Part shown: positions 1 to 64,000 of the stretch, piece after piece | Layout of the letters: each line of letters begins with the position of its first letter | Numbering within the stretch: the stretch's first letter is position 1 | Source of the DNA: Paramecium tetraurelia | Taxonomy: Eukaryota | DNA length: 64,000 nt | Assembly: GCA_000165425.1 (NCBI GenBank) | Contig: CT867985.1 | Span: forward strand, 744,001-808,000 | Direction of reading: 5' to 3' | Notes under the pieces: model-generated | Database searches by the model: none | The model's input: only the letters and a program-made list of their open reading frames with translations | Told to the model about the DNA's origin: nothing | Made by a program: the position numbers and the translations under genes

Positions 1-158
1 GGTTTTTATACATTTATACTAATTTAGAGATCCATATGTAGTTGAAACAACTCAAACAAGATCAGTAGAGTCCTAAGATTATCACAGAAAATGCTATTGT
101 TATCACTAACACTAAAGAAACAGACACTTCTCAAAAACGAAATACTTAATGTTGTTGA
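1..158 (+). CDS. 3' end of probable Rab-family GTPase (partial)
   Basis: After a 26-nt intron (2-27) reads ..IHMQLKQLKQDQQSPKIITENAIVITNTKETDTSQKRNTQCC*. The terminal CC is a Rab geranylgeranylation motif; the G-domain is outside the window. Confidence 0.55.
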
Positions 159-223
159 ATTGATTATAAATCATATAAGTTTATATATATATCAGTAATA
201 AATTTTATTATTTTTACAAATTA

Positions 224-1075
224 ATGAGATAAAATAAGTTAAATAAATAATCACCTTCATTAAATACAAAATAGAAATAATATATTGAATAAATATCATA
301 CAACTGCATCTTAGAGAAAATTAAATTTATATAAATTGGAATAAATGAGGCTATAAGAAACAATAATTTAACACTTATCCAACAGCATTTGAATCAATAT
401 CAATCAGACTTGCAATCCATCCTAGACTTTTTAGTATAAAATGAATATACCAAAGTAATCAAAGACTTAGAATAAATGAAGGAATAGAAGAAATAATTAA
501 GTGTTAAACTTGAAGCTTTAGAATTATAAAATTTACTCAGAGACAAAGATCCTGAGTACTTGGCAACTCAAGTTTAATCATTGATTGAGTAGAATAAAAA
601 GCTCTCTGAAAAAGTTTAAAAATTTAAGTTAATTGCAGAATAGGCTTAAGAATAAGCCTTAGAATCTTTGGAAATCTCTAATCTCAATTAGGCTTTATTT
701 CAATAGATTAAATATGACTCTGATCAGCCTAAACAATCTAATCATGCTTGCTCAAATAGCAATGGCAATTTGGAAGTTGTTCAATTGCAATTAGATGAAA
801 AAATTTAAGAAATAGAAATGCTAAAATTATAATTGGATGAGTTGGCCTAATTATAATAAAAATAATATAATGATTACTAAGAAGAATTGGAACACTAGAA
901 AATGTGGATCAATTAACTTTCTAACAAAGTATAACTTTATGAATCCTAAGCAGATTAATAAAGAAATAGATATGAAGAAAAAATTATGGAATTAGAAAAT
1001 AAAATATAACAATATGAAAGTTTTGATGAAAATTAAACTCAAGAATTGCTATAATCTTTGGTTGATTAAAAGTGA
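224..1075 (+). CDS. Hypothetical coiled-coil protein (283 aa, intronless)
   Basis: ATG 224 to TGA 1073-1075 in one frame; Q/E/K/L-rich heptads. Confidence 0.8.
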
Positions 1076-1150
1076 AAATGTTTATTATATATCTATAAAA
1101 AATTACTTAATCTAATTTTTAAAGTATTATTTTATTAATTATATAAAAAA

Positions 1151-1806
1151 ATGGGAGGAAGAAGAAAATCGAATAGAATGCCAAAAAAAGAAAAAGTTTA
1201 ATCAATTAAAACCATATTTGATTGTGCTCTTTGCGGCTATAAAAACTGCGTAATTGTTAAAATGTAAAAATAAAAAAAAGAAATAGAAAAAAAATAATTA
1301 AGATTGCAGAATTAAATTGTGATAAATGTTAAGTTTCCTTTCATACTAAAATCAAAGGATTAGATGAGGCTATTGATGTATATCATAAATGGTTGGCTGA
1401 ATTGAAACAAAAGAAACTTACTAAAGAATAACCAGAAAACAGATTTGATGATAACTCAAGCGGAGATGAAGGTGCCGGAAGAAATGTAGAAGGTAAAAAA
1501 TAATGATATGGCCTTAATTTAGAAATTCTTAAGGACTAAGGAGATGATGATAATAAATCTTAATTTAGCGCTGATTCATTAGATGAAAAAAATCCATAAT
1601 AAACCAATCATAATGAGAAAAACACAAAAGGCAAACTTAAGAAGCAACACTCAGATGATGGAAATAATGAAGAGGATGATGACGATGATGATGATGATAT
1701 TTCTGATGAATCAAAATTAGACTCTGAGAGAATTTCAGATATAGATAGCCTACTAAGTGATGCTGATGATGCCGAAGAAATTATTAAGAAATTTAGAAAA
1801 CGTTGA
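1151..1806 (+). CDS. ELF1: Transcription elongation factor Elf1/ELOF1 with acidic C-terminal tail
   Basis: MGGRRKS..TIFDCALCGYKNCVIVK..NCDKC..LDEAIDVYHKWL (two CxxC, DVY..W). Introns 1264-1286 and about 1493-1522; D/E-rich tail. Confidence 0.9.
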
Positions 1807-2083
1807 TTGTATATCATAATGTTTAAAATGTCTAAAAGAGCAATTTCTATCTGATTTAATTCTTTTTCTGCTAATTTATTAGTACCATTATTTTAGAGAA
1901 TTCCAAATTTTTAAATGGAGTTAATTTTGAAATTATCCAGAATAGATTCCTTTTTCATTTCATGAATGTTTTATTAATTGTAATTCGCTAGACTTATTTT
2001 GTCAAGGCTTAAAAAATAAATTCTCTAAATCTAATAATTTAGGTTTATATAAATTAATTTATTTGATATATATTATATTTATT

Positions 2084-4624
<2,541 letters not shown>

Positions 4625-5046
4625 GAATTTTTGAATTTATTTGTTTGATAAATTTCCAATTTTGACATGCTTCCTGTTCATTTGACTTTAGTTTCAAATA
4701 TCTTATTATGTTATTCTTAGTAGATATTAAAAAATAATGTAATCAACTACTTAAATGCATACCGTTATTTTTACTTCAATTGATTATATATTATGCAAAT
4801 GAGTAAAGAAGGGGTATTCTTCGTATATTTGATTTGTAATTCAAATTATTGTAAAATAATTGTATATAAAATTGAGTATCTTTTTGAAAAGTATAAGGAA
4901 TTTGAATGTGAGATTAAAGACACATGATTATGAGTTCAAAAATAAGAAAAGGCCGAAACAAGGGGGGAATATACAGTTATAAACAACAAAAATTCGGACA
5001 GTGAATTTGCCTAATTGTATTAAATTAGATTAATACATATTAATTA

Positions 5047-9054
<4,008 letters not shown>

Positions 9055-9115
9055 ATTTAACTCCTTGTATTTTAATATTATCAATAAATATTTATTATTA
9101 TTAAACAAATGGTCT

Positions 9116-12100
9116 TCAATATATTTAACTCTTTTTTTGAGTAAATACTTTTTATTTTATAATCTACACTAAATATAAAATAATACAGAAGAATTTAGAG
9201 GATTAAAATTATTGGGCTTAGGATTATATAGGCTTGTTGAATCTCTTGTTCTCATTTAATTTTAATTTGACTTTTAGAATTGTGACTCATTCAAATTGTA
9301 TTCAACATTAGCAAGATTCCTATAACTACTTGCCCCTTTGAGTCTTTCAGTCAACTAGTAATCAGGTTTAACTGAAACTCTATTCCCTTATTCATATTCT
9401 GCCATCTAAAACATCTAGATATAATAACTGTACTTTTAATATTAATTCATTGTTTTTATTTTAATATTCTTCTTTCAAAGTTGTTTACCTCAATAATTCT
9501 TGTTTTACTATACTTAATTAATTCTACAACTCAATCAAAAATTGTTAATTGCTAAATTAATGAAATATAAATACTCATCTTATCTAGCAAATTAAATCTT
9601 AGCAAGCTCTTAATTTTAAATTTATTGCTGTTGACTTGCAATGTAAATAGACAGCTATTAGATTTCATCATCTTTTTTATGGATAATTTCTTAGACTTCC
9701 ATCATCTTTTTATTGAAATGTTCATGAAGCTCTTTATTTTCAATTTTTTTTTCTTCTTCAAATTATTTTAAGGCATTTTCTAATTTAGTACAATGTTGCA
9801 TTAATTAAGACATTTTTTCTTGTTATACATTATTTTCTTGTATTTATATTTAATTTTCTTTGAAATTGGTTTAGTATTAATCGATTTTGACAGAATATAT
9901 TTGTATGTTTTCATTCAGTTTCCTAATTTCATCATTCTTTTGTCTTATCAAATCAGATAATCTTTTGATTTCTCTTTGCATTTCATCATTCTAGATTTAG
10001 ATTTATTTACATGTATTTTTGCAAATTAAATTTTCTTATTCACTTGATTATAATTTGAATTATAATTCCTATTATAATTATTAAATCTATTGACTATATT
10101 TTGTATCTTGGCTTTTTAATTTAAATTCATAATCTTGTTTGCTTAATTCAAATTCTCCCCATTGTCTTTTTACCTGGTTTTCTGATTCATTTAATTTGCT
10201 CTTCAATTCACTAATCACTTTTTGTGAATCATTTTTCATTTTGTCTCTTTGTTCATATTAACTGATCATCTATTAATAATATTTAATTTCTTCCTAAGAC
10301 TTACTATTCTCCTTAATCTTAAATTACAAATCATCAACAGTGGATTACAATTCATATAACTATGATCTCATTTTTGTATTTTCATATTTCATTTTTTCAT
10401 TTGCAGATATTAATTCTTCTACATTTTTCTTTTAAAGATTTAATTACTTCTCTAGATACTACATATCATCAGTTTTTAATTATAGTTATAACTCTAACTA
10501 TTATATCTTGAATAAATCTTCATCCTTACTTACTTCAACAGTTTCCTTAACTATTTTAATTTGAGATTGTAATTTCTATAACTCCAAATTACTCTATTCT
10601 AAATTCCTGATCTTCTGTTCTAATTATTAGATCTTTAGAAAATCAGAACTAGATGACTTCTTTAGAGATTCATTTTATTAATTCAATTGGAAATACAATT
10701 TTTTATTTTCTTCTCTCAATGTAGTTAATTAAAATTAAAGTTCTTAAACTTATTCAAAATCCTAATTAATAATAACAGATTTCTTAAGTTGTTCAGAATA
10801 CTAAATTTGCAATTTGAAATTTTCTTCTTGTAATTGTTAAACCGTTTTCTCCAGTTATTAAATCCTATACAAATCTTATTTTGAAGAAACCTCTGTAAAC
10901 TCTGTTATTGTTAATTATTTCTTTTTACAAACTTCCTCATAATCTTGCCTTAAGATAATCAATTATCGTTCTAATTCTTTAATCCTATTTTTATCAACCT
11001 CAGATTACACCTCAACATAATTGCGCTTTTGATTATTTAATATCATATATTCTGCCTATAATTATTGTAATTCCTATCTCAACTACTTAATTAACATCTA
11101 ATCACTTTCTGATGGGACTTCAATAACTTCTTTAACAACTTCCTTCAACACTTATTATTTCAATGAATTTAACTCAAAGTATTGATCCTTCATTATTCTT
11201 AGTTATTCTTCCAATTACTTTATTTTAATTTTATCCTCCTCAGATCCTTTGCTTTGTTCTGATCTAATAATTAAAGTGTTACATTGATTTTGAAGACTGA
11301 GATACTATTAATTCATAATGACATATTCTTATTGAAGATTTGATAAGGATTGCTCTAATTAAATAATTCTTTCTTTTTCTTATTAATTTTCTACTTAAAC
11401 ATACTCTTTGATAACTTCATTCTTCTTCTGACTTAGTAAAGCATAATCTTTCTAAAGGTTTTCAACTTGCAATTCTAATTGCTGTATTCTTTTTTTATCT
11501 TATTTTTATTATTTTGAAATAAGGATTTCTCTTTCTGAAAATTTAAGTTTTTCAATTTCAATCTATGTTTCCAAATCAAAACTTTATGTCGATTTAATGT
11601 TTAATTAAGCTTCTTGTTCTTTGATCTTAATTTACAATTGATCCAATTAAAATTACAGTTATTAAATCTAATTCACTGATTCTTCATTATTTACATACTA
11701 AAATTCTTCTATTTTCTAAATGTATTTTGTGATTGTCTCTTTATAATGCTATTCTTTTTGGTATAATGTATGCATTATATTTTATTATTCTTCTACTAAG
11801 GCCTCTAAGTTATGAATGGTCTTTTAATCGTATTCATTTTAAGTTTTATAACTAAGATACTAGCTGATTTAATTTCGTAATTCTTGATGTTTGTATCTCA
11901 AATCTTCATTTTATGTCTGCTATTCATAAAACCTCTCCTACCAAAGCTTAACTTGAATATCATGCTCTTTCATTTGCTATTCCATTTAGCGAATATCTCT
12001 TTTTAATTTTTCTGTTTATGCTTCATAATTATTGACTTCTAATTAAGTTTAGAATTTAATTCTACTTTCTTCATAAGATTAAGGTTTACAATTAATTTCA

Positions 12101-13391
12101 TTTTGTAAAACAACATATTTCTCATTGATACTTTTGATTTCAATTTAGAAATGATGTTCTTAATCTTTCAACCTCTTAGTGTGTTGCTCCTCCTAAGATA
12201 TTAATTCTTCCCTTAGTCTTTTAATCTCCTCTTATTGAGAGTCGATCTACTAAAGTAGTTATTCTTCCTTTAAATTGTATATGTTAGTTTTGTAAAAGTC
12301 ATTGTCTTTTTGTTCTAATTACAATTATTCTATTTCCTATTTCAATTTAGAAATTTCATTTTTATATTGTTGATTATCTATTTTTTATGAATTCAGTGTT
12401 TGGGTTTAGAATTACTCTAATTTTTATTTAATAATTTGTTATTCATAAATTAATTAAGATTCACTTTGTTATTTCTACTATAATTCTGCTTTTAAGTTGG
12501 TAATCGATTTGGTTTATTAGGTGATCTGATCTTTCAATTAGGATATGATTTCTAGATTAGCCTAGGATTCATCATATCTAGTTTTATACACTAATTATTA
12601 ATTTTCTTTTTCTAGAATAATTAATTTGTTAGATAATTCATTCTTCATTATTTCTAAATTGTTATACCTTTATTGCCATCCCGAGATCTCTGCAGACATC
12701 AACTAGTTCTGACTTCTGAGTTAATCAATGTCAGATTTGAATTATTGTTTTTATTCATTCAAAGCTTTTTCTAATTTTTCTTAACTACTATTATAATCAT
12801 CAATCAAAATTTAAATATCTTCCTCCATTTCTTTTATTTTTCTCTGATACACTGAAGCATTCATATCTGGTATTTCAATAGTCTAAGTTAACCGGTTTTC
12901 TTTGAATAACTTCAGTTCTGCCTCTAGATTCTGCTTTTATTTGTTTAAGTCACTAATTTACTATTACAAATTTAAATTATCTATAAAATTGCTGTCATAA
13001 AATACCTTGTTAAATTTTTTAAACTTGCCTATCAGTTGATTATTGAGATCCAAATTGGTTTCTGATTCTCGAGAGTTCCTATTGGGCAGCCGATAACTCA
13101 ACATTCATGAGCAATTATTTTTATTTTAACTCATTATTTTCTATTTGGAAGGATTTAAGTAACAAATTCTCTTTATTCAATTGCTCACATAAATCTCTAT
13201 AATGAGACAGCTCCTACTTCTGCTCTTCTCTTCTTCGTTATTCTGAAGGTCTTTCATCGTACTAGGAAGATTTTCTCCCACTGTTAGGTAAAATGTCATT
13301 CCCATTAATACTGATTGAGTAGTATATATAATTACTTAATCATGTATTTCTCATTGATATTTGGCAGAGGATTCAGAAGTTACTATTACAT
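9116..13391 (-). CDS. Very large (~1390 aa) coiled-coil protein, probably cortical/cytoskeletal
   Basis: Continuous minus-strand Q/E/K/L-rich frame from MQQQLLNPLP to ..KKSQIY*, with a few short introns. Confidence 0.85.
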
Positions 13392-13432
13392 AAATAAATA
13401 TTATTTATGTTATAATATCAATATACTATAAT

Positions 13433-16306
13433 TCATGTTAACTCAAATCCTGTGTTTGAACTAATGGCTTTAACTAATTTTTCCCTGAGAATATCTCTAT
13501 TTCTATAGTCAGGCAATTTTAGGATATTAAAGCAAGTAGAAGCAGTTGGCAATTTCTACATTTCACTCTGATGATGAATGGGCACTTTCTGAATCATAAA
13601 CGGAGGATCCAGACTTTTAAATCCCTTTCTTGTAAATTATTCAAAATACCTAAGTGGGAGCTCTGGAGCACGAAGAGAAGAAGAACAAAAACTAACTCTA
13701 CTGTTCATATTCGAAGTCATTCACAACGCTCCAAAAGTCCTCAATTGTCTTGTCATAAGGTTGGTATCCCTGGTACTTGGTATTCGAAATCAAATCTTAT
13801 ATATCAATGACTGGCTATCCTGATATTAACAATTATAATTCCTGATTAGTAAACAGTTTGAACTTCTCAGGATCAATTACTTGTTCCAGTCCTGCCCTAA
13901 AGATTTGGCTCTGTTCTTTTATCTGTAACAATTACTATCATACTTTTACCTATTTATTCAACCTAAAATGGCAGTACAAATTGATGTACGATATTTTATT
14001 CTCGTTTGTCACATTAATCTATCTCCCATTAGGAATCAGATCAAATTCTACAATCTACCCATAAAACTCCTGAGTAATTGAAAAAGTCAATCCAAAATCA
14101 GTTACATCTTGATTCTTGAGATTGCAAATTCTATGATATTGATCTGAATCATAAAATCGAAAATCATTAATTGTATTCGTTATTCCTAAAACCTAATTAA
14201 GAAACACTTGATTTAGGACCTTCTCTATAAGCACTCCTTCATAAATAGCCTTCCCTATTATTTTACCAATGAAGGCGTATTTTCTAAATATTTAACATAT
14301 ATTTTACTATTTCTCCTCCTACATAAATGCAGGATTAGGAATCATAGTCTTCTCTGGAGTCTCGATGAATAAACCAAATGTTGGATCCAATGCTTAATTA
14401 ACTACTCTTGTTATAAACTCTTTTGTCACTCCCCCAGCATCTATTCCATCTTCTGGTATACCCATCTAATTCACAAACTTTACATGAAACATATTCTTTA
14501 ATTATTTTTTCTCCAATTAATCAAATGCATCTTAAAATTCTTCTCCTCTCCTAATCACAACCATCATGCTTTGTTTCATAATTGGCTCTCCAAATTCATC
14601 ATAAGTAAGCATAGCCAGAATGTTTCTATTGAATTATTTCTTATCCTCTTCCAAATATTAATTGAACTTCTGAATTCTTTGTGAAAATAATGAAAAAAAG
14701 GGGATGTGATTGTTTATCTTCATATTTTCGTATTTCCATTAATAAAAATTTAAAATCTAATTACGATCAAATATTTCTCGTATAAATAGTTTCAGTTCCT
14801 TATAGATGTGTTGGTTTACATTATAAGAAATACAAAACTTTGCATATTCTATTATAAATCCAAAAATTTCATTCAACTCTTGCTTTACTGCTTCATTCTT
14901 CAGAGCAATATTTCTAAACTCCTTATCATCCAATAATTAGAATTCGTTAGCCTTAAAATAACAATACACAGATATAGATTCAACAGGAATACTTTCGAAC
15001 TCTTTTAATTTTGATAAATTAAGCAAGTATTTAGTAAAATCATTATCTATGTATCTTAATTTCTACATCTATTAAATAATTTCCAATTTTCTATTTTATC
15101 CAATATTAACCAAGTAATAAATGAACTTACTTGTTGAACTGAGGTCGCTGAATTATGGTTTTTCTAATAGACTTAAAAGTTTTGAAAAATTGATTTAATC
15201 TGTAAATTAGATAAATTCTTTTTTCTTTCTTAATATTTTTAATTTCTTGTGTTCTGAATTATTTTGATATTATAAATTCTTATAATCTTGAGGCATGTTC
15301 ATTCTATAAAAATTCTACTCCAATACCTACAATAGTTGAGTTAGGATTTCAAATAACAATTCACTATTTGGAATTGTTAATATTTGTAACTTATTAAATA
15401 ACTTTCTTATTTATTGTAATTCTAATTCTGAAGTTAATATCATAGAAATAAGCTAATTATATTGCTAAGACTTTTTTATATGATTCATCAAGTCGCTAAA
15501 ATCAAATGAACTGTTCTATTCTATCATCATTACGTAATTAAATCCCAAATCCCAACTTGCTTATTGATTTCTATTTAAATTTAGATAGTAAAATAGAAAT
15601 ATTTCAAATCCTTTCTAAACTATTAATTAAGGCAGATTATTTTGCAAGATTTAGGTATCTAGTCTATAGAAATAGGCATAAAACAAATCTAAAATAATAA
15701 AATATTTTTACCTAATTAACAGGCGCTTAGTAATTGATGGATCGAAATTAATATTTCATTGATAGATTTAATAAAATTATCAGCTTATTTTGATGTCTGA
15801 ATTAAATAAAACCCGAGATAAAGGGCTTTGGAAAACTAAAAATATATTTAATTATTCGTACATGCAGCCGATTCATTAAAAATTGATTTCCCTTGAATAA
15901 GTTAAAAACAAAATTATTCTACTAAATCTACAAGCATCCACTAAACAGTTGAAGCATATTTAAAACATAAGTCTCATTGTTTTAGACATTCTTTTTATTT
16001 AAAAGAAAAAAGGGTTTTAAAAATTCTGGACATTTATTTAGTGTTATGTTGCAGACTTTATAAAATGTTTGCTATTATAGTATTTATATATACCAGATCT
16101 TTCATAAATTGAACAGATAAAGCAGTTTAGATTTTTGGAAGGTACTATTAAATCATCGATTTTTTGAGATCATTACAAATTTTTGTATTTTTATAAAATA
16201 TAAAAATTTTGGATGCCATCTCAATTTTTTTCCTTTCCAACTCCCTAGAATACTTCTCTTCTTTTTTCTACAGCAAAAAATTTGATTTATTGAATTTACT
16301 TATCAT
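13433..16306 (-). CDS. HECT E3 ubiquitin ligase (UBE3B/UBE3C-like)
   Basis: [22 protein letters not shown]-like segment, catalytic [16 protein letters not shown], terminal [11 protein letters not shown]. Confidence 0.92.
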
Positions 16307-16368
16307 TAATATATAAAAATTATATTTCAAAATTAATCAAAATATGTTTATTCTTAGTTCAAGACAAA

Positions 16369-18321
16369 TCAATTTTAATTATTTACTATAAAATCATAAA
16401 TCAATAACAATAGTTCCTTAATTTTAGCTCTTACATCTTATTTTTCTTAAATGGCACTTAACTCTTTGATATTTTATTTATATGCTTTTGTTTCAACAGC
16501 CTCCCGTATCAATTACTCGTATTTTTTCCTTTTTTGATATATCAATTGTAGCTATTGCATAATGATTCTAGGCCAAGTCTCAGATGATTCAGGTTCAATG
16601 ATGAACTTATTAGTAAAAAACACTAACTCAACTCTTTCTGAGGGCTTCTACTATTCGATATCATAGTTAAATTTATTCTTCATAAATTCTATAAACAATT
16701 TAGTTTGAGCAATTTCTTCTAAACAAAATTTCCTGTTTACTAGGATGACATTGAAATTAGAAAAATGAAGAAGTTTAAGCATTAAAGGGAAAGCCTTTTA
16801 AACTTTCGTTAATCGACAAAAAAATATTTTTAGTAGAGGAGACTACATATTTTATTTTATACATATTTATCTAATATTTTTAGCCCCAGTTTGATCACAA
16901 TCCAGGTTATTACCTATATTCTGTTTAATCTCAAAGAGCATTGTTCCAATTCTCAAAATATTACTACCAAATTCAGGGAATAATTTATGACTATCTACTT
17001 TATTTTATAATATATTTTTAATTTAATCTCCACAAATATTCCAAATAGATTAAAGAAATATATTAAATTTATCATCCCTATATATTCTTAATAATTCCTC
17101 ATAGCAATCAGAATACCTATTTTTAATCACAATAATCATTTCCTCCATTGCATTTAAAATAGATTTATTTTGATAGTGTTAATATTTTTAAATTATTATT
17201 TACCTAATTCTTTTTGGTACGAATTAAGATAGCATAGGCAACTGTAATTCCTATGAAAACTTTTGTATTTAAGGAAGAGCACATATTTACTTAATTAATT
17301 CAAAATCTGGACTAATAGTTAACATGCCTTTTTAATCTAATATGGCGAAATCCTTGCTCTTATAAGTAAACTTAATCTTTCTCAGTATTTCTGGGAAGGG
17401 AATCTATAATTCATTTAATCTCAAGATTAGAATCTTTATAGTAAAGTCCTCCATTTTTTCAAATCTATTGAATTCATGAGCTTATTGTACATTTGAATTT
17501 ATAGGTTGATATTGCTACTTTAATTTACTTTGATCCAATACCATTAGCTAAATTGATTCTCTGGACTTTTCTTGATCCATCAATTTGTTTTCCTCTATTG
17601 AGTCTTATTGCAATTCAATACAAATTGAATCCTCTGAATTTAGAAATGGCTATTAATCAAAGCAATCTATTTGATTATTGAAATAAAATGACATCAACTT
17701 GATGTTTTATACTATTAAAACAAATGTTAAAGATTTTTTTTTAATCGCATTATAAACATTAAATTCTTTTGCTTTATGAAAAACCTTCATCATTCCTTTG
17801 ATTTCCGATTAAGTAAAATCACTTAATTTAATAGATCTATTTTTGTTAACAAATTCTTCTAATAAAACCAATATATATAGGATAATATCCTCATCATCTA
17901 TGGGATTAAAATTTATATTCAATATGTCAATATCTTAAATTTTGGAATTATGTTTTGAGAGAATCTAATTCAATGCAGCCACTAATTTAGCTTTGTAATT
18001 TATTTATGCTCTTCTATCAGTTATTTTAATGAAGGCTAAAAATTATGGAAATGGAATTTTAGAGAGAATTATCTATTTTAATTACAATTTAATATTTGTA
18101 ACTTATGATTATTTAAATTGATTTTCTAAATTTTACTTTGCGAAATCTATTATTTCGTTCTCATACTCTTATTAATTATTTTCTATTCTCAAATAATCAT
18201 TAATTGTATTAATTTAAGGTTAAATTGAAATTAGATCGCTTGATTGCTGTTAATATTCTTGTAGAGATTGTTGATGAATGTTTTTTAAAAGCTTAGTTTT
18301 CAGTTTTTCTTCTTTTGACAT
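16369..18321 (-). CDS. Hypothetical protein (~650 aa)
   Basis: MSKEEKLKTKLL.. to ..LLIYDFIVNNQN*; span is a multiple of 3; no family recognised. Confidence 0.75.
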
Positions 18322-18356
18322 TTTTATCTTAATTTTAATAGTCAATCAAACTCTGA

Positions 18357-18830
18357 TCAAATAAAAGCATCATTTTAATCAAACCCTTTATTATAAAAAG
18401 ATGGAAATTATTAGGTTTTTAGAGAAATAATATAATTTGCTATCTAAATAATTATATAATTATTTCTAAATTCTGTTTAGATAAGCACTCAGTAATAATG
18501 ATAACCTTTGTGTCAGTTGTTAAACCCTCAAAGATTTTCTATAATTTCTAGTCTTTTAATTATTGCAAATTCTATTTGAATGATTTTATAATCAATAGCA
18601 ATAACCATTGATTCACTATGTCTTTAGTCTTAATAATAATACATTATATTTATTATATTAAAGTTTTCACATAATAAATAATTTAATTTTACTGCTCCAA
18701 AATTTAAATAAATCATCAAAATTGAATTGTATACAAAATAATATATTATTACATTAAGAAATATAAACAAATAAATCTGATTGGACTCAGAATAATTAGG
18801 AATAAAATATTTCTTAGTCTGAATCGACAA
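18357..18830 (-). pseudogene. Possible decayed gene remnant
   Basis: Protein-like minus frame (..DIVNQWLLLIIKSFKQ..GFDQNDAFI*) without a clean connected start. Confidence 0.25.
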
Positions 18831-19095
18831 TATGAATTGAATGTTTTATTAGAAATTCAGTTAACTTAAGAATAAATTAAGTATTGAGTTTATATTATAT
18901 ATTAATAATATAAATCTCATATAAAGACTTAATTTTATCAAAACATATTTAACAGTTCTTATTATATTATAAGGTGTTCATTTGCTGATAAAGTGTAATT
19001 TCTACTCTAAGGGTATTAGTATCTCTTACTTTCAGTATCTTTGTTGTTTGAATTAATCGAATATTTATTATCTGAGAAATATTTTTAATTTATCT

Positions 19096-19569
19096 ATGAT
19101 TTTATCTGAAAGAAACAAGCCTAACATGCTTTTGCATAGAAAATACAAGCAAATTTCATTATCTTAAGTTTTGAAGAAGCCACTTATAATAAAATCATTA
19201 CCACCGATATTGGTTATGTCTGTTTAGAAACCACTGAAGAGCAACAAATAAAAATCAGAGAATTTTTAATCACAGAGACTTTCCTAACCATCTATTTTGA
19301 ATAAATTTAATGGCCTTGGAGCAGTTGGTTAATCATATACACCAATTGAAAAATATCTTATATAATAGCAGATAGTTTTAATGAACAGTAAAAAAATAGA
19401 CATTCAAGATAAAGCAAAATAAACTAGTTATAGAAAAATAAATGTTAAACCTCTACAGATTATAACAAAAAAATGTTGTACAGAGGAAGAAATTCGAATT
19501 GATAAACTTAATAAATGGTCTTAGACTACCTTTGATGAAGACTAGTTACTTGAATATTTAAATAACTGA
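19096..19569 (+). CDS. Hypothetical protein (157 aa)
   Basis: MILSERNKPNMLLH.. to ..LNKWSQTTFDEDQLLEYLNN*; single frame. Confidence 0.7.
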
Positions 19570-19654
19570 ATTAAATGAATTAAAAAAACCTGATTTTTTT
19601 TGTATGTATGAGTCTTTTTATAATTATCAATTATCGAATTTTGATATTTATTTA

Positions 19655-20324
19655 ATGAAATTGCTAATAACAGTACTTTTGTGTTTGAGTGCTTACGCCT
19701 TTACAGATTAAATGATGTCTTTAGAAGAACTGGCAAAATTTGACATCAAGAGTGTAGATTGTGCTAAGAGTGATCAAATATCTTTGGTTGAAAAACAAAT
19801 GCAATAATGGGAAGACTTATTAAAACATTAAAAAGCTATTTCTCATGATATCAAAATATTAAAATCTATGGAACATCTATTATCATCAAAGTCAAATTCA
19901 TTTCTAGAAGTTCAAACCTAAGTTTCTGGAAAAAAATTGATGAAAAAATTACACAAGTTGGAATTGCCATTAACAAAAAGCTAAATTGGATTAGTTTAAG
20001 TGCAATTATTAAAAGATTAATGCAAAGGCTTAGATTCAGAAAGTAAATTGAATATAACATACATTAGATCCTGAGGAAAGAGCTTAGGCAAAAAAGGAAT
20101 TGTGCAAACTGTTAAAAGAGTACGTTAATAATCTGAATAACTGTAAAAAACAATGCTCTAATTCACCTGTGACAGTTATCAAGATTAAAGGTTAGATTAA
20201 AGACTTGGAAATCATTAGGGATAACTGTTCAAGTGGAAAAGTTAATGGAGTCAAAGTTATAACACTAGATGGTGAAAATCAAGAATACAATGTAGCATCA
20301 GATGGTACAGCTGAAAAACAATGA
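19655..20324 (+). CDS. Secreted helical Cys-containing protein
   Basis: Signal peptide MKLLITVLLCLSAYA, internal SFLE motif, one intron near 20043-20067. Confidence 0.8.
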
Positions 20325-20378
20325 TTATTAATAAATATTGATAAAGTGAAAGAATGTTAAGCTCCATTATTTTATTAA

Positions 20379-21809
20379 ATGGATTATACATTTATATAAA
20401 ATAGTGAGAATTTCAATTTCTATGGATTGTTCTCCTATTTCAAATTATCTTTTTAGCAAGACTTACAATTAAGCTAAATGATTCAGAAAACCAAAGAAGA
20501 GGATACTCTTGAGAAAAGAATATGCGATCCAGAATTTTCATATAATCCAAAATTATTTAGTATCACCAATTATCCTAAAAGTTTTAATCTAAACAATATC
20601 ATAAAATATTCGCAAAAGGATACTAAGTAAAAAATAATGTCTTGCAAATTATATGGGCTATAATTTAAGGATTAATATTTTTATGTTTTAGGTCTTCGAT
20701 CTTTACTTTATTAACCTATAACTTTTGAGTAAAGTCTGTAATAAATGTGTATGTTCTCAAACTTAATTTAGCTAGAAGATTATATCCTTGGGTAGCTTTT
20801 GATGTTTTCCTCAAAAAGAAACTATTAGTGCTATTTTTTAACTTTATTGATCACGTTTATTGTGAGATATATGATGGAGAATAACCCAAGATTATTCATT
20901 TCGTTTAATTAGAAGTATAATATATGTGATTCTTAGAAAGTGACTTATGGATTCTAATTAGATGAAATAATAGTAACAAATAATAATAAATGCATCATCT
21001 ATAGGGCTAGATATTAGGAATAAAGAAATTATATAGCTGAGGTCTTTCGATTTGCCATTGCCAAAGATCTAGAAATAAAAGTAATGTCTCATTTTATCAA
21101 TCCCAATGATTCAGATTTTAGAACTAAAATGATAGAGCAAGAAAATGTAAGAATTGTATTCAATATTTAGAGTTTAAAAGTTGTGTAACAATCAACCTTT
21201 AAATTAATTAGAAATGATAGGGTCGTTCCTCCCTCACCTTTACTCACATATAAAGGTAGAATTATTTGTGATTATTTATCCACTCCTTTACATGGGAATT
21301 TTACATATTATATTAGTTTAGGTCAAAACAATATAGTTCAACATAAATATCCTCAAAATTTTGTTACCATCATACCTTATATGTCAGATCAATTTTACTT
21401 AGAAGAAACTTAATGCTAAACTTGTTTAGGATTGCATGTTGGTAAACAACTAAATTATGCTTATTTTGGAAGTTCTTAAGAAAGAGAAAACTTTTAAAAT
21501 GCTATAAGAGCTAGAAAGAGTGGAGTTATTAATTTAGACGTAATTTTTATTCATTTTGAAGAGGATAGTTTAGATAGATTAGTTTAATTTAAAAGAATCA
21601 AATTAAAAGAAATAAATCAACGAATTGAATAAACAGAATAATAGTTACAATAATTATAATCAATAAAAAATGAATTAGAAATGGATGTGATAGAAGGAGA
21701 ATTGAATTCAGCCGTTAAACTCAAATACAGTAGTTTAATGATGTAATCATAATCAATACTGCATGAAGTATCAGGTTTTGATTCTCCAAGTTTCTTGTAA
21801 TAAAAATGA
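20379..21809 (+). CDS. Hypothetical protein with C-terminal coiled coil
   Basis: MDYTFIQNSENF.. to ..DSPSFLQQK*; one intron near 21147-21170. Confidence 0.75.
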
Positions 21810-22193
21810 AAAATATAATTGTTTTCAATATTAAAGGTTACTTATGATATGTTTTATAAATTTATCAATATAATTTCGACATCTCAATAAAATTCAGTAA
21901 TACTAAATAAAGTTATACCATATACTTTTTTATCCATCATAAAAAATCCAAATTAGACACATGTTTATAATTGCATTTTAATTTTAATTATATTACAATC
22001 GAGTAAATTCAAATATGAGTATTGAAACTGTTTTAATAACATCAATTAAGTTTATATTAAGAAATCTAAAATTTAATAATAATTTTATAATCCTAATATA
22101 CAATGAATTGATGTTGATAATATGTACAAACATAGTGTTGTGAGGTCTAATTAAAAAATTTACAATGTTAAATAAAGGTGATATAAAAATAAC

Positions 22194-22925
22194 TCAAAAA
22201 AATTTTAATGATGCTTCTAATTCAGAGAGAAATTTTGAATATTAATTTTGTTTGATTTCAATTTTTTTCATTTGATCTTATATTTTCTTATTTAATTCGA
22301 GTTTATTTAATTCCCTATTTATTTGATTAATTGTAAATTGCTCTATTTATGTTAGAACAGACTTTTATATATTGGTTAGAGAGATTGATAAGATCCCCTT
22401 CTCTGCTAACCGATTAAGAAATGCCATAAATGTAAAAACAAATTATTTGTTATCAGTAAGAAACATGTGAATCTAAGTTGATGTTAGTTGATTATTTGTA
22501 TAATAGTCTGCTAATGTTTTGGATTTATTTAAAATAAGATTCATTGCAGTGGTTTAATCGATTTATTCAGTAAGTTATAATGGTTGCTGTTATAATTTTT
22601 ATGTGGCATATCTATTAAATCTCTTTCTTTGTCCAAATTATTTAGGAGGAAGCTCCTCGCTCAATTATTTTTATAAGGATTTAGTGGATTCCTACAGATT
22701 AGATTGACTTAATTTGGGTAATATTTAATTGATTGATCCTTTATGATTAAGTCTAAATTTGGTGTATTATGTTTTGCTAGTTTCATCATCGGGGGTTCGT
22801 TTTTCGCTTTATGTAGATTCATTTTATTCAAATTCATCTCCTTCCATTGAAGTTCTAAATTCTTGTTTCTTCTTGAGTTCTTTGATTGTTTTAACAGTAG
22901 TTGATTATATTATATTTTATTCCAT
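22194..22925 (-). CDS. Hypothetical low-complexity protein (243 aa)
   Basis: MEQNIIQSTTVKTIKELKKKQEF.. to ..ELEASLKFF*; span divisible by 3. Confidence 0.75.
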
Positions 22926-23199
22926 TTATTATTTCATAAATTATATTATTATATCTGAAATAAAATATAAGATTATAAAATAGAGCGAAAAACCATATTC
23001 ATAAATATATTAAAAAATATTCTGAAATACGTCCAGTGATACCTAAATGTTACGTACACTTCATACGATATTAATTTCCCATTTGATAAACAATATATTC
23101 AATGTTTCTTTTATATTTTAGCCAATTTTTACTTCTTTTTATGATTAAATCTCACCTAACTTAATAATAAATAATATGAAATTCTCCTTTTGTGATGTA

Positions 23200-23861
23200 C
23201 TAATTAAATTTTGTTTTGATCATTATAATTTCTATTAATATCCAATCTCTCTGATTTCTATCCTTTGATACTTTGTTTATTGATTAGCAAGGGAGTGCAA
23301 GTATCTACTCTAAAGTCACAGATAATCAAACTAAATTTTAGAGACATGGTTTTTGATTTGATTGACATCCTATTTAAGATCTCATCTAATGAAGATAAAA
23401 TACATCAATAATTTTGATCTAGAAAGTCAAGTATTATCACTTATCAGCCTTCTTTATAAGTAATCTACATGTAGGAATACTATATATATGAAATTAGAGT
23501 ATTCTTAGTATATTAAATTTCAGATATTTTAAGAAGACAGAAAAAATAAAGAACAATACGGATATATTTTATAATTTTATGCAGAGTCTAATAGAGAATA
23601 GCTTTAACACCTAAACCTTGTGCAGGTATAAGAATTTTATGAGTTCATCTATCGATATGAATTTTCAATTTTATTTCTATACTCTGAATTCACTTTTTTC
23701 TAATTTTATGGAAACTACGGAAATTTCAAGTTTTTAAATAATACATAGCAAATTAGCTTAGCTTATAAAGAGAAATCTGAATATAGAAATAAAAAATTGA
23801 TGATCTAATTAACATAGCATCGTTAGGAGGAGAGGTCCATTAAAATCATTATGATTAATGA
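23200..23861 (+). pseudogene. Possible decayed gene remnant
   Basis: Coding-like pieces in different frames (..KIDDLINIASLGGEVHQNHYDQ*); no consistent model. Confidence 0.25.
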
Positions 23862-23890
23862 TTTAATTTTTACTTAAACTAATAGTTAAT

Positions 23891-24281
23891 TCATAAAATG
23901 AAATTCATATGTTTTTCAAGGGTAATACCATGTTTAATTTTCATATGTTGCATTAACGATCCTTCTGAGCCATAAGATTTATTACAATTTTTTATCTAAC
24001 AAACATGACTTCTTGGAATCTCAACAGCTGATCTTCTGTTTCTTTTTCTTTTGTCATCCATGGATAGGTCACTTTCTTGATCCTCCAAAGCTTAAAATTT
24101 CTATAATTTTTGTTTAATCTCATTTCGCTCTTGAGTGACTTATTCAACCTGATATAATTTAGGAGACAAATTCTACATGTTAATGGAGAACTATATTATA
24201 ATAGTATAATCGAATCGATTCCTTGTAGTAGTCAAGGGGATGTTATTATTCTTACTCGTTGATTCCTTCATTATTTGACAT
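23891..24281 (-). CDS. Small coiled-coil + single C2H2 zinc-finger protein (120 aa)
   Basis: KRKRNRRSAVEIPRSHVCQIKNCNKSYGSEGSLMQHMKIKH; one 28-nt intron. Confidence 0.88.
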
Positions 24282-24756
24282 TATTGTTTAAATAAATATA
24301 ATTGCTTTCTTTAATATATTGTTAGATGTAAAATTATAATACCAAAATTTTATTATTAAAATTCTTTATTTATTTTCATGTTATTACTAAATAATCATCT
24401 GTTTATATAGAAGGATATACCAATATATAAATCCAAAATATTCATAAACAAAATTTCTTTTATTTGTTTTTTTTCTCTTTTCTATTTTGATTTAATTCAA
24501 TATTTCAATTATTTTAATTCTTGTGTCTCTATAAATTACAAATTCTTTATTGAATTAATGTTTTTAAATGGAATAATAATTTTTTAAGTCAAATTATTAG
24601 TTTTATTTACATAAACAATTTGTTAGCCAAGTACATAAAATACTATTCAGAAACCAACAATACGCCGAATTGTATAGTTAAAGTCACCTATATAATTCAG
24701 AATTATAATAAATTGATGGTTTTTACAAAAATACAATAATTTTATTATAAACAATT

Positions 24757-25871
24757 TCATTGTGTTTATCTAGACAAATTCATTAAGCCGCAACCAATAC
24801 AGGAAAATACTGAATCTTCTATATTGAAAGTGACACCAAATATTGATCTTATAATCCTAAGAGTTTCAATGGTGTGAGTTGAAATTCTTCCTAATTTTAT
24901 TTGACTCACCTTTCTTTAACTAATTGCCATTAGCAATAGTGCAAATTATTATTAGGTTGTATCACAGCATCCACAATTTTTAATTTCATCTAACAATCTC
25001 AATGCAGCAGCTTCTCCAACTTTCTCTGGATTATTAAGGTCATTTGAATATTCACAATCACATGAAATAAATAATCCATTAGTGCTTTCTGCTACCAATG
25101 AAACTGCATATCCGCTTTGAAACTCTATTCCTTTTTATGATTTTTGTAAATCAGTGTGAATCCAAACATCAGGAATATAATCATTGAATACATTTCTACA
25201 TTGACCAACAACTCGATTCAAAAGATTAGGAGCCACTTTACTTCCTGAGCACACTCCTCTAATTTTGCAAATAGGTCCTCTCTCAATTATAGTTGTATTT
25301 TAAATCTATTTTATTGGTTTAGAATGCAAACTATAAATTTCATATTTTAATGATACATGATAGTGCCAGTTCCTGCCAGAAATCCCCTTTTGGTAACTTT
25401 TAATGAGACATCCCAATCAGGACTGAATTTCTTTATTAAAGGGATATATGCATTGATTATGGAATCGACAGATTAATCGGTTGAATCATTAGTTAGGCCA
25501 TTTAATTCAATATTTAAAGGTGCTTTGCCAAATAAACTCAGAATCAACAATATTTCTAAATAATATGATATAGATCTTTCAGCACCACAATTATAAGTTT
25601 GTAACATACCATCTTAATTTGTTATGATTCCTAATATGAATTTAATAATAATAACCTGGTATATAAATGATTCCTTTTGTGTTGACATCTATCTTGCATC
25701 CAGTTTAGATTAATTGCAATAATTTTAACATTGTCTATAAATGAGGACCTGGCTTATCTATAGGAATATTGATTTTACATATTGTGAGAACTCAATTTTA
25801 ACTGGCCTTTCACTCAAAGTTGAACAGAGTAGAATTTCTCTAAAATTTATCACTTATTAAAAACTAATCAT
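24757..25871 (-). CDS. RCL1: RNA 3'-terminal phosphate cyclase-like protein Rcl1
   Basis: NFREILLCSTLSERPVKI, YIPGII, RSISYYLE, FGKAPL, KRGF, PDVWIHTD, terminal SCIGCGLMNLSRQTQ*. Confidence 0.92.
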
Positions 25872-26045
25872 ATATAAATTAATGGCAAAATATTTTATTG
25901 AAATGGTTGTTTTTTGGTCAAACAATTAAATCTTTATCTGTTTATTAATTAAAGGGAATATACCAAATGAAAAGGGAATTTGTTTTAAAATGGTCACTTT
26001 TTTATCAAAAATTTATTAAAGCTAAGAATTAAATTTATTATTTTC

Positions 26046-27706
26046 ATGTACTCCAACAGATCTCATACATATAGGAAGAATGACTCTTTAAAACTTTATC
26101 CGGCTAGTCCGACTGAATCTCATCTCTAAGAATCAGAATACAAATATTTACCTTTGATTACGAAAGTTAATTAAGAATAATTAGATCCAAAATGGTAGGA
26201 GTGCAAGATAGATGGCAAAAATCTCCTTCCCAGATCAAGTTCATCAATAACCATCTTAAACAATCAGTATATTAACATAATAACTCAGTTTATATTTATA
26301 TGGAGGATACTAGTATGCAGAAGGTATTATGAAAGACTTCTACAAACTTAATCTGAATGCTCAAACTTATGTATGGCAGAAAATCAAATGCGATTATGAA
26401 CCAGGACCTCGTTGCAGACATTCAATTTGCAGTTACTTAGATAATATTTACTTATTTGGTGGATAAGTAGCTGATTCAATTTCAACAAATGAAATATTCA
26501 TTCATGACGTCAAAAAACAATAATGGCAAAAATTAGAAATTAATAAAACCTATCCATCACCATTGGATAATCATTGTGCAACGTTATACAACGATTAATG
26601 GATAATTTTTGGTGGTTTTTATGGTGGGAATGAATGCAAACACTCGAATGATTTATTCAGTTTTAATTTCAATGAGAATAGATGGATGAAATTAAACAAG
26701 CAAAAAGGGATGGAACCAGCACCTAGAGATGGTAGTTCCATAACTAGTCATAATCAGAGTGTGTATATATTTGGTGGAAAGAATGGAGATAAGAGATATA
26801 ATGACCTCTGGCAGTTCAATATGTTAACATTATAATGGATATTTATTGGCATCGACAGTTTGAATGAAGATCTAAGGACTAGATCAGGACATTCATTAAT
26901 TTCATATCAAAACAAATTAATTTTATTCGGAGGCATTCATGATGTGACTTGGGAACTTGATGATTTGCATAGCTTCAACGTGGATATCCAAAAATGGAAA
27001 ACAATCAATGCTGATACTTCTAGGCGAAAGGAAGCAGAAGTACCTTCTCCTACAAAAACCAATAGAAATCAACCAAGATAACAGAAACCAAGGAGAGGAC
27101 CTATCTTACTTAGACCATTAAGTTTGAGAAAGTCACCAAGTCCATCACCAAATAAACTACGTCCTGGATCATAATCATAGTATTCTTCTTATTCTATTAA
27201 TAATAATCCCAATAACTTTGCTAGTCCTGAGCTGAGTTAATACTAAAGTAATTAAAACAATTAGAATAATTCAACTGTTCATACAACTTTAAATAATGTT
27301 TAGGAAAGAAAAAGATGGGAGCAGAAGAAAAAAAAAACAGCCATGTTAAAATTATTTGAAGTTGAAAATAGAGAAATAATGAACTTTTAAGATGATTGCA
27401 ATGTGACTGAAAAATTAAAGACATCTATTATCTTGATTGGCAATCCTAAATAAGACTTAAAATTAAAAAAAGGAATATTGACTGAATTTGGATAATAAAT
27501 CATTTCAAAGTATTGATAATCCCTTATATCGTCTTAGATTTCTTTTACCAATAACAGGAGGTTAGAATGTTATTAATGGTAAGAAACCATGCGCTAGAGA
27601 TGGACATTCTGTTGCTGTATTTAACGATTTTATGATTGTATTTGGGGGTGACAGACATACTATGTCATTTAACGATTTGTATTTCCTGAACTTAAGTCAC
27701 TTTTGA
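26046..27706 (+). CDS. Kelch-repeat protein
   Basis: Repeated R..HS..-IYLFGG..ND-W blades, a long S/P/Q insert, then a final blade PCARDGHS..IVFGGDRH. Confidence 0.9.
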
Positions 27707-27762
27707 CAACTTGTAATTGATTTTAATTTCATTATTTTTATTTTACATAATAACATATAGCA

Positions 27763-28773
27763 ATGAATTCTAGAGAGGAGGATCACTTAAATTAAGTTGA
27801 TTTAGATTAAGCATATGATATCCCAAATCAACAAGGAAGTTTAACTTAAAAAATAAATGAAATTCAAGACATGGCAGCTGAAAAATATGATGACATTAAT
27901 CAGATAGTCAATTATGAAATGAGAGTAATGTAAGAAAAGCTAGGGTTTAGAGGAGAGAGACCTTAAATTTACTAGCAAACAGCTCTATTTGTGGCTGTTA
28001 TTTAGTTAATAATAGCTACTTTTTTATCAATGTTAATTTCATAAACAACGTTTTTAGGACAAGCTTGGACATTTATTCCTTGGATCTAATACCTATTTAT
28101 TTTAACCTATCTATTCACTATTTTGGCTATACAATGTTTCTCCGATAAGATCTAAGAGGTAATACATTCAAATTCAAATGATAGACAAGGTATAATTTTG
28201 GTATATGTTGCGTTCACGCTGTCTCTAAAATAATCTTGATTGTTTTCATATCCATATGGTTCTTTGACATCAGAGTTGAAATATTTTTGGTTGCATTAAT
28301 TGCGATTTAAGGCTACGTCACTCTCAAGATTTACGTTCCTACTCAAAAGCATGAGGAATTTGATTTAAAAGTGAAGGATTTATGGAAAAAGATGACTATA
28401 TTTTAGCTTTGTGTTTCAGTTTTCTTAGTATCAATTCCTCTTATTCAAGATGTATTTTACTAGATCAACCTATATGGTTGGACTATTAGTGTATGTTTCA
28501 ACTCTTCTGATAGGAATTTATACTATATTGTGTTTACAAAGGTTTAAAGAATACTCCTATTTTTCCTTTAATTCGAATGATCTATATTTGGGGGCTTTGC
28601 AATTAGAAGCAGACATGTTCCTGCCTTGCTCACTGATTGCATTTCAAGACAGGAACAAGACTTAAAGTCCGTCTCGTCGTTCCTCGGATCAGAGTGATAA
28701 AGAGAAAGATTATAAGAAACAAGACTCAGAACAAAGAATGGCTGTTCAATCTATAAAGAGCATAGCTGATTGA
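27763..28773 (+). CDS. Multi-pass membrane protein, divergent Bax inhibitor-1/TMBIM-like
   Basis: About 6-7 hydrophobic segments; SNDLYLGALQLEADMF resembles the TMBIM 'EDY..AAL.LYLD' terminal motif. Confidence 0.6.
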
Positions 28774-28851
28774 TACAAGATGTTGTTCTTTCATATTATT
28801 ACAGTTAAAAAATAGTATTGAAAATATGAAATACATAATTTATAATTAATT

Positions 28852-29727
28852 TCAAGATATGGATATATCATCTGCTTAATTTTGTTCTGTTTTACAGAAT
28901 TCAGACTTGGCATCTTCGTTGGTCTCATAGTAAGTGACTTCTAAATCTCCGTTTTATTGTACCACTATGGATTTATCTTGAGTGTTATATAGGATTTCCT
29001 TGATTCCTTTGCAAAGTTAATCAGCTGTCAAACCCTATTGCAAATGCTAATCCATTAACCCATCCAAGTCTTTTAGTTTTACATAATAAAAATCTCTCTC
29101 GCATTTCAATGTTTCAATCTGCAATAATAAATCAGTCATGGAAGCCTATCTGTTTTCTTTATTGGAAAAGTCATTATTTAAAATTTGGATTGTTGCAAAT
29201 GAGGAATTCTTAGATAAGTTTTAAATGATCTATTGCTATAAGATAATCGAAATGATCATACATCTTTAGTATTGTTTTTTGTTAGAACTTTCGGTTTTGA
29301 TTAATTTCTAATTTGTTTGTCAGGATCTTCAAAATCTTGATTCCCTCTTTTTGTCAATGGATCGTAGTCTTTGGGAACATAATGAGTGTCGATATATCTT
29401 TTCATCCATTATAGAAATTCAAGATTATCTTAATATTTGCATTTAGTCAATTTTTCAATTTCAATGGGTTTTTACAATCCCAACTTGGTGAATGATTATT
29501 AAAGGATCTTAAAATTGTTAACAAACTCATATTCTTATTTTGCTCTCCAATTTACTTTACTTAATTGGACTAACCATTAAAAATCAAATACTTTTTCCTG
29601 GATGAACTGCATCAATAAGTTAACAATAGATGGCCCCAGTTCCTAATTATTCAATTTTATTAATCGTCGTTTTTAGTAAATCGTTAACCCATTGCAATAA
29701 CTCAGCTCTCGATATTTCTTAATTCAT
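28852..29727 (-). CDS. EB1: Microtubule plus-end binding protein EB1
   Basis: SRAELLQWVNDLL..IEQLGTGAIYCQ CH domain, KYQDNLEFLQW, EBH motif ERDFYYVKLKDL..IKEILY. Confidence 0.93.
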
Positions 29728-29774
29728 AACAATTTAAATTCAAATTAATATTTAGGTTAAAAAATATATATATT

Positions 29775-30638
29775 TCATTAATCTCTCATATTTTCAAGTT
29801 GCATTTCTAATTTCTTATATTTGCTATCATTGATAGAGTTCAATAACTTCATTTCATAGCCATTACTTCTATCGACTCCATCCCATCTAAATCCAGGCAG
29901 TATATTGAATCTATTGATTGGGGGTGGGAATTTGCATTTGAGTAAGAAATCAGATTGCTTTAACGTAATTTATTTGTCATCTTCTTCTTAAATCATCTTC
30001 CTCATGGGATCATCAAACTTCTGTTGACCCATCAATTGCATATCAATTTACTTAATCTATTCTTCATTCTTGGTTGCTAAAGCTTATTGAGCATCTTCTT
30101 ACTTCTTCTATTTCTCTTAAATCTAAACAAGTCCCTTAGACCACATTTCAATTTGCTATTTGTTTGCTTAAAGAACGGTCTATTTATCTTCTTTGGCTTT
30201 CAATTTTGGATTCAATTATTTTTCCTATTCAACCCTTTGACTTTAAGTAATTCTCTGACCAGTCTTGACATCTCTATGAATGACTTCTTGAGGCTTAGGT
30301 GCTCTCTCAACCGACATATCAGAGTCAGACTTACTGGAAGAATCATCAGAGTCTGAATCTGAATCAGATGAACTAGATCCTTGACTGTTGCTTCTACTTC
30401 TCTCTTTGTTCATCATCTACTTGAGAAACAGCTATTTCTTTTATTTGTCAATGAGTATAGATTCTACAGTCTCTACAAATATTGGCTATTATTCCATTTC
30501 ATCATAGTTTTCTTTGCTTATTACTCTGCCCATCAACACATCAATATTGTCTTAATCTTTAATATTATTTTGATAAGTAACTTTTGTTTTCGATTGTCCA
30601 TTATCCATGTACTTCTTTAAATATGAGAGTTTATCCAT
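29775..30638 (-). CDS. BUD13: Pre-mRNA splicing/RES complex protein Bud13 (Cwc26)
   Basis: [10 protein letters not shown] start, [34 protein letters not shown]. Confidence 0.92.
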
Positions 30639-30679
30639 AATTGATTAATATATTATTTTTATTATTTATACACTCACTT

Positions 30680-31718
30680 TCATTTTTACAGATAGGGTTT
30701 CAATTTCTCAGTGGAGAATTCCCATAACTTCTCGGCTAATTGCTTATTTGCAAATAATGGTTGTTTTATCTTGCAATCTGAATAGTATCCTCCATCAACT
30801 AATTTATCATAATCTTCTAAAGCACATTATAAGGTGGTCTAAGCTCCCTGTAAACAACTCTTAGTGAATATAAAATAAATGGGAGTAACTAATTTGAATA
30901 CGATGTTCAATATTGGATTTCCTACAATCTCTCTGACTAATTCTGTTCGAACTACTCCAGGATGTAAAGAACTATCATAGAGATTTGTCTTACCAACCCT
31001 TGATTCCATGTCTTTTAGAAACTTCCATTGCGTGGAGGATATTGCATAGTTTACTGTTTCCATAGGCTTAGAGATTGTATTTGATTGGCCATAGTTTAGA
31101 ATTGGCATATTGTGAACAATTGATGTCTTAGAAATCCAACTTGGAGTGCTTATGAGCTAAGGATGCTACATTGACCAATCTACTTTATTAGGCAACTTTC
31201 AAATAAGGAACCTAGATGAGTTAGGAGAAATAAAGAGTACCAATAGCTCAGTCAACAAGAAATGACCTAAGTGATTGGTACCAAATTAAAGTTCATAAGA
31301 CTGTTTCGTGGTCTTATATGTTTGAGGAGCCATCACACCAGCGTTATTAATCAAGATATCGATCTATGGGATATTCAGCTTCTTAAAATCCTCTACGCTT
31401 TATTTTACAGAATTGAGACAGGATAAATCCAATTTTATCATGAAAGCTTTGGTTAGTTTATTCTATGTTTAAGTTAATTTAAGATACCAATTCATCCAAC
31501 ACTGCTTATCCCTTAATAGTATCTCGACAGGCAATCACAATGGTAGCACCCATAGTTCCCAATTAAAGTGCTGTTTCCTTGCCAATGCCAGTGTTGGCCC
31601 CAGTTATGAAGACAACTTTGCCGCTGAGATTCTTTTTGATTTTGCATACACCTCCAGTCATGTAGATGTGTAGTAACCACAAAAAGATTGCTATTCCCAA
31701 AATACAAAAAATGCACAT
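30680..31718 (-). CDS. Short-chain dehydrogenase/reductase, retinol dehydrogenase RDH11-14-like
   Basis: N-terminal TM anchor, [26 protein letters not shown], catalytic [14 protein letters not shown]. Confidence 0.92.
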
Positions 31719-31836
31719 TAAATTGTTATGAATATTTATTCTATAAACCTTTTAGCATAAATTAAAAGATTTTGTTATTTTTTTATTGAGTTCTGAAATA
31801 TATTCATTATTAACTAAAATTTATTTATATTAAAAT

Positions 31837-34165
31837 ATGTTTCAATAACGATTTGATTATCTCAGATTGCCTGGCTTTGTGGCAGATAATATTATATTGG
31901 ATCGTATGCAAGTTTATTATTGACTCATAGCTGGGAGTATAAAAATAGGAGTTGGTTAAAATGCAATCAGAAAGATTTTCAAAGTGCAAGATTACGATTA
32001 ATTTGAACGAATGCAAATAAGTGCAATAGCCTAAGCATTATAAAAGAATCAGAAATATGATGCGAATATCCATACAGATGATCTTTTACTTAGATATCTT
32101 TATGCCAATAAATTCAATATTGAAGCCTCAGTGGATGTAATCACAATTGATCATTCTAGCAATTAATTAGAACAAGTGACATCGTGTTTTAGCCCGGTTT
32201 CATGTAACTTGATAAAGAAGTGGAGTAACTCTACGTAAATTAATGATGTGAATCAATAGTTTAAAGGTGCCCTTTATATAGAGGGTAGAACCAGATAGCA
32301 CATTCCCTGTATAGTAGTTTCTACAAAGTTGGTGGATGATTTGGCCATTATTCGAGAGAGCAACAATTATTTTGTGTGCCATCATCGAGGATTATATGTT
32401 TTATAGTGGCAAAGTAGAGTCCTGGATAGCTGTCATTCAAACTAAAGATCAGAGTGCTTACAAAATGCCATTGGATAAAATATTTTCCATCATTAAGATT
32501 TTGTAGACTTGCTTCCCTAATACTTGTGATGCCATATATATTCTGAATGCTACTCTATCTATCAATCTACTCTGGTCATAAATTGAAGGTAATTTATTTA
32601 AGATAAAGTAGAATACATCAGTCCTATCACTCTAGGCAAAATCAAATTCTTGAAGGACAAAGAGTTACCTATATTATCCAATTAATTCCATCCTGAATAA
32701 CTGGAACAATCTTTGGGAGGTGAGAAGATTCTTTAATCATTTTGGCCACCAGATCCCAATGATTACATGTATGATCAACCACCTCAACAATAATAACCAT
32801 TTTATGAGTATGAAGAATAACCTTAGGTCTTCTTTTCTGATAACAATAACCTCTAATACATGAATGAAGCACCTATTTTACATGAGGAAATTCCACCACC
32901 TATTCCTGTTTAAAAATAACCTGAATCTATTCAAGAAGATGTTGTTTAGAATGTCCCTGAAAAAAAGAAAAAATGCATTTGTGTCAAATGTTCCAGAGAC
33001 TTAGAAAATTTGAATTCCTAACCTCGTTAACGATAGCCTTCTGAACCATAACCTGTTAATAAACCTATAATACCATAATAAGAGCCATAAAAGTAAGTAC
33101 CTCAGTAATTGAATGATACTTATGTCCCATATGAGAGAAGATATGATAGTTTCATTAATGATACTAGTTTATTAATCCCTAAAACTATGAATGAGACTAT
33201 CTAATAAGATAATAAAGATGAACAATAATTTGGAGGTAATTCTTTCAACAATTCCTAATAATAACAATTTGGACAACAACCTGAAGCAAATTAAAAGCCT
33301 AACAAACCCTCTTTCACAAATCCCTTTTACAATGCTGATTCTATGCAAGGATCTCAACAAATAGAACCAAAACAACCTCCAGTAATTTCAAATAAAGTTA
33401 GTTAAGAAATTCAAGCTAATATGGATGATACCATAATAGATGATAAACCAGATTATTAACCTAAATACGTTAGCAAACATAGTCGACCATAATAATCTAG
33501 CAATTTTATAAACCCGTCTCAATCAAGTCGTCTAACTAATAACAACCCAAATCTTTACAATTTTCAAAACATTCCTAGTTATAATCCAATCAATTATGCT
33601 TAGCATTCATAATAAACTCCCCAATCCTAATAGTATATACCAACTCTCCAAACCTAACCTCAGAGTCAATAATATATCAACTTAGAATCTTAATTCTAAA
33701 AGATCGATGTGATATAATAGTAGCCTGTTTAAGTACAAGAATTTGAAAATACTAATTACAATCCAAACTAATCCTATTATGCTCCATAACTCTCCAATGA
33801 TCCAAAAAAGAAATATGACTTTAGTTAATGGGATAAATATAATGATGGCAATGACACTGTGCCCATGTAACCATATGTTCCAATATCAAACACTTATACA
33901 AGTCCTTATGTACAATAGAGTCCCCTACCCAATTATAATCTAAGTGAGGACTATAATAAGATGTACGATACTGCAAATGATTACAAGCCAGGAGAGTTTA
34001 GACCATCAACCTACAACTTCACTCCTTATGAATATAGATATAGTGATTAATAGTAATTTTAGCCAAATGCGACTAAAGAGAATGGGTATGAATAGATTAA
34101 TTATAATTAGAACATAATAATTATATCAATAAAAACCAGGATAGTAAGCATGTTAAATATTTTGA
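31837..34165 (+). CDS. CRAL-TRIO/Sec14 lipid-binding protein with long Q/P-rich tail and CaaX end
   Basis: LLRYLYANKF, GALYIEGR, LEQSLGG, then a low-complexity tail ending ACQIF*. Confidence 0.82.
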
Positions 34166-34169
34166 TTGA

Positions 34170-35316
34170 TCAATAAATAGTTTGTATTGACTATTATTAT
34201 GATGTTTACTCCATTCTTACAGTGCCATGAATGTCTTCATCTAAATAGACATCATCTAAAATTTCATTAAATAAGTCCTTTAGGGATATTATTCCTTAGA
34301 GTTCTTACATAACTACGAATGCTATGTTAGTCTTGTATTTCTGAAACATCAACACCAAATCTAACATTTTTGTGTCCCCTGATATTATCAAAGGCTAATA
34401 GATTTTGACTAGTTCCACTATTAATTATCCATAATTTGATTCATCCAAAGTTACAAGGTCTTTTGATTTGAACAATCCAATTACACTGTTATTCTCAATT
34501 ATGGGTATCATTGAGTACTCCTTCACTTTTAATCTCCTCAATAATCTCTTGCAATAAGGCTCGTCTTGTTGGATATAACAAACCTGGTGAAGTGGTTTAA
34601 TATGATTGATCACCTATTTATTTCTCAATTTCATCACTGACACTATGATTTTTAATTCTTCTGGCTTTATCACATCTTATTGTTAGCAGATCTCCATTAA
34701 CTGTCGAATGTATTCCAAATGATATCTTTTACATTTTGTGCCCAGAACCTTATCTAGAATTAAACTTAAAGGGTAGCAAATCAAATATAAAATAGAAATT
34801 AGAAACTTTATATAAGGTGTTATGGATGATGCTATTCTAAATTGATGCTTCCCTGTCATAATTGCTGATGGAAATATCTCTCCAAATAATACAACCAATA
34901 TTACAGATATCAACAACGCAATCCAATCACCTGTGCTTCTTTTTATAAAAATAGGAAGGGATTCGTTAGCCAATGAATTTGCAACCAATAAAGTTGACAA
35001 TAGTAAATGGTGTTCCTATATTACAGATAAAATACGAGAAGCCTGCTATTATTTATATAATACCCATTTTTTATTCCTTCTCACTGCCGTATCTCAACTT
35101 CACCTCTATTGTTATTTGATCTATAGACAAAAGTCCTTAAGTTGCTCCACTGCAAAAACCAGAAAACAATATTAAGCAACTAATGGATAATTTAGTCTAA
35201 TACAAACTTATCATCCCATAGAAGATGTGATCTTCTAGTTAAATTATTTCAGGGTCTAAAGCAAAGCAATTCCCTATCAATCTAAAATATAAAATTATTC
35301 GAAATATTCGAAACAT
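34170..35316 (-). CDS. CNNM/DUF21 + CBS-domain membrane protein (Mg2+/metal transport related)
   Basis: HHLLLSTLLVANSLANESLPIF, VVLFGEIFPSAI, LICYPLSLILDKVLG, CBS pair GIISLKDLFNEIL. Confidence 0.9.
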
Positions 35317-35610
35317 TCTATTATTATTATTAATTTCTCAGAATTCTCTAAATTCTCTAAATTCTCTTTATTTATATAAATATTCGATCAAGTAAATTTT
35401 GTTTATGTCTTACACATAATGTTGTTCTTAAATGGAATTTAAAAGGATAAACAATAAAGATTTTGCCTTAATTCAAATCAAACCTCTTCCACAATCATTA
35501 TAAGATTAAGAGATTTTTAAAATAAGGTTAGTATATATACGAAAGTCAATAATTAAAACATATTATAAATTAAAATCTAATATAAGATATTATTGGCTTA
35601 TTTTAAGAAC

Positions 35611-36150
35611 ATGGGTTCCAATTGTTGTAAATAATCTGAGATCGTGAGCACTAATCAAGAATCTGAATTAATGGATCCCAATGATATGAAAATTGATTAA
35701 GAAATATATCCATAAAAAGTCCATAGAGGCTTCAGAAACATACTTTAAAAAAAGAAGTTAACGAAGTAAATTGATGAAGCCACCTCACTTACTTTACTTT
35801 AAAAGGAATTGAAAAAGTATACAAAGCGTCATAATTGCAACTAAACGATTCTTAGTTCTCATAATGAATAAAAATAAGACAACTTGCAATTAAAAAAACA
35901 AAGGTTGAAAAGCATAATTAAACCTCGGCCATCTCATTATTCGATATCATCTAGTACAAGACTGAATACTCAATTAAAGTAGGAAGAAAATTAACAAAGA
36001 AGTAGACAAAGAATACGTTCTGAAAAAAAGGTGAGGTTTAAGATTCCAAAATAACATAAAAAATCATCTCATTCTTACTCCATATCAAATAATAAATCTA
36101 GATTCCAAATCAACAATAACAGCTTTCAAACTCAATTAGGATAATTTTGA
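35611..36150 (+). CDS. N-acylated disordered protein with PP1-docking-like motifs (179 aa)
   Basis: MGSNCC start, KSIIK and KKVRF motifs; intronless. Confidence 0.78.
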
Positions 36151-36450
36151 TTAGTCAAATATTTAAAATTTGCACTTATCAGATATTTTTTTTTAAAAAA
36201 ATTCCATTTTTTTCATATAATTGTTATTTCATGAAAAATAAATAACTGAAATTATTTTTAATTAAGACATAAAATTACTTTATTTATGAATTACTCAATT
36301 GATTATTAAATTACTCAAAAGTATTAATACTAAATTGTGTATCTCGAAAGATATCTTAATACACTAAATTTTATATAAAAATTTAAAATTATATAAAATA
36401 TTAAACATTATTGATGAATCATTTTATAAATTATTATTATACTTAATTTT

Positions 36451-36945
36451 ATGGGTGCAGTTTGCCAATATTAGTAAATAGGCTCCGAAACTTATTTCAA
36501 TTAAGAAACTCAACAATATTTCCCCATTTCTAAAGAGTTAAAACCAAAATCTATAAATAGCAGTATCAAGCATGATTTAAAGGCTAAATATTTAGATATT
36601 GAATGTCAATTTTGCGAAAAACCTCTAATGAGAGAAATTGCTTCTTAAACCAAGATTTCATATAATAAAAATCAAAGCGTCAAATTAAGAAAGAATAGAT
36701 CAAATCCTCAAAAAAAAAAAAGAAATTAGAAAAGCAAGGATAAAATAGTTTTTGAAAATCTTGAATAAAATGAACAACGTTCATTAAGTCAAACTTCCAA
36801 GACCTAAAATAAACTCCATAAATGTTAGTCTTACAAGAAAAAGGGAAAAGATTAATATTAAGACTTTTAACCATACATAGTTTTGATTAACTCTCAAAAG
36901 GAATCAAAATTTAGCCATTAAACTTTAAATTAAATAAAAAATTGA
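36451..36945 (+). CDS. Small basic protein with MGAVC N-acylation motif (164 aa)
   Basis: Single frame ATG 36451 to TGA 36943-36945. Confidence 0.65.
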
Positions 36946-37949
36946 CTGAAACTGTGAATGTTATGATTTCATAATCTAAAGTCTATATATTTTGTATATG
37001 AATAAATAATACCTTTATTCAACACTCTTCAATCGCTATTCGTATATTTTAACACTTCTGGTTACTTATGAAATTATTTGTCATTTGATAAAGATTTTGA
37101 CTATATTTTAGATTTGTTTAAATATTCATTTTTCATTTCAAACTCATACAATTCAAAATATAACCTGGTCTAAAGTATATAAAATTAAAATTACAATAGT
37201 ATGATAGGATACAATAAGTATTAAAATTAAATAAATTTTCGACTCAATTTTCTCTGGATTCATTTTCTTTTAAAGAGCAAAGTTATTTATTTTGGATAAA
37301 TAAAAATAATTTTTTATTTTTCTTTAAAATTTTGATTAAGCAACACGTTTAAATATTAAATAATTCCATAAAACCAAATTAAGAAAGAAGGTTATCATTT
37401 TTTCTCATTAAAGTCAACTTAACTCAACTTTACTAATTTTTTAGATAAAAGAATGTTGTAATTATAAAAATATTGGTAAATAATATAATCTGTCCCAATA
37501 AGAATAATTCACCTTTGGGAATTTGGTATTAAAATTTTACTAAAATACGAAAATCGAAAACACTTCAATAGTTCATAAATATTTTATTATAAATCATTTT
37601 GGAAGAATAAATAACTGATTATTTGTTTAAATAAATCAAAATATATAATTACTCTACGGCATTTAAATTGAAAAATAATAAAACTTTAATTGAGGATTTT
37701 ATAAAAAACTAATGTCTATAGAGTTTAACTTAGTTTTTAAGTTTTATTTATGATTTTAATCTTAATAGATTTAAGGTTATTTCTGTTTGGGTTAGATAAT
37801 AATATTAAGTTTAATAGCCTAATGTCGATCCAATGCAAAAGTAAACCATATTTTTATGCATCTATTTATGTTTTATTGCAAAAGAATTATTGATTAAATT
37901 GAAAAAAAAATAAGAACTGAAATAAAATTTTTATTTATTTATTTATTAA

Positions 37950-38806
37950 ATGGATCCCAATGCATAAATTAATGAGAGATACACAAAATTATAAGAAAAA
38001 TTGAGCACACTGCAACTTGAGGTTGATACTACAAAAGATGCAAAAATAGATGAAATTTATGATAGAATCAATAAGGCTTAAAGTGAATTGAAAGATATTA
38101 TCAATAATTACAGTGAATAACTCGTAATATTTTCTTGTAAACATAGGGATAATTGGCAAACCAATATTCAGATCTCAGCAAATAATTCGATAAGCAAAAT
38201 GAATAATATGGTTCTGCACATGAAAAAAAACTAAAGGAGATAAAAAATTTGGAGAATAAGCTTTAGAAGAAGCTAGAAGATGACAATAAGACAAATAGAG
38301 AATAAAGTGATCAAGTCCTATCAAACTATGATTAATAAGTATATTTCTTAAATTTATAATATTAAAGGTCTAAGATCTACTATAACAAATAGGGCAAGAG
38401 ATAAAAGTTAAGAATCAACAGGTAAATATAATAAATACTACTCTTTAAAATGATTTACCTGCTTTGTGGTAATATAATGTATAAGAAAATTAAGAAAGAG
38501 TTCAAGAGGACTAAGATATTGTCAAAAGAGCTAGTAATGAGATTTCTAAACTGTTTGAGTAGGCAAATTAAGGAAAGTAATAGAGGTAAATTAATTCAAT
38601 AAATTTATAGAGAGGATGCAGAAGTGAGTATGTTTTCGATGTTGAAAGAAGTGGTAGTAAGAATCAAGAGTGAATTAGAAGAGGAGAGATAATTAAGAAT
38701 GGATGGACATGAGGCTTTATTGACCATACTTGAAGAAGCTTATGAGAAAATGGAAGAGACACATGCAAAAGTTTAGTAACAAAAGGCTGCTTTACAAGAA
38801 AAATGA
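37950..38806 (+). CDS. SF-assemblin/beta-giardin-like striated-fibre coiled-coil protein
   Basis: ~260 aa coiled coil ending MFSMLKEVV.RIKSELEEERQLR..HEALLTILEEAYEKM, typical of ciliate SFA proteins; 3 introns. Confidence 0.7.
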
Positions 38807-39191
38807 AATATAATATTCAGTTCAATTTTTATCATATATATTTGACAATTTTGTATTCTATTAAAAGAAACTACAAGCAATTATTAGATAGCAATCAAAA
38901 TAATAAATAGAACTGAATTTCAGAAATAAATCTATTCTTATAATAGAATGACTCAAATTTAAGACTTTTGGAGTAATAGCCTTAAAAGGTATAGTCAGTA
39001 ATCAAAATAGAAAATATTCGAATTGTAGATTAGAATTAGTCATATTATTTATGCATACAAAAAGTTTGATAATGAGATTATATTAAAATAATTAAATTTT
39101 AGTTGTAATTTTAATTTATAAATTTACTTATAGATTCTATTTGTTTAATTTATAGCAATAGGTGATATAATTTAATAAAATCAATGATGAT

Positions 39192-39998
<807 letters not shown>

Positions 39999-40331
39999 AA
40001 TAAATGTATTTATTTAAATTTATTACTGCCTCGTTATAATAGAAATATTAATTAGGAAATTTCTCCTTTTCTCATACAACGACACTAAATTTTATATTAA
40101 TTATTCTCATTCCACAAAACCATTTTTCACCTATGATCAAAATATGCTCTATTAATGAATCAGCCAATCCAATTACGCTAAATAGCAAAGGGAAATCATA
40201 AAATAAGGAGTTCTAAGCATTTTCCTAGAAATTCAAATTGTGATTAATTTTTTTGAAAAACATTAAATATTCTAATTTCTGCATAATATCTTATTTAATA
40301 TTTATTTGTTTTATAAAGAAGAATCGACAGG

Positions 40332-41130
40332 ATGTCTGAGGATGCCGAGTAGAGTTTTAGAGTTAACGAGATAATTTGGGCGAAAGTCTTAGGCTGTAAG
40401 TATAATCTAATTCTTTAGATCCATGGTGGCCTGCAAAAGTAATTATACAATAATCATCTTTTAGATTGCTTCAATTACTAATGCGAATGGCAAGAATGGA
40501 TAATATTGTTAATACAGAGTCAATTTTATTGGAGACACTTCGCAGTATCATTTTAAGTTAGCATTATAGCGCCTACTTAATATTTGATAAATTGAAGAAA
40601 TGGAATCCAAAGCCTATACAATTTGAAACTAAAAAGTTAAAAGAATCAATAGATTTAGCTAATAATATGATTGAAGGACTAGAGAAAGCATCAGAAATTA
40701 AATTAGGCAATCTAAACGAGCATATTTTAAAGGATCTAACTATTAAACTGAATGATCTTGTTTATCATAAAAGTTCTATATAGGAAGTAAATTGATCAAA
40801 ATTATGTCCTAGATCATTCAAACTTTGAATCTAATAAGCAACAATGAAAAATTGCAAATAGTCAAACTAAATTTAGGATAATAATATTTTGCATTGTATT
40901 AAGCCTTAAAATAAGGGAAAGGAGAGAGTTATCTTCAAATAACATCAGATTTTATAGATTAGTTGAAAGCGACCATTGGTTTCTAATTGCAGCAAGAGTT
41001 CTTGACCAATTAAAAAAAACAAGAAAAGCCTACTCCCAACAGTGATGACACCAAGGAAATCACTGATTCTCCGATAAAGAAAAAGAAAATTGAAGAAATC
41101 TCTAAAGATACACTTTGTAATTAACATTGA
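40332..41130 (+). CDS. PWWP-domain chromatin reader
   Basis: IIWAKVLGYPWWPAK..YRVNFIGD assembled across short introns; basic C-terminal KKKK NLS. Confidence 0.88.
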
Positions 41131-41742
41131 TTTTATATTAATTATTTCTACGTATATTTTCTTCTATTTCTATTACTTTTTATTTTTCCCATTAGTATTA
41201 TAAAAAGATTCTGATTAAAAATTACAAATAGCATACTAAATGCTTAACTTTATATACCAATTTTAGAGCCCTTTCTCAAGTTCAACTTATAATTTACTTT
41301 ATATAATATCAAAGAGGAAGAATAAAATTACATGTTTCTAGGTTCCCTTCTAAAATTAAATACAAAGTTGTCTAATAGACTCTAATGCGATTTTGAAGAA
41401 TCCGCACTTTTTTTTGCTTCATTAAATTAAACATTAATTAAATTTATATAAATAGAATGCTTATAATTAATTAGTTCAATTGCCATGTTATTTTTCATTT
41501 CTTCAAACAATGTCATAAAGATGGTTATAGCAAATTCAATCAATTATAAGTTGGATTGTTAATTTAACAACCATTTATCAGTAAACTAATTTAAGTTAAG
41601 TAGATGAAATAGAAATGGATCAATATATCTTTTAGAGTGATGTCTTCTCATATTTCTCTTCCTTATCCTCACTAGAATCAGTATTAGTAAATGGTATTTA
41701 TATATATATTTGGAACAAATAAGAATATAGATAAGTAACAAA

Positions 41743-42057
41743 TCATTTATTATTTTTCTTTATTTTCTTTAGACACCCTAAGGCCTGTCTTAATTTATTC
41801 ATTCTAGCTTAGTTTGTTAGTTTTTGATGATGCATGATCATCCTATTAACTCTACATCTAAATTCATCAATTTGAGTCTTTGATGAATCAAGGAAGTCTT
41901 ATGGTATAGTATGAAATGCCTAGTCTAGTTGATCAAGAGCTTTTTCTGAACTATCAAAAAGAACTGACTAAAGTTTTTATTATGGAAGTCTCATAAGAAG
42001 TATGAGCATAGTTCTCGATTCTTCAAGTATCTTAGGTTGACTTGATTCCGTAGTCAT
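41743..42057 (-). CDS. Hypothetical small protein (104 aa)
   Basis: MTTESSQPKILEESRTMLILLMRLP.. to ..KKIKKNNK*. Confidence 0.7.
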
Positions 42058-42526
42058 AGCAAGATGATTTGAATTATTTTTTAAAAATAATCAAAAATTA
42101 ACCTCACTCTTGCTTTATTGTTGTAAAATAACAAATCAACCTCATTAAATATAATACTTTATAATTAAACCCTAAAAATAGTTCTCAAATAATTTTAAAT
42201 AAATAAATTTAGGAATACCTCAACCTCATTTTCTAAAAAATACTAAAGAGATACAAAACAAAACAAATACCTCTTAGTTTAGAAACTAAATTTTAGTATT
42301 AAATTAATTAATGCGTAATTAAATTATTATAAAATGAAAAATTATTATTTATTGATGCTGACTTCATTTATTAATCATTTTCACACTATTTGATCAAGGA
42401 AGATCACTATCGACTTTTATAAATAGGTAAGTTATTAGCTGTCATTAGTTATAATTCGAAAAAGAAAATAAAACATTAATTATTGATGCAATGTACATGT
42501 TTAATGGAAAAATACTAAATTACTAA

Positions 42527-43063
42527 TCAACAATCTTATTATTATTCGATAATGGTTGTTGTAACCATTCTACTTTTATAATATTTAATTAATTCTTTAG
42601 GAGCGTACTTAGCAACTTCGGTTGTAAAATAATCTCTAGATTTCGGAATTGTACCATTAGACCTTGAAATATTAAAAAATAGATACCTAGGTCTCCATTG
42701 TATAGTAGCTATTAGCTTATCATTCAAAAATGATTTCTTCACTGAAATAATTTTTTGTATTTAGTCACCCTACGAAAAGTCACCATTCTCAACTTTTGGT
42801 CCTAATGAGAATGATTCAGCTTTAAAGGTATCTAAACTTAAATCATGGATTTTTTGAATTTTTGACAATTTAGAGGTTGTCATTAGATTTTATGTAAAGT
42901 CATCCTCTCTCTCATACCTTGTAAAAATATCAATTAGATTATCTAAATTGTTATTGTATTTTGAAATATGTTGATCAGCATCTAGAACTTCCAATTTAGT
43001 TTTCTTTCTTTACTAATCTTCCTACTATTCTAATGTTTACTTTTTTCTTGTATTCTTTTTCAT
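42527..43063 (-). CDS. Chromoshadow-domain protein lacking a chromodomain (170 aa)
   Basis: GDFSQGD..KII..IQWRPRSNGTIP..APKELIKYY matches the ciliate HP1-like CSD pattern; intron 42663-42686. Confidence 0.72.
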
Positions 43064-43296
43064 TATTTATTTATTAGCTAATAGCGGAAAATTTTTGTGT
43101 AAATTTAATTATAAAATACATACAATTAATTTTCCAATAATATTTATAAAATATGTGCATATCACTTTTGTAATGATCTATTTTTTAAGGATTTGTACTT
43201 CTTGACTTTCTTAAATAAGACATATATTTTGAATTTCGATCAGTTGCAATGAGTTTAATTTTACATTATATAAAATTTATAATATTATATAAAAAG

Positions 43297-45830
43297 ATGT
43301 TCAGATCACAAGAAATGAGTTATTTTTAATTAGTGATGCCCTAAGACAGTGCGTGGACTATCATGGATTAATTAGGTTATTTAAGTAAAGTGGAAATTAT
43401 TGATCATAATCGTAATGAAGCCTTAATCAATAGACCATTTGCAAATTACGTTAAAAGGTAAATCATCTATAATAACTATATAGATGTGATGACTTGATGG
43501 TAAAAATTGAAAATATGCTTTAAGTGGCAAAGAATTTAAATTTGCTCTCTAATTATAAAAAAGGAAATTTGAAATAGTTTACAAATCAAGTATTCTATGG
43601 AATTTATTTATTGTTTATAGCAAAATTCACATACTCACACTTATCTTGATAAGATTGAAGAAGACATAAATAAAAGAACTTCATCTTTTCAGGAGTAAAA
43701 TAAGCATCTTGAATAACTTATTGATTAATCAGAATACATACAAAATTATATTGAAATTTTAATAGAAAGTCAAAGGTATTTAGGGGAGAATGCATTTCAA
43801 AATCAACAGACCTCAAAATTTGAATACTATGTTGGGATACTTAAAAATTAAGAATAATTATAGTATTTATGTTTAGTAGAATAGATTCCATCGAGTGATA
43901 TTTAGAGTGACCAAAGGAAACTCCTATGTTCATTTGAAGAGGATGAATGAGAAGTAATCAATTTTCATCGTTTTATTTCCAAATATAGGAAACTATGGAA
44001 AATAAAAGATCCAAAAAATTGTAGAATAAGTATCCTTAGGAAAGTTTGCTTTGCCTTAGAATCTGTTGGAATTTGAAAAAAAATTATATGAATTGAAGAA
44101 TAAAGAAGCTGAATATATTAATGTAATTTACAATACAGAATATAGCTTATAAAAATGACTCAGAATTAACTATGCTAATGCATATCAAATATGTTAGTAA
44201 TAAGAAATGGATTACCTTTGATAGAATATTATAAGTTTTATTTAATCAAAGAAAAGGAACTTTACAAAGAGCTGAATAAGTTAAAAATGCAAGGCAGGTT
44301 GTTCCTAGGAGAACTATGGGTTCCAACAAAAGATATTTAACAATTAGAACAAACTATATAAGTGATTAAGGAATAGCAATCAAATAATCCTGGGGGTTAG
44401 TTAGCCTAAAAGAGTCCTCCTGATTTTCTGTAGAAACCCACTTATTTCAAATTAAATGAGTTCACTTAGGTATTTTAAGAGATAGTCAACACATATGGGA
44501 TTCCAAGATATCAAGAGATAAATCCTGCAATAATAACAATAATTACGTTTCCATTTTTATTTGGAGTAATGTTCGGAGATATAGGTCATGGATTTGTATT
44601 ATTTGTGTTTGGATCTTATCTGTGTTTGTTTAAGAATAAATCCTTCTACAATCTAAGATATCTAATCCTATTGATGGGTGTATTTAGCTTTTATTCAGGA
44701 CTAATTTATAATGATTATTTGAGTTTATCCTTAAACCTATTTCAAACTTGTTTAGGATCAGAGGATTAATGTGTCTACCCATTTGGAATTGATCCAATGT
44801 GGGGAGACCATTTAGAATTCAACGATTCATTTAAAATGAAGTTAAGCATCATAATTGCATTTTGTCATATGTTATTGGGAGTTTCTTTGAGTGGTTTAAA
44901 TTATCTATTTTTGGAGGATTGGCTACGATTAACTTGTAAATTCATTCCATAATTATTATTTTTGATATGCACAATTGGGTATATGGTATTTTTGATAATA
45001 TACAAATGGTTGACACCTTTTGAACCATAAAATGCCCCAAGCATAATCACTACAATGATATCAATGATTTTGAATTTAGGGAGAATATCAGGTCCTTAAA
45101 TGTGGGAAGGAGACTCTTAGAACTATGTTTAATATTGTCTTTTAAGTATGTATTTTATTTAGCTTCTAGTAATTTGTATCATCACAATACCTTGGATGTG
45201 GTTACCATCAATTATCAGTCACTTGGTAAGAAGGAAAAGTCATTAATAAAGTAAAGATAAACTTAAGACTCACAGAGTAGATTATGGATAATTAATAGAA
45301 GAATCAGGAGTTGAAATGATCTAAACTAGTTCTTATAGTCATGAGTAAACTGATGTAAAATAGAATAAAGAATTGCAAGACTCAAAAGTGCAGATTTAAT
45401 AAAAGGAGCATAATTCACATTTAGGTATTGAAGATATGATTGTCCATGAAACCATTGAAACATTGGAATATGTCCTTGGGGTAATATCAAACACTGCAAG
45501 TTACTTAAGATTATGGGCATTAAGTTTGGCTCATTCTTAACTCTCACAAGTTTTCTTTGAATTGTTGCTCGTACAACCAATTAATCATGGATAACCAATT
45601 AGTTTAATGATAGGGTATCCATTTTGGGCTTTGATAACTTTTGGTGTTCTGATGTGCATGGACAGTATGGAGTGTTTTTTGCATTCCTTAAGATTGCATT
45701 GGTAACTATGAGTCATTTAGAATATAGGGTCGAATTTTAGAATAAGTTTTTTAAAGGCGACGGTGTCTAGTTTAAGGCCTATTCGTTTAGAGATAGAATC
45801 AAGGACAGTATCAATTTAGAATCGTAGTGA
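43297..45830 (+). CDS. ATP6V0A: V-type H+-ATPase V0 subunit a
   Basis: [58 protein letters not shown] (essential Arg), LRLHWVEF. Confidence 0.96.
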
Positions 45831-45919
45831 GGGATTGGAATAATGTAATTAATAGAAGATATTATATCATCAACTATTATTCTCTTTATTGCGTATTCTT
45901 CGTTGAAAATAATATTATA

Positions 45920-46320
45920 ATGAATAAGAGAGTTGATCCATATTAATTAAATATTGGTTATGAAAATGACATAACTAAGACTAATATTTTAACTAATGGG
46001 GATTACTTAAGTTCATAAGGAGTTGAGAATCAGATGAATCTTCCAACAGAGCTTGATGGTATATGATGAATTAAACAATTTAAGATCATGAAGGGCCCAC
46101 CCTTTTCTATTGTCATCATTGCAAAATGGATTCAGTTTCAACTTGTGAGTATTAGGCTTCGAGTTAAACATTTCTTTGTGCATTTCTTCTATTTTTTATT
46201 CTCAACCTTTTTGGTTGTCTAATCCCTTATTATTCAACTGCATGTAAAGACAGAAGGCAAATATGTCCACGATGTAGAAAATTGGTAGGAATCAAATATT
46301 ATAATGCGTGTGCCTGTTGA
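45920..46320 (+). CDS. LITAF-domain zinc-ribbon membrane protein
   Basis: CHHC, hydrophobic hairpin, GCLIPY..CKD..ICPRC; one intron. Confidence 0.88.
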
Positions 46321-46366
46321 AAACACAATTTACAATCTTATAATTTGATTGATAATTATTTATTGT

Positions 46367-46875
46367 ATGATTGTTAATTAAATTTATTAACCAGTTGAAT
46401 TCATTTATTCATATACGATAGGTGGAAAGGAACAGTAGCATTTATAACTAAAAAATCAATTGCCTTAAAAGAAGAGAAATCTTACAGAAGAAGATAGAAG
46501 GAAAATAAAAAATGAAATCTAAAATGAGTTTAACAAAAAGAAAACTCTTAAGAAAAAAATACAAAAGCAAATTATTATAAAAGTAAACCATAAAAAATAC
46601 TTAAAATTGTACAAGAATACATATTTATTTGTAGATTTATTAAATTGAAGAGTAGAAAAAATAAAGTGAAAAAACTATTACTTGGAAAGAAAATTAAAAT
46701 CATAAAACGAGAGAGAATCTTCCAATTGGCTTAGGATGATGTAGATTAGTAGGTAAAAGTGAAGGATGCCTATGATAAAGAATATGATAAGGGTAAAGTT
46801 AAGAAAATTAAGAAGAAGAGAGAAAAATAAACTTTAGATTTTGATTAAGCATATAAATTAAAATATAATAAATGA
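46367..46875 (+). CDS. Small Lys-rich, probably nucleolar protein with YDKEYDKGKVKK motif
   Basis: Open frame ATG 46367 to TGA 46873-46875 with intron 46609-46634; the middle segment looks off-frame (see findings). Confidence 0.6.
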
Positions 46876-48845
46876 ATTTAAAAGATGAATAATTTAATGA
46901 AGAAATCTGCGTGAAAATAAAGACTTTGGATAATCATACTCTAGATGTTCGAATTAAATAAAGCTCAACGGTGAACGATCTTAAAAATTTAATCGAAATA
47001 GTAACTTATCATGATTAGCCAAGTCTTCAACCATCCCATCATCGAGATAGAGATTACTATTTAAGGGAAGGTAACTTAATAATGAGGATACTTTGGTTTC
47101 TTTGAACATTGAGGATTAATGCGTTGTTCATTTGGTTGCCAATATGCCTGAATTTGAATCATCCCCTTTAAATAGAGGACTATCTACTAGTTCAATCGAT
47201 GAGCACGATAATAGAAATAGTTGTATTTAAATAATAAATATACAGTCGATGTACAAGAGAGCAGAAGAAACTCTAGAAAAAAGGTTCTATAGCAAAGGTT
47301 ACATGGATTTTAATAATTGCCTACAAGGAATTCCTTATAACAAAATGTTATGACTTTACACAATCTTTTATAATCATTCAATACAGTGGCTGAAGTCATC
47401 GAGCAAGGCTAAATATTTGCCCAGAAGGACTTTGAACTCGGTTAATGGATTGATTTTAAGGATTCCTATGGTGAATGGCTTGAAGGTTATATTGGCTAAA
47501 AATAATAAAATCAAGTTTTGATAATTCATTAAAATGGAGAAGAATGGATAGGAGTTCCCTCTTTAAGATTAGCCTTATTCAGATCCCACACTATACAAAA
47601 AACTTATCACATGTCTCCCATCTTAAATAATCACGAATAACAATAGTTATGGACCTTTAGCGAACTGCTTGGTCAAACGGCTATGTTGTTATCCAGGGCT
47701 GGCAATATGATGTCTAGATTGGCAGATAGTGTTGAAGACAAGTCAATTCCTTAAAATAAAAAGGCTGATATGTCCAATCTTATTACTGGAATGATTGAGG
47801 AACAAAGAAGGATTCAGGAAGAAAAAGTGGAGAAATAAGATGATGTTACATCTCTGAAATCTATGAAGTCCATGAAATCCGACAAGATATCTATTGATTA
47901 TGAAACATCATCAATTAAATCGATGAAGTATATTGTTGAACTAATTAGATCTGACATCTCCAAATTGACTACTTATTTCATTGGCCATAATCATAACACT
48001 ATGATGGCCGAAAATATTGCAGAAGAAGAGGAGAACAGCAGTTAGGACATGTCAGTTGATAATCAAAGAGATGCGGCCAACATTTCCAAAGAATTTAAGG
48101 AAAATTATGCTTATTATGAGACTTCTTTGCTGGCTGCCTAATTAGCCCCTTTAGCTGATAGACTAGGGAGATTATTGTATATTTTCATCTTAACTTTAAT
48201 AGAGTTGATTTATCCCCATATCTTGCCTTGAGTGGAGCCAACATTAACAAGTATCTTTATGTTATATGAAGTATCTTTCAAAATCATCCTAATTCCAATA
48301 TATCCAATTTATCCATCATTACTAATGAAGGCAGTCAATATTCAACTTAAGCTAAGCAATATTATTTTCAAGTGCCTATTTTGTTAACACCTTTTGAATT
48401 GCATACACAATCCTAATAGGGAATATCAGCCAACAGAATTGTAGGAGATAATGTCGACATCTTAAATCATTTAAACAACAATAATAATAGTAATAGCAAT
48501 AGCAATCCTCGATAAAAAAAAATATCAAAAAAAGAGGAGGAAGAAAAGTAACAGTTTGTTACCTTATCTAAGTATAAACCAACTTAATAATATCATTCAT
48601 CATATTAGTAATAGTAATAACAATAATAATTGTAATAACAATAATAGTAATAACAATAATAGTATTAATAATAAATGAAAGAAGCCAATTTTTAAGTTAT
48701 TGATTAGGATGATTCCTAACAATTATAACAATATTAATCATCAAAGAAATAATCAACTGATGGCCAAATTAAAAAGAAAAAGAAAGGCAAAGAAGTATCT
48801 TTTTCAGAATAAATTAATCAACTGAAAAAGGACAAATAGTTTTGA
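46872..48845 (+). CDS. Ubiquitin-like (UBL) domain protein, BAG6-like, with Tudor/MBT-like module and poly-Q
   Basis: VKIKTLDNH..TVNDLK..RQRLLFKGRQL..VVHLV; FELGQWIDFKDSYGEWLEG; QLAPLADRLGRLL.DLSP. Confidence 0.85.
48607..48675 (+). repeat. (TAA/TAG/CAA)n tract encoding poly-Gln
   Basis: In frame within the UBL gene; Gln codons are mainly the reassigned stops. Confidence 0.8.
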
Positions 48846-48855
48846 TAATTATTAT

Positions 48856-48872
48856 TATATATATATATATAT
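48856..48872. repeat. Short (TA)n microsatellite between convergent genes
   Basis: tatatatatatatata flanked by (ATT)n. Confidence 0.7.
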
Positions 48873-49014
48873 TATTATTATTATATAAACAGAAATAATA
48901 TTTAACTCAATAATTTTTAAACATATAATAAAAAAACTTCAAAGTTGTTGGTGGATATATAATTGAATAAAACTTATCCTTTTGCGATTAAAAAAATTCC
49001 AACTAATTTTGTAA

Positions 49015-49422
49015 TCATAATACTGTTACTTCATAGGAGACTTCTCTTTAACCATTAATATCAATCACCCATTTTTCACAGGCTAACATATCATCTTCCT
49101 TATTAATCATTTTATTTCTATATATATTTTACATCCAAGTGTATTTAGGGGTTTCTTTACACTTTTCGATGCTCTTCAATTTCAAATATTCTTCAGAACT
49201 TTTCATAAATTTCAATTCAATATCAGAAATTCCCTTATAAGCATAACTAAACAAATCATATTTCATTTCAATATCTATAAATTCTTCATGTTCATCTCTC
49301 TCTGGATTATCAAAGGAATGTAAAGCTATAAAGATATCTTTTAAGAAGGATTTAGGATAGCGATAATACTGCTCCTCCTTTTCCTTTTCCTTTCCATTTT
49401 CCTTATCATTATCATTCGACAT
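49015..49422 (-). CDS. Hypothetical protein (135 aa)
   Basis: ORF-track 97 aa extends through TAA to ..REVSYEVTVL*. Confidence 0.7.
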
Positions 49423-49515
49423 AATGATAATAATTATTAATAAATTAATTCTATAAATTTGATGAAAAAATGCATTGATTTATATTATATATTAAATATA
49501 AATAAATACCTATTA

Positions 49516-50034
49516 ATGTCCAAAATATACGAAATAGAAAATTAGCTCATAATCAGATTCCCCCCATAAATAGCAGAGAAAATTAGAGAGTCGTTTGCAA
49601 ATAATTAATAATTACCTATCACAATTGAACCAAAAATTGGAAAAGGAATGGAATTTGATGTATCAATAAACAATTTGAAATACCAAGATAAAGGTGTATT
49701 AGTTGATTTGCCAACCATAACAGAGAGTTATAAATCTAAGGATTATATAAATTTATATAAGTCAAATGATATCAGCTAAATGATTTGGGTGGGAAAGACA
49801 AGCAATACAAGACAATGTGGAGATAAGGTAGTTTGTGACAGTGGATTGACACCACCTACATATGATATCAGAAAGGATTTTCATCGTAAACAACCTTAAA
49901 TTGACATTGGAGAAATTCAAAGAGTTGAGAAAGAATTACACTCTATCTAATCAGAATTCATGAAATAAGCAGAAGAGGAGGAAAATGGGTCAGATGATGG
50001 AAAGAAAGGAAAGAAAAGATATAATAAGTTTTGA
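49516..50034 (+). CDS. TAF7: TFIID subunit TAF7 (TAFII55 N-terminal domain), 172 aa
   Basis: ENQLIIRFP, LVDLPTITESYKS..LYKSNDISQM, SGLTPPT.DIRK..RK. Confidence 0.92.
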
Positions 50035-50054
50035 TCTATTCAATAAATATACAC

Positions 50055-53000
50055 TCATTAAAAGAGTATACTTAAAAGCTTTTCTAATTCTTATTTGTGT
50101 ACAGTTGGTGATCCACTTGCTGTTGATGCTGAAGGTCTTCTACCACAAAATGTTAAATATTGATGTTTAATTTTGCTTTATTGATGTAGCAAGGATAAAA
50201 CCTAAGATAAATTCTGTTAATACATTTTAAATTCTTGGTTCTAGATATTGCCAAGCACCTGAGTTTTAATGTTCTTCTTAACAGAATACAAATTCTGCAT
50301 TCTCATATTATTAAGCAACTACTCTGAAATGGTCATATGGAAAAGGTGCTAATTATTCTACTCTAACGATAGCAACGTCCTAAGTATATTAATAAATATT
50401 TACATTTCGTTTTTGTTTCTTGTCTTTTCTATAAAATGTCATAATAAACTTAACCATAGCAGATGACAACCTTTTTTATTTCTTTAGGAGCTTTAATTTC
50501 TTCGTGAGTATCAGGAATCAGTCTATGGAATCTAGTGCCTTCAAGGAAAAGAGAAATATCAGAAGTTGCCTTAGAAAATTTAAGTAATCTTTTAGAATTG
50601 AATAAAATTAAAGGTTTTCTAAAGTCTCTTCTTAGTTATCTACGCAGAGAGTGGAAATAATTGGAAGGGTTTGAACAGACACACACTTAGAAATTAGAAT
50701 CGAGAATTTGTCTCTTAATTCTCTACTCTTTCATCTGAAATACAATGTTAGGATCATCATCCATCAATTATAAAAATCTTTCCATTCTTCCACTGGAATG
50801 TTCAGGTCCTTAGCCATCTAATCCATGAGGTAACATCATAACAAGTCCTGAGGGTACATTCCATTTAGATTCTCCTGAAGTAATGAAATTGTCAATCATG
50901 ATTTAACATCCATTAGCGAAATCTCCAAATTGTCCTTCCCAAATCGTCAGAACATTAGGATTAGATTGAGAATATCCATATTCGAATCCTAAGACTCCGT
51001 ATTCTGACAATGGAGAGTTGTAAACTTCAAATCTATTATTTCCTCCAGAAGGTATTTAATTTCTAAGTGGATAATATTTGATATCTTTCTTTTGATCATT
51101 AAGGACTGCATGTCTTTATGAGAATGTTCCTCTTTCACAGTCTTGACCACTCAATCTTATACTGAATCCTTCATGTAACAAGGTACCAAAAGCCAGAGCT
51201 TCAGCAGTTCCAAAGTCAATTCCTTTTCCTTATTCAATAGACTACTTTCTTTATTCATAAATTCTCTTGACTTATGGATGAACAGTCAACTCAGCAGGTA
51301 AATGATTGACTTTCTCGTTCAACTCTAATAAATCCTTCAAAGCAACACCAGTATCCTTTACCTTTCCCCATTTGGTCACTTATTAAATCTTTTCCCATGG
51401 TTTAGGTACCCAATGTACTTTATCGAAGGTTTCCTTTTAGATGTTTTTATAAGCAGTCTCTAGACTATTGTTTAACTTCTTAATTTCGGTACTTGCAAAA
51501 TCATCTGTAATAACTCCATTTTTTCTTAATTATTGATCATATAATTGAAATACAGGTTTTTATTTATTAATGATTTCATACATTTATGGTTGAGTGAATG
51601 CAGGTTAATCCTATTCATTATGACCATATCTTCTATATCCAATCAAATCAATTACAATATCCTTTTTGAATTACTATCTGAATCTAACAGCAATTTTGAA
51701 TATTTCTTCTACAAGATCAGGATCATCAGCATTAACATGAATAATAGGTACATCAATAGCCTTAGCAACATCTGTACAATATAAACCAGATCTACTATCA
51801 ATTGGAGTTGTAGTAAATCCAATTTGATTATTAACCACAACATGGATAACACCTTCATTTGAATATCCTGTCAAATTTTCAAGTTATAATGATTCATAGA
51901 CAACTCCTTAACCAGCCATAGCAGCATCTCCATGAATGATGATACCTAAACAGTTTTGTTTATTTCCACAAATGTCTTACAATGCTCTAGTCTTACCTTA
52001 TACAACTGGATTGACAGCTTCTAAATGAGATGGATTTGGTAACATTGTCATTCTAATATGATGTCCATCTGGGAATTATTAATCCCTTGTGACTCCCAAA
52101 TGATATTTCACATCTCCAATATTACCCCATGATTCTTCTATTTCCTTACTGTATTTATTTTAAAATTCTGCAAATATTATTTCCAATGGTTTCTTAAATA
52201 CATTAGCTAATGTGCTTAATCTTCCTCTGTGAGCCATTCCCACAATGATATGTTCAACCTTATTTTGAGCACATTAATCTACAAGTGCTTCTAAACCTAC
52301 GATTAATGTGTCTGTGCCTTCAATTCCAAATCTTTTGCTTGTTGTGAATCTGTTTTTCAAAAACTCATTAAATAGGTCAACTCTAGCTAATCTCTACCAA
52401 GTAGCTGTTTAAGTCTCCTTACTTGGTTTCCATTATGCTATTCTATCCATTTCCTGTTCAACCCAATGTTTTTATTCTGTCGATACCATGTGAATGTATT
52501 CAACCCCGTATTTTTTTGTATAGATTTAAGATAATCTATCATAGATTTCTCTGATTGTCCACTCCTCCTTAACTTCCATAAATGGCTATTCATAGCAATT
52601 ATCAATTACATAGATAAATGATCTTTAATCCTTGTTTCCAAAATAAATTGGGATATCCAATTCTTCCTTCTTAAACCCAAAACTATCCAAAGTCATCTCT
52701 GGTCTCGAGCCCTTCACTCTTCCGTATTCTTTTGTGTTAGGTAGATCTAATAATAAATCACAATATTAGATTACTTAATGGATCCAAATCAGCCAATTAA
52801 TGTCCGCATACGAAAAACATTCTAAACATATAGTAAGTACGATATAGCAATTGTATTTGTTTAGCATGATCCAATGGATTCAAAGATGTTGTGCCTTAGA
52901 CACCTGCTCCACCATTAATCTATTAATAACACTAAAACAAACTTGTTCGCTAAAATATTGTCTCCATCCTTCAGGAACTGATTAAGGGTTCTTTTACCAA

Positions 53001-53071
53001 TGTTCAAACAACCCACTAACATATGTTGCCGAAAAAGAATATCTGATCACTTTATTTGAGGCTCTTATCAT
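50055..53071 (-). CDS. OGDH: 2-oxoglutarate dehydrogenase E1 component, mitochondrial
   Basis: [73 protein letters not shown]. Confidence 0.97.
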
Positions 53072-54159
53072 CGAATTAAAGATATTAAATATTAAATTTA
53101 TTCACTTAAACTAAAACAAGAATGATTATAATATCATTTTATAATAATTCTTTATTGCACCTCAAACATCAAGACTAATTATATATTTATAATAATTCGT
53201 AATTTGAACGAAATCTCGAATCAAAAATACGAAGCATATTTATTATTAAATATTAAATTACGCACTAACTCTCTCTTCTCAATTCAGTTACACCAATCTA
53301 TTCATCTTAAATTTTGATTCTTTACAAGATTTATACGCATTTTAAATTACTTTAACCTCTTAATTTATTGAAAAGAATTGTTTATTTATCATTTACATCC
53401 TTTTTTATTGATTTCTAAGTTTCAGTATCATTTTACTAATTTTAAGTAGACGAATATTTAATTAAGTAATAATTATAATCTTTATAAAAAAGAAAAGCTA
53501 TTCATGTAAACAATCATTAGATTTACTTCAAGTTCTTAATTGCTTAAGTTTATTTTTCTCTTTTTCTTTAAATTTAAAACTTTATTGAAAATTAATTAAA
53601 ATTCCTATTTTTTAATGAAAACTAAGAGAATTACAAAGTTTTGAATCCCAAAATTAAATTAAAGTGTGTTTCTTTGAATTAACATCAACAAAATTTAAAG
53701 AGAGATATTTCAACATTGTTTTTTTGTTTGATTTAAATATTATACCCTATTCATAATAGTCAATCTCATTATTTTTTTTTATTATATCACCAGTACGTCC
53801 CTTTTGGTAACTGTTGAAATTATTACATTTACTCAAAACGCCTAATTATAAATATATCTCAATATAAATTTATCCTTCAAACAATATTAAAGTAATCATT
53901 CTGAGTTATGATACAACTATTATTAAATGAGATTAGAAATTATTGAACCAAGTAACATTTCATTAGAAGCTATTTGTGCTAAAGAGATTATTTAGATTTA
54001 AACTGGATTCCAATAAAAAATCAAAATATTTGTAGATTTAAGAACGTTGAGTGCTTTTTATTCTATTATTATATAAATTATCCAATCAAAATTAATATAA
54101 AATTGTGAAATTTCATTCTTAATCAAAGAATAAGAATTTTCAATTTTAATAATAAACAA

Positions 54160-54410
54160 ATGGGAAGACAAGCAAAAACTTAAAAGAAAGCTCCTAAAGC
54201 AGGTAAGTTTTTAGTTTAATTTGAATAGCCACTAAAAAAATTGCAAAAAAACCAGCTGGCCCAAGATAAACTAGAACAATCAAGGCTGCAGTTGCTGAAG
54301 CTTAAGCTACAACTTAACCAAGTGCTGGATAAAGAAAATTACCAAGATAAAACAGAAGAAACAAGCAAGCCAAAAAAGCTAATTCTAAGAAAGCAGCATA
54401 AAAAAAATGA
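54160..54410 (+). CDS. 74-aa Lys/Ala/Arg-rich basic microprotein (linker histone H1-like)
   Basis: MGRQAKTQKKAPKAATKKIAKKPAGPRQTRTIKAAVAEAQATTQPSAGQRKLPRQNRRNKQAKKANSKKAAQKK*; canonical 26-nt intron 54203-54228. Confidence 0.82.
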
Positions 54411-54538
54411 ATGGATATATAATTAATAAAATATTACAATAAAATGTTTATTTGATTTCATGTTTTCAAGTAATAAATATTGGTGATCTAAGCATTACTC
54501 CATCTTTTGAATAATACTTATAACTAGATAATTAAATA

Positions 54539-55330
54539 ATGAACCCATAACATTACTATTGAGAAAATCTATTATGAAATAATAAATCCTTTAGATTAGA
54601 AGGATCAAACTAAATCATAATTTATATCGCAAATCTTAGCCTTAACAATATTAAAGTCTCTTTTTAAAGGCAAATACATTAAGAAACCTTTGAAATAATG
54701 ATGATGATGATGAATGAAATGGAGCTTAATTACAAAATTCTGTTTCTCTAAAATACTTAATTCTCTATGCAAGACAAAAGAGTCATTCAAATTAATAAGA
54801 GTTTAGTTAAGAGTTAACAAGGAGTTAGAGTTTAATTCAGAACTAATTTTGTAAGAAGGTATATTCGAGGCTTATTTAGCACAACATTTATTTTTTAAAT
54901 AGCATTTTGCAAAATTGTTTTATCTAAGCCATAATAAGTAAGTAGATAATTTTAATAATATTAAATTAATTGAACACTCATTTAAAAGTTTCTGAGATTT
55001 AAAAAATTGAATTTAGAGCTAAAATTATAGCATAAATCTAAATATCCTAAATTCACTAAACTTTCTAAGTGAGATTAAGAATGCATGGATATTGTCAGAT
55101 ATTTCAATTAATGAATAAAAATACATGAAATAAGAAGGTATTGCTTAATATGAATGATATTATAATATTTTAATAATGTAGTCAATAGAGTTTTCTACAA
55201 TCTCTAAAAATCCAACTTCAAAGAAAATAAATAGTAAAATAAGAATAAATCAAAAATTTAGAAAAATTAGTTTGTTTTTCGAAGCCTAAGTGCTTAATTT
55301 ATAAATCTAGACTTTGGAATGAATATGTTT
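54539..55330 (+). pseudogene. Probable decayed gene remnant
   Basis: Coding-like fragments in shifting frames with internal TGAs, including an (ATG)5 tract near 54708. Confidence 0.3.
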
Positions 55331-55379
55331 TGTAATTGATGATTTAACTTCTTACTTATTATTAAAATTTAAATTAATA

Positions 55380-57735
55380 ATGCAAGAGCCATTTAAAGTG
55401 AGTATTAGAGTGAAACCATATGAGGGAAGATCAAGATTTCTCACTTAGAGAATAGGAAAAGAAACTGTAATATCAAAATAAACAATAAATAGATTATACA
55501 AGTAGAATGTCCAACTTAGACAATACGAGATCCTGATACTTATGAATAAAGATCATTTGCATTTGATAATGTGTTCAATGATGGAGAGAGCACACAAGAT
55601 ATTTACGATTAAGTAGATAAATTAAATGTATAATACTAGTCAATATCATAAATGATTTATGATTGTGTTTCTTAAGGATATAATGGAACAATTTTGGCGT
55701 ATGGTTAAACAGGTTCAGGAAAGAGTTACACAATGTTTGGCAACTTATACGATCCTTTGGTAGAAAATGATGGATTGGTTTCGATGGTTTTAGAATAATT
55801 ATTCCAAATGAACGTTAAAATTAGTATTTCATATTTGGAAATTTACAATGAACAAATACGAGATTTAATTGGAGATTAGGTTGGATTGCAGTTGAATGAA
55901 GACCCTATTAAGGGAGTCATGTTATAAGATGTGCAGGAATTGTAAATTATGACTATAGATCATGCAAAATCAATAATAATTAATGGCAATTAAAAAAGAG
56001 TAATGGCTGCAACTAATGCTAACCAATTCTCTTCTCGATCCCATGCAATTATATAATTATTTGTTGTAAACTAACAATACCAATGCAAATTATCCTTAGT
56101 GGATTTGGCAGGAAGTGAAAAAGCCAATGTAAATGAAGGTAGTAAAGGAATTAGACAAATGGAAGGGGCTAATATCAATAAAAGTCTATTGGCCCTAGGA
56201 AATTGCATCAATATGTTGGCTTGTGATTAATCAATGAAGAAGTTTGTGCCTTACAGGGATTCAAAATTAACTAGACTTTTAAAAGACTCTTTGGGAGGCA
56301 ACACTAAAACTCTTATGATAGGGTGCGTAAAACAAATAGTTTAATGTCATGAGGAGAGTATTAATACTCTAAAATATGCATCCAGAGCCAGAGCTATAAA
56401 AAAAAAGATTGTCTAAAATATCAAAATTAATGATGTCACTAATTGTAGTTGTAATTGCAATTCAGAAAATGTAAGCCTATTGCAAGCTGAGATTGAAGCA
56501 TTAAAATAAGAAGTATCATTCTAGTGTACATAATTATTAATAATATCATAGGTTAATTGACAGAAGAAGAGATTGAAATAAGATTGAATTTAAAGCAAAT
56601 CGATTAATTGCAATTCTAAAACAGAGAAGGCTTAGAATATTTGTTACAATAAATGAATTCTGAGATGATAGATGAAGATCGATTGAAGAATGAAATAATG
56701 TAATATGAAAGAGCGATTAATGAAAATGAGAGAATCCGATAAGAGTTGACTTCTCAATTGTAATCTAAGAAGAAAGAAAGAACTGATCCAAGAGACATTC
56801 AAATTGAGATGCTTAAAAAAGAAATTACTTTTCTCAGAGATCAGATTAAATAAAAGGATTTAGTTATTGATTCCTTGAAAATGGATAAGGATAATAGTAA
56901 ATAATCCAGACCACACACTAGTTATTAAGAAACCGATAGACCAAAGATGAATAAAGAGAACTCTATCGAAATTGATGTCAGAAAGGACAGTCTGTAATAT
57001 TGTGGCTCATCTAAATCTATTAAGTAGCCTACAAATAGGGAAGAAGAATAACATCTATAGAAATTGAATAAAGCCAGAGATAACTATAAGATATTTAGGG
57101 CTAAAATGATTCAACTCTAAGAAAAAATGAATTATTACACTAAAAACGACGTTCAATTAAACCAGAATCAATTAAAAGAAATAATTGATATGATGAATGA
57201 ACTCTCAACTCAGAATGGTCCTGTTCTCAAATAAGATGAAGAAATGATAATCTACTTCCAAAAATTCATTAAGTCTTAAACTTAGAAATCTTAATAGCAA
57301 ATAAATCAAAGTACTTTGAATACGCAAATTACTACACCGCAATAAAGATCAAGGAGTGTCAACCCAAATCCAATCAGAGGAAAGGGAACTTCTTAGCATT
57401 AGAGAAAGCCTTTGTAACCAACCAATTAATCACCGATGAATCGATAATTATTCAGTAATCACACTAAACAATATCAGTAATTAGTTTAAAAAGGAAAGAA
57501 GGTATACATTGGTTTGATTTTAGGAAAGTTGTCCCACTCCGTAGAATAAATAAAAGTACATTTTGGAATACGTAAAGAAAATGGAAAATTAAATACCGAG
57601 GGGGAGTAACAAGTCCCCACTACAATCATTTAGCTCAGATAATTCGGATAAGTATTAATTCACTAATATAAGACCAGAGACGATATTATTAAGCGTAGTT
57701 TTATCTAAAAGGTTCCGTTTCAATCAATTTAATGA
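55380..57735 (+). CDS. Kinesin motor, kinesin-8 (KIF18/19, Kip3)-like
   Basis: [64 protein letters not shown]. Confidence 0.92.
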
Positions 57736-57860
57736 TATTATCCACAATTATTATTGTCTCATTACAAAAGCAAATCCAAGTAGTTCTCCAAATATTCATT
57801 TGTTTTTGACATTTCTAATAGTTCTTTATTGTAAAATTGTCGAAATAATTAAATTTAAAT

Positions 57861-58034
57861 ATGGATAATTCTTAACCCAAAGAAAATTAAAAAGCCGAGC
57901 CTTTGAGACCATGTTGTGCTTGTCCTGAAACTAGAAAACTAAGAGACGAATGTATAGTATCTTTTGGAGAAGAGAAATGTTAAAAGGAAATCGATAGTCA
58001 TAAGCTTTGTTTGAAAAAACTTGGATTTGAATGA
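57861..58034 (+). CDS. COX17: Cytochrome c oxidase copper chaperone Cox17 (57 aa)
   Basis: [36 protein letters not shown]. Confidence 0.96.
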
Positions 58035-58157
58035 AAGTTGATAATATAAATGTCTAAATACGATTTTCAAATTGATATTAAACTTGATTTAAATTAGAGT
58101 ATTTTAATATAACCCTTCTTGTCCACTTTATTGTATATAAATTATAATACATTAATT

Positions 58158-59522
58158 ATGAATATTTATAAATCGATCGGACGATTATCTGCCTTCAGAT
58201 TTTCAACCTCTGTCATTGAGATTCTCAACAAATTTGATGAGGAATATTATGTGAAGAATTATTTAAATACATTCACTTCCACGGGGTTTCCATAGGCTAA
58301 TCTAAGTATGATGAAGTATTGATAAACTTTTAGAGATTGGCAATAAAACCTGTAACCTTATTGGGTTGCCAAGGACTGGAGTTCAGGAAACAATAGTAGA
58401 TGATTTAACTTCGCTATTGCTGAAGGATTAGAAGAAGAATAATTTTTTAATACAAATCGATCCATCACCATATTTATATGCTAAAAGATAGCTTTATAAA
58501 TTATATCATTCAAAAGTGGATCCAATCATAACTGATGTAAGAAATTCTAGTAATGTAAGAATTTGTTTGAATAATTACCAACTTTACCTATAGATACCAA
58601 TGAATTAAGATTAGACTTAGCTATATTCGATTCTATCCATTTGATATAGCAACACCCTTAGATAAATGCAGAGAATAAATAAATCATTTTCGAATATTTG
58701 AATGGACAAAAACTGGGCTATTATTAATCAACACTCAAAAGATTAAAGGAGGCCATACAAAAGGATGGAAAATTGTCCGATCAATTATCATAGGAGAGCG
58801 ATGAAATGGCTTAAAAGTTTGCAGATCTATTATCGAGCACAATTCTTTACAGAGATTAAAATCAAACCGATATTGTCTAACTCAGTTTATTACAAGCCTT
58901 GTATATGACAACATTAAAAGGGTCAAGCATTCATTTAATAGGAATGTCGCAAATATATTAGAGAATAGCCAGTGGAATCTTCTTATCGTTATCTGATGTT
59001 TAGGAGATGTTCAATAACATATGTTAAGAAATTCAAAGTAAGAGCATTAGTGAGAATAATTTGAATTATTTATTCGACTTCTAAACAATGTTGTGGAAAT
59101 AAAAGGGAATAGAATATTACCTATTATTCAATATTAATCGTTATTTGAAGAATTCAAAGGGAGAAGATGTCACAGTTATTGTAGATGCATTGCATTATGA
59201 TCCCTTGAGAATAGCAATATCAAATTAACAAAATAATTTTATTGAGGAAATAGAAAATAGTTACTTTGCAGAATTTCAATATCCCAAATTAGAGAAACCA
59301 GAGTAGGATGATTAAATGTTGGAAAAACATGCAATTCTAAGTTCAGTTTTGTCATTTTAAATTTGGAAAGAGCCATGCATCAATAATCCATTTCCATATT
59401 TATCTAAAGATTTCAAAACAATGAGTGTAGATGAGTAAAAAGAAATTCAAGATAAGTATCACTAATTTTATGAGAAATACACAACAAGAATTCAGGATGT
59501 GAAGAATTCATTAAAACAATGA
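58158..59522 (+). CDS. Mitochondrial protein, possibly divergent TraB/PrgY-fold
   Basis: Presequence-like MNIYKSIGRLSAFRFST, CNLIG..LIQIDPSPY, VTVIVDALH; two introns. Fold assignment is tentative. Confidence 0.7.
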
Positions 59523-59572
59523 ATGTATTAATTTAATAGTATTATTAATTTATTTTATATTCTTGATTAAAT

Positions 59573-60486
59573 ATGGTAAGGAATGGCTTCTATAATAGTC
59601 CAAAGTTTCTGTGGCATCTACTTACACTATAGGGGAATCAATATCGTCTTTAGATATAAGTCAAGACTATACAGCTGCAGGTTTATTGGATGAAACAGTG
59701 GCATTATGGAAAGATAAAGTATCAAAGGAAAATGAACCATAAAGACTGGAAGGACACTTTTTAGGGATTGTGGATGTAAAATTCTCAAATAATGGCGAAT
59801 TGCTTGCAGTAAGTTCATTAGATAGCGTTATACGTATTTGGGACTTAAAGAAGAGTATTAAATCGAGAGAAATTGCCTGTGATTAAATGGAGAATTGGAA
59901 TATTTGTTGGTTGAAAGATTACATTTGTACTGCAGGAGAGGGAGGCAGATTATCCATCTTTGGTTTGGATCAAAATCAAGAAGAAATTCCAGTGTTTTCA
60001 GTAGAGAATTCATTCGCATCAGCTTTGGCTGCAAATAATTCGAATATTGCTGTAGGAACAGATAGTGGATCATTGCATATTGTCGAAGATCCTATTGAAA
60101 AGAGAAAATTACATTCGAAAAAAATTCATAAGAAAATGGTGAGATCTGTTAAATTTAGTAATGATGGTTTCAAAGCCTTTTCAAGCTCAGATGATGGAGA
60201 TATTAAACTTACTGATTTAACTAAAATGAAGGAGATTAAAACATTTTAACACCACTATTCTGTTAATTCTATTGATGTTAATCCAATAGATGATAAGCTA
60301 GTTGTCAGTTGTTCATCTGATTACAAAGTTAGATTATGGGATACATCATCTGGATAATGTATTGAATAATTTAACCCCTTTGACAAAAAGGATGACAAAT
60401 TATGGGCTGTTAGGTTTAATAGGGATGGATCTCTTATTGGAGTGTGCTCATAACAAGGTTAATTAAGCTTCTATAGTAGAAATTGA
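59573..60486 (+). CDS. WDR61: WD40 protein WDR61/Ski8
   Basis: [47 protein letters not shown]; 23-nt intron immediately after the ATG. Confidence 0.8.
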
Positions 60487-60558
60487 ATTGTTAGAATAAT
60501 AAAAGTGTTATAACCAAAATGTTAATTATACTTTAGATATTTATTATAATATTTAAAA

Positions 60559-61890
60559 ATGAATCATCTCAGCATTTAGTCTGATATCTTTGATTAAGAT
60601 CTTCCTTAAGATATGTAACAATCGTTTGCAATTGTAACTACACATGTTGGAGTTCCAAAAGTAATTGAGGATTGCTCCTAAATTCCTGAAATTATTTAAT
60701 TAAAGTCTGGATTGATGTATTCAGAGTAACATAGATTAATCTAATTATCGAAGATTCAACCTCAACTATCTTATTTATAAGGATGGGAAGATAAAAGTGC
60801 AGTTTTATAAAATGATCAAATTAGAGGATTGCAATCAGAGAGAACTGAAAATAATGCAACCTTAACTTCAGTCATAATGCAATCTGGATTGTTTACACAT
60901 GAAAATTTTGTTTAGTATGAAGGATTTATTTTAAAAAAAACAAAAAAATTGTTATCACCGTTCAAATAGATATATTGTCATTTTTAGGATGGAATTTTAA
61001 GTTTTTATTAAAATTAGTAAAAACAAAAGGCTCGTTTTGTTCTCAATCTAGGTCTTTTTAATTTCTAGTATTATCAAAAACAAAATGTAAACAGTGACAT
61101 ATATGAATTTGGATTGAAGTGCATGAATGACGATAAAATCTTTTAATTTAAAGGACTTTACAACAATTAATGGTTCCTTTTGATTAAGAAATTCATAGAT
61201 AATGTTAGATAGAATCCAGTAGTTAAGTTCTATTTGAACCCATTTTCGAAGTATTATAAAAAAAGATTAATCACGAATGATTAATTTCGATAAATGTGTT
61301 AAACCGGAGATATTCTCCTATTTCAAACTAAATCCTACAGTTCTAAATTGCAAAGATTAGTAACCAGATCAAATTATGGTATAATTAATTATATATATTA
61401 GATCATGTGGCTATGATACTAAAATATTAGTCTGGTGCTATTTATGTGTTAGAAGCAACTGATCAAAATGGAGTAGGAATTTTTGACTGGGATTCGATGA
61501 CCAATCAATTATGGTATGAATTATATTAAATGTAAGAACTGTGTTTTATATTTTTAGGGTTGTATACAGGTAGCTTCATTTAAGAAGGAATATCGAATTT
61601 TACTCTAAATTGAAAAATTTGTTAAGGAGAATGTTGGGAGATAATACCATCTAAGCTTTTAGAAACTACTTTAAGAAAAATCTATAATAATCACTCCATA
61701 GACCTAGAATGAAGATCCAACCTATTTTTGCTCTTAACTTATAGCAAAGATATATAAATTAATCGGATTGCTTAGCCAAGATAAATCTGCTAATTAATAT
61801 TGGCCTGGATCCTTTTCTAATGAAAAAGATGATATTTAACTTAAGGGTTGTTCTCTCTCAGATGAATATTTAATCGGATTTAATATGTGA
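60559..61890 (+). CDS. PH domain + permuted NlpC/P60 (YiiX/YebB-like) papain-fold enzyme
   Basis: YEGFILKK..F..IYC..LSFY (PH); TGDILLF..SNYDHVAM..LEAT..GV; YFCSQLIA..WPGSF (His before Cys). Confidence 0.82.
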
Positions 61891-62196
61891 AAGATACGTT
61901 TCTTTGAAATTATAATTCTTTATAATTTTTGTAGTACAATATTCATCATATAAATAAATATTCTCTAAAAAGTCTTCAAATTTATAGATAATACGAAAAC
62001 TATAGTGAATTTTTATTTAATAATACTTCAATTTTATTTTTTATATGAATAATACTAAATAATGTTTTGATTGATTGTTAATATGCTATTTAGTTATTTG
62101 TTACATTGGATGCTAAGTCTTATACAATTATATGTTGGTTAATTTGCAATTTAAATTTTGTGATTAATTTATTAATTTTGTTTTATTTTAATTCAG

Positions 62197-63258
<1,062 letters not shown>

Positions 63259-63327
63259 TAATGGTGTTTCTGATTATTATAATTATATATTGTTTATAAA
63301 ATAAATTTAAGTTGAGTTATTAGTAGA

Positions 63328-63720
63328 ATGGATTTATAAATTATAATTTCAATACAAGATTCAGTGATATTTAATAATAAAATTAACGATCAATTACACA
63401 ATATTAAACAATAAATGATATTAAGTTTTTGAGAAAAAATAGTGAAATCCTGATATTAGGGATAAACTATTGTTAGAATTTTTTTGTTAAAACTACAAAT
63501 TATGATTTTATTCCAATTGAAAAATTAAGATTTTTAGCCATTTGTAGGTCAAAAAATTTAATTTAATGAATAAAAATTAATTGAGGAGATGATGCAATTT
63601 ATAATTTATAATTGCTATCGTATGTAGTTGTAAATTTATGTAGGAGAATAAATTATTTAAAATATTATTTCTCTTCAAAAAATGGATGAAGATAAATAAA
63701 TTTTCTAATTTCAATAATTA
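63328..63720 (+). pseudogene. Possible decayed gene remnant
   Basis: ATG 63328 with early TGAs and coding-like pieces in alternate frames (..NEQKLIEEMMQF..). Confidence 0.3.
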
Positions 63721-63740
63721 TTTACAAAATAATAATAAAT

Positions 63741-64000
63741 TCATTTTTCAATTGCTTTTTCCAGAATTACATCTTTAATGTATAATTTTATTGATCTTAT
63801 TTTTAGAATTACCTTTAATGGTATCATCAGAACCATTATTCTAGTTTTTTAGATATCTCGAATCAACTTAATTGTCAAAGGTAACCAGAATACAAAGTAC
63901 AAAATAAACAAAATGGCTTCAAATATAATAAATAAAGCTAAAAGTTGTGTTTTAGAATTATTCATATCTTAATTGATTCCTTCCTTTAATTTGAGGAACA
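63741..64000 (-). CDS. 3' end of a large PAS-domain/TmcB-C-type membrane protein (partial)
   Basis: Last TM helix then FWLPLTIKLIRDIQKTRIMVLMIPLKVILKIRSIKLYI, the characteristic terminus of this ciliate-expanded family. Confidence 0.7.

What the first reader, a model, noticed from the sequence alone, without database searches (positions are those of the whole stretch)
46860..46890. ATGA stop-start overlap between two co-oriented eukaryotic genes
Seen: the upstream gene ends AAT AAA TGA (46873-46875), while the only possible start of the UBL gene is ATG 46872-46874. An in-frame TGA lies at 46842 and the UBL fold starts about 12 codons after the ATG. This 4-nt ATGA overlap is typical of bacterial operons and viral termination-reinitiation, not nuclear genes. 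Inference: either the UBL promoter and TSS lie inside the upstream CDS, or a bicistronic/coupled message exists, or an AAA-stop frameshift (analogous to Euplotes AAA-TAR) fuses them, or the upstream gene is decaying and lost its original stop.
Basis: partly seen in the sequence, partly recalled or inferred. Interest (0 to 1): 0.7.

Follow-up and report, generated by a model that had tools for sequence, protein, structure and literature searches.

The report
Four-base overlap of two Paramecium genes
Two real neighbouring genes of the ciliate Paramecium tetraurelia probably share four bases (the stop of one overlaps the start of the next), an extreme but unsurprising case of this organism's very tight gene packing.

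Summary
The window is Paramecium tetraurelia macronuclear DNA (TAA/TAG = Gln). The letters are as described: ATG 46872-46874, TGA 46873-46875, in-frame TGA 46842-46844. Both genes are real. The downstream one equals an archived 626-aa protein with an N-terminal ubiquitin-like domain. It has a 89%-identical ohnolog with the same first 31 residues. The upstream one is a lysine-rich orphan, expressed from the + strand and conserved in P. sonneborni. The archived P. tetraurelia model avoids the overlap by splicing a 20-nt intron and stopping at 46842. The unspliced 160-aa reading has the length of the P. sonneborni protein and matches 24 of its last 27 residues. RNA depth does not dip at that candidate intron. 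I favour a true 4-nt overlap (0.6) with two separate, overlapping transcripts. In this reading the downstream promoter lies in the AT-rich last codons of the upstream gene. A +1 frameshift fusion is excluded (stop after 4 codons). A splice fusion has no candidate of normal intron size. A bicistronic message is neither shown nor excluded. Start and poly(A) sites, and DNA of the ohnolog or other species, could not be obtained. Interest is modest.

The parts
46063..46320 (+). LITAF-like zinc-ribbon gene (context; the gene before the orphan). Its stop lies only 46 nt before the orphan's ATG.
   Evidence: PF10601 zf-LITAF-like, E 1.2e-16. RNA depth falls to 0-0.08 at 46304-46354.
46367..46608 (+). 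Upstream lysine-rich orphan gene, exon 1 (ATG 46367)
   Evidence: Identical to the N-terminus of archived P. tetraurelia protein P0002. Conserved in P. sonneborni P0001. + strand RNA depth is 2-7.
46609..46634 (+). 26-nt intron of the orphan gene (GTA...TAG)
   Evidence: Needed to reproduce P0002, and the ungapped alignment with P0001 runs across it. RNA depth minimum at 46559-46660.
46635..46875 (+). Orphan gene exon 2 in the one-intron (160-aa) reading, ending at TGA 46873-46875
   Evidence: The 160-aa product has the same length as P. sonneborni P0001: 126 of 160 identical without gaps, last 27 residues 24 of 27. + strand RNA depth is 2.7-3.4 (X21) and 0-2 (X22).
46793..46812 (+). Candidate 20-nt intron (GTAAAG...TTAAG) used by the archived 143-aa model. 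Probably not, or only partly, spliced.
   Evidence: Splicing it reproduces P0002 exactly. The bin 46763-46813 shows no depth dip (2.94 against 3.41 and 2.69 in X21), whereas bins holding the 3 accepted introns of the laid stretch are lower than both neighbours in 2 cases and lower than the wider flanks in the third.
46842..46844 (+). TGA: in-frame stop 10 codons before the UBL ATG, and the stop of the archived two-intron orphan model
46840..46899 (.). AT-rich trough (10-13% GC) centred on the junction. Inferred place of the UBL gene's transcription start.
   Evidence: 30-nt GC profile; the same signature is seen at 46330-46389 around the orphan's ATG. TIRs are described as AT-rich and close to the ATG in passages of the 2026 bioRxiv preprint.
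46872..46875 (+). ATGA: the UBL start codon (46872-46874) overlapping the orphan stop codon (46873-46875)
46872..47000 (+). UBL gene exon 1 (first half of the ubiquitin-like domain)
   Evidence: PF18036 E 2.5e-05 and PF00240 E 5e-04 on this exon alone. The spliced model equals P0153.
47001..47023 (+). 23-nt intron 1 of the UBL gene
   Evidence: Needed to reproduce P0153
47024..47222 (+). UBL gene exon 2 (second half of the ubiquitin-like domain)
   Evidence: PF00240 E 3.9e-10, profile positions 34-71 of 72
47223..47245 (+). 23-nt intron 2 of the UBL gene
   Evidence: 10 reads of X22 fit up to 47222 and go on with TCGATGTACAAG, which is the sequence from 47246 on (table 7)
47246..48176 (+). UBL gene exon 3 (linker, Tudor-knot-like barrel, Ser/Lys-rich middle)
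   Evidence: Distant homologues match this part, and Pfam finds Tudor-knot at the corresponding place in P0011 (E 4.5e-07) and P0075 (E 9.9e-06).
48177..48202 (+). 26-nt intron 3 of the UBL gene
48203..48250 (+). UBL gene exon 4
48251..48271 (+). 21-nt intron 4 of the UBL gene (contains the in-frame TGA at 48268-48270)
48272..48845 (+). UBL gene exon 5, including the stop TGA 48843-48845

Best explanation
Two independent, co-oriented protein-coding genes of Paramecium tetraurelia are packed so tightly that their coding sequences share four bases. A 160-codon, lysine-rich, lineage-restricted gene (46367-46875, one 26-nt intron) ends at TGA 46873-46875. A 626-codon gene for a protein with an N-terminal ubiquitin-like domain (46872-48845, four introns) starts at ATG 46872-46874.

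Shown here: both genes exist, both frames are as stated, the region is transcribed from the + strand, and the long C-terminus of the upstream protein is conserved in P. sonneborni.

Inferred: each gene has its own mRNA. The UBL gene's transcription would start some 10-30 nt before its ATG, inside the last ~10 codons of the upstream CDS, which form an AT-rich trough. The upstream mRNA would be cleaved and polyadenylated a few tens of nt inside the UBL gene's first exon. The two transcripts would therefore overlap, and the ribosome would find 46872 as the first AUG of the short-leadered UBL mRNA.

The arrangement is easy to reach in this organism. TGA is the only stop codon, so any start of the form ATG-A supplies the next available stop for a neighbour reading one base later.
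For: Gene 2: the spliced window model is letter for letter the archived P. tetraurelia protein P0153 (626 aa). PF00240 covers residues 14-84 (E 7.6e-18). An in-frame TGA lies at 46842. The ohnolog P0154 (608 aa, 89% identical) has the same first 31 residues. All 5 full-length distant homologues scanned (P0011, P0039, P0046, P0075, P0021; of 10 proteins scanned, the other 5 being fragments or other architectures) carry the UBL 4-19 residues from their N-terminus.

Gene 1: 2 of 13 candidates passed, namely P. tetraurelia P0002 and P. sonneborni P0001. The one-intron reading gives 160 aa, the length of P0001. It is 126 of 160 identical without a gap: 24 of the last 27 residues against 102 of the first 133. 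The alternative spliced tail (EEERKINFRF) does not align with P0001. The P. sonneborni annotation used RNA-Seq transcription units plus EuGene (Gene annotation passage of PMC8354472).

RNA: in two oligo-dT stranded runs all reads on 46202-47600 bar a few in one run (X22, depth up to 0.98 in 46253-46354) have the orientation of a + strand RNA. Depth is 2-7 on exon 1 and 2.7-3.4 (X21) or 0-2 (X22) on exon 2. There is no dip in the bin that holds the candidate 20-nt intron, whereas the bins around the three accepted introns are low.

Context: an AT trough of 10-13% GC lies at 46840-46899, and there is no ATG between 46787 and 46871. [quoted passage not shown] They also give the TIS midspread as -26 to -11 (bioRxiv 10.64898/2026.09.19.752804). 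The preceding spacer (LITAF stop to orphan ATG) is only 46 nt.
Against: The archived P. tetraurelia model (P0002) splices 46793-46812 and ends at 46842-46844, which removes the CDS overlap. A 20-nt GT..AG intron ending in AAG is within the reported size range of 18-33 nt, and intron 1 of the UBL gene also ends in AAG.

RNA depth at the junction is only 0.7-4.4, with 58-nt reads. No joint, start, end or poly(A) loose end reached the listing threshold near 46872. Separate transcripts are therefore inferred, not seen, and continuous coverage fits a bicistronic RNA equally well.

No DNA of the ohnolog or of another species could be obtained, so conservation of the ATGA itself is untested. The conserved tail could be constrained as the UBL gene's promoter rather than as protein. 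A codon-usage score put the proposed frame first in all four orphan segments, but non-coding controls scored as high.
Confidence: 0.6

Rival explanations
1. There is no coding overlap. The 20-nt intron 46793-46812 is spliced, the upstream protein is 143 aa and stops at TGA 46842-46844, and a 27-nt spacer holds the UBL gene's short 5' leader. The transcripts would still overlap, but the CDSs would not. Both forms may also coexist.
For: This is the archived P. tetraurelia model, reproduced exactly from the window (P0002). The candidate has GT..AG ends, 20% GC and a length inside the reported 18-33 nt range. The same TGA is the in-frame stop before the UBL start.
Against: The spliced tail does not match the P. 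sonneborni protein, whereas the unspliced tail matches 24 of 27 residues and ends at the same residue. There is no depth dip in the bin containing the candidate, no listed deletion and no joint (depth only 2-3). I recall, from no call, that the archived model comes from the first, largely ab initio annotation.
Confidence: 0.2
2. The upstream ORF is not translated. The + strand RNA over 46355-46870 is a non-coding or leader transcript, and the conserved frame reflects constraint on regulatory DNA of the UBL gene.
For: There is no Pfam family (E up to 1) and no usable Atlas hit by features, with a low-confidence Atlas model of mean pLDDT 0.54. ORFs of this length arise by chance in this AT-rich, one-stop genome. 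The codon-usage test was inconclusive. No ohnolog copy was found among 13 candidates of 63-202 aa.
Against: A 160-codon frame with the same start, same intron phase, same stop and no indel is kept between P. tetraurelia and P. sonneborni, with 126 of 160 identities and mostly conservative changes (positives 88-92%). These species sit in different subclades of the aurelia complex according to passages of PMC8354472. Paramecium 5' leaders average 21.7 nt, so a 500-nt leader would be very unusual. Depth nearly vanishes between the LITAF gene and 46355, as at a separate transcript start.
Confidence: 0.08
3. One bicistronic mRNA carries both ORFs. Ribosomes terminating at UGA 46873 reinitiate at the overlapping AUG 46872, in the manner of bacterial coupling or viral termination-reinitiation.
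For: The ATGA overlap itself. + strand RNA is continuous across the junction, with similar depth on both sides in run X21 (2.69, 2.02, 4.63). The upstream tail is more conserved than the rest of the protein (24 of 27 against 102 of 133).
Against: No read or contig shown spans both CDSs. The only contig across the junction is 63 nt long (X6, 46847-46909). In run X22 depth rises from 0.73 to 4.39 to 10.2 across the junction, as expected of a separate, stronger start. The upstream ORF is 160 codons long; from memory, reinitiation after long ORFs needs special elements. The passages I read describe one TSS per gene close to its ATG, and the word 'polycistronic' is absent from two Paramecium papers and used only for trypanosomes in a third. 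The ohnolog P0154 keeps the same N-terminus although no upstream-gene ohnolog was found.
Confidence: 0.07
4. The two ORFs are fused into one protein by programmed frameshifting at AAA-TGA or by an unrecognised splice.
For: The stop is preceded by AAA, as at Euplotes +1 sites (that resemblance is recalled, from no call).
Against: The +1 frame reads EFKR and then TGA 46886-46888. The UBL frame is -1, and by eye there is no X XXY YYZ heptamer. No GT..AG candidate of 18-40 nt starting in 46640-46900 ends beyond 46837. The longer pairs I worked out by hand, not in a call (46793 or 46798 to 46849), have the wrong phase. Both proteins are annotated as separate in two species, and the UBL is N-terminal in all 5 full-length distant homologues.
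Confidence: 0.01

Closest known systems
Overlapping neighbouring transcription units in the compact Paramecium macronuclear genome (Arnaiz et al. 2017, PMC5485702; passages read)
   Same: Same organism and same cause: tiny spacers, 5' UTRs of about 20 nt and 3' UTRs of about 45 nt. The paper states that UTRs overlap and that genes 'sometimes overlap'. [quoted passage not shown]
   Different: Here the overlap would reach the coding sequences themselves (stop within start). Promoter, TSS and poly(A) signals would then all sit in coding DNA. I found no passage that counts or describes CDS-CDS overlaps (searches; passages).
ATGA stop-start overlaps of bacterial operons and viral termination-reinitiation (for example AUGA or UAAUG junctions; recalled, from no call)
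   Same: The same four letters and the same geometry: the stop of ORF 1 lies one base after the start of ORF 2.
   Different: Those systems work on one polycistronic RNA, which is not shown here. Paramecium genes normally have their own TSS 11-26 nt before the ATG. The upstream ORF is long (160 codons).
Euplotes +1 programmed frameshifting at AAA-TAA/TAG (recalled, from no call)
   Same: An AAA codon stands directly before the stop codon in a ciliate.
   Different: The +1 frame is closed after 4 codons, the downstream gene lies in the -1 frame, and the two products are separate proteins in two species.
Overlapping transcripts in other highly compacted eukaryotic genomes (microsporidia, nucleomorphs; recalled, from no call)
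   Same: Gene crowding forces transcripts to start or end inside neighbouring genes.
   Different: A different lineage and genome type. Paramecium's macronucleus is large (about 72 Mb, Table 1 passage of PMC8354472) and not reduced.

Membership tests
Overlapping neighbour genes of the compact Paramecium MAC genome | Both partners are real, expressed genes on the same strand | tested here: met
   P0153 equals the window model. The orphan is conserved in P. sonneborni. + strand RNA covers both.
Overlapping neighbour genes of the compact Paramecium MAC genome | The transcription units (here even the CDSs) share nucleotides | tested here: inconclusive
   The CDS overlap holds in the 160-aa reading, which is favoured by the orthologue's tail (24 of 27 residues) and by the absence of a depth dip. 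It is absent in the archived 143-aa model. Even then, a 27-nt spacer is shorter than the mean 3' UTR plus 5' UTR.
Overlapping neighbour genes of the compact Paramecium MAC genome | Each gene has its own TSS and poly(A) site | tested here: inconclusive
   No start, end or poly(A) loose end reached the threshold near the junction at depth 1-4.
Translational coupling / termination-reinitiation | Stop and start codons overlap or abut | tested here: met
   ATGA at 46872-46875, given the one-intron reading
Translational coupling / termination-reinitiation | Both ORFs lie on one mRNA and the second lacks its own 5' end | tested here: inconclusive
   Coverage is continuous, but the reads are 58 nt and no record spans both CDSs.
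Translational coupling / termination-reinitiation | Expression of ORF 2 depends on translation of ORF 1 | not testable with these tools
   Needs reporter or ribosome-profiling experiments
Euplotes-type +1 frameshift at AAA-stop | AAA codon immediately before the stop | tested here: met
   AAT AAA TGA at 46867-46875
Euplotes-type +1 frameshift at AAA-stop | The +1 frame is open and continues the protein | tested here: not met
   The +1 frame reads EFKR then TGA 46886-46888.
Ubiquitin family (PF00240), for the downstream gene | Full-length match to the profile above Pfam's gathering score | tested here: met
   64.5 bits against a cut-off of 25.4; residues 14-84 match profile positions 1-71 of 72.

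The most novel reading that the evidence does not exclude
A nuclear ciliate gene pair is expressed from one bicistronic mRNA. The UBL protein would be made by termination-reinitiation at the AUGA junction after translation of a 160-codon upstream ORF. The unusually conserved lysine-rich tail of the upstream ORF (24 of 27 residues against 102 of 133 for the rest) would be part of the reinitiation signal.
Probability: 0.06. Interest if true: 0.75.

Novelty: new member of a known kind. Interest (0 to 1): 0.3.

Why it matters
If the 4-nt overlap is real, the pair is a compact natural test case. It would show how a eukaryotic core promoter, a transcription start and a cleavage/poly(A) site can all work inside coding sequence, and how much such dual use constrains protein evolution. 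The upstream tail is the best conserved part of that protein.

The finding also bears on annotation. It suggests that the archived P. tetraurelia model of the upstream gene carries a spurious 20-nt intron, which would follow if the pipeline disallowed overlaps. It shows too that in one-stop-codon ciliates an ATG-A start can serve as the neighbour's stop.

It does not change the general picture, because Paramecium genes are already known to be packed to the point of overlap.

Tried and rejected
- Whole genome of the window: not held. The ohnolog locus could therefore not be read.
- P. sonneborni (or any other species') UBL orthologue: not found. One search gave 2 of 2399 candidates and one search gave 7 of 8000, and the only Paramecium proteins were the two P. 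tetraurelia ohnologs. Adjacency in P. sonneborni is therefore untested.
- The search of protein representatives with UBL exon 3: 150 hits at E up to 0.001, 9 at up to 1e-10, 0 at up to 1e-30. The nearest were short fragments, useful only for the distant full-length homologues.
- RNA holders: no listed holder of the stretch is on record as RNA. The two 'RNA?' contig runs I laid (X5, X6) gave 2 and 3 pieces only and say nothing about the junction, beyond a 63-nt colinear contig at 46847-46909.
- Codon-usage log-odds (1203 training codons): the proposed frame is best in all 4 orphan segments, but 3 of 3 non-coding controls also reach +2 to +7 in some frame. Inconclusive (one search failed on a frame slip of mine).
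- ORF statistics: ATGA ORF overlaps are at chance level.
- Family or fold of the orphan: no Pfam hit at E up to 0.01, and no usable Atlas hit by features.
- Literature: searches, with passages, gave the general compaction figures. None gave a count of CDS-CDS overlaps or any mention of this gene pair. PMC10066578 was irrelevant. bioRxiv supplements are closed, and I did not open the supplements of PMC5485702. Per-gene TSS or TTS tables there could bear directly on this junction.
- Earlier scan notes: nothing on this genome. The ATGA notes returned concern prokaryotes, viruses and fungal retrotransposons and were not used.
Full report
**What the window is.** GC content is 21-32% throughout. Long frames open only when TAA and TAG are read as Gln. 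Spliced models built from the window are letter for letter two archived Paramecium tetraurelia macronuclear proteins (P0153 and P0002). No whole genome is held for the window.

**The observation.**
- The upstream frame reads ...TAT AAT AAA TGA, with TGA at 46873-46875.
- The downstream frame reads ATG AAT TTA AAA..., with ATG at 46872-46874.
- The downstream frame is closed by TGA at 46842-46844, and 46872 is its first ATG.

As a bare ORF pattern this is not unusual. ATGA sites with at least 100 open codons before and at least 40 after number 29 of 511 on the + strand and 21 of 478 on the - strand. Thirty Markov shuffles gave a mean of 22.4, range 16-31. With a single stop codon and AT-rich DNA, long frames come cheap. 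The finding therefore stands or falls on whether both ORFs are genes.

**The downstream gene is real and starts at 46872.**
- Exons 46872-47000, 47024-47222, 47246-48176, 48203-48250 and 48272-48845 translate to exactly P0153, 626 aa.
- PF00240 (ubiquitin) covers residues 14-84 (E 7.6e-18), and both halves of the domain are recognisable on the separate exons.
- Ten reads of run X22 fit up to 47222 and continue with the sequence that follows 47245, which confirms intron 2 (table 7).
- A P. tetraurelia ohnolog, P0154 (608 aa), is 89% identical and shares the first 31 residues.
- I scanned 10 more distant relatives from the representative library. The five full-length ones (537-797 aa) all carry the UBL 4-19 residues from the N-terminus, and two of them (P0011, P0075) also have a Pfam Tudor-knot hit. 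The other five were three fragments and two proteins without the UBL.
- No other Met precedes residue 84. A product that contains the UBL must therefore start at 46872.

**The upstream gene is real too.** A search with its second-exon frame returned 2 of 13 candidates: P0002 (P. tetraurelia, 143 aa) and P0001 (P. sonneborni, 160 aa). Both begin at the ATG that corresponds to 46367 and share the 26-nt intron at 46609-46634.

They differ at the 3' end. P0002 is reproduced from the window only if a further 20-nt intron (46793-46812) is removed. The frame then shifts and stops at 46842-46844. Without that splice the window gives 160 aa ending at 46873-46875. That is the same length as P0001, with 126 of 160 identical residues and no gap. 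The last 27 residues match 24 of 27, better than the first 133 (102 of 133). The spliced tail does not align with P0001.

The P. sonneborni annotation was made with RNA-Seq transcription units and EuGene. That species is placed with P. sexaurelia, apart from the subclade that I take to hold P. tetraurelia, judging from Table 1's phylogenetic ordering (passages of PMC8354472).

The protein is basic (48 Lys+Arg against 18 Asp+Glu of 160). It has no Pfam family and no usable Atlas neighbour by features, with a low-confidence model. Its function is unknown. My guess, from composition only, is a nucleic-acid-associated or nucleolar protein.

**RNA.** I laid two oligo-dT, stranded, 58-nt paired runs of the same species label, X21 and X22, on 46100-47600.
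- From 46202 on, nearly all reads have the orientation of a + strand RNA; X22 has a few the other way (depth up to 0.98 in 46253-46354).
- Depth nearly vanishes at 46304-46354, between the LITAF-like gene and the orphan.
- Depth is 2-7 on orphan exon 1 and falls to 0-0.55 around the 26-nt intron.
- Depth is 2.7-3.4 (X21) and 0-2 (X22) on exon 2.
- Across the junction it runs 2.69, 2.02, 4.63 in X21 and 0.73, 4.39, 10.2 in X22.
- Bins holding the three accepted introns of the stretch are low relative to the exon bins around them. The bin holding the candidate 20-nt intron is not (2.94 between 3.41 and 2.69 in X21).
- No joint, deletion, start, end or poly(A) loose end near the junction reached the listing threshold.

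These data show that the orphan is transcribed. They lean against the 20-nt splice, and in X22 they fit a separate, stronger start for the UBL gene. They are too thin to prove separate transcripts.

**How it most likely works.** Passages I read give the following figures.
- Paramecium 5' UTRs average 21.7 nt and 3' UTRs 44.6 nt, with overlapping UTRs and genes that 'sometimes overlap' (PMC5485702).
- Half of P. tetraurelia mean TIS positions lie between -26 and -11, in an AT-rich zone. Those authors suggest that core promoter elements may overlap the neighbour's 3' UTR (bioRxiv 10.64898/2026.09.19.752804).

Here a 60-nt trough of 10-13% GC lies at 46840-46899, like the one at 46330-46389 around the orphan's own start. 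No ATG occurs between 46787 and 46871, so any start in that span gives an mRNA whose first AUG is 46872.

I therefore infer two overlapping transcripts. The UBL promoter and TSS would lie in the orphan's last codons, and the orphan's poly(A) site would lie in the UBL's first exon. Local packing fits this: 232 nt separate the V-ATPase a-subunit gene's end (my hand reading, 45830) from the LITAF-like gene, then 46 nt to the orphan, then -4 nt. The high conservation of the orphan's tail would follow from dual use. This is inference.

**Rivals.**
- The archived 143-aa reading (no CDS overlap, 27-nt spacer) remains possible, alone or as a minor isoform. The candidate intron has legal ends and length.
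- A non-translated upstream RNA is unlikely, given an indel-free 160-codon frame kept across the aurelia complex.
- A bicistronic, coupled message cannot be excluded with short reads, but nothing points to it.
- A +1 frameshift fusion is excluded, since EFKR is followed by a stop.
- No intron candidate of 18-40 nt ends beyond 46837, so a splice fusion at normal Paramecium intron sizes has no candidate either.

**What could not be done.** I could not obtain DNA of the ohnolog locus or of any other species. No P. sonneborni UBL orthologue turned up. Conservation of the ATGA itself is therefore open. Only one orphan copy was found in P. tetraurelia (lengths 63-202 aa only), so the ohnolog UBL gene probably lacks this neighbour.

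**Verdict.** This is a new instance of a known kind, gene overlap through extreme compaction in Paramecium, with a side result that the archived upstream model is probably wrong at its 3' end. Interest is 0.3.

Noticed in passing
window 47928-47948: A 21-nt GTA...TAG stretch inside UBL exon 3 is translated in the archived model P0153 (YIVELIR). Those 7 residues are absent from the ohnolog P0154. It looks like an unannotated intron whose length is a multiple of 3 and which has no in-frame stop, so its retention would be invisible to NMD.
   Followed up: partly
window 47096 and 47113: G>A in 6 of 15 and 7 of 18 reads (X21) and in 4 of 9 and 5 of 10 reads (X22). By my reading of the codons, 47096 G>A turns Val into Ile, as in the ohnolog P0154. 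These are probably cross-mapped ohnolog reads, not editing. Part of the depth on the UBL gene therefore belongs to the ohnolog.
   Followed up: partly
window 47114-47178: A 65-nt contig of much higher depth (47.7 in X6, 100.6 in X5) than its surroundings appears in two unrelated runs, and 6 molecules end at 47177 in X22. It may be a stretch identical in both ohnologs and bounded by variant sites, but this is unexplained.
   Followed up: no
window 46321-46366: Only 46 nt separate the stop of the LITAF-like gene from the ATG of the orphan gene. That is less than the mean 3' UTR plus 5' UTR, so these two transcripts probably abut or overlap as well.
   Followed up: partly
window 48251-48271: Intron 4 of the UBL gene is 21 nt long (a multiple of 3) and carries an in-frame TGA. 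From memory, that is the pattern reported for Paramecium introns whose length is a multiple of 3.
   Followed up: no
window 46367-46875 against the rest of the P. tetraurelia proteome: The UBL gene has a retained ohnolog (P0154), but no second P. tetraurelia copy of the orphan was found among 13 candidates of 63-202 aa. The two neighbours seem to have had different fates after the last genome duplication.
   Followed up: partly
window 46423: T>A in 3 of 5 reads of X22 and 0 of 2 reads of X21. It may be a strain polymorphism or noise at low depth.
   Followed up: no
window 45690-45830: The long V-ATPase a-subunit ORF (44155-45711) is closed by a TGA just before the conserved C-terminal motif, which continues in another frame (VEFQNKFF...) to TGA 45828-45830. 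A small intron near 45700-45725 must join them. I did not place it.
   Followed up: no

Follow-up and report, generated by a model that had tools for sequence, protein, structure and literature searches.

A spliced gene of Paramecium tetraurelia encoding a small, very basic, Paramecium-only protein with an invariant core and a possible role in chromatin or RNA binding

Gene structure and transcription of the locus

The analysed window is a stretch of 64,000 nucleotides of P. tetraurelia DNA. The locus of interest comprises the following features, in positions of this window:

53067-54159, no strand: divergent intergenic region of ~1.1 kb, AT-rich (GC 0.17-0.23)
54160-54202, plus strand: exon 1 (43 nt) with the ATG at 54160, coding for Met1-Ala14 and one further base, the first of codon 15, i.e. 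the beginning of the Lys/Ala-rich N-terminal tail
54203-54228, plus strand: intron of 26 nt, GT..AG (GTAAGT...TAG), GC 0.19
54229-54410, plus strand: exon 2 (182 nt with the TGA stop), coding for residues 15-74
54258-54371, plus strand: core-coding stretch (residues 25-62), family-defining, with invariant alignment columns
54411-54457, plus strand: approximate 3' UTR, based on the disappearance of RNA coverage beyond this bin

Translated with the ciliate code (table 6), the spliced product has 74 amino acids, among them 17 Lys, 16 Ala, 9 Gln, 7 Arg, 6 Thr and 5 Pro. Its sole acidic residue is E38, and it has a mass of 8 kDa and a net charge of +23. The spliced basic ORF of the preliminary description, with its 17 Lys, 7 Arg, 16 Ala and single acidic residue, was thus confirmed together with its two exons and the 26-nt intron. 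The sequence motifs that had been described as repeats, KAPKAA and AKKPA, are present at residues 10 and 20, respectively, but are motifs rather than repeats since each of them occurs only once. The product is 100% identical to the annotated, uncharacterised P. tetraurelia protein P0002 (XP_001423428 / Q6BGE3); it had not escaped annotation, and the expectation that such a tiny protein would be missed is not supported.

The GC content of the coding sequence is 0.351, compared to 0.204 upstream and 0.214 downstream, in agreement with the locally raised GC that had been noted before; a lone 200-bp GC island (0.345) sits on the coding sequence within ~2.4 kb of DNA at 0.17-0.255. The unspliced reading frame is open over 108 codons. 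Since the window contains 253 stop-to-stop frames of at least 110 amino acids under table 6, an open frame alone is uninformative, and the status of the locus as a gene rests on RNA, on splicing, on conservation and on a core in which the nucleotide differences are exclusively synonymous.

Expression was analysed using the raw reads of three stranded oligo-dT (poly(A)) RNA runs. The stranded depth in the three runs was 117-469 over positions 54215-54295 and 72-333 over 54296-54376, dropped to 5-40 in the bin 54377-54457 and was 0 in the bins from 54458. Splicing was supported by 3, 9 and 5 reads which aligned up to 54202 and then ran on into the beginning of exon 2; the loose ends of these reads are CCACTAAAA..., i.e. 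the sequence from 54229 onward. Reads of paralogue mRNAs were clipped at the same exon-exon junction (53, 164 and 139 reads). The depth over exon 2 was 4-15 times that over the 5' end of the neighbouring 2-oxoglutarate dehydrogenase (OGDH) gene in the same runs, part of it consisting of cross-mapping paralogue reads.

In these poly(A) RNA runs, approximately 1 kb on either side of the gene was transcriptionally silent. Upstream, the depth was zero across 53162-54052 and did not exceed 0.06 in either of the bins at the edges (53081-53161 and 54053-54133), and the OGDH transcript on the minus strand ends at ~53060-53066. The intergenic gap of ~1.1 kb, whose unusual length had been pointed out in the preliminary description, is therefore real, and the region 53067-54159 between OGDH and the gene of the basic protein presumably holds both promoters. 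No Rfam family reached its gathering score in the flanks, no tRNA was found in the 64-kb window and the long frames of the flanks matched no Pfam family. Two weak candidates were discarded: mir-203, which lies inside the neighbouring gene (22.4 bits versus a gathering score of 65), and Lysyl_oxidase in the flank frames (E 0.0042, under the family cut-off).

A Paramecium family with two subfamilies and a common core

The protein belongs to a family with 14 full-length members from six species, all of them Paramecium, including five paralogues in P. tetraurelia. With a transcript (stranded poly(A) RNA and splice reads) and conservation both present, two of the outcomes that the preliminary description had named as speaking against it did not occur. 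The family splits into subfamily 1, which is Lys/Ala-rich and 72-75 residues long, and a sister subfamily 2, which is Arg-rich, starts with 'MKPL' and measures 76-77 residues. Three of the P. tetraurelia paralogues are of the Lys/Ala type and are 80-97% identical. All members share the same architecture, consisting of a variable Lys-rich tail, an invariant core of 38 residues and a variable Lys/Arg-rich tail. The order within the core is GPRQTRTI (GPRxTRTI in the family), a predicted helix at residues 32-41, QPSAG and the beginning of the Arg-rich helix RKLPRQNRRNK.

Identity in the core amounts to 95% within subfamily 1 and to 72% between the subfamilies, the latter against values of 25% and 2% in the tails. 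The tails of the 74-residue protein (24 and 12 residues) carry 8 Lys/1 Arg and 6 Lys/0 Arg, and the core (residues 25-62) carries 3 Lys/6 Arg. The net charge lies between +21 and +24 in 14/14 members. Aromatic residues, His and Cys are absent from subfamily 1, whose members have 0-1 acidic residues; subfamily 2 has 3-6 Ala, 10-14 Arg and 2-3 acidic residues. Among the nucleotide differences found in reads and contigs of paralogues, 7/9 are synonymous, including 5/5 of those within the core. Judged from these comparisons, the core is under purifying selection, and the conserved feature is the 38-residue core and not the Lys/Ala richness. Unlike Tetrahymena macronuclear H1 in the preliminary description, the protein is not essentially a K/A-rich tail: selection keeps an Arg-rich, non-repetitive core, and Ala richness is not a feature of the sister subfamily. 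In two further entries, P0013 and P0019, the family unit stands at the N-terminal end of models of 830-849 amino acids, the latter being named SIT4 phosphatase-associated protein; we read these long forms as fused gene models.

These data bear on the alternative that the locus is not a functional protein-coding gene but an open frame that arose by chance in transcribed, AT-rich DNA. The one-stop code with its many long frames in the window and the 108 open codons of the unspliced frame would be compatible with it. It is effectively refuted by a stranded poly(A) transcript that is exactly spliced and limited to the frame, by the 14 full-length relatives in six Paramecium species, by the exclusively synonymous differences in the core and by a GC island exactly over the coding sequence.

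Searches for domains, folds and relatives

In order to assign the protein to a known family, seven members (P0002, P0003, P0004, P0012, P0014, P0015 and P0016) were compared to Pfam-A using hmmscan at E<=10. No significant family was obtained for any of the seven and, at this threshold, neither Linker_histone (PF00538) nor any ribosomal or RNA-binding family appeared; the exon-2 peptide (P0001) had no match in Pfam either. Med3 (E 3.7-4.1 in full-length members) and Sirohm_synth_M (E 0.012, under its cut-off) were regarded as noise. Sequence searches of the PDB gave 0 matches for profile A1 and, among 177,635 distinct sequences including those of ciliate ribosomes, eL28 as the best match for profile A3. 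This match had an E-value of 4.3, ran over a Lys-rich stretch and was rejected. A ribosomal protein, a match to which had been named as a further outcome against a chromatin protein, was accordingly found neither in Pfam (7/7 members) nor in the PDB. P0004 matched a designed helical-repeat protein alone, a helix-cap look-alike rather than a homologue, and H1/H5 chains were not among the PDB sequence matches.

AlphaFold2, run with a 14-row alignment, predicted two helices (residues 32-41 and 53-72) at a pTM of 0.33, with the highest confidence for residues 51-60 (block-mean pLDDT 90). The model contains no winged helix, consistent with the missing globular domain in the preliminary description. 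Foldseek against the PDB with this low-pTM model returned a single, meaningless row (E=6.6), and in the ESM Atlas the top score was 0.79 among unnamed clusters, with no usable named cluster. The RRSARLS pattern of the RRSARLSA-type HMGN core, the RGRP core of the AT-hook and the minor-groove motif SPKK are all absent from the 74 residues. Some small proteins were considered and dropped: the bacterial-type ribosomal protein bL34, which has a T-x-QPS flavour in common but whose His-Gly-Phe motif is absent here and which gave no Pfam match, as well as TMA7, SERF and Sec61-beta (there is no membrane segment in the Paramecium protein).

A profile search of 1.84 billion representative proteins added one protein, again from P. 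tetraurelia, and none outside Paramecium. In the JGI metagenomes, a scan with a protein pattern matched 148 stretches, of which 0 were relatives. As this type of scan back-translates Gln by the standard code, it was repeated at the DNA level with TAA/TAG also accepted as Gln codons, and the family core was found upstream of the match in 0/46 loci. Relatives in other ciliates were found neither among the representative proteins nor in the metagenome scans. A search for 12 accession or gene identifiers of the family in a literature library found no paper mentioning any of them, nor were the identifiers found in three supplementary files of PMC3091696.

The linker-histone question

The preliminary description had proposed that the protein could be the missing H1 of Paramecium. 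Its premise is in print: where they deal with linker histones, PMC8997361 and PMC8997360 (2022, Genome Research) describe Paramecium as a genus without an identified homologue of H1 or Hho1, and a 2023 preprint likewise describes Paramecium as being without a known linker histone. According to the nucleosome repeat given in PMC8997360, only a few bp of linker are left, so that there would be little linker DNA for an H1-type tail and no H1 would strictly be 'missing'.

Nothing in our data shows that the 74-residue protein is this linker histone. We consider it very unlikely that it is a true one, i.e. a descendant of H1 or its functional equivalent, which would sit at the nucleosome entry/exit and on linker DNA and set compaction. 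Tails rich in Lys, Ala and Pro would fit this explanation, and UniRef names the paralogue A0C0E7 'H15 domain-containing protein', an automatic label and as such weak evidence. A further, tentative lead is the spacing P-x4-[MT]-I-x2-A-[IV] of helix 1 of the globular domain, which may be matched in register by P26...T31 I32...A35 V36. Tail-only H1s are known in Euplotes, Toxoplasma and Tetrahymena, the macronuclear H1 of the latter (Hho1) having clustered S/TPxK sites. The Euplotes H1 is described in PMC4122937 as being without similarity to the globular domain, and the Toxoplasma protein TgH1-like, as presented in PMC9769792, is tail-only with 91 residues, nuclear and nucleolar, co-purifies with histones as well as with ribosomal proteins and is reported there to be similar to trypanosomatid H1.

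Against a linker histone stands that neither Linker_histone in Pfam (7/7 members) nor H1/H5 chains in the PDB were matched and that the two helices predicted for the protein come without a wing. The Lys:Arg ratio is 17:7 with an Arg-rich conserved part, and the Lys/Ala richness is not conserved in the sister subfamily. There are no phosphorylatable S/TPxK sites, as had been noted before, and not even an SP or TP dipeptide anywhere in the 74 residues. H1 tails normally keep their composition and lose their sequence; in this family the opposite holds, with a retained sequence and a lost composition. Moreover, no relatives were found in H1-bearing ciliates by the profile search of the representative proteins, and the few bp of linker given in PMC8997360 would leave such a protein little to bind.

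Chromatin or RNA as target

Our tentative reading, which we put forward as plausible though short of probable, is that of a small nuclear polycation which acts on chromatin in an HMGN-type or tail-only H1-like manner and is not a demonstrable H1 orthologue. The protein would reside in the nucleus, where its invariant core, built from an N-capped short helix, the QPSAG turn and the Arg-rich helix RKLPRQNRRNK, would dock on one defined, conserved chromatin surface, on the nucleosome or on nucleosomal DNA. The cationic tails, which evolve fast, would neutralise nearby phosphates, and docking and neutralisation together would give the HMGN-type or tail-only H1-like mode of action. The two subfamilies might serve different nuclei or life stages. 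We infer that the protein binds nucleic acid, lies in the nucleus and acts on chromatin instead of RNA. A composition with such a net charge and, in subfamily 1, without aromatic, His or Cys residues is typical of disordered polycations like histone tails, H1 and HMGN, and not of folded or ribosomal proteins. The combination of a common core with different tails would be closer to what is seen in variants of histones or linker histones than in ribosomal protein duplicates, and the tail-only H1-like proteins of alveolates and ciliates may be taken, by analogy, as precedents. The lack of a known H1 in Paramecium and, as weak evidence, the automatic H15 name of A0C0E7 would also agree with this reading.

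Several observations weigh against chromatin as the target. An Arg/Asn/Gln-rich conserved helix is equally typical of RNA-binding arginine-rich motifs (ARMs), the sister subfamily is rich in Arg instead of Lys/Ala, and no similarity to any chromatin family was found in Pfam (7/7 members) or the PDB. The HMGN core motif, the AT-hook and SPKK are absent, and a linker of a few bp (PMC8997360) offers little DNA to an H1-type tail. In addition, the family was found in no other ciliate, and one might expect greater age of a core chromatin component.

The main competing explanation is a small basic RNA-binding protein, in which the Arg/Asn/Gln-rich helix would grip structured RNA as an arginine-rich motif and the tails would add unspecific affinity; it seems possible, if rather doubtful, to us, and we favour chromatin slightly over RNA or ribosome binding. 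In this case the protein would bind rRNA or pre-rRNA in the nucleolus, be associated with ribosomes in a lineage-specific way or belong to another RNP. The RKLPRQNRRNK helix is the most confidently predicted part of the model, and Arg is concentrated in the core as well as, with 10-14 residues next to 3-6 Ala, in the sister subfamily. A near-invariant core across old paralogues and several kept duplicates would be in keeping with highly expressed RNP components, as would the depth over exon 2 relative to OGDH, to which cross-mapping paralogues contribute in part. In Toxoplasma, the H1-like protein was found in nucleoli and co-purified with ribosomal proteins, as stated in PMC9769792. Ribosomal and RNA-binding Pfam families, however, were unmatched in 7/7 members at E<=10, and no PDB sequence was matched better than at E=4.3. 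The lack of aromatic residues and His in subfamily 1 would be unusual for proteins embedded in rRNA, and divergent tails between subfamilies would be atypical of ribosomal paralogues.

Two further possibilities were weighed next to the chromatin-acting polycation. It is unlikely, in our estimate, that the family represents the lineage's own nucleosome-binding architectural protein, functionally replacing a linker histone by means of an Arg anchor, DNA-clamping Lys tails and subfamilies specific for MAC/MIC or for stages. In that case the Arg-rich core anchor would be convergent with HMGN or with viral acidic-patch binders. A polycation with a target outside chromatin and RNPs, such as the acidic tubulin tails or basal-body structures, polyphosphate or a regulated acidic partner, is less likely still. 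It would agree with general properties of the protein, namely its extreme charge and disorder, its invariant docking core and its restriction to one lineage, and with the many lineage-specific cortical structures of Paramecium. Solved ciliary and microtubule chains in the PDB were unmatched, though, hydrophobic and aromatic residues for protein-protein packing are missing, and nothing specific speaks for such a target.

Significance

Our data establish the gene structure, its splicing and poly(A) expression, conservation within Paramecium, purifying selection on the core and the lack of a globular domain or known family, and this very basic, Paramecium-only protein could be a chromatin or RNA-binding protein. 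In the macronuclear chromatin of Paramecium, the nucleosome repeat leaves just a few bp of linker, and classical heterochromatin is absent. Since the two 2022 Genome Research papers report no known Paramecium H1, the family is a cheap candidate to test, and it offers a concrete starting point for the question of how such chromatin is organised. A chromatin-bound product would represent an architectural protein specific to this lineage and equipped with a conserved docking motif, and a ribosomal or nucleolar one an RNP component of the lineage. Either outcome would give a function to an expressed and strongly constrained orphan family, and if neither applied, the locus would be an ordinary orphan gene.

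Comparison with known systems

With canonical H1/H5, the protein shares the automatic 'H15 domain-containing protein' name of A0C0E7 alone; the winged helix, three helices plus a beta hairpin in ~75 residues, is unmatched by a model with two helices. The tail-only H1s (Tetrahymena Hho1, Euplotes, trypanosomatid and TgH1-like) are closer in that they are small, lack a globular domain and have stretches rich in Lys, Ala and Pro. Compared by description, however, they show low complexity over their whole length and far more Lys than Arg, whereas the Paramecium protein has a ratio of 17:7, has Lys/Ala-rich parts limited to short tails of 24 and 12 residues and is conserved as a sequence, the Arg-rich core, rather than as a composition. 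The clustered S/TPxK sites of Tetrahymena H1 have no counterpart in it.

Protamines and transition proteins consist of Arg to about half or more and often contain Cys, and the protamine-like option of the preliminary description is not supported by a protein with 7 Arg in 74 residues and no Cys. ARM peptides, a functional class and not a family, and small basic ribosomal proteins resemble the protein in their small size, their strong conservation and a short Arg/Asn/Gln-rich helix, predicted with confidence here. They differ from it in that subfamily 1 has no aromatic residues, and no ribosomal Pfam family or solved ribosome chain matches the Paramecium protein.

The HMGN proteins are vertebrate nucleosome-binding proteins of ~90-100 residues with a conserved Arg-rich core between variable Lys-rich segments. 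The Paramecium protein is likewise small, disordered and very basic, with a conserved Arg-rich core between variable segments rich in Lys, Ala and Pro. Its Arg-rich stretch, however, is RKLPRQNRRNK instead of the RRSARLSA-type core, and in place of the acidic, chromatin-unfolding C-terminal domain of HMGN it has a Lys/Arg-rich tail. As HMGN proteins are, to our knowledge, restricted to vertebrates, any likeness would be convergence. The HMGN-like option of the preliminary description fits the layout better than H1 does, purely as an analogy; the HMGN core motif and the acidic C-terminus are absent. HMGN binds the nucleosome core and not linker DNA. An HMGN-like binding to the core would suit Paramecium, because almost no linker DNA is present in its chromatin as described in PMC8997360.

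A spliced and expressed gene for a small basic protein

With a GC content of 0.270 the window is AT-rich, and it has the look of ciliate DNA in which TAA and TAG encode Gln. The small gene and its neighbours are located as follows:

50336-52879, - strand: 2-oxoglutarate dehydrogenase E1 gene (OGDH; E1_dh 3.7e-51, Transket_pyr 1.6e-46, OxoGdeHyase_C 2e-12)
54160-54202, + strand: exon 1 of the small gene, 43 nt, opening with ATG at 54160
54203-54228, + strand: intron, 26 nt, GTAAGT...TAG, GC 0.19
54229-54410, + strand: exon 2, 182 nt, with TGA at its end
55424-56557, + strand: kinesin motor gene (Kinesin 6.1e-81), start near 55380-55424, probably continuing to 57732

Spliced and translated with table 6 (TGA the only stop), the small gene encodes 74 residues (K17, A16, Q9, R7, T6, P5 and one acidic residue). 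Its coding sequence, with a GC content of 0.351 compared to 0.20-0.21 in the flanks, is the single GC island within about 2.4 kb at GC 0.17-0.255. The preliminary description of a spliced, Lys/Ala-rich ORF with raised GC was accurate in every detail except for the "repeats", as KAPKAA and AKKPA occur only once each; it was also right about the absence of S/TPxK sites, a motif scan of the product having found no [ST]P dipeptide. The open frame alone is worthless as evidence, since the window contains 253 stop-to-stop frames of at least 110 aa in table 6 and retention of the intron (54160-54486, + strand) introduces no early stop, leaving 108 codons open up to the TGA at 54484-54486.

Expression was assessed by mapping raw reads of three oligo-dT, stranded RNA runs labelled P. 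tetraurelia on 53000-55400. The mean depths, which owing to cross-mapping paralogues are not to be taken as the level of the window gene alone, were 117.5, 469.2 and 354.7 over 54215-54295 and 72.1, 333.1 and 273.3 over 54296-54376. Pairs with a minus-strand first mate account for almost the whole of this depth; the plus-strand value never exceeds 2.05 in a bin. The adjoining minus-strand gene behaved in the reverse manner, with a depth of 31-40 for first-mate-plus pairs and 0 for first-mate-minus pairs in bin 53000-53080; this calibrates the library and assigns the small RNA to the plus strand. At the splice site, 3, 9 and 5 reads match the window as far as 54202 and then go on with CCACTAAAA..., which begins at 54229. 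Another 53, 164 and 139 reads, clipped immediately ahead of 54229, show ...GGTCCCAAAGC, which encodes KKGPKA as in paralogue P0003; these reads therefore represent cross-mapping spliced mRNA of a paralogue. The paralogue T at 54230 was present in 61/80, 212/351 and 164/254 reads, and the window gene's own share of junction reads was only about a quarter to two-fifths. With stranded poly(A) RNA on the plus strand and the 54202/54229 junction seen in reads, the transcript that the preliminary description had proposed to look for was found. The window gene is real, spliced and expressed, and it is exceedingly improbable that the locus is not a gene. The depth of the small gene plus cross-mapping paralogues (54215-54376) relative to the OGDH 5' end (53000-53080) was 3.8, 15 and 8.9; this roughly four-fold spread among three samples of one study indicates that the family is regulated.

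OGDH transcripts have their 5' end at about 53060-53066 (depth 31-40 in the three runs), so that OGDH and the small gene are divergent and about 1.1 kb apart. Roughly 0.9 kb without RNA lies between the small gene and the kinesin gene, whose first bases (to 55400) had no coverage in the three runs. No run had any depth at 53162-54052 or 54458-55400, and the edge bins 53081-53161 and 54053-54133 did not exceed 0.06; neither flank contained an Rfam family at gathering score, a tRNA or a Pfam-bearing frame. The 250-bp gene stands alone in about 2.3 kb of AT-rich DNA without poly(A) RNA (53067-54159, 54458-55380; GC 0.17-0.255), and flanks of about 1 kb on both sides are long for such a compact genome. 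Contigs of a further run, X1, break at 53109, 53736, 54002, 54103, 54946 and 55257, all within the two AT-rich flanks, and continue with 255 unrelated letters; these breaks may reflect germline internal eliminated sequences or branches in the assembly graph of X1.

A Paramecium family with an invariant core

A search with the exon-2 peptide yielded three database clusters, and the window product is identical to P0002 (XP_001423428 / Q6BGE3), an 'unnamed protein product' of P. tetraurelia scaffold_1. Alignment-based searches gave 14 full-length members from P. tetraurelia, primaurelia, pentaurelia, octaurelia and sonneborni. The paralogues and orthologues suggested for a search in the preliminary description thus exist, with five copies in P. 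tetraurelia (the window gene, GSPATT00003769001, GSPATT00006117001, GSPATT00024247001 and GSPATT00005571001) and members in further Paramecium species. The family unit also forms the N-terminus of two long models, P0013 (P. pentaurelia, 830 aa), residues 33-78 of which match family residues 25-70 at 83% identity, and P0019 (P. primaurelia, 849 aa), which shares the 90% cluster of P0013 and bears the name SIT4 phosphatase-associated protein; in both species the annotation has probably merged separate gene models, a true fusion being less likely. Two fragments of 46-48 aa, P0017 (Logan) and P0018 (ENA), carry about 9 unrelated residues exactly at the family intron position and end where a TAA Gln codon would stand. 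Judged by the alignment, they look like standard-code calls on unspliced ciliate DNA of further Paramecium-like sources, reading through the in-frame intron.

Among 1.84 billion representatives, a full HMMER search turned up a single match, from Paramecium itself. In JGI metagenomes, a protein-pattern scan returned 148 pattern matches without a relative, and a DNA pattern with TAA/TAG for Gln returned 46 loci, the family core being present in 0/46. Among protein representatives and JGI metagenome scans, the family is known only from Paramecium. The gene model and its paralogues are already public, but uncharacterised: 12 accession or gene identifiers of the family did not occur in the full-text literature searched.

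The members fall into subfamily 1 (10 sequences, 72-75 aa, Lys/Ala-rich, without aromatic, His or Cys residues) and subfamily 2 (4 sequences, 76-77 aa, starting with MKPL, in which Ala numbers only 3-6, Lys 9-14 and Arg 10-14). All 14 carry a net charge between +21 and +24. The positions that do not vary in any of them are K17, I19, K21 K22, P26 R27, T29 R30 T31 I32, A39 Q40, Q44 P45 S46 A47 G48, R50, L52 to K60 (LPRQNRRNK) and A62. In the window product, Lys predominates in both tails, with 8 K / 1 R and 6 K / 0 R; the core favours Arg, with 3 K / 6 R.

Table. Sequence identity by region in the alignment of 14 members.
N-tail, residues 1-24: 25% between subfamilies, 68% within subfamily 1
Core, residues 25-62: 72% between subfamilies, 95% within subfamily 1
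C-tail, residues 63-74: 2% between subfamilies, 60% within subfamily 1

Nucleotide differences in paralogue reads and contigs were synonymous in 7 of 9 cases, including 5/5 inside the core; the two replacements, N66K and A71T, both lie in the C-tail and agree with P0003. The protein is therefore under purifying selection, and what is selected is a specific 38-residue sequence and not the Lys/Ala composition. At codon 55 (54348-54350) in the invariant core, the window has TAA and the paralogue transcripts TAG, both Gln, a direct illustration of reassigned stops under purifying selection.

Structure and comparison with known families

AlphaFold2, run with the 14-row alignment, predicted helices at 32-41 and 53-72 and no globular fold (mean pLDDT 72.9, pTM 0.33; block-mean confidence peaks at 90 over residues 51-60). 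Pfam at E<=10 gave no relevant family for 7/7 members, neither Linker_histone nor any ribosomal family, and the best match in PDB sequence searches was eL28 at E=4.3 over a Lys-rich stretch; the ribosomal identity considered in the preliminary description did not surface. A designed repeat protein in the PDB was rejected, the match being a helix cap resembling GPRPTRTI... without family relation. Foldseek and the ESM Atlas gave no informative match, and HMGN core, AT-hook and SPKK motifs were absent from the product.

The only database pointer to H1 is the automatic UniRef name 'H15 domain-containing protein' on the paralogue A0C0E7. In the H1 globular domain, helix 1 shows the spacing P-x4-M-I-x2-A-I, with which we take P26, T31 I32 and A35 V36 of the family to be in register; this likeness may explain why a profile fired. 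The remainder of the H1 globular domain has no counterpart in the family. That the family is a true H1, whether by descent or through linker binding, is improbable. Our results neither demonstrate nor eliminate the H1 reading put forward in the preliminary description, and its version as a K/A-tail counterpart of Tetrahymena H1 agrees poorly with the pattern of conservation. As the family does not show the defining features tested for H1/H5, tail-only H1, HMGN, protamines and ribosomal proteins, we file it under the broad class of small polybasic nucleic-acid-binding architectural proteins, with no named family.

Likely function

The gene products are very basic and non-globular; an invariant helical core rich in Arg is flanked by cationic tails that evolve fast. 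We infer that such a protein must have a polyanion as its partner, and the unchanging core suggests one defined, conserved docking surface. The main rival to chromatin as the target is RNA or RNP binding, which we hold to be possible but doubtful: the conserved helix is rich in Arg, Asn and Gln, in the manner of arginine-rich RNA-binding motifs, subfamily 2 is Arg-rich, and the degree of conservation is like that of RNP components. Some other polyanion is a rather unlikely target.

Chromatin binding is the function that we tentatively favour, because subfamily 1 lacks aromatic, His and Cys residues, as do histone tails, H1 tails and HMGN, and because two subfamilies with a common core and different tails look like variants, ciliates having nucleus-specific linker proteins. 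The small gene is a worthwhile candidate, as yet unproven, for a chromatin or nucleolar protein specific to Paramecium. Chromatin is also favoured because tail-only H1-like proteins exist in alveolates: TgH1-like (91 aa) is described in part of PMC9769792 as nuclear and nucleolar and as co-purifying with histones and ribosomal proteins, and Euplotes H1, in a passage of PMC4122937, as having no similarity to the globular domain. No H1 is known in Paramecium according to passages of PMC8997361 and PMC8997360 and, likewise, of bioRxiv 10.1101/2023.08.09.552620. Paramecium linkers are only a few bp long, as stated in a passage of PMC8997360, and a nucleosome-core binder therefore makes more sense than a linker binder. 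The tail-core-tail layout of the family parallels that of HMGN, which is a further reason to favour chromatin.
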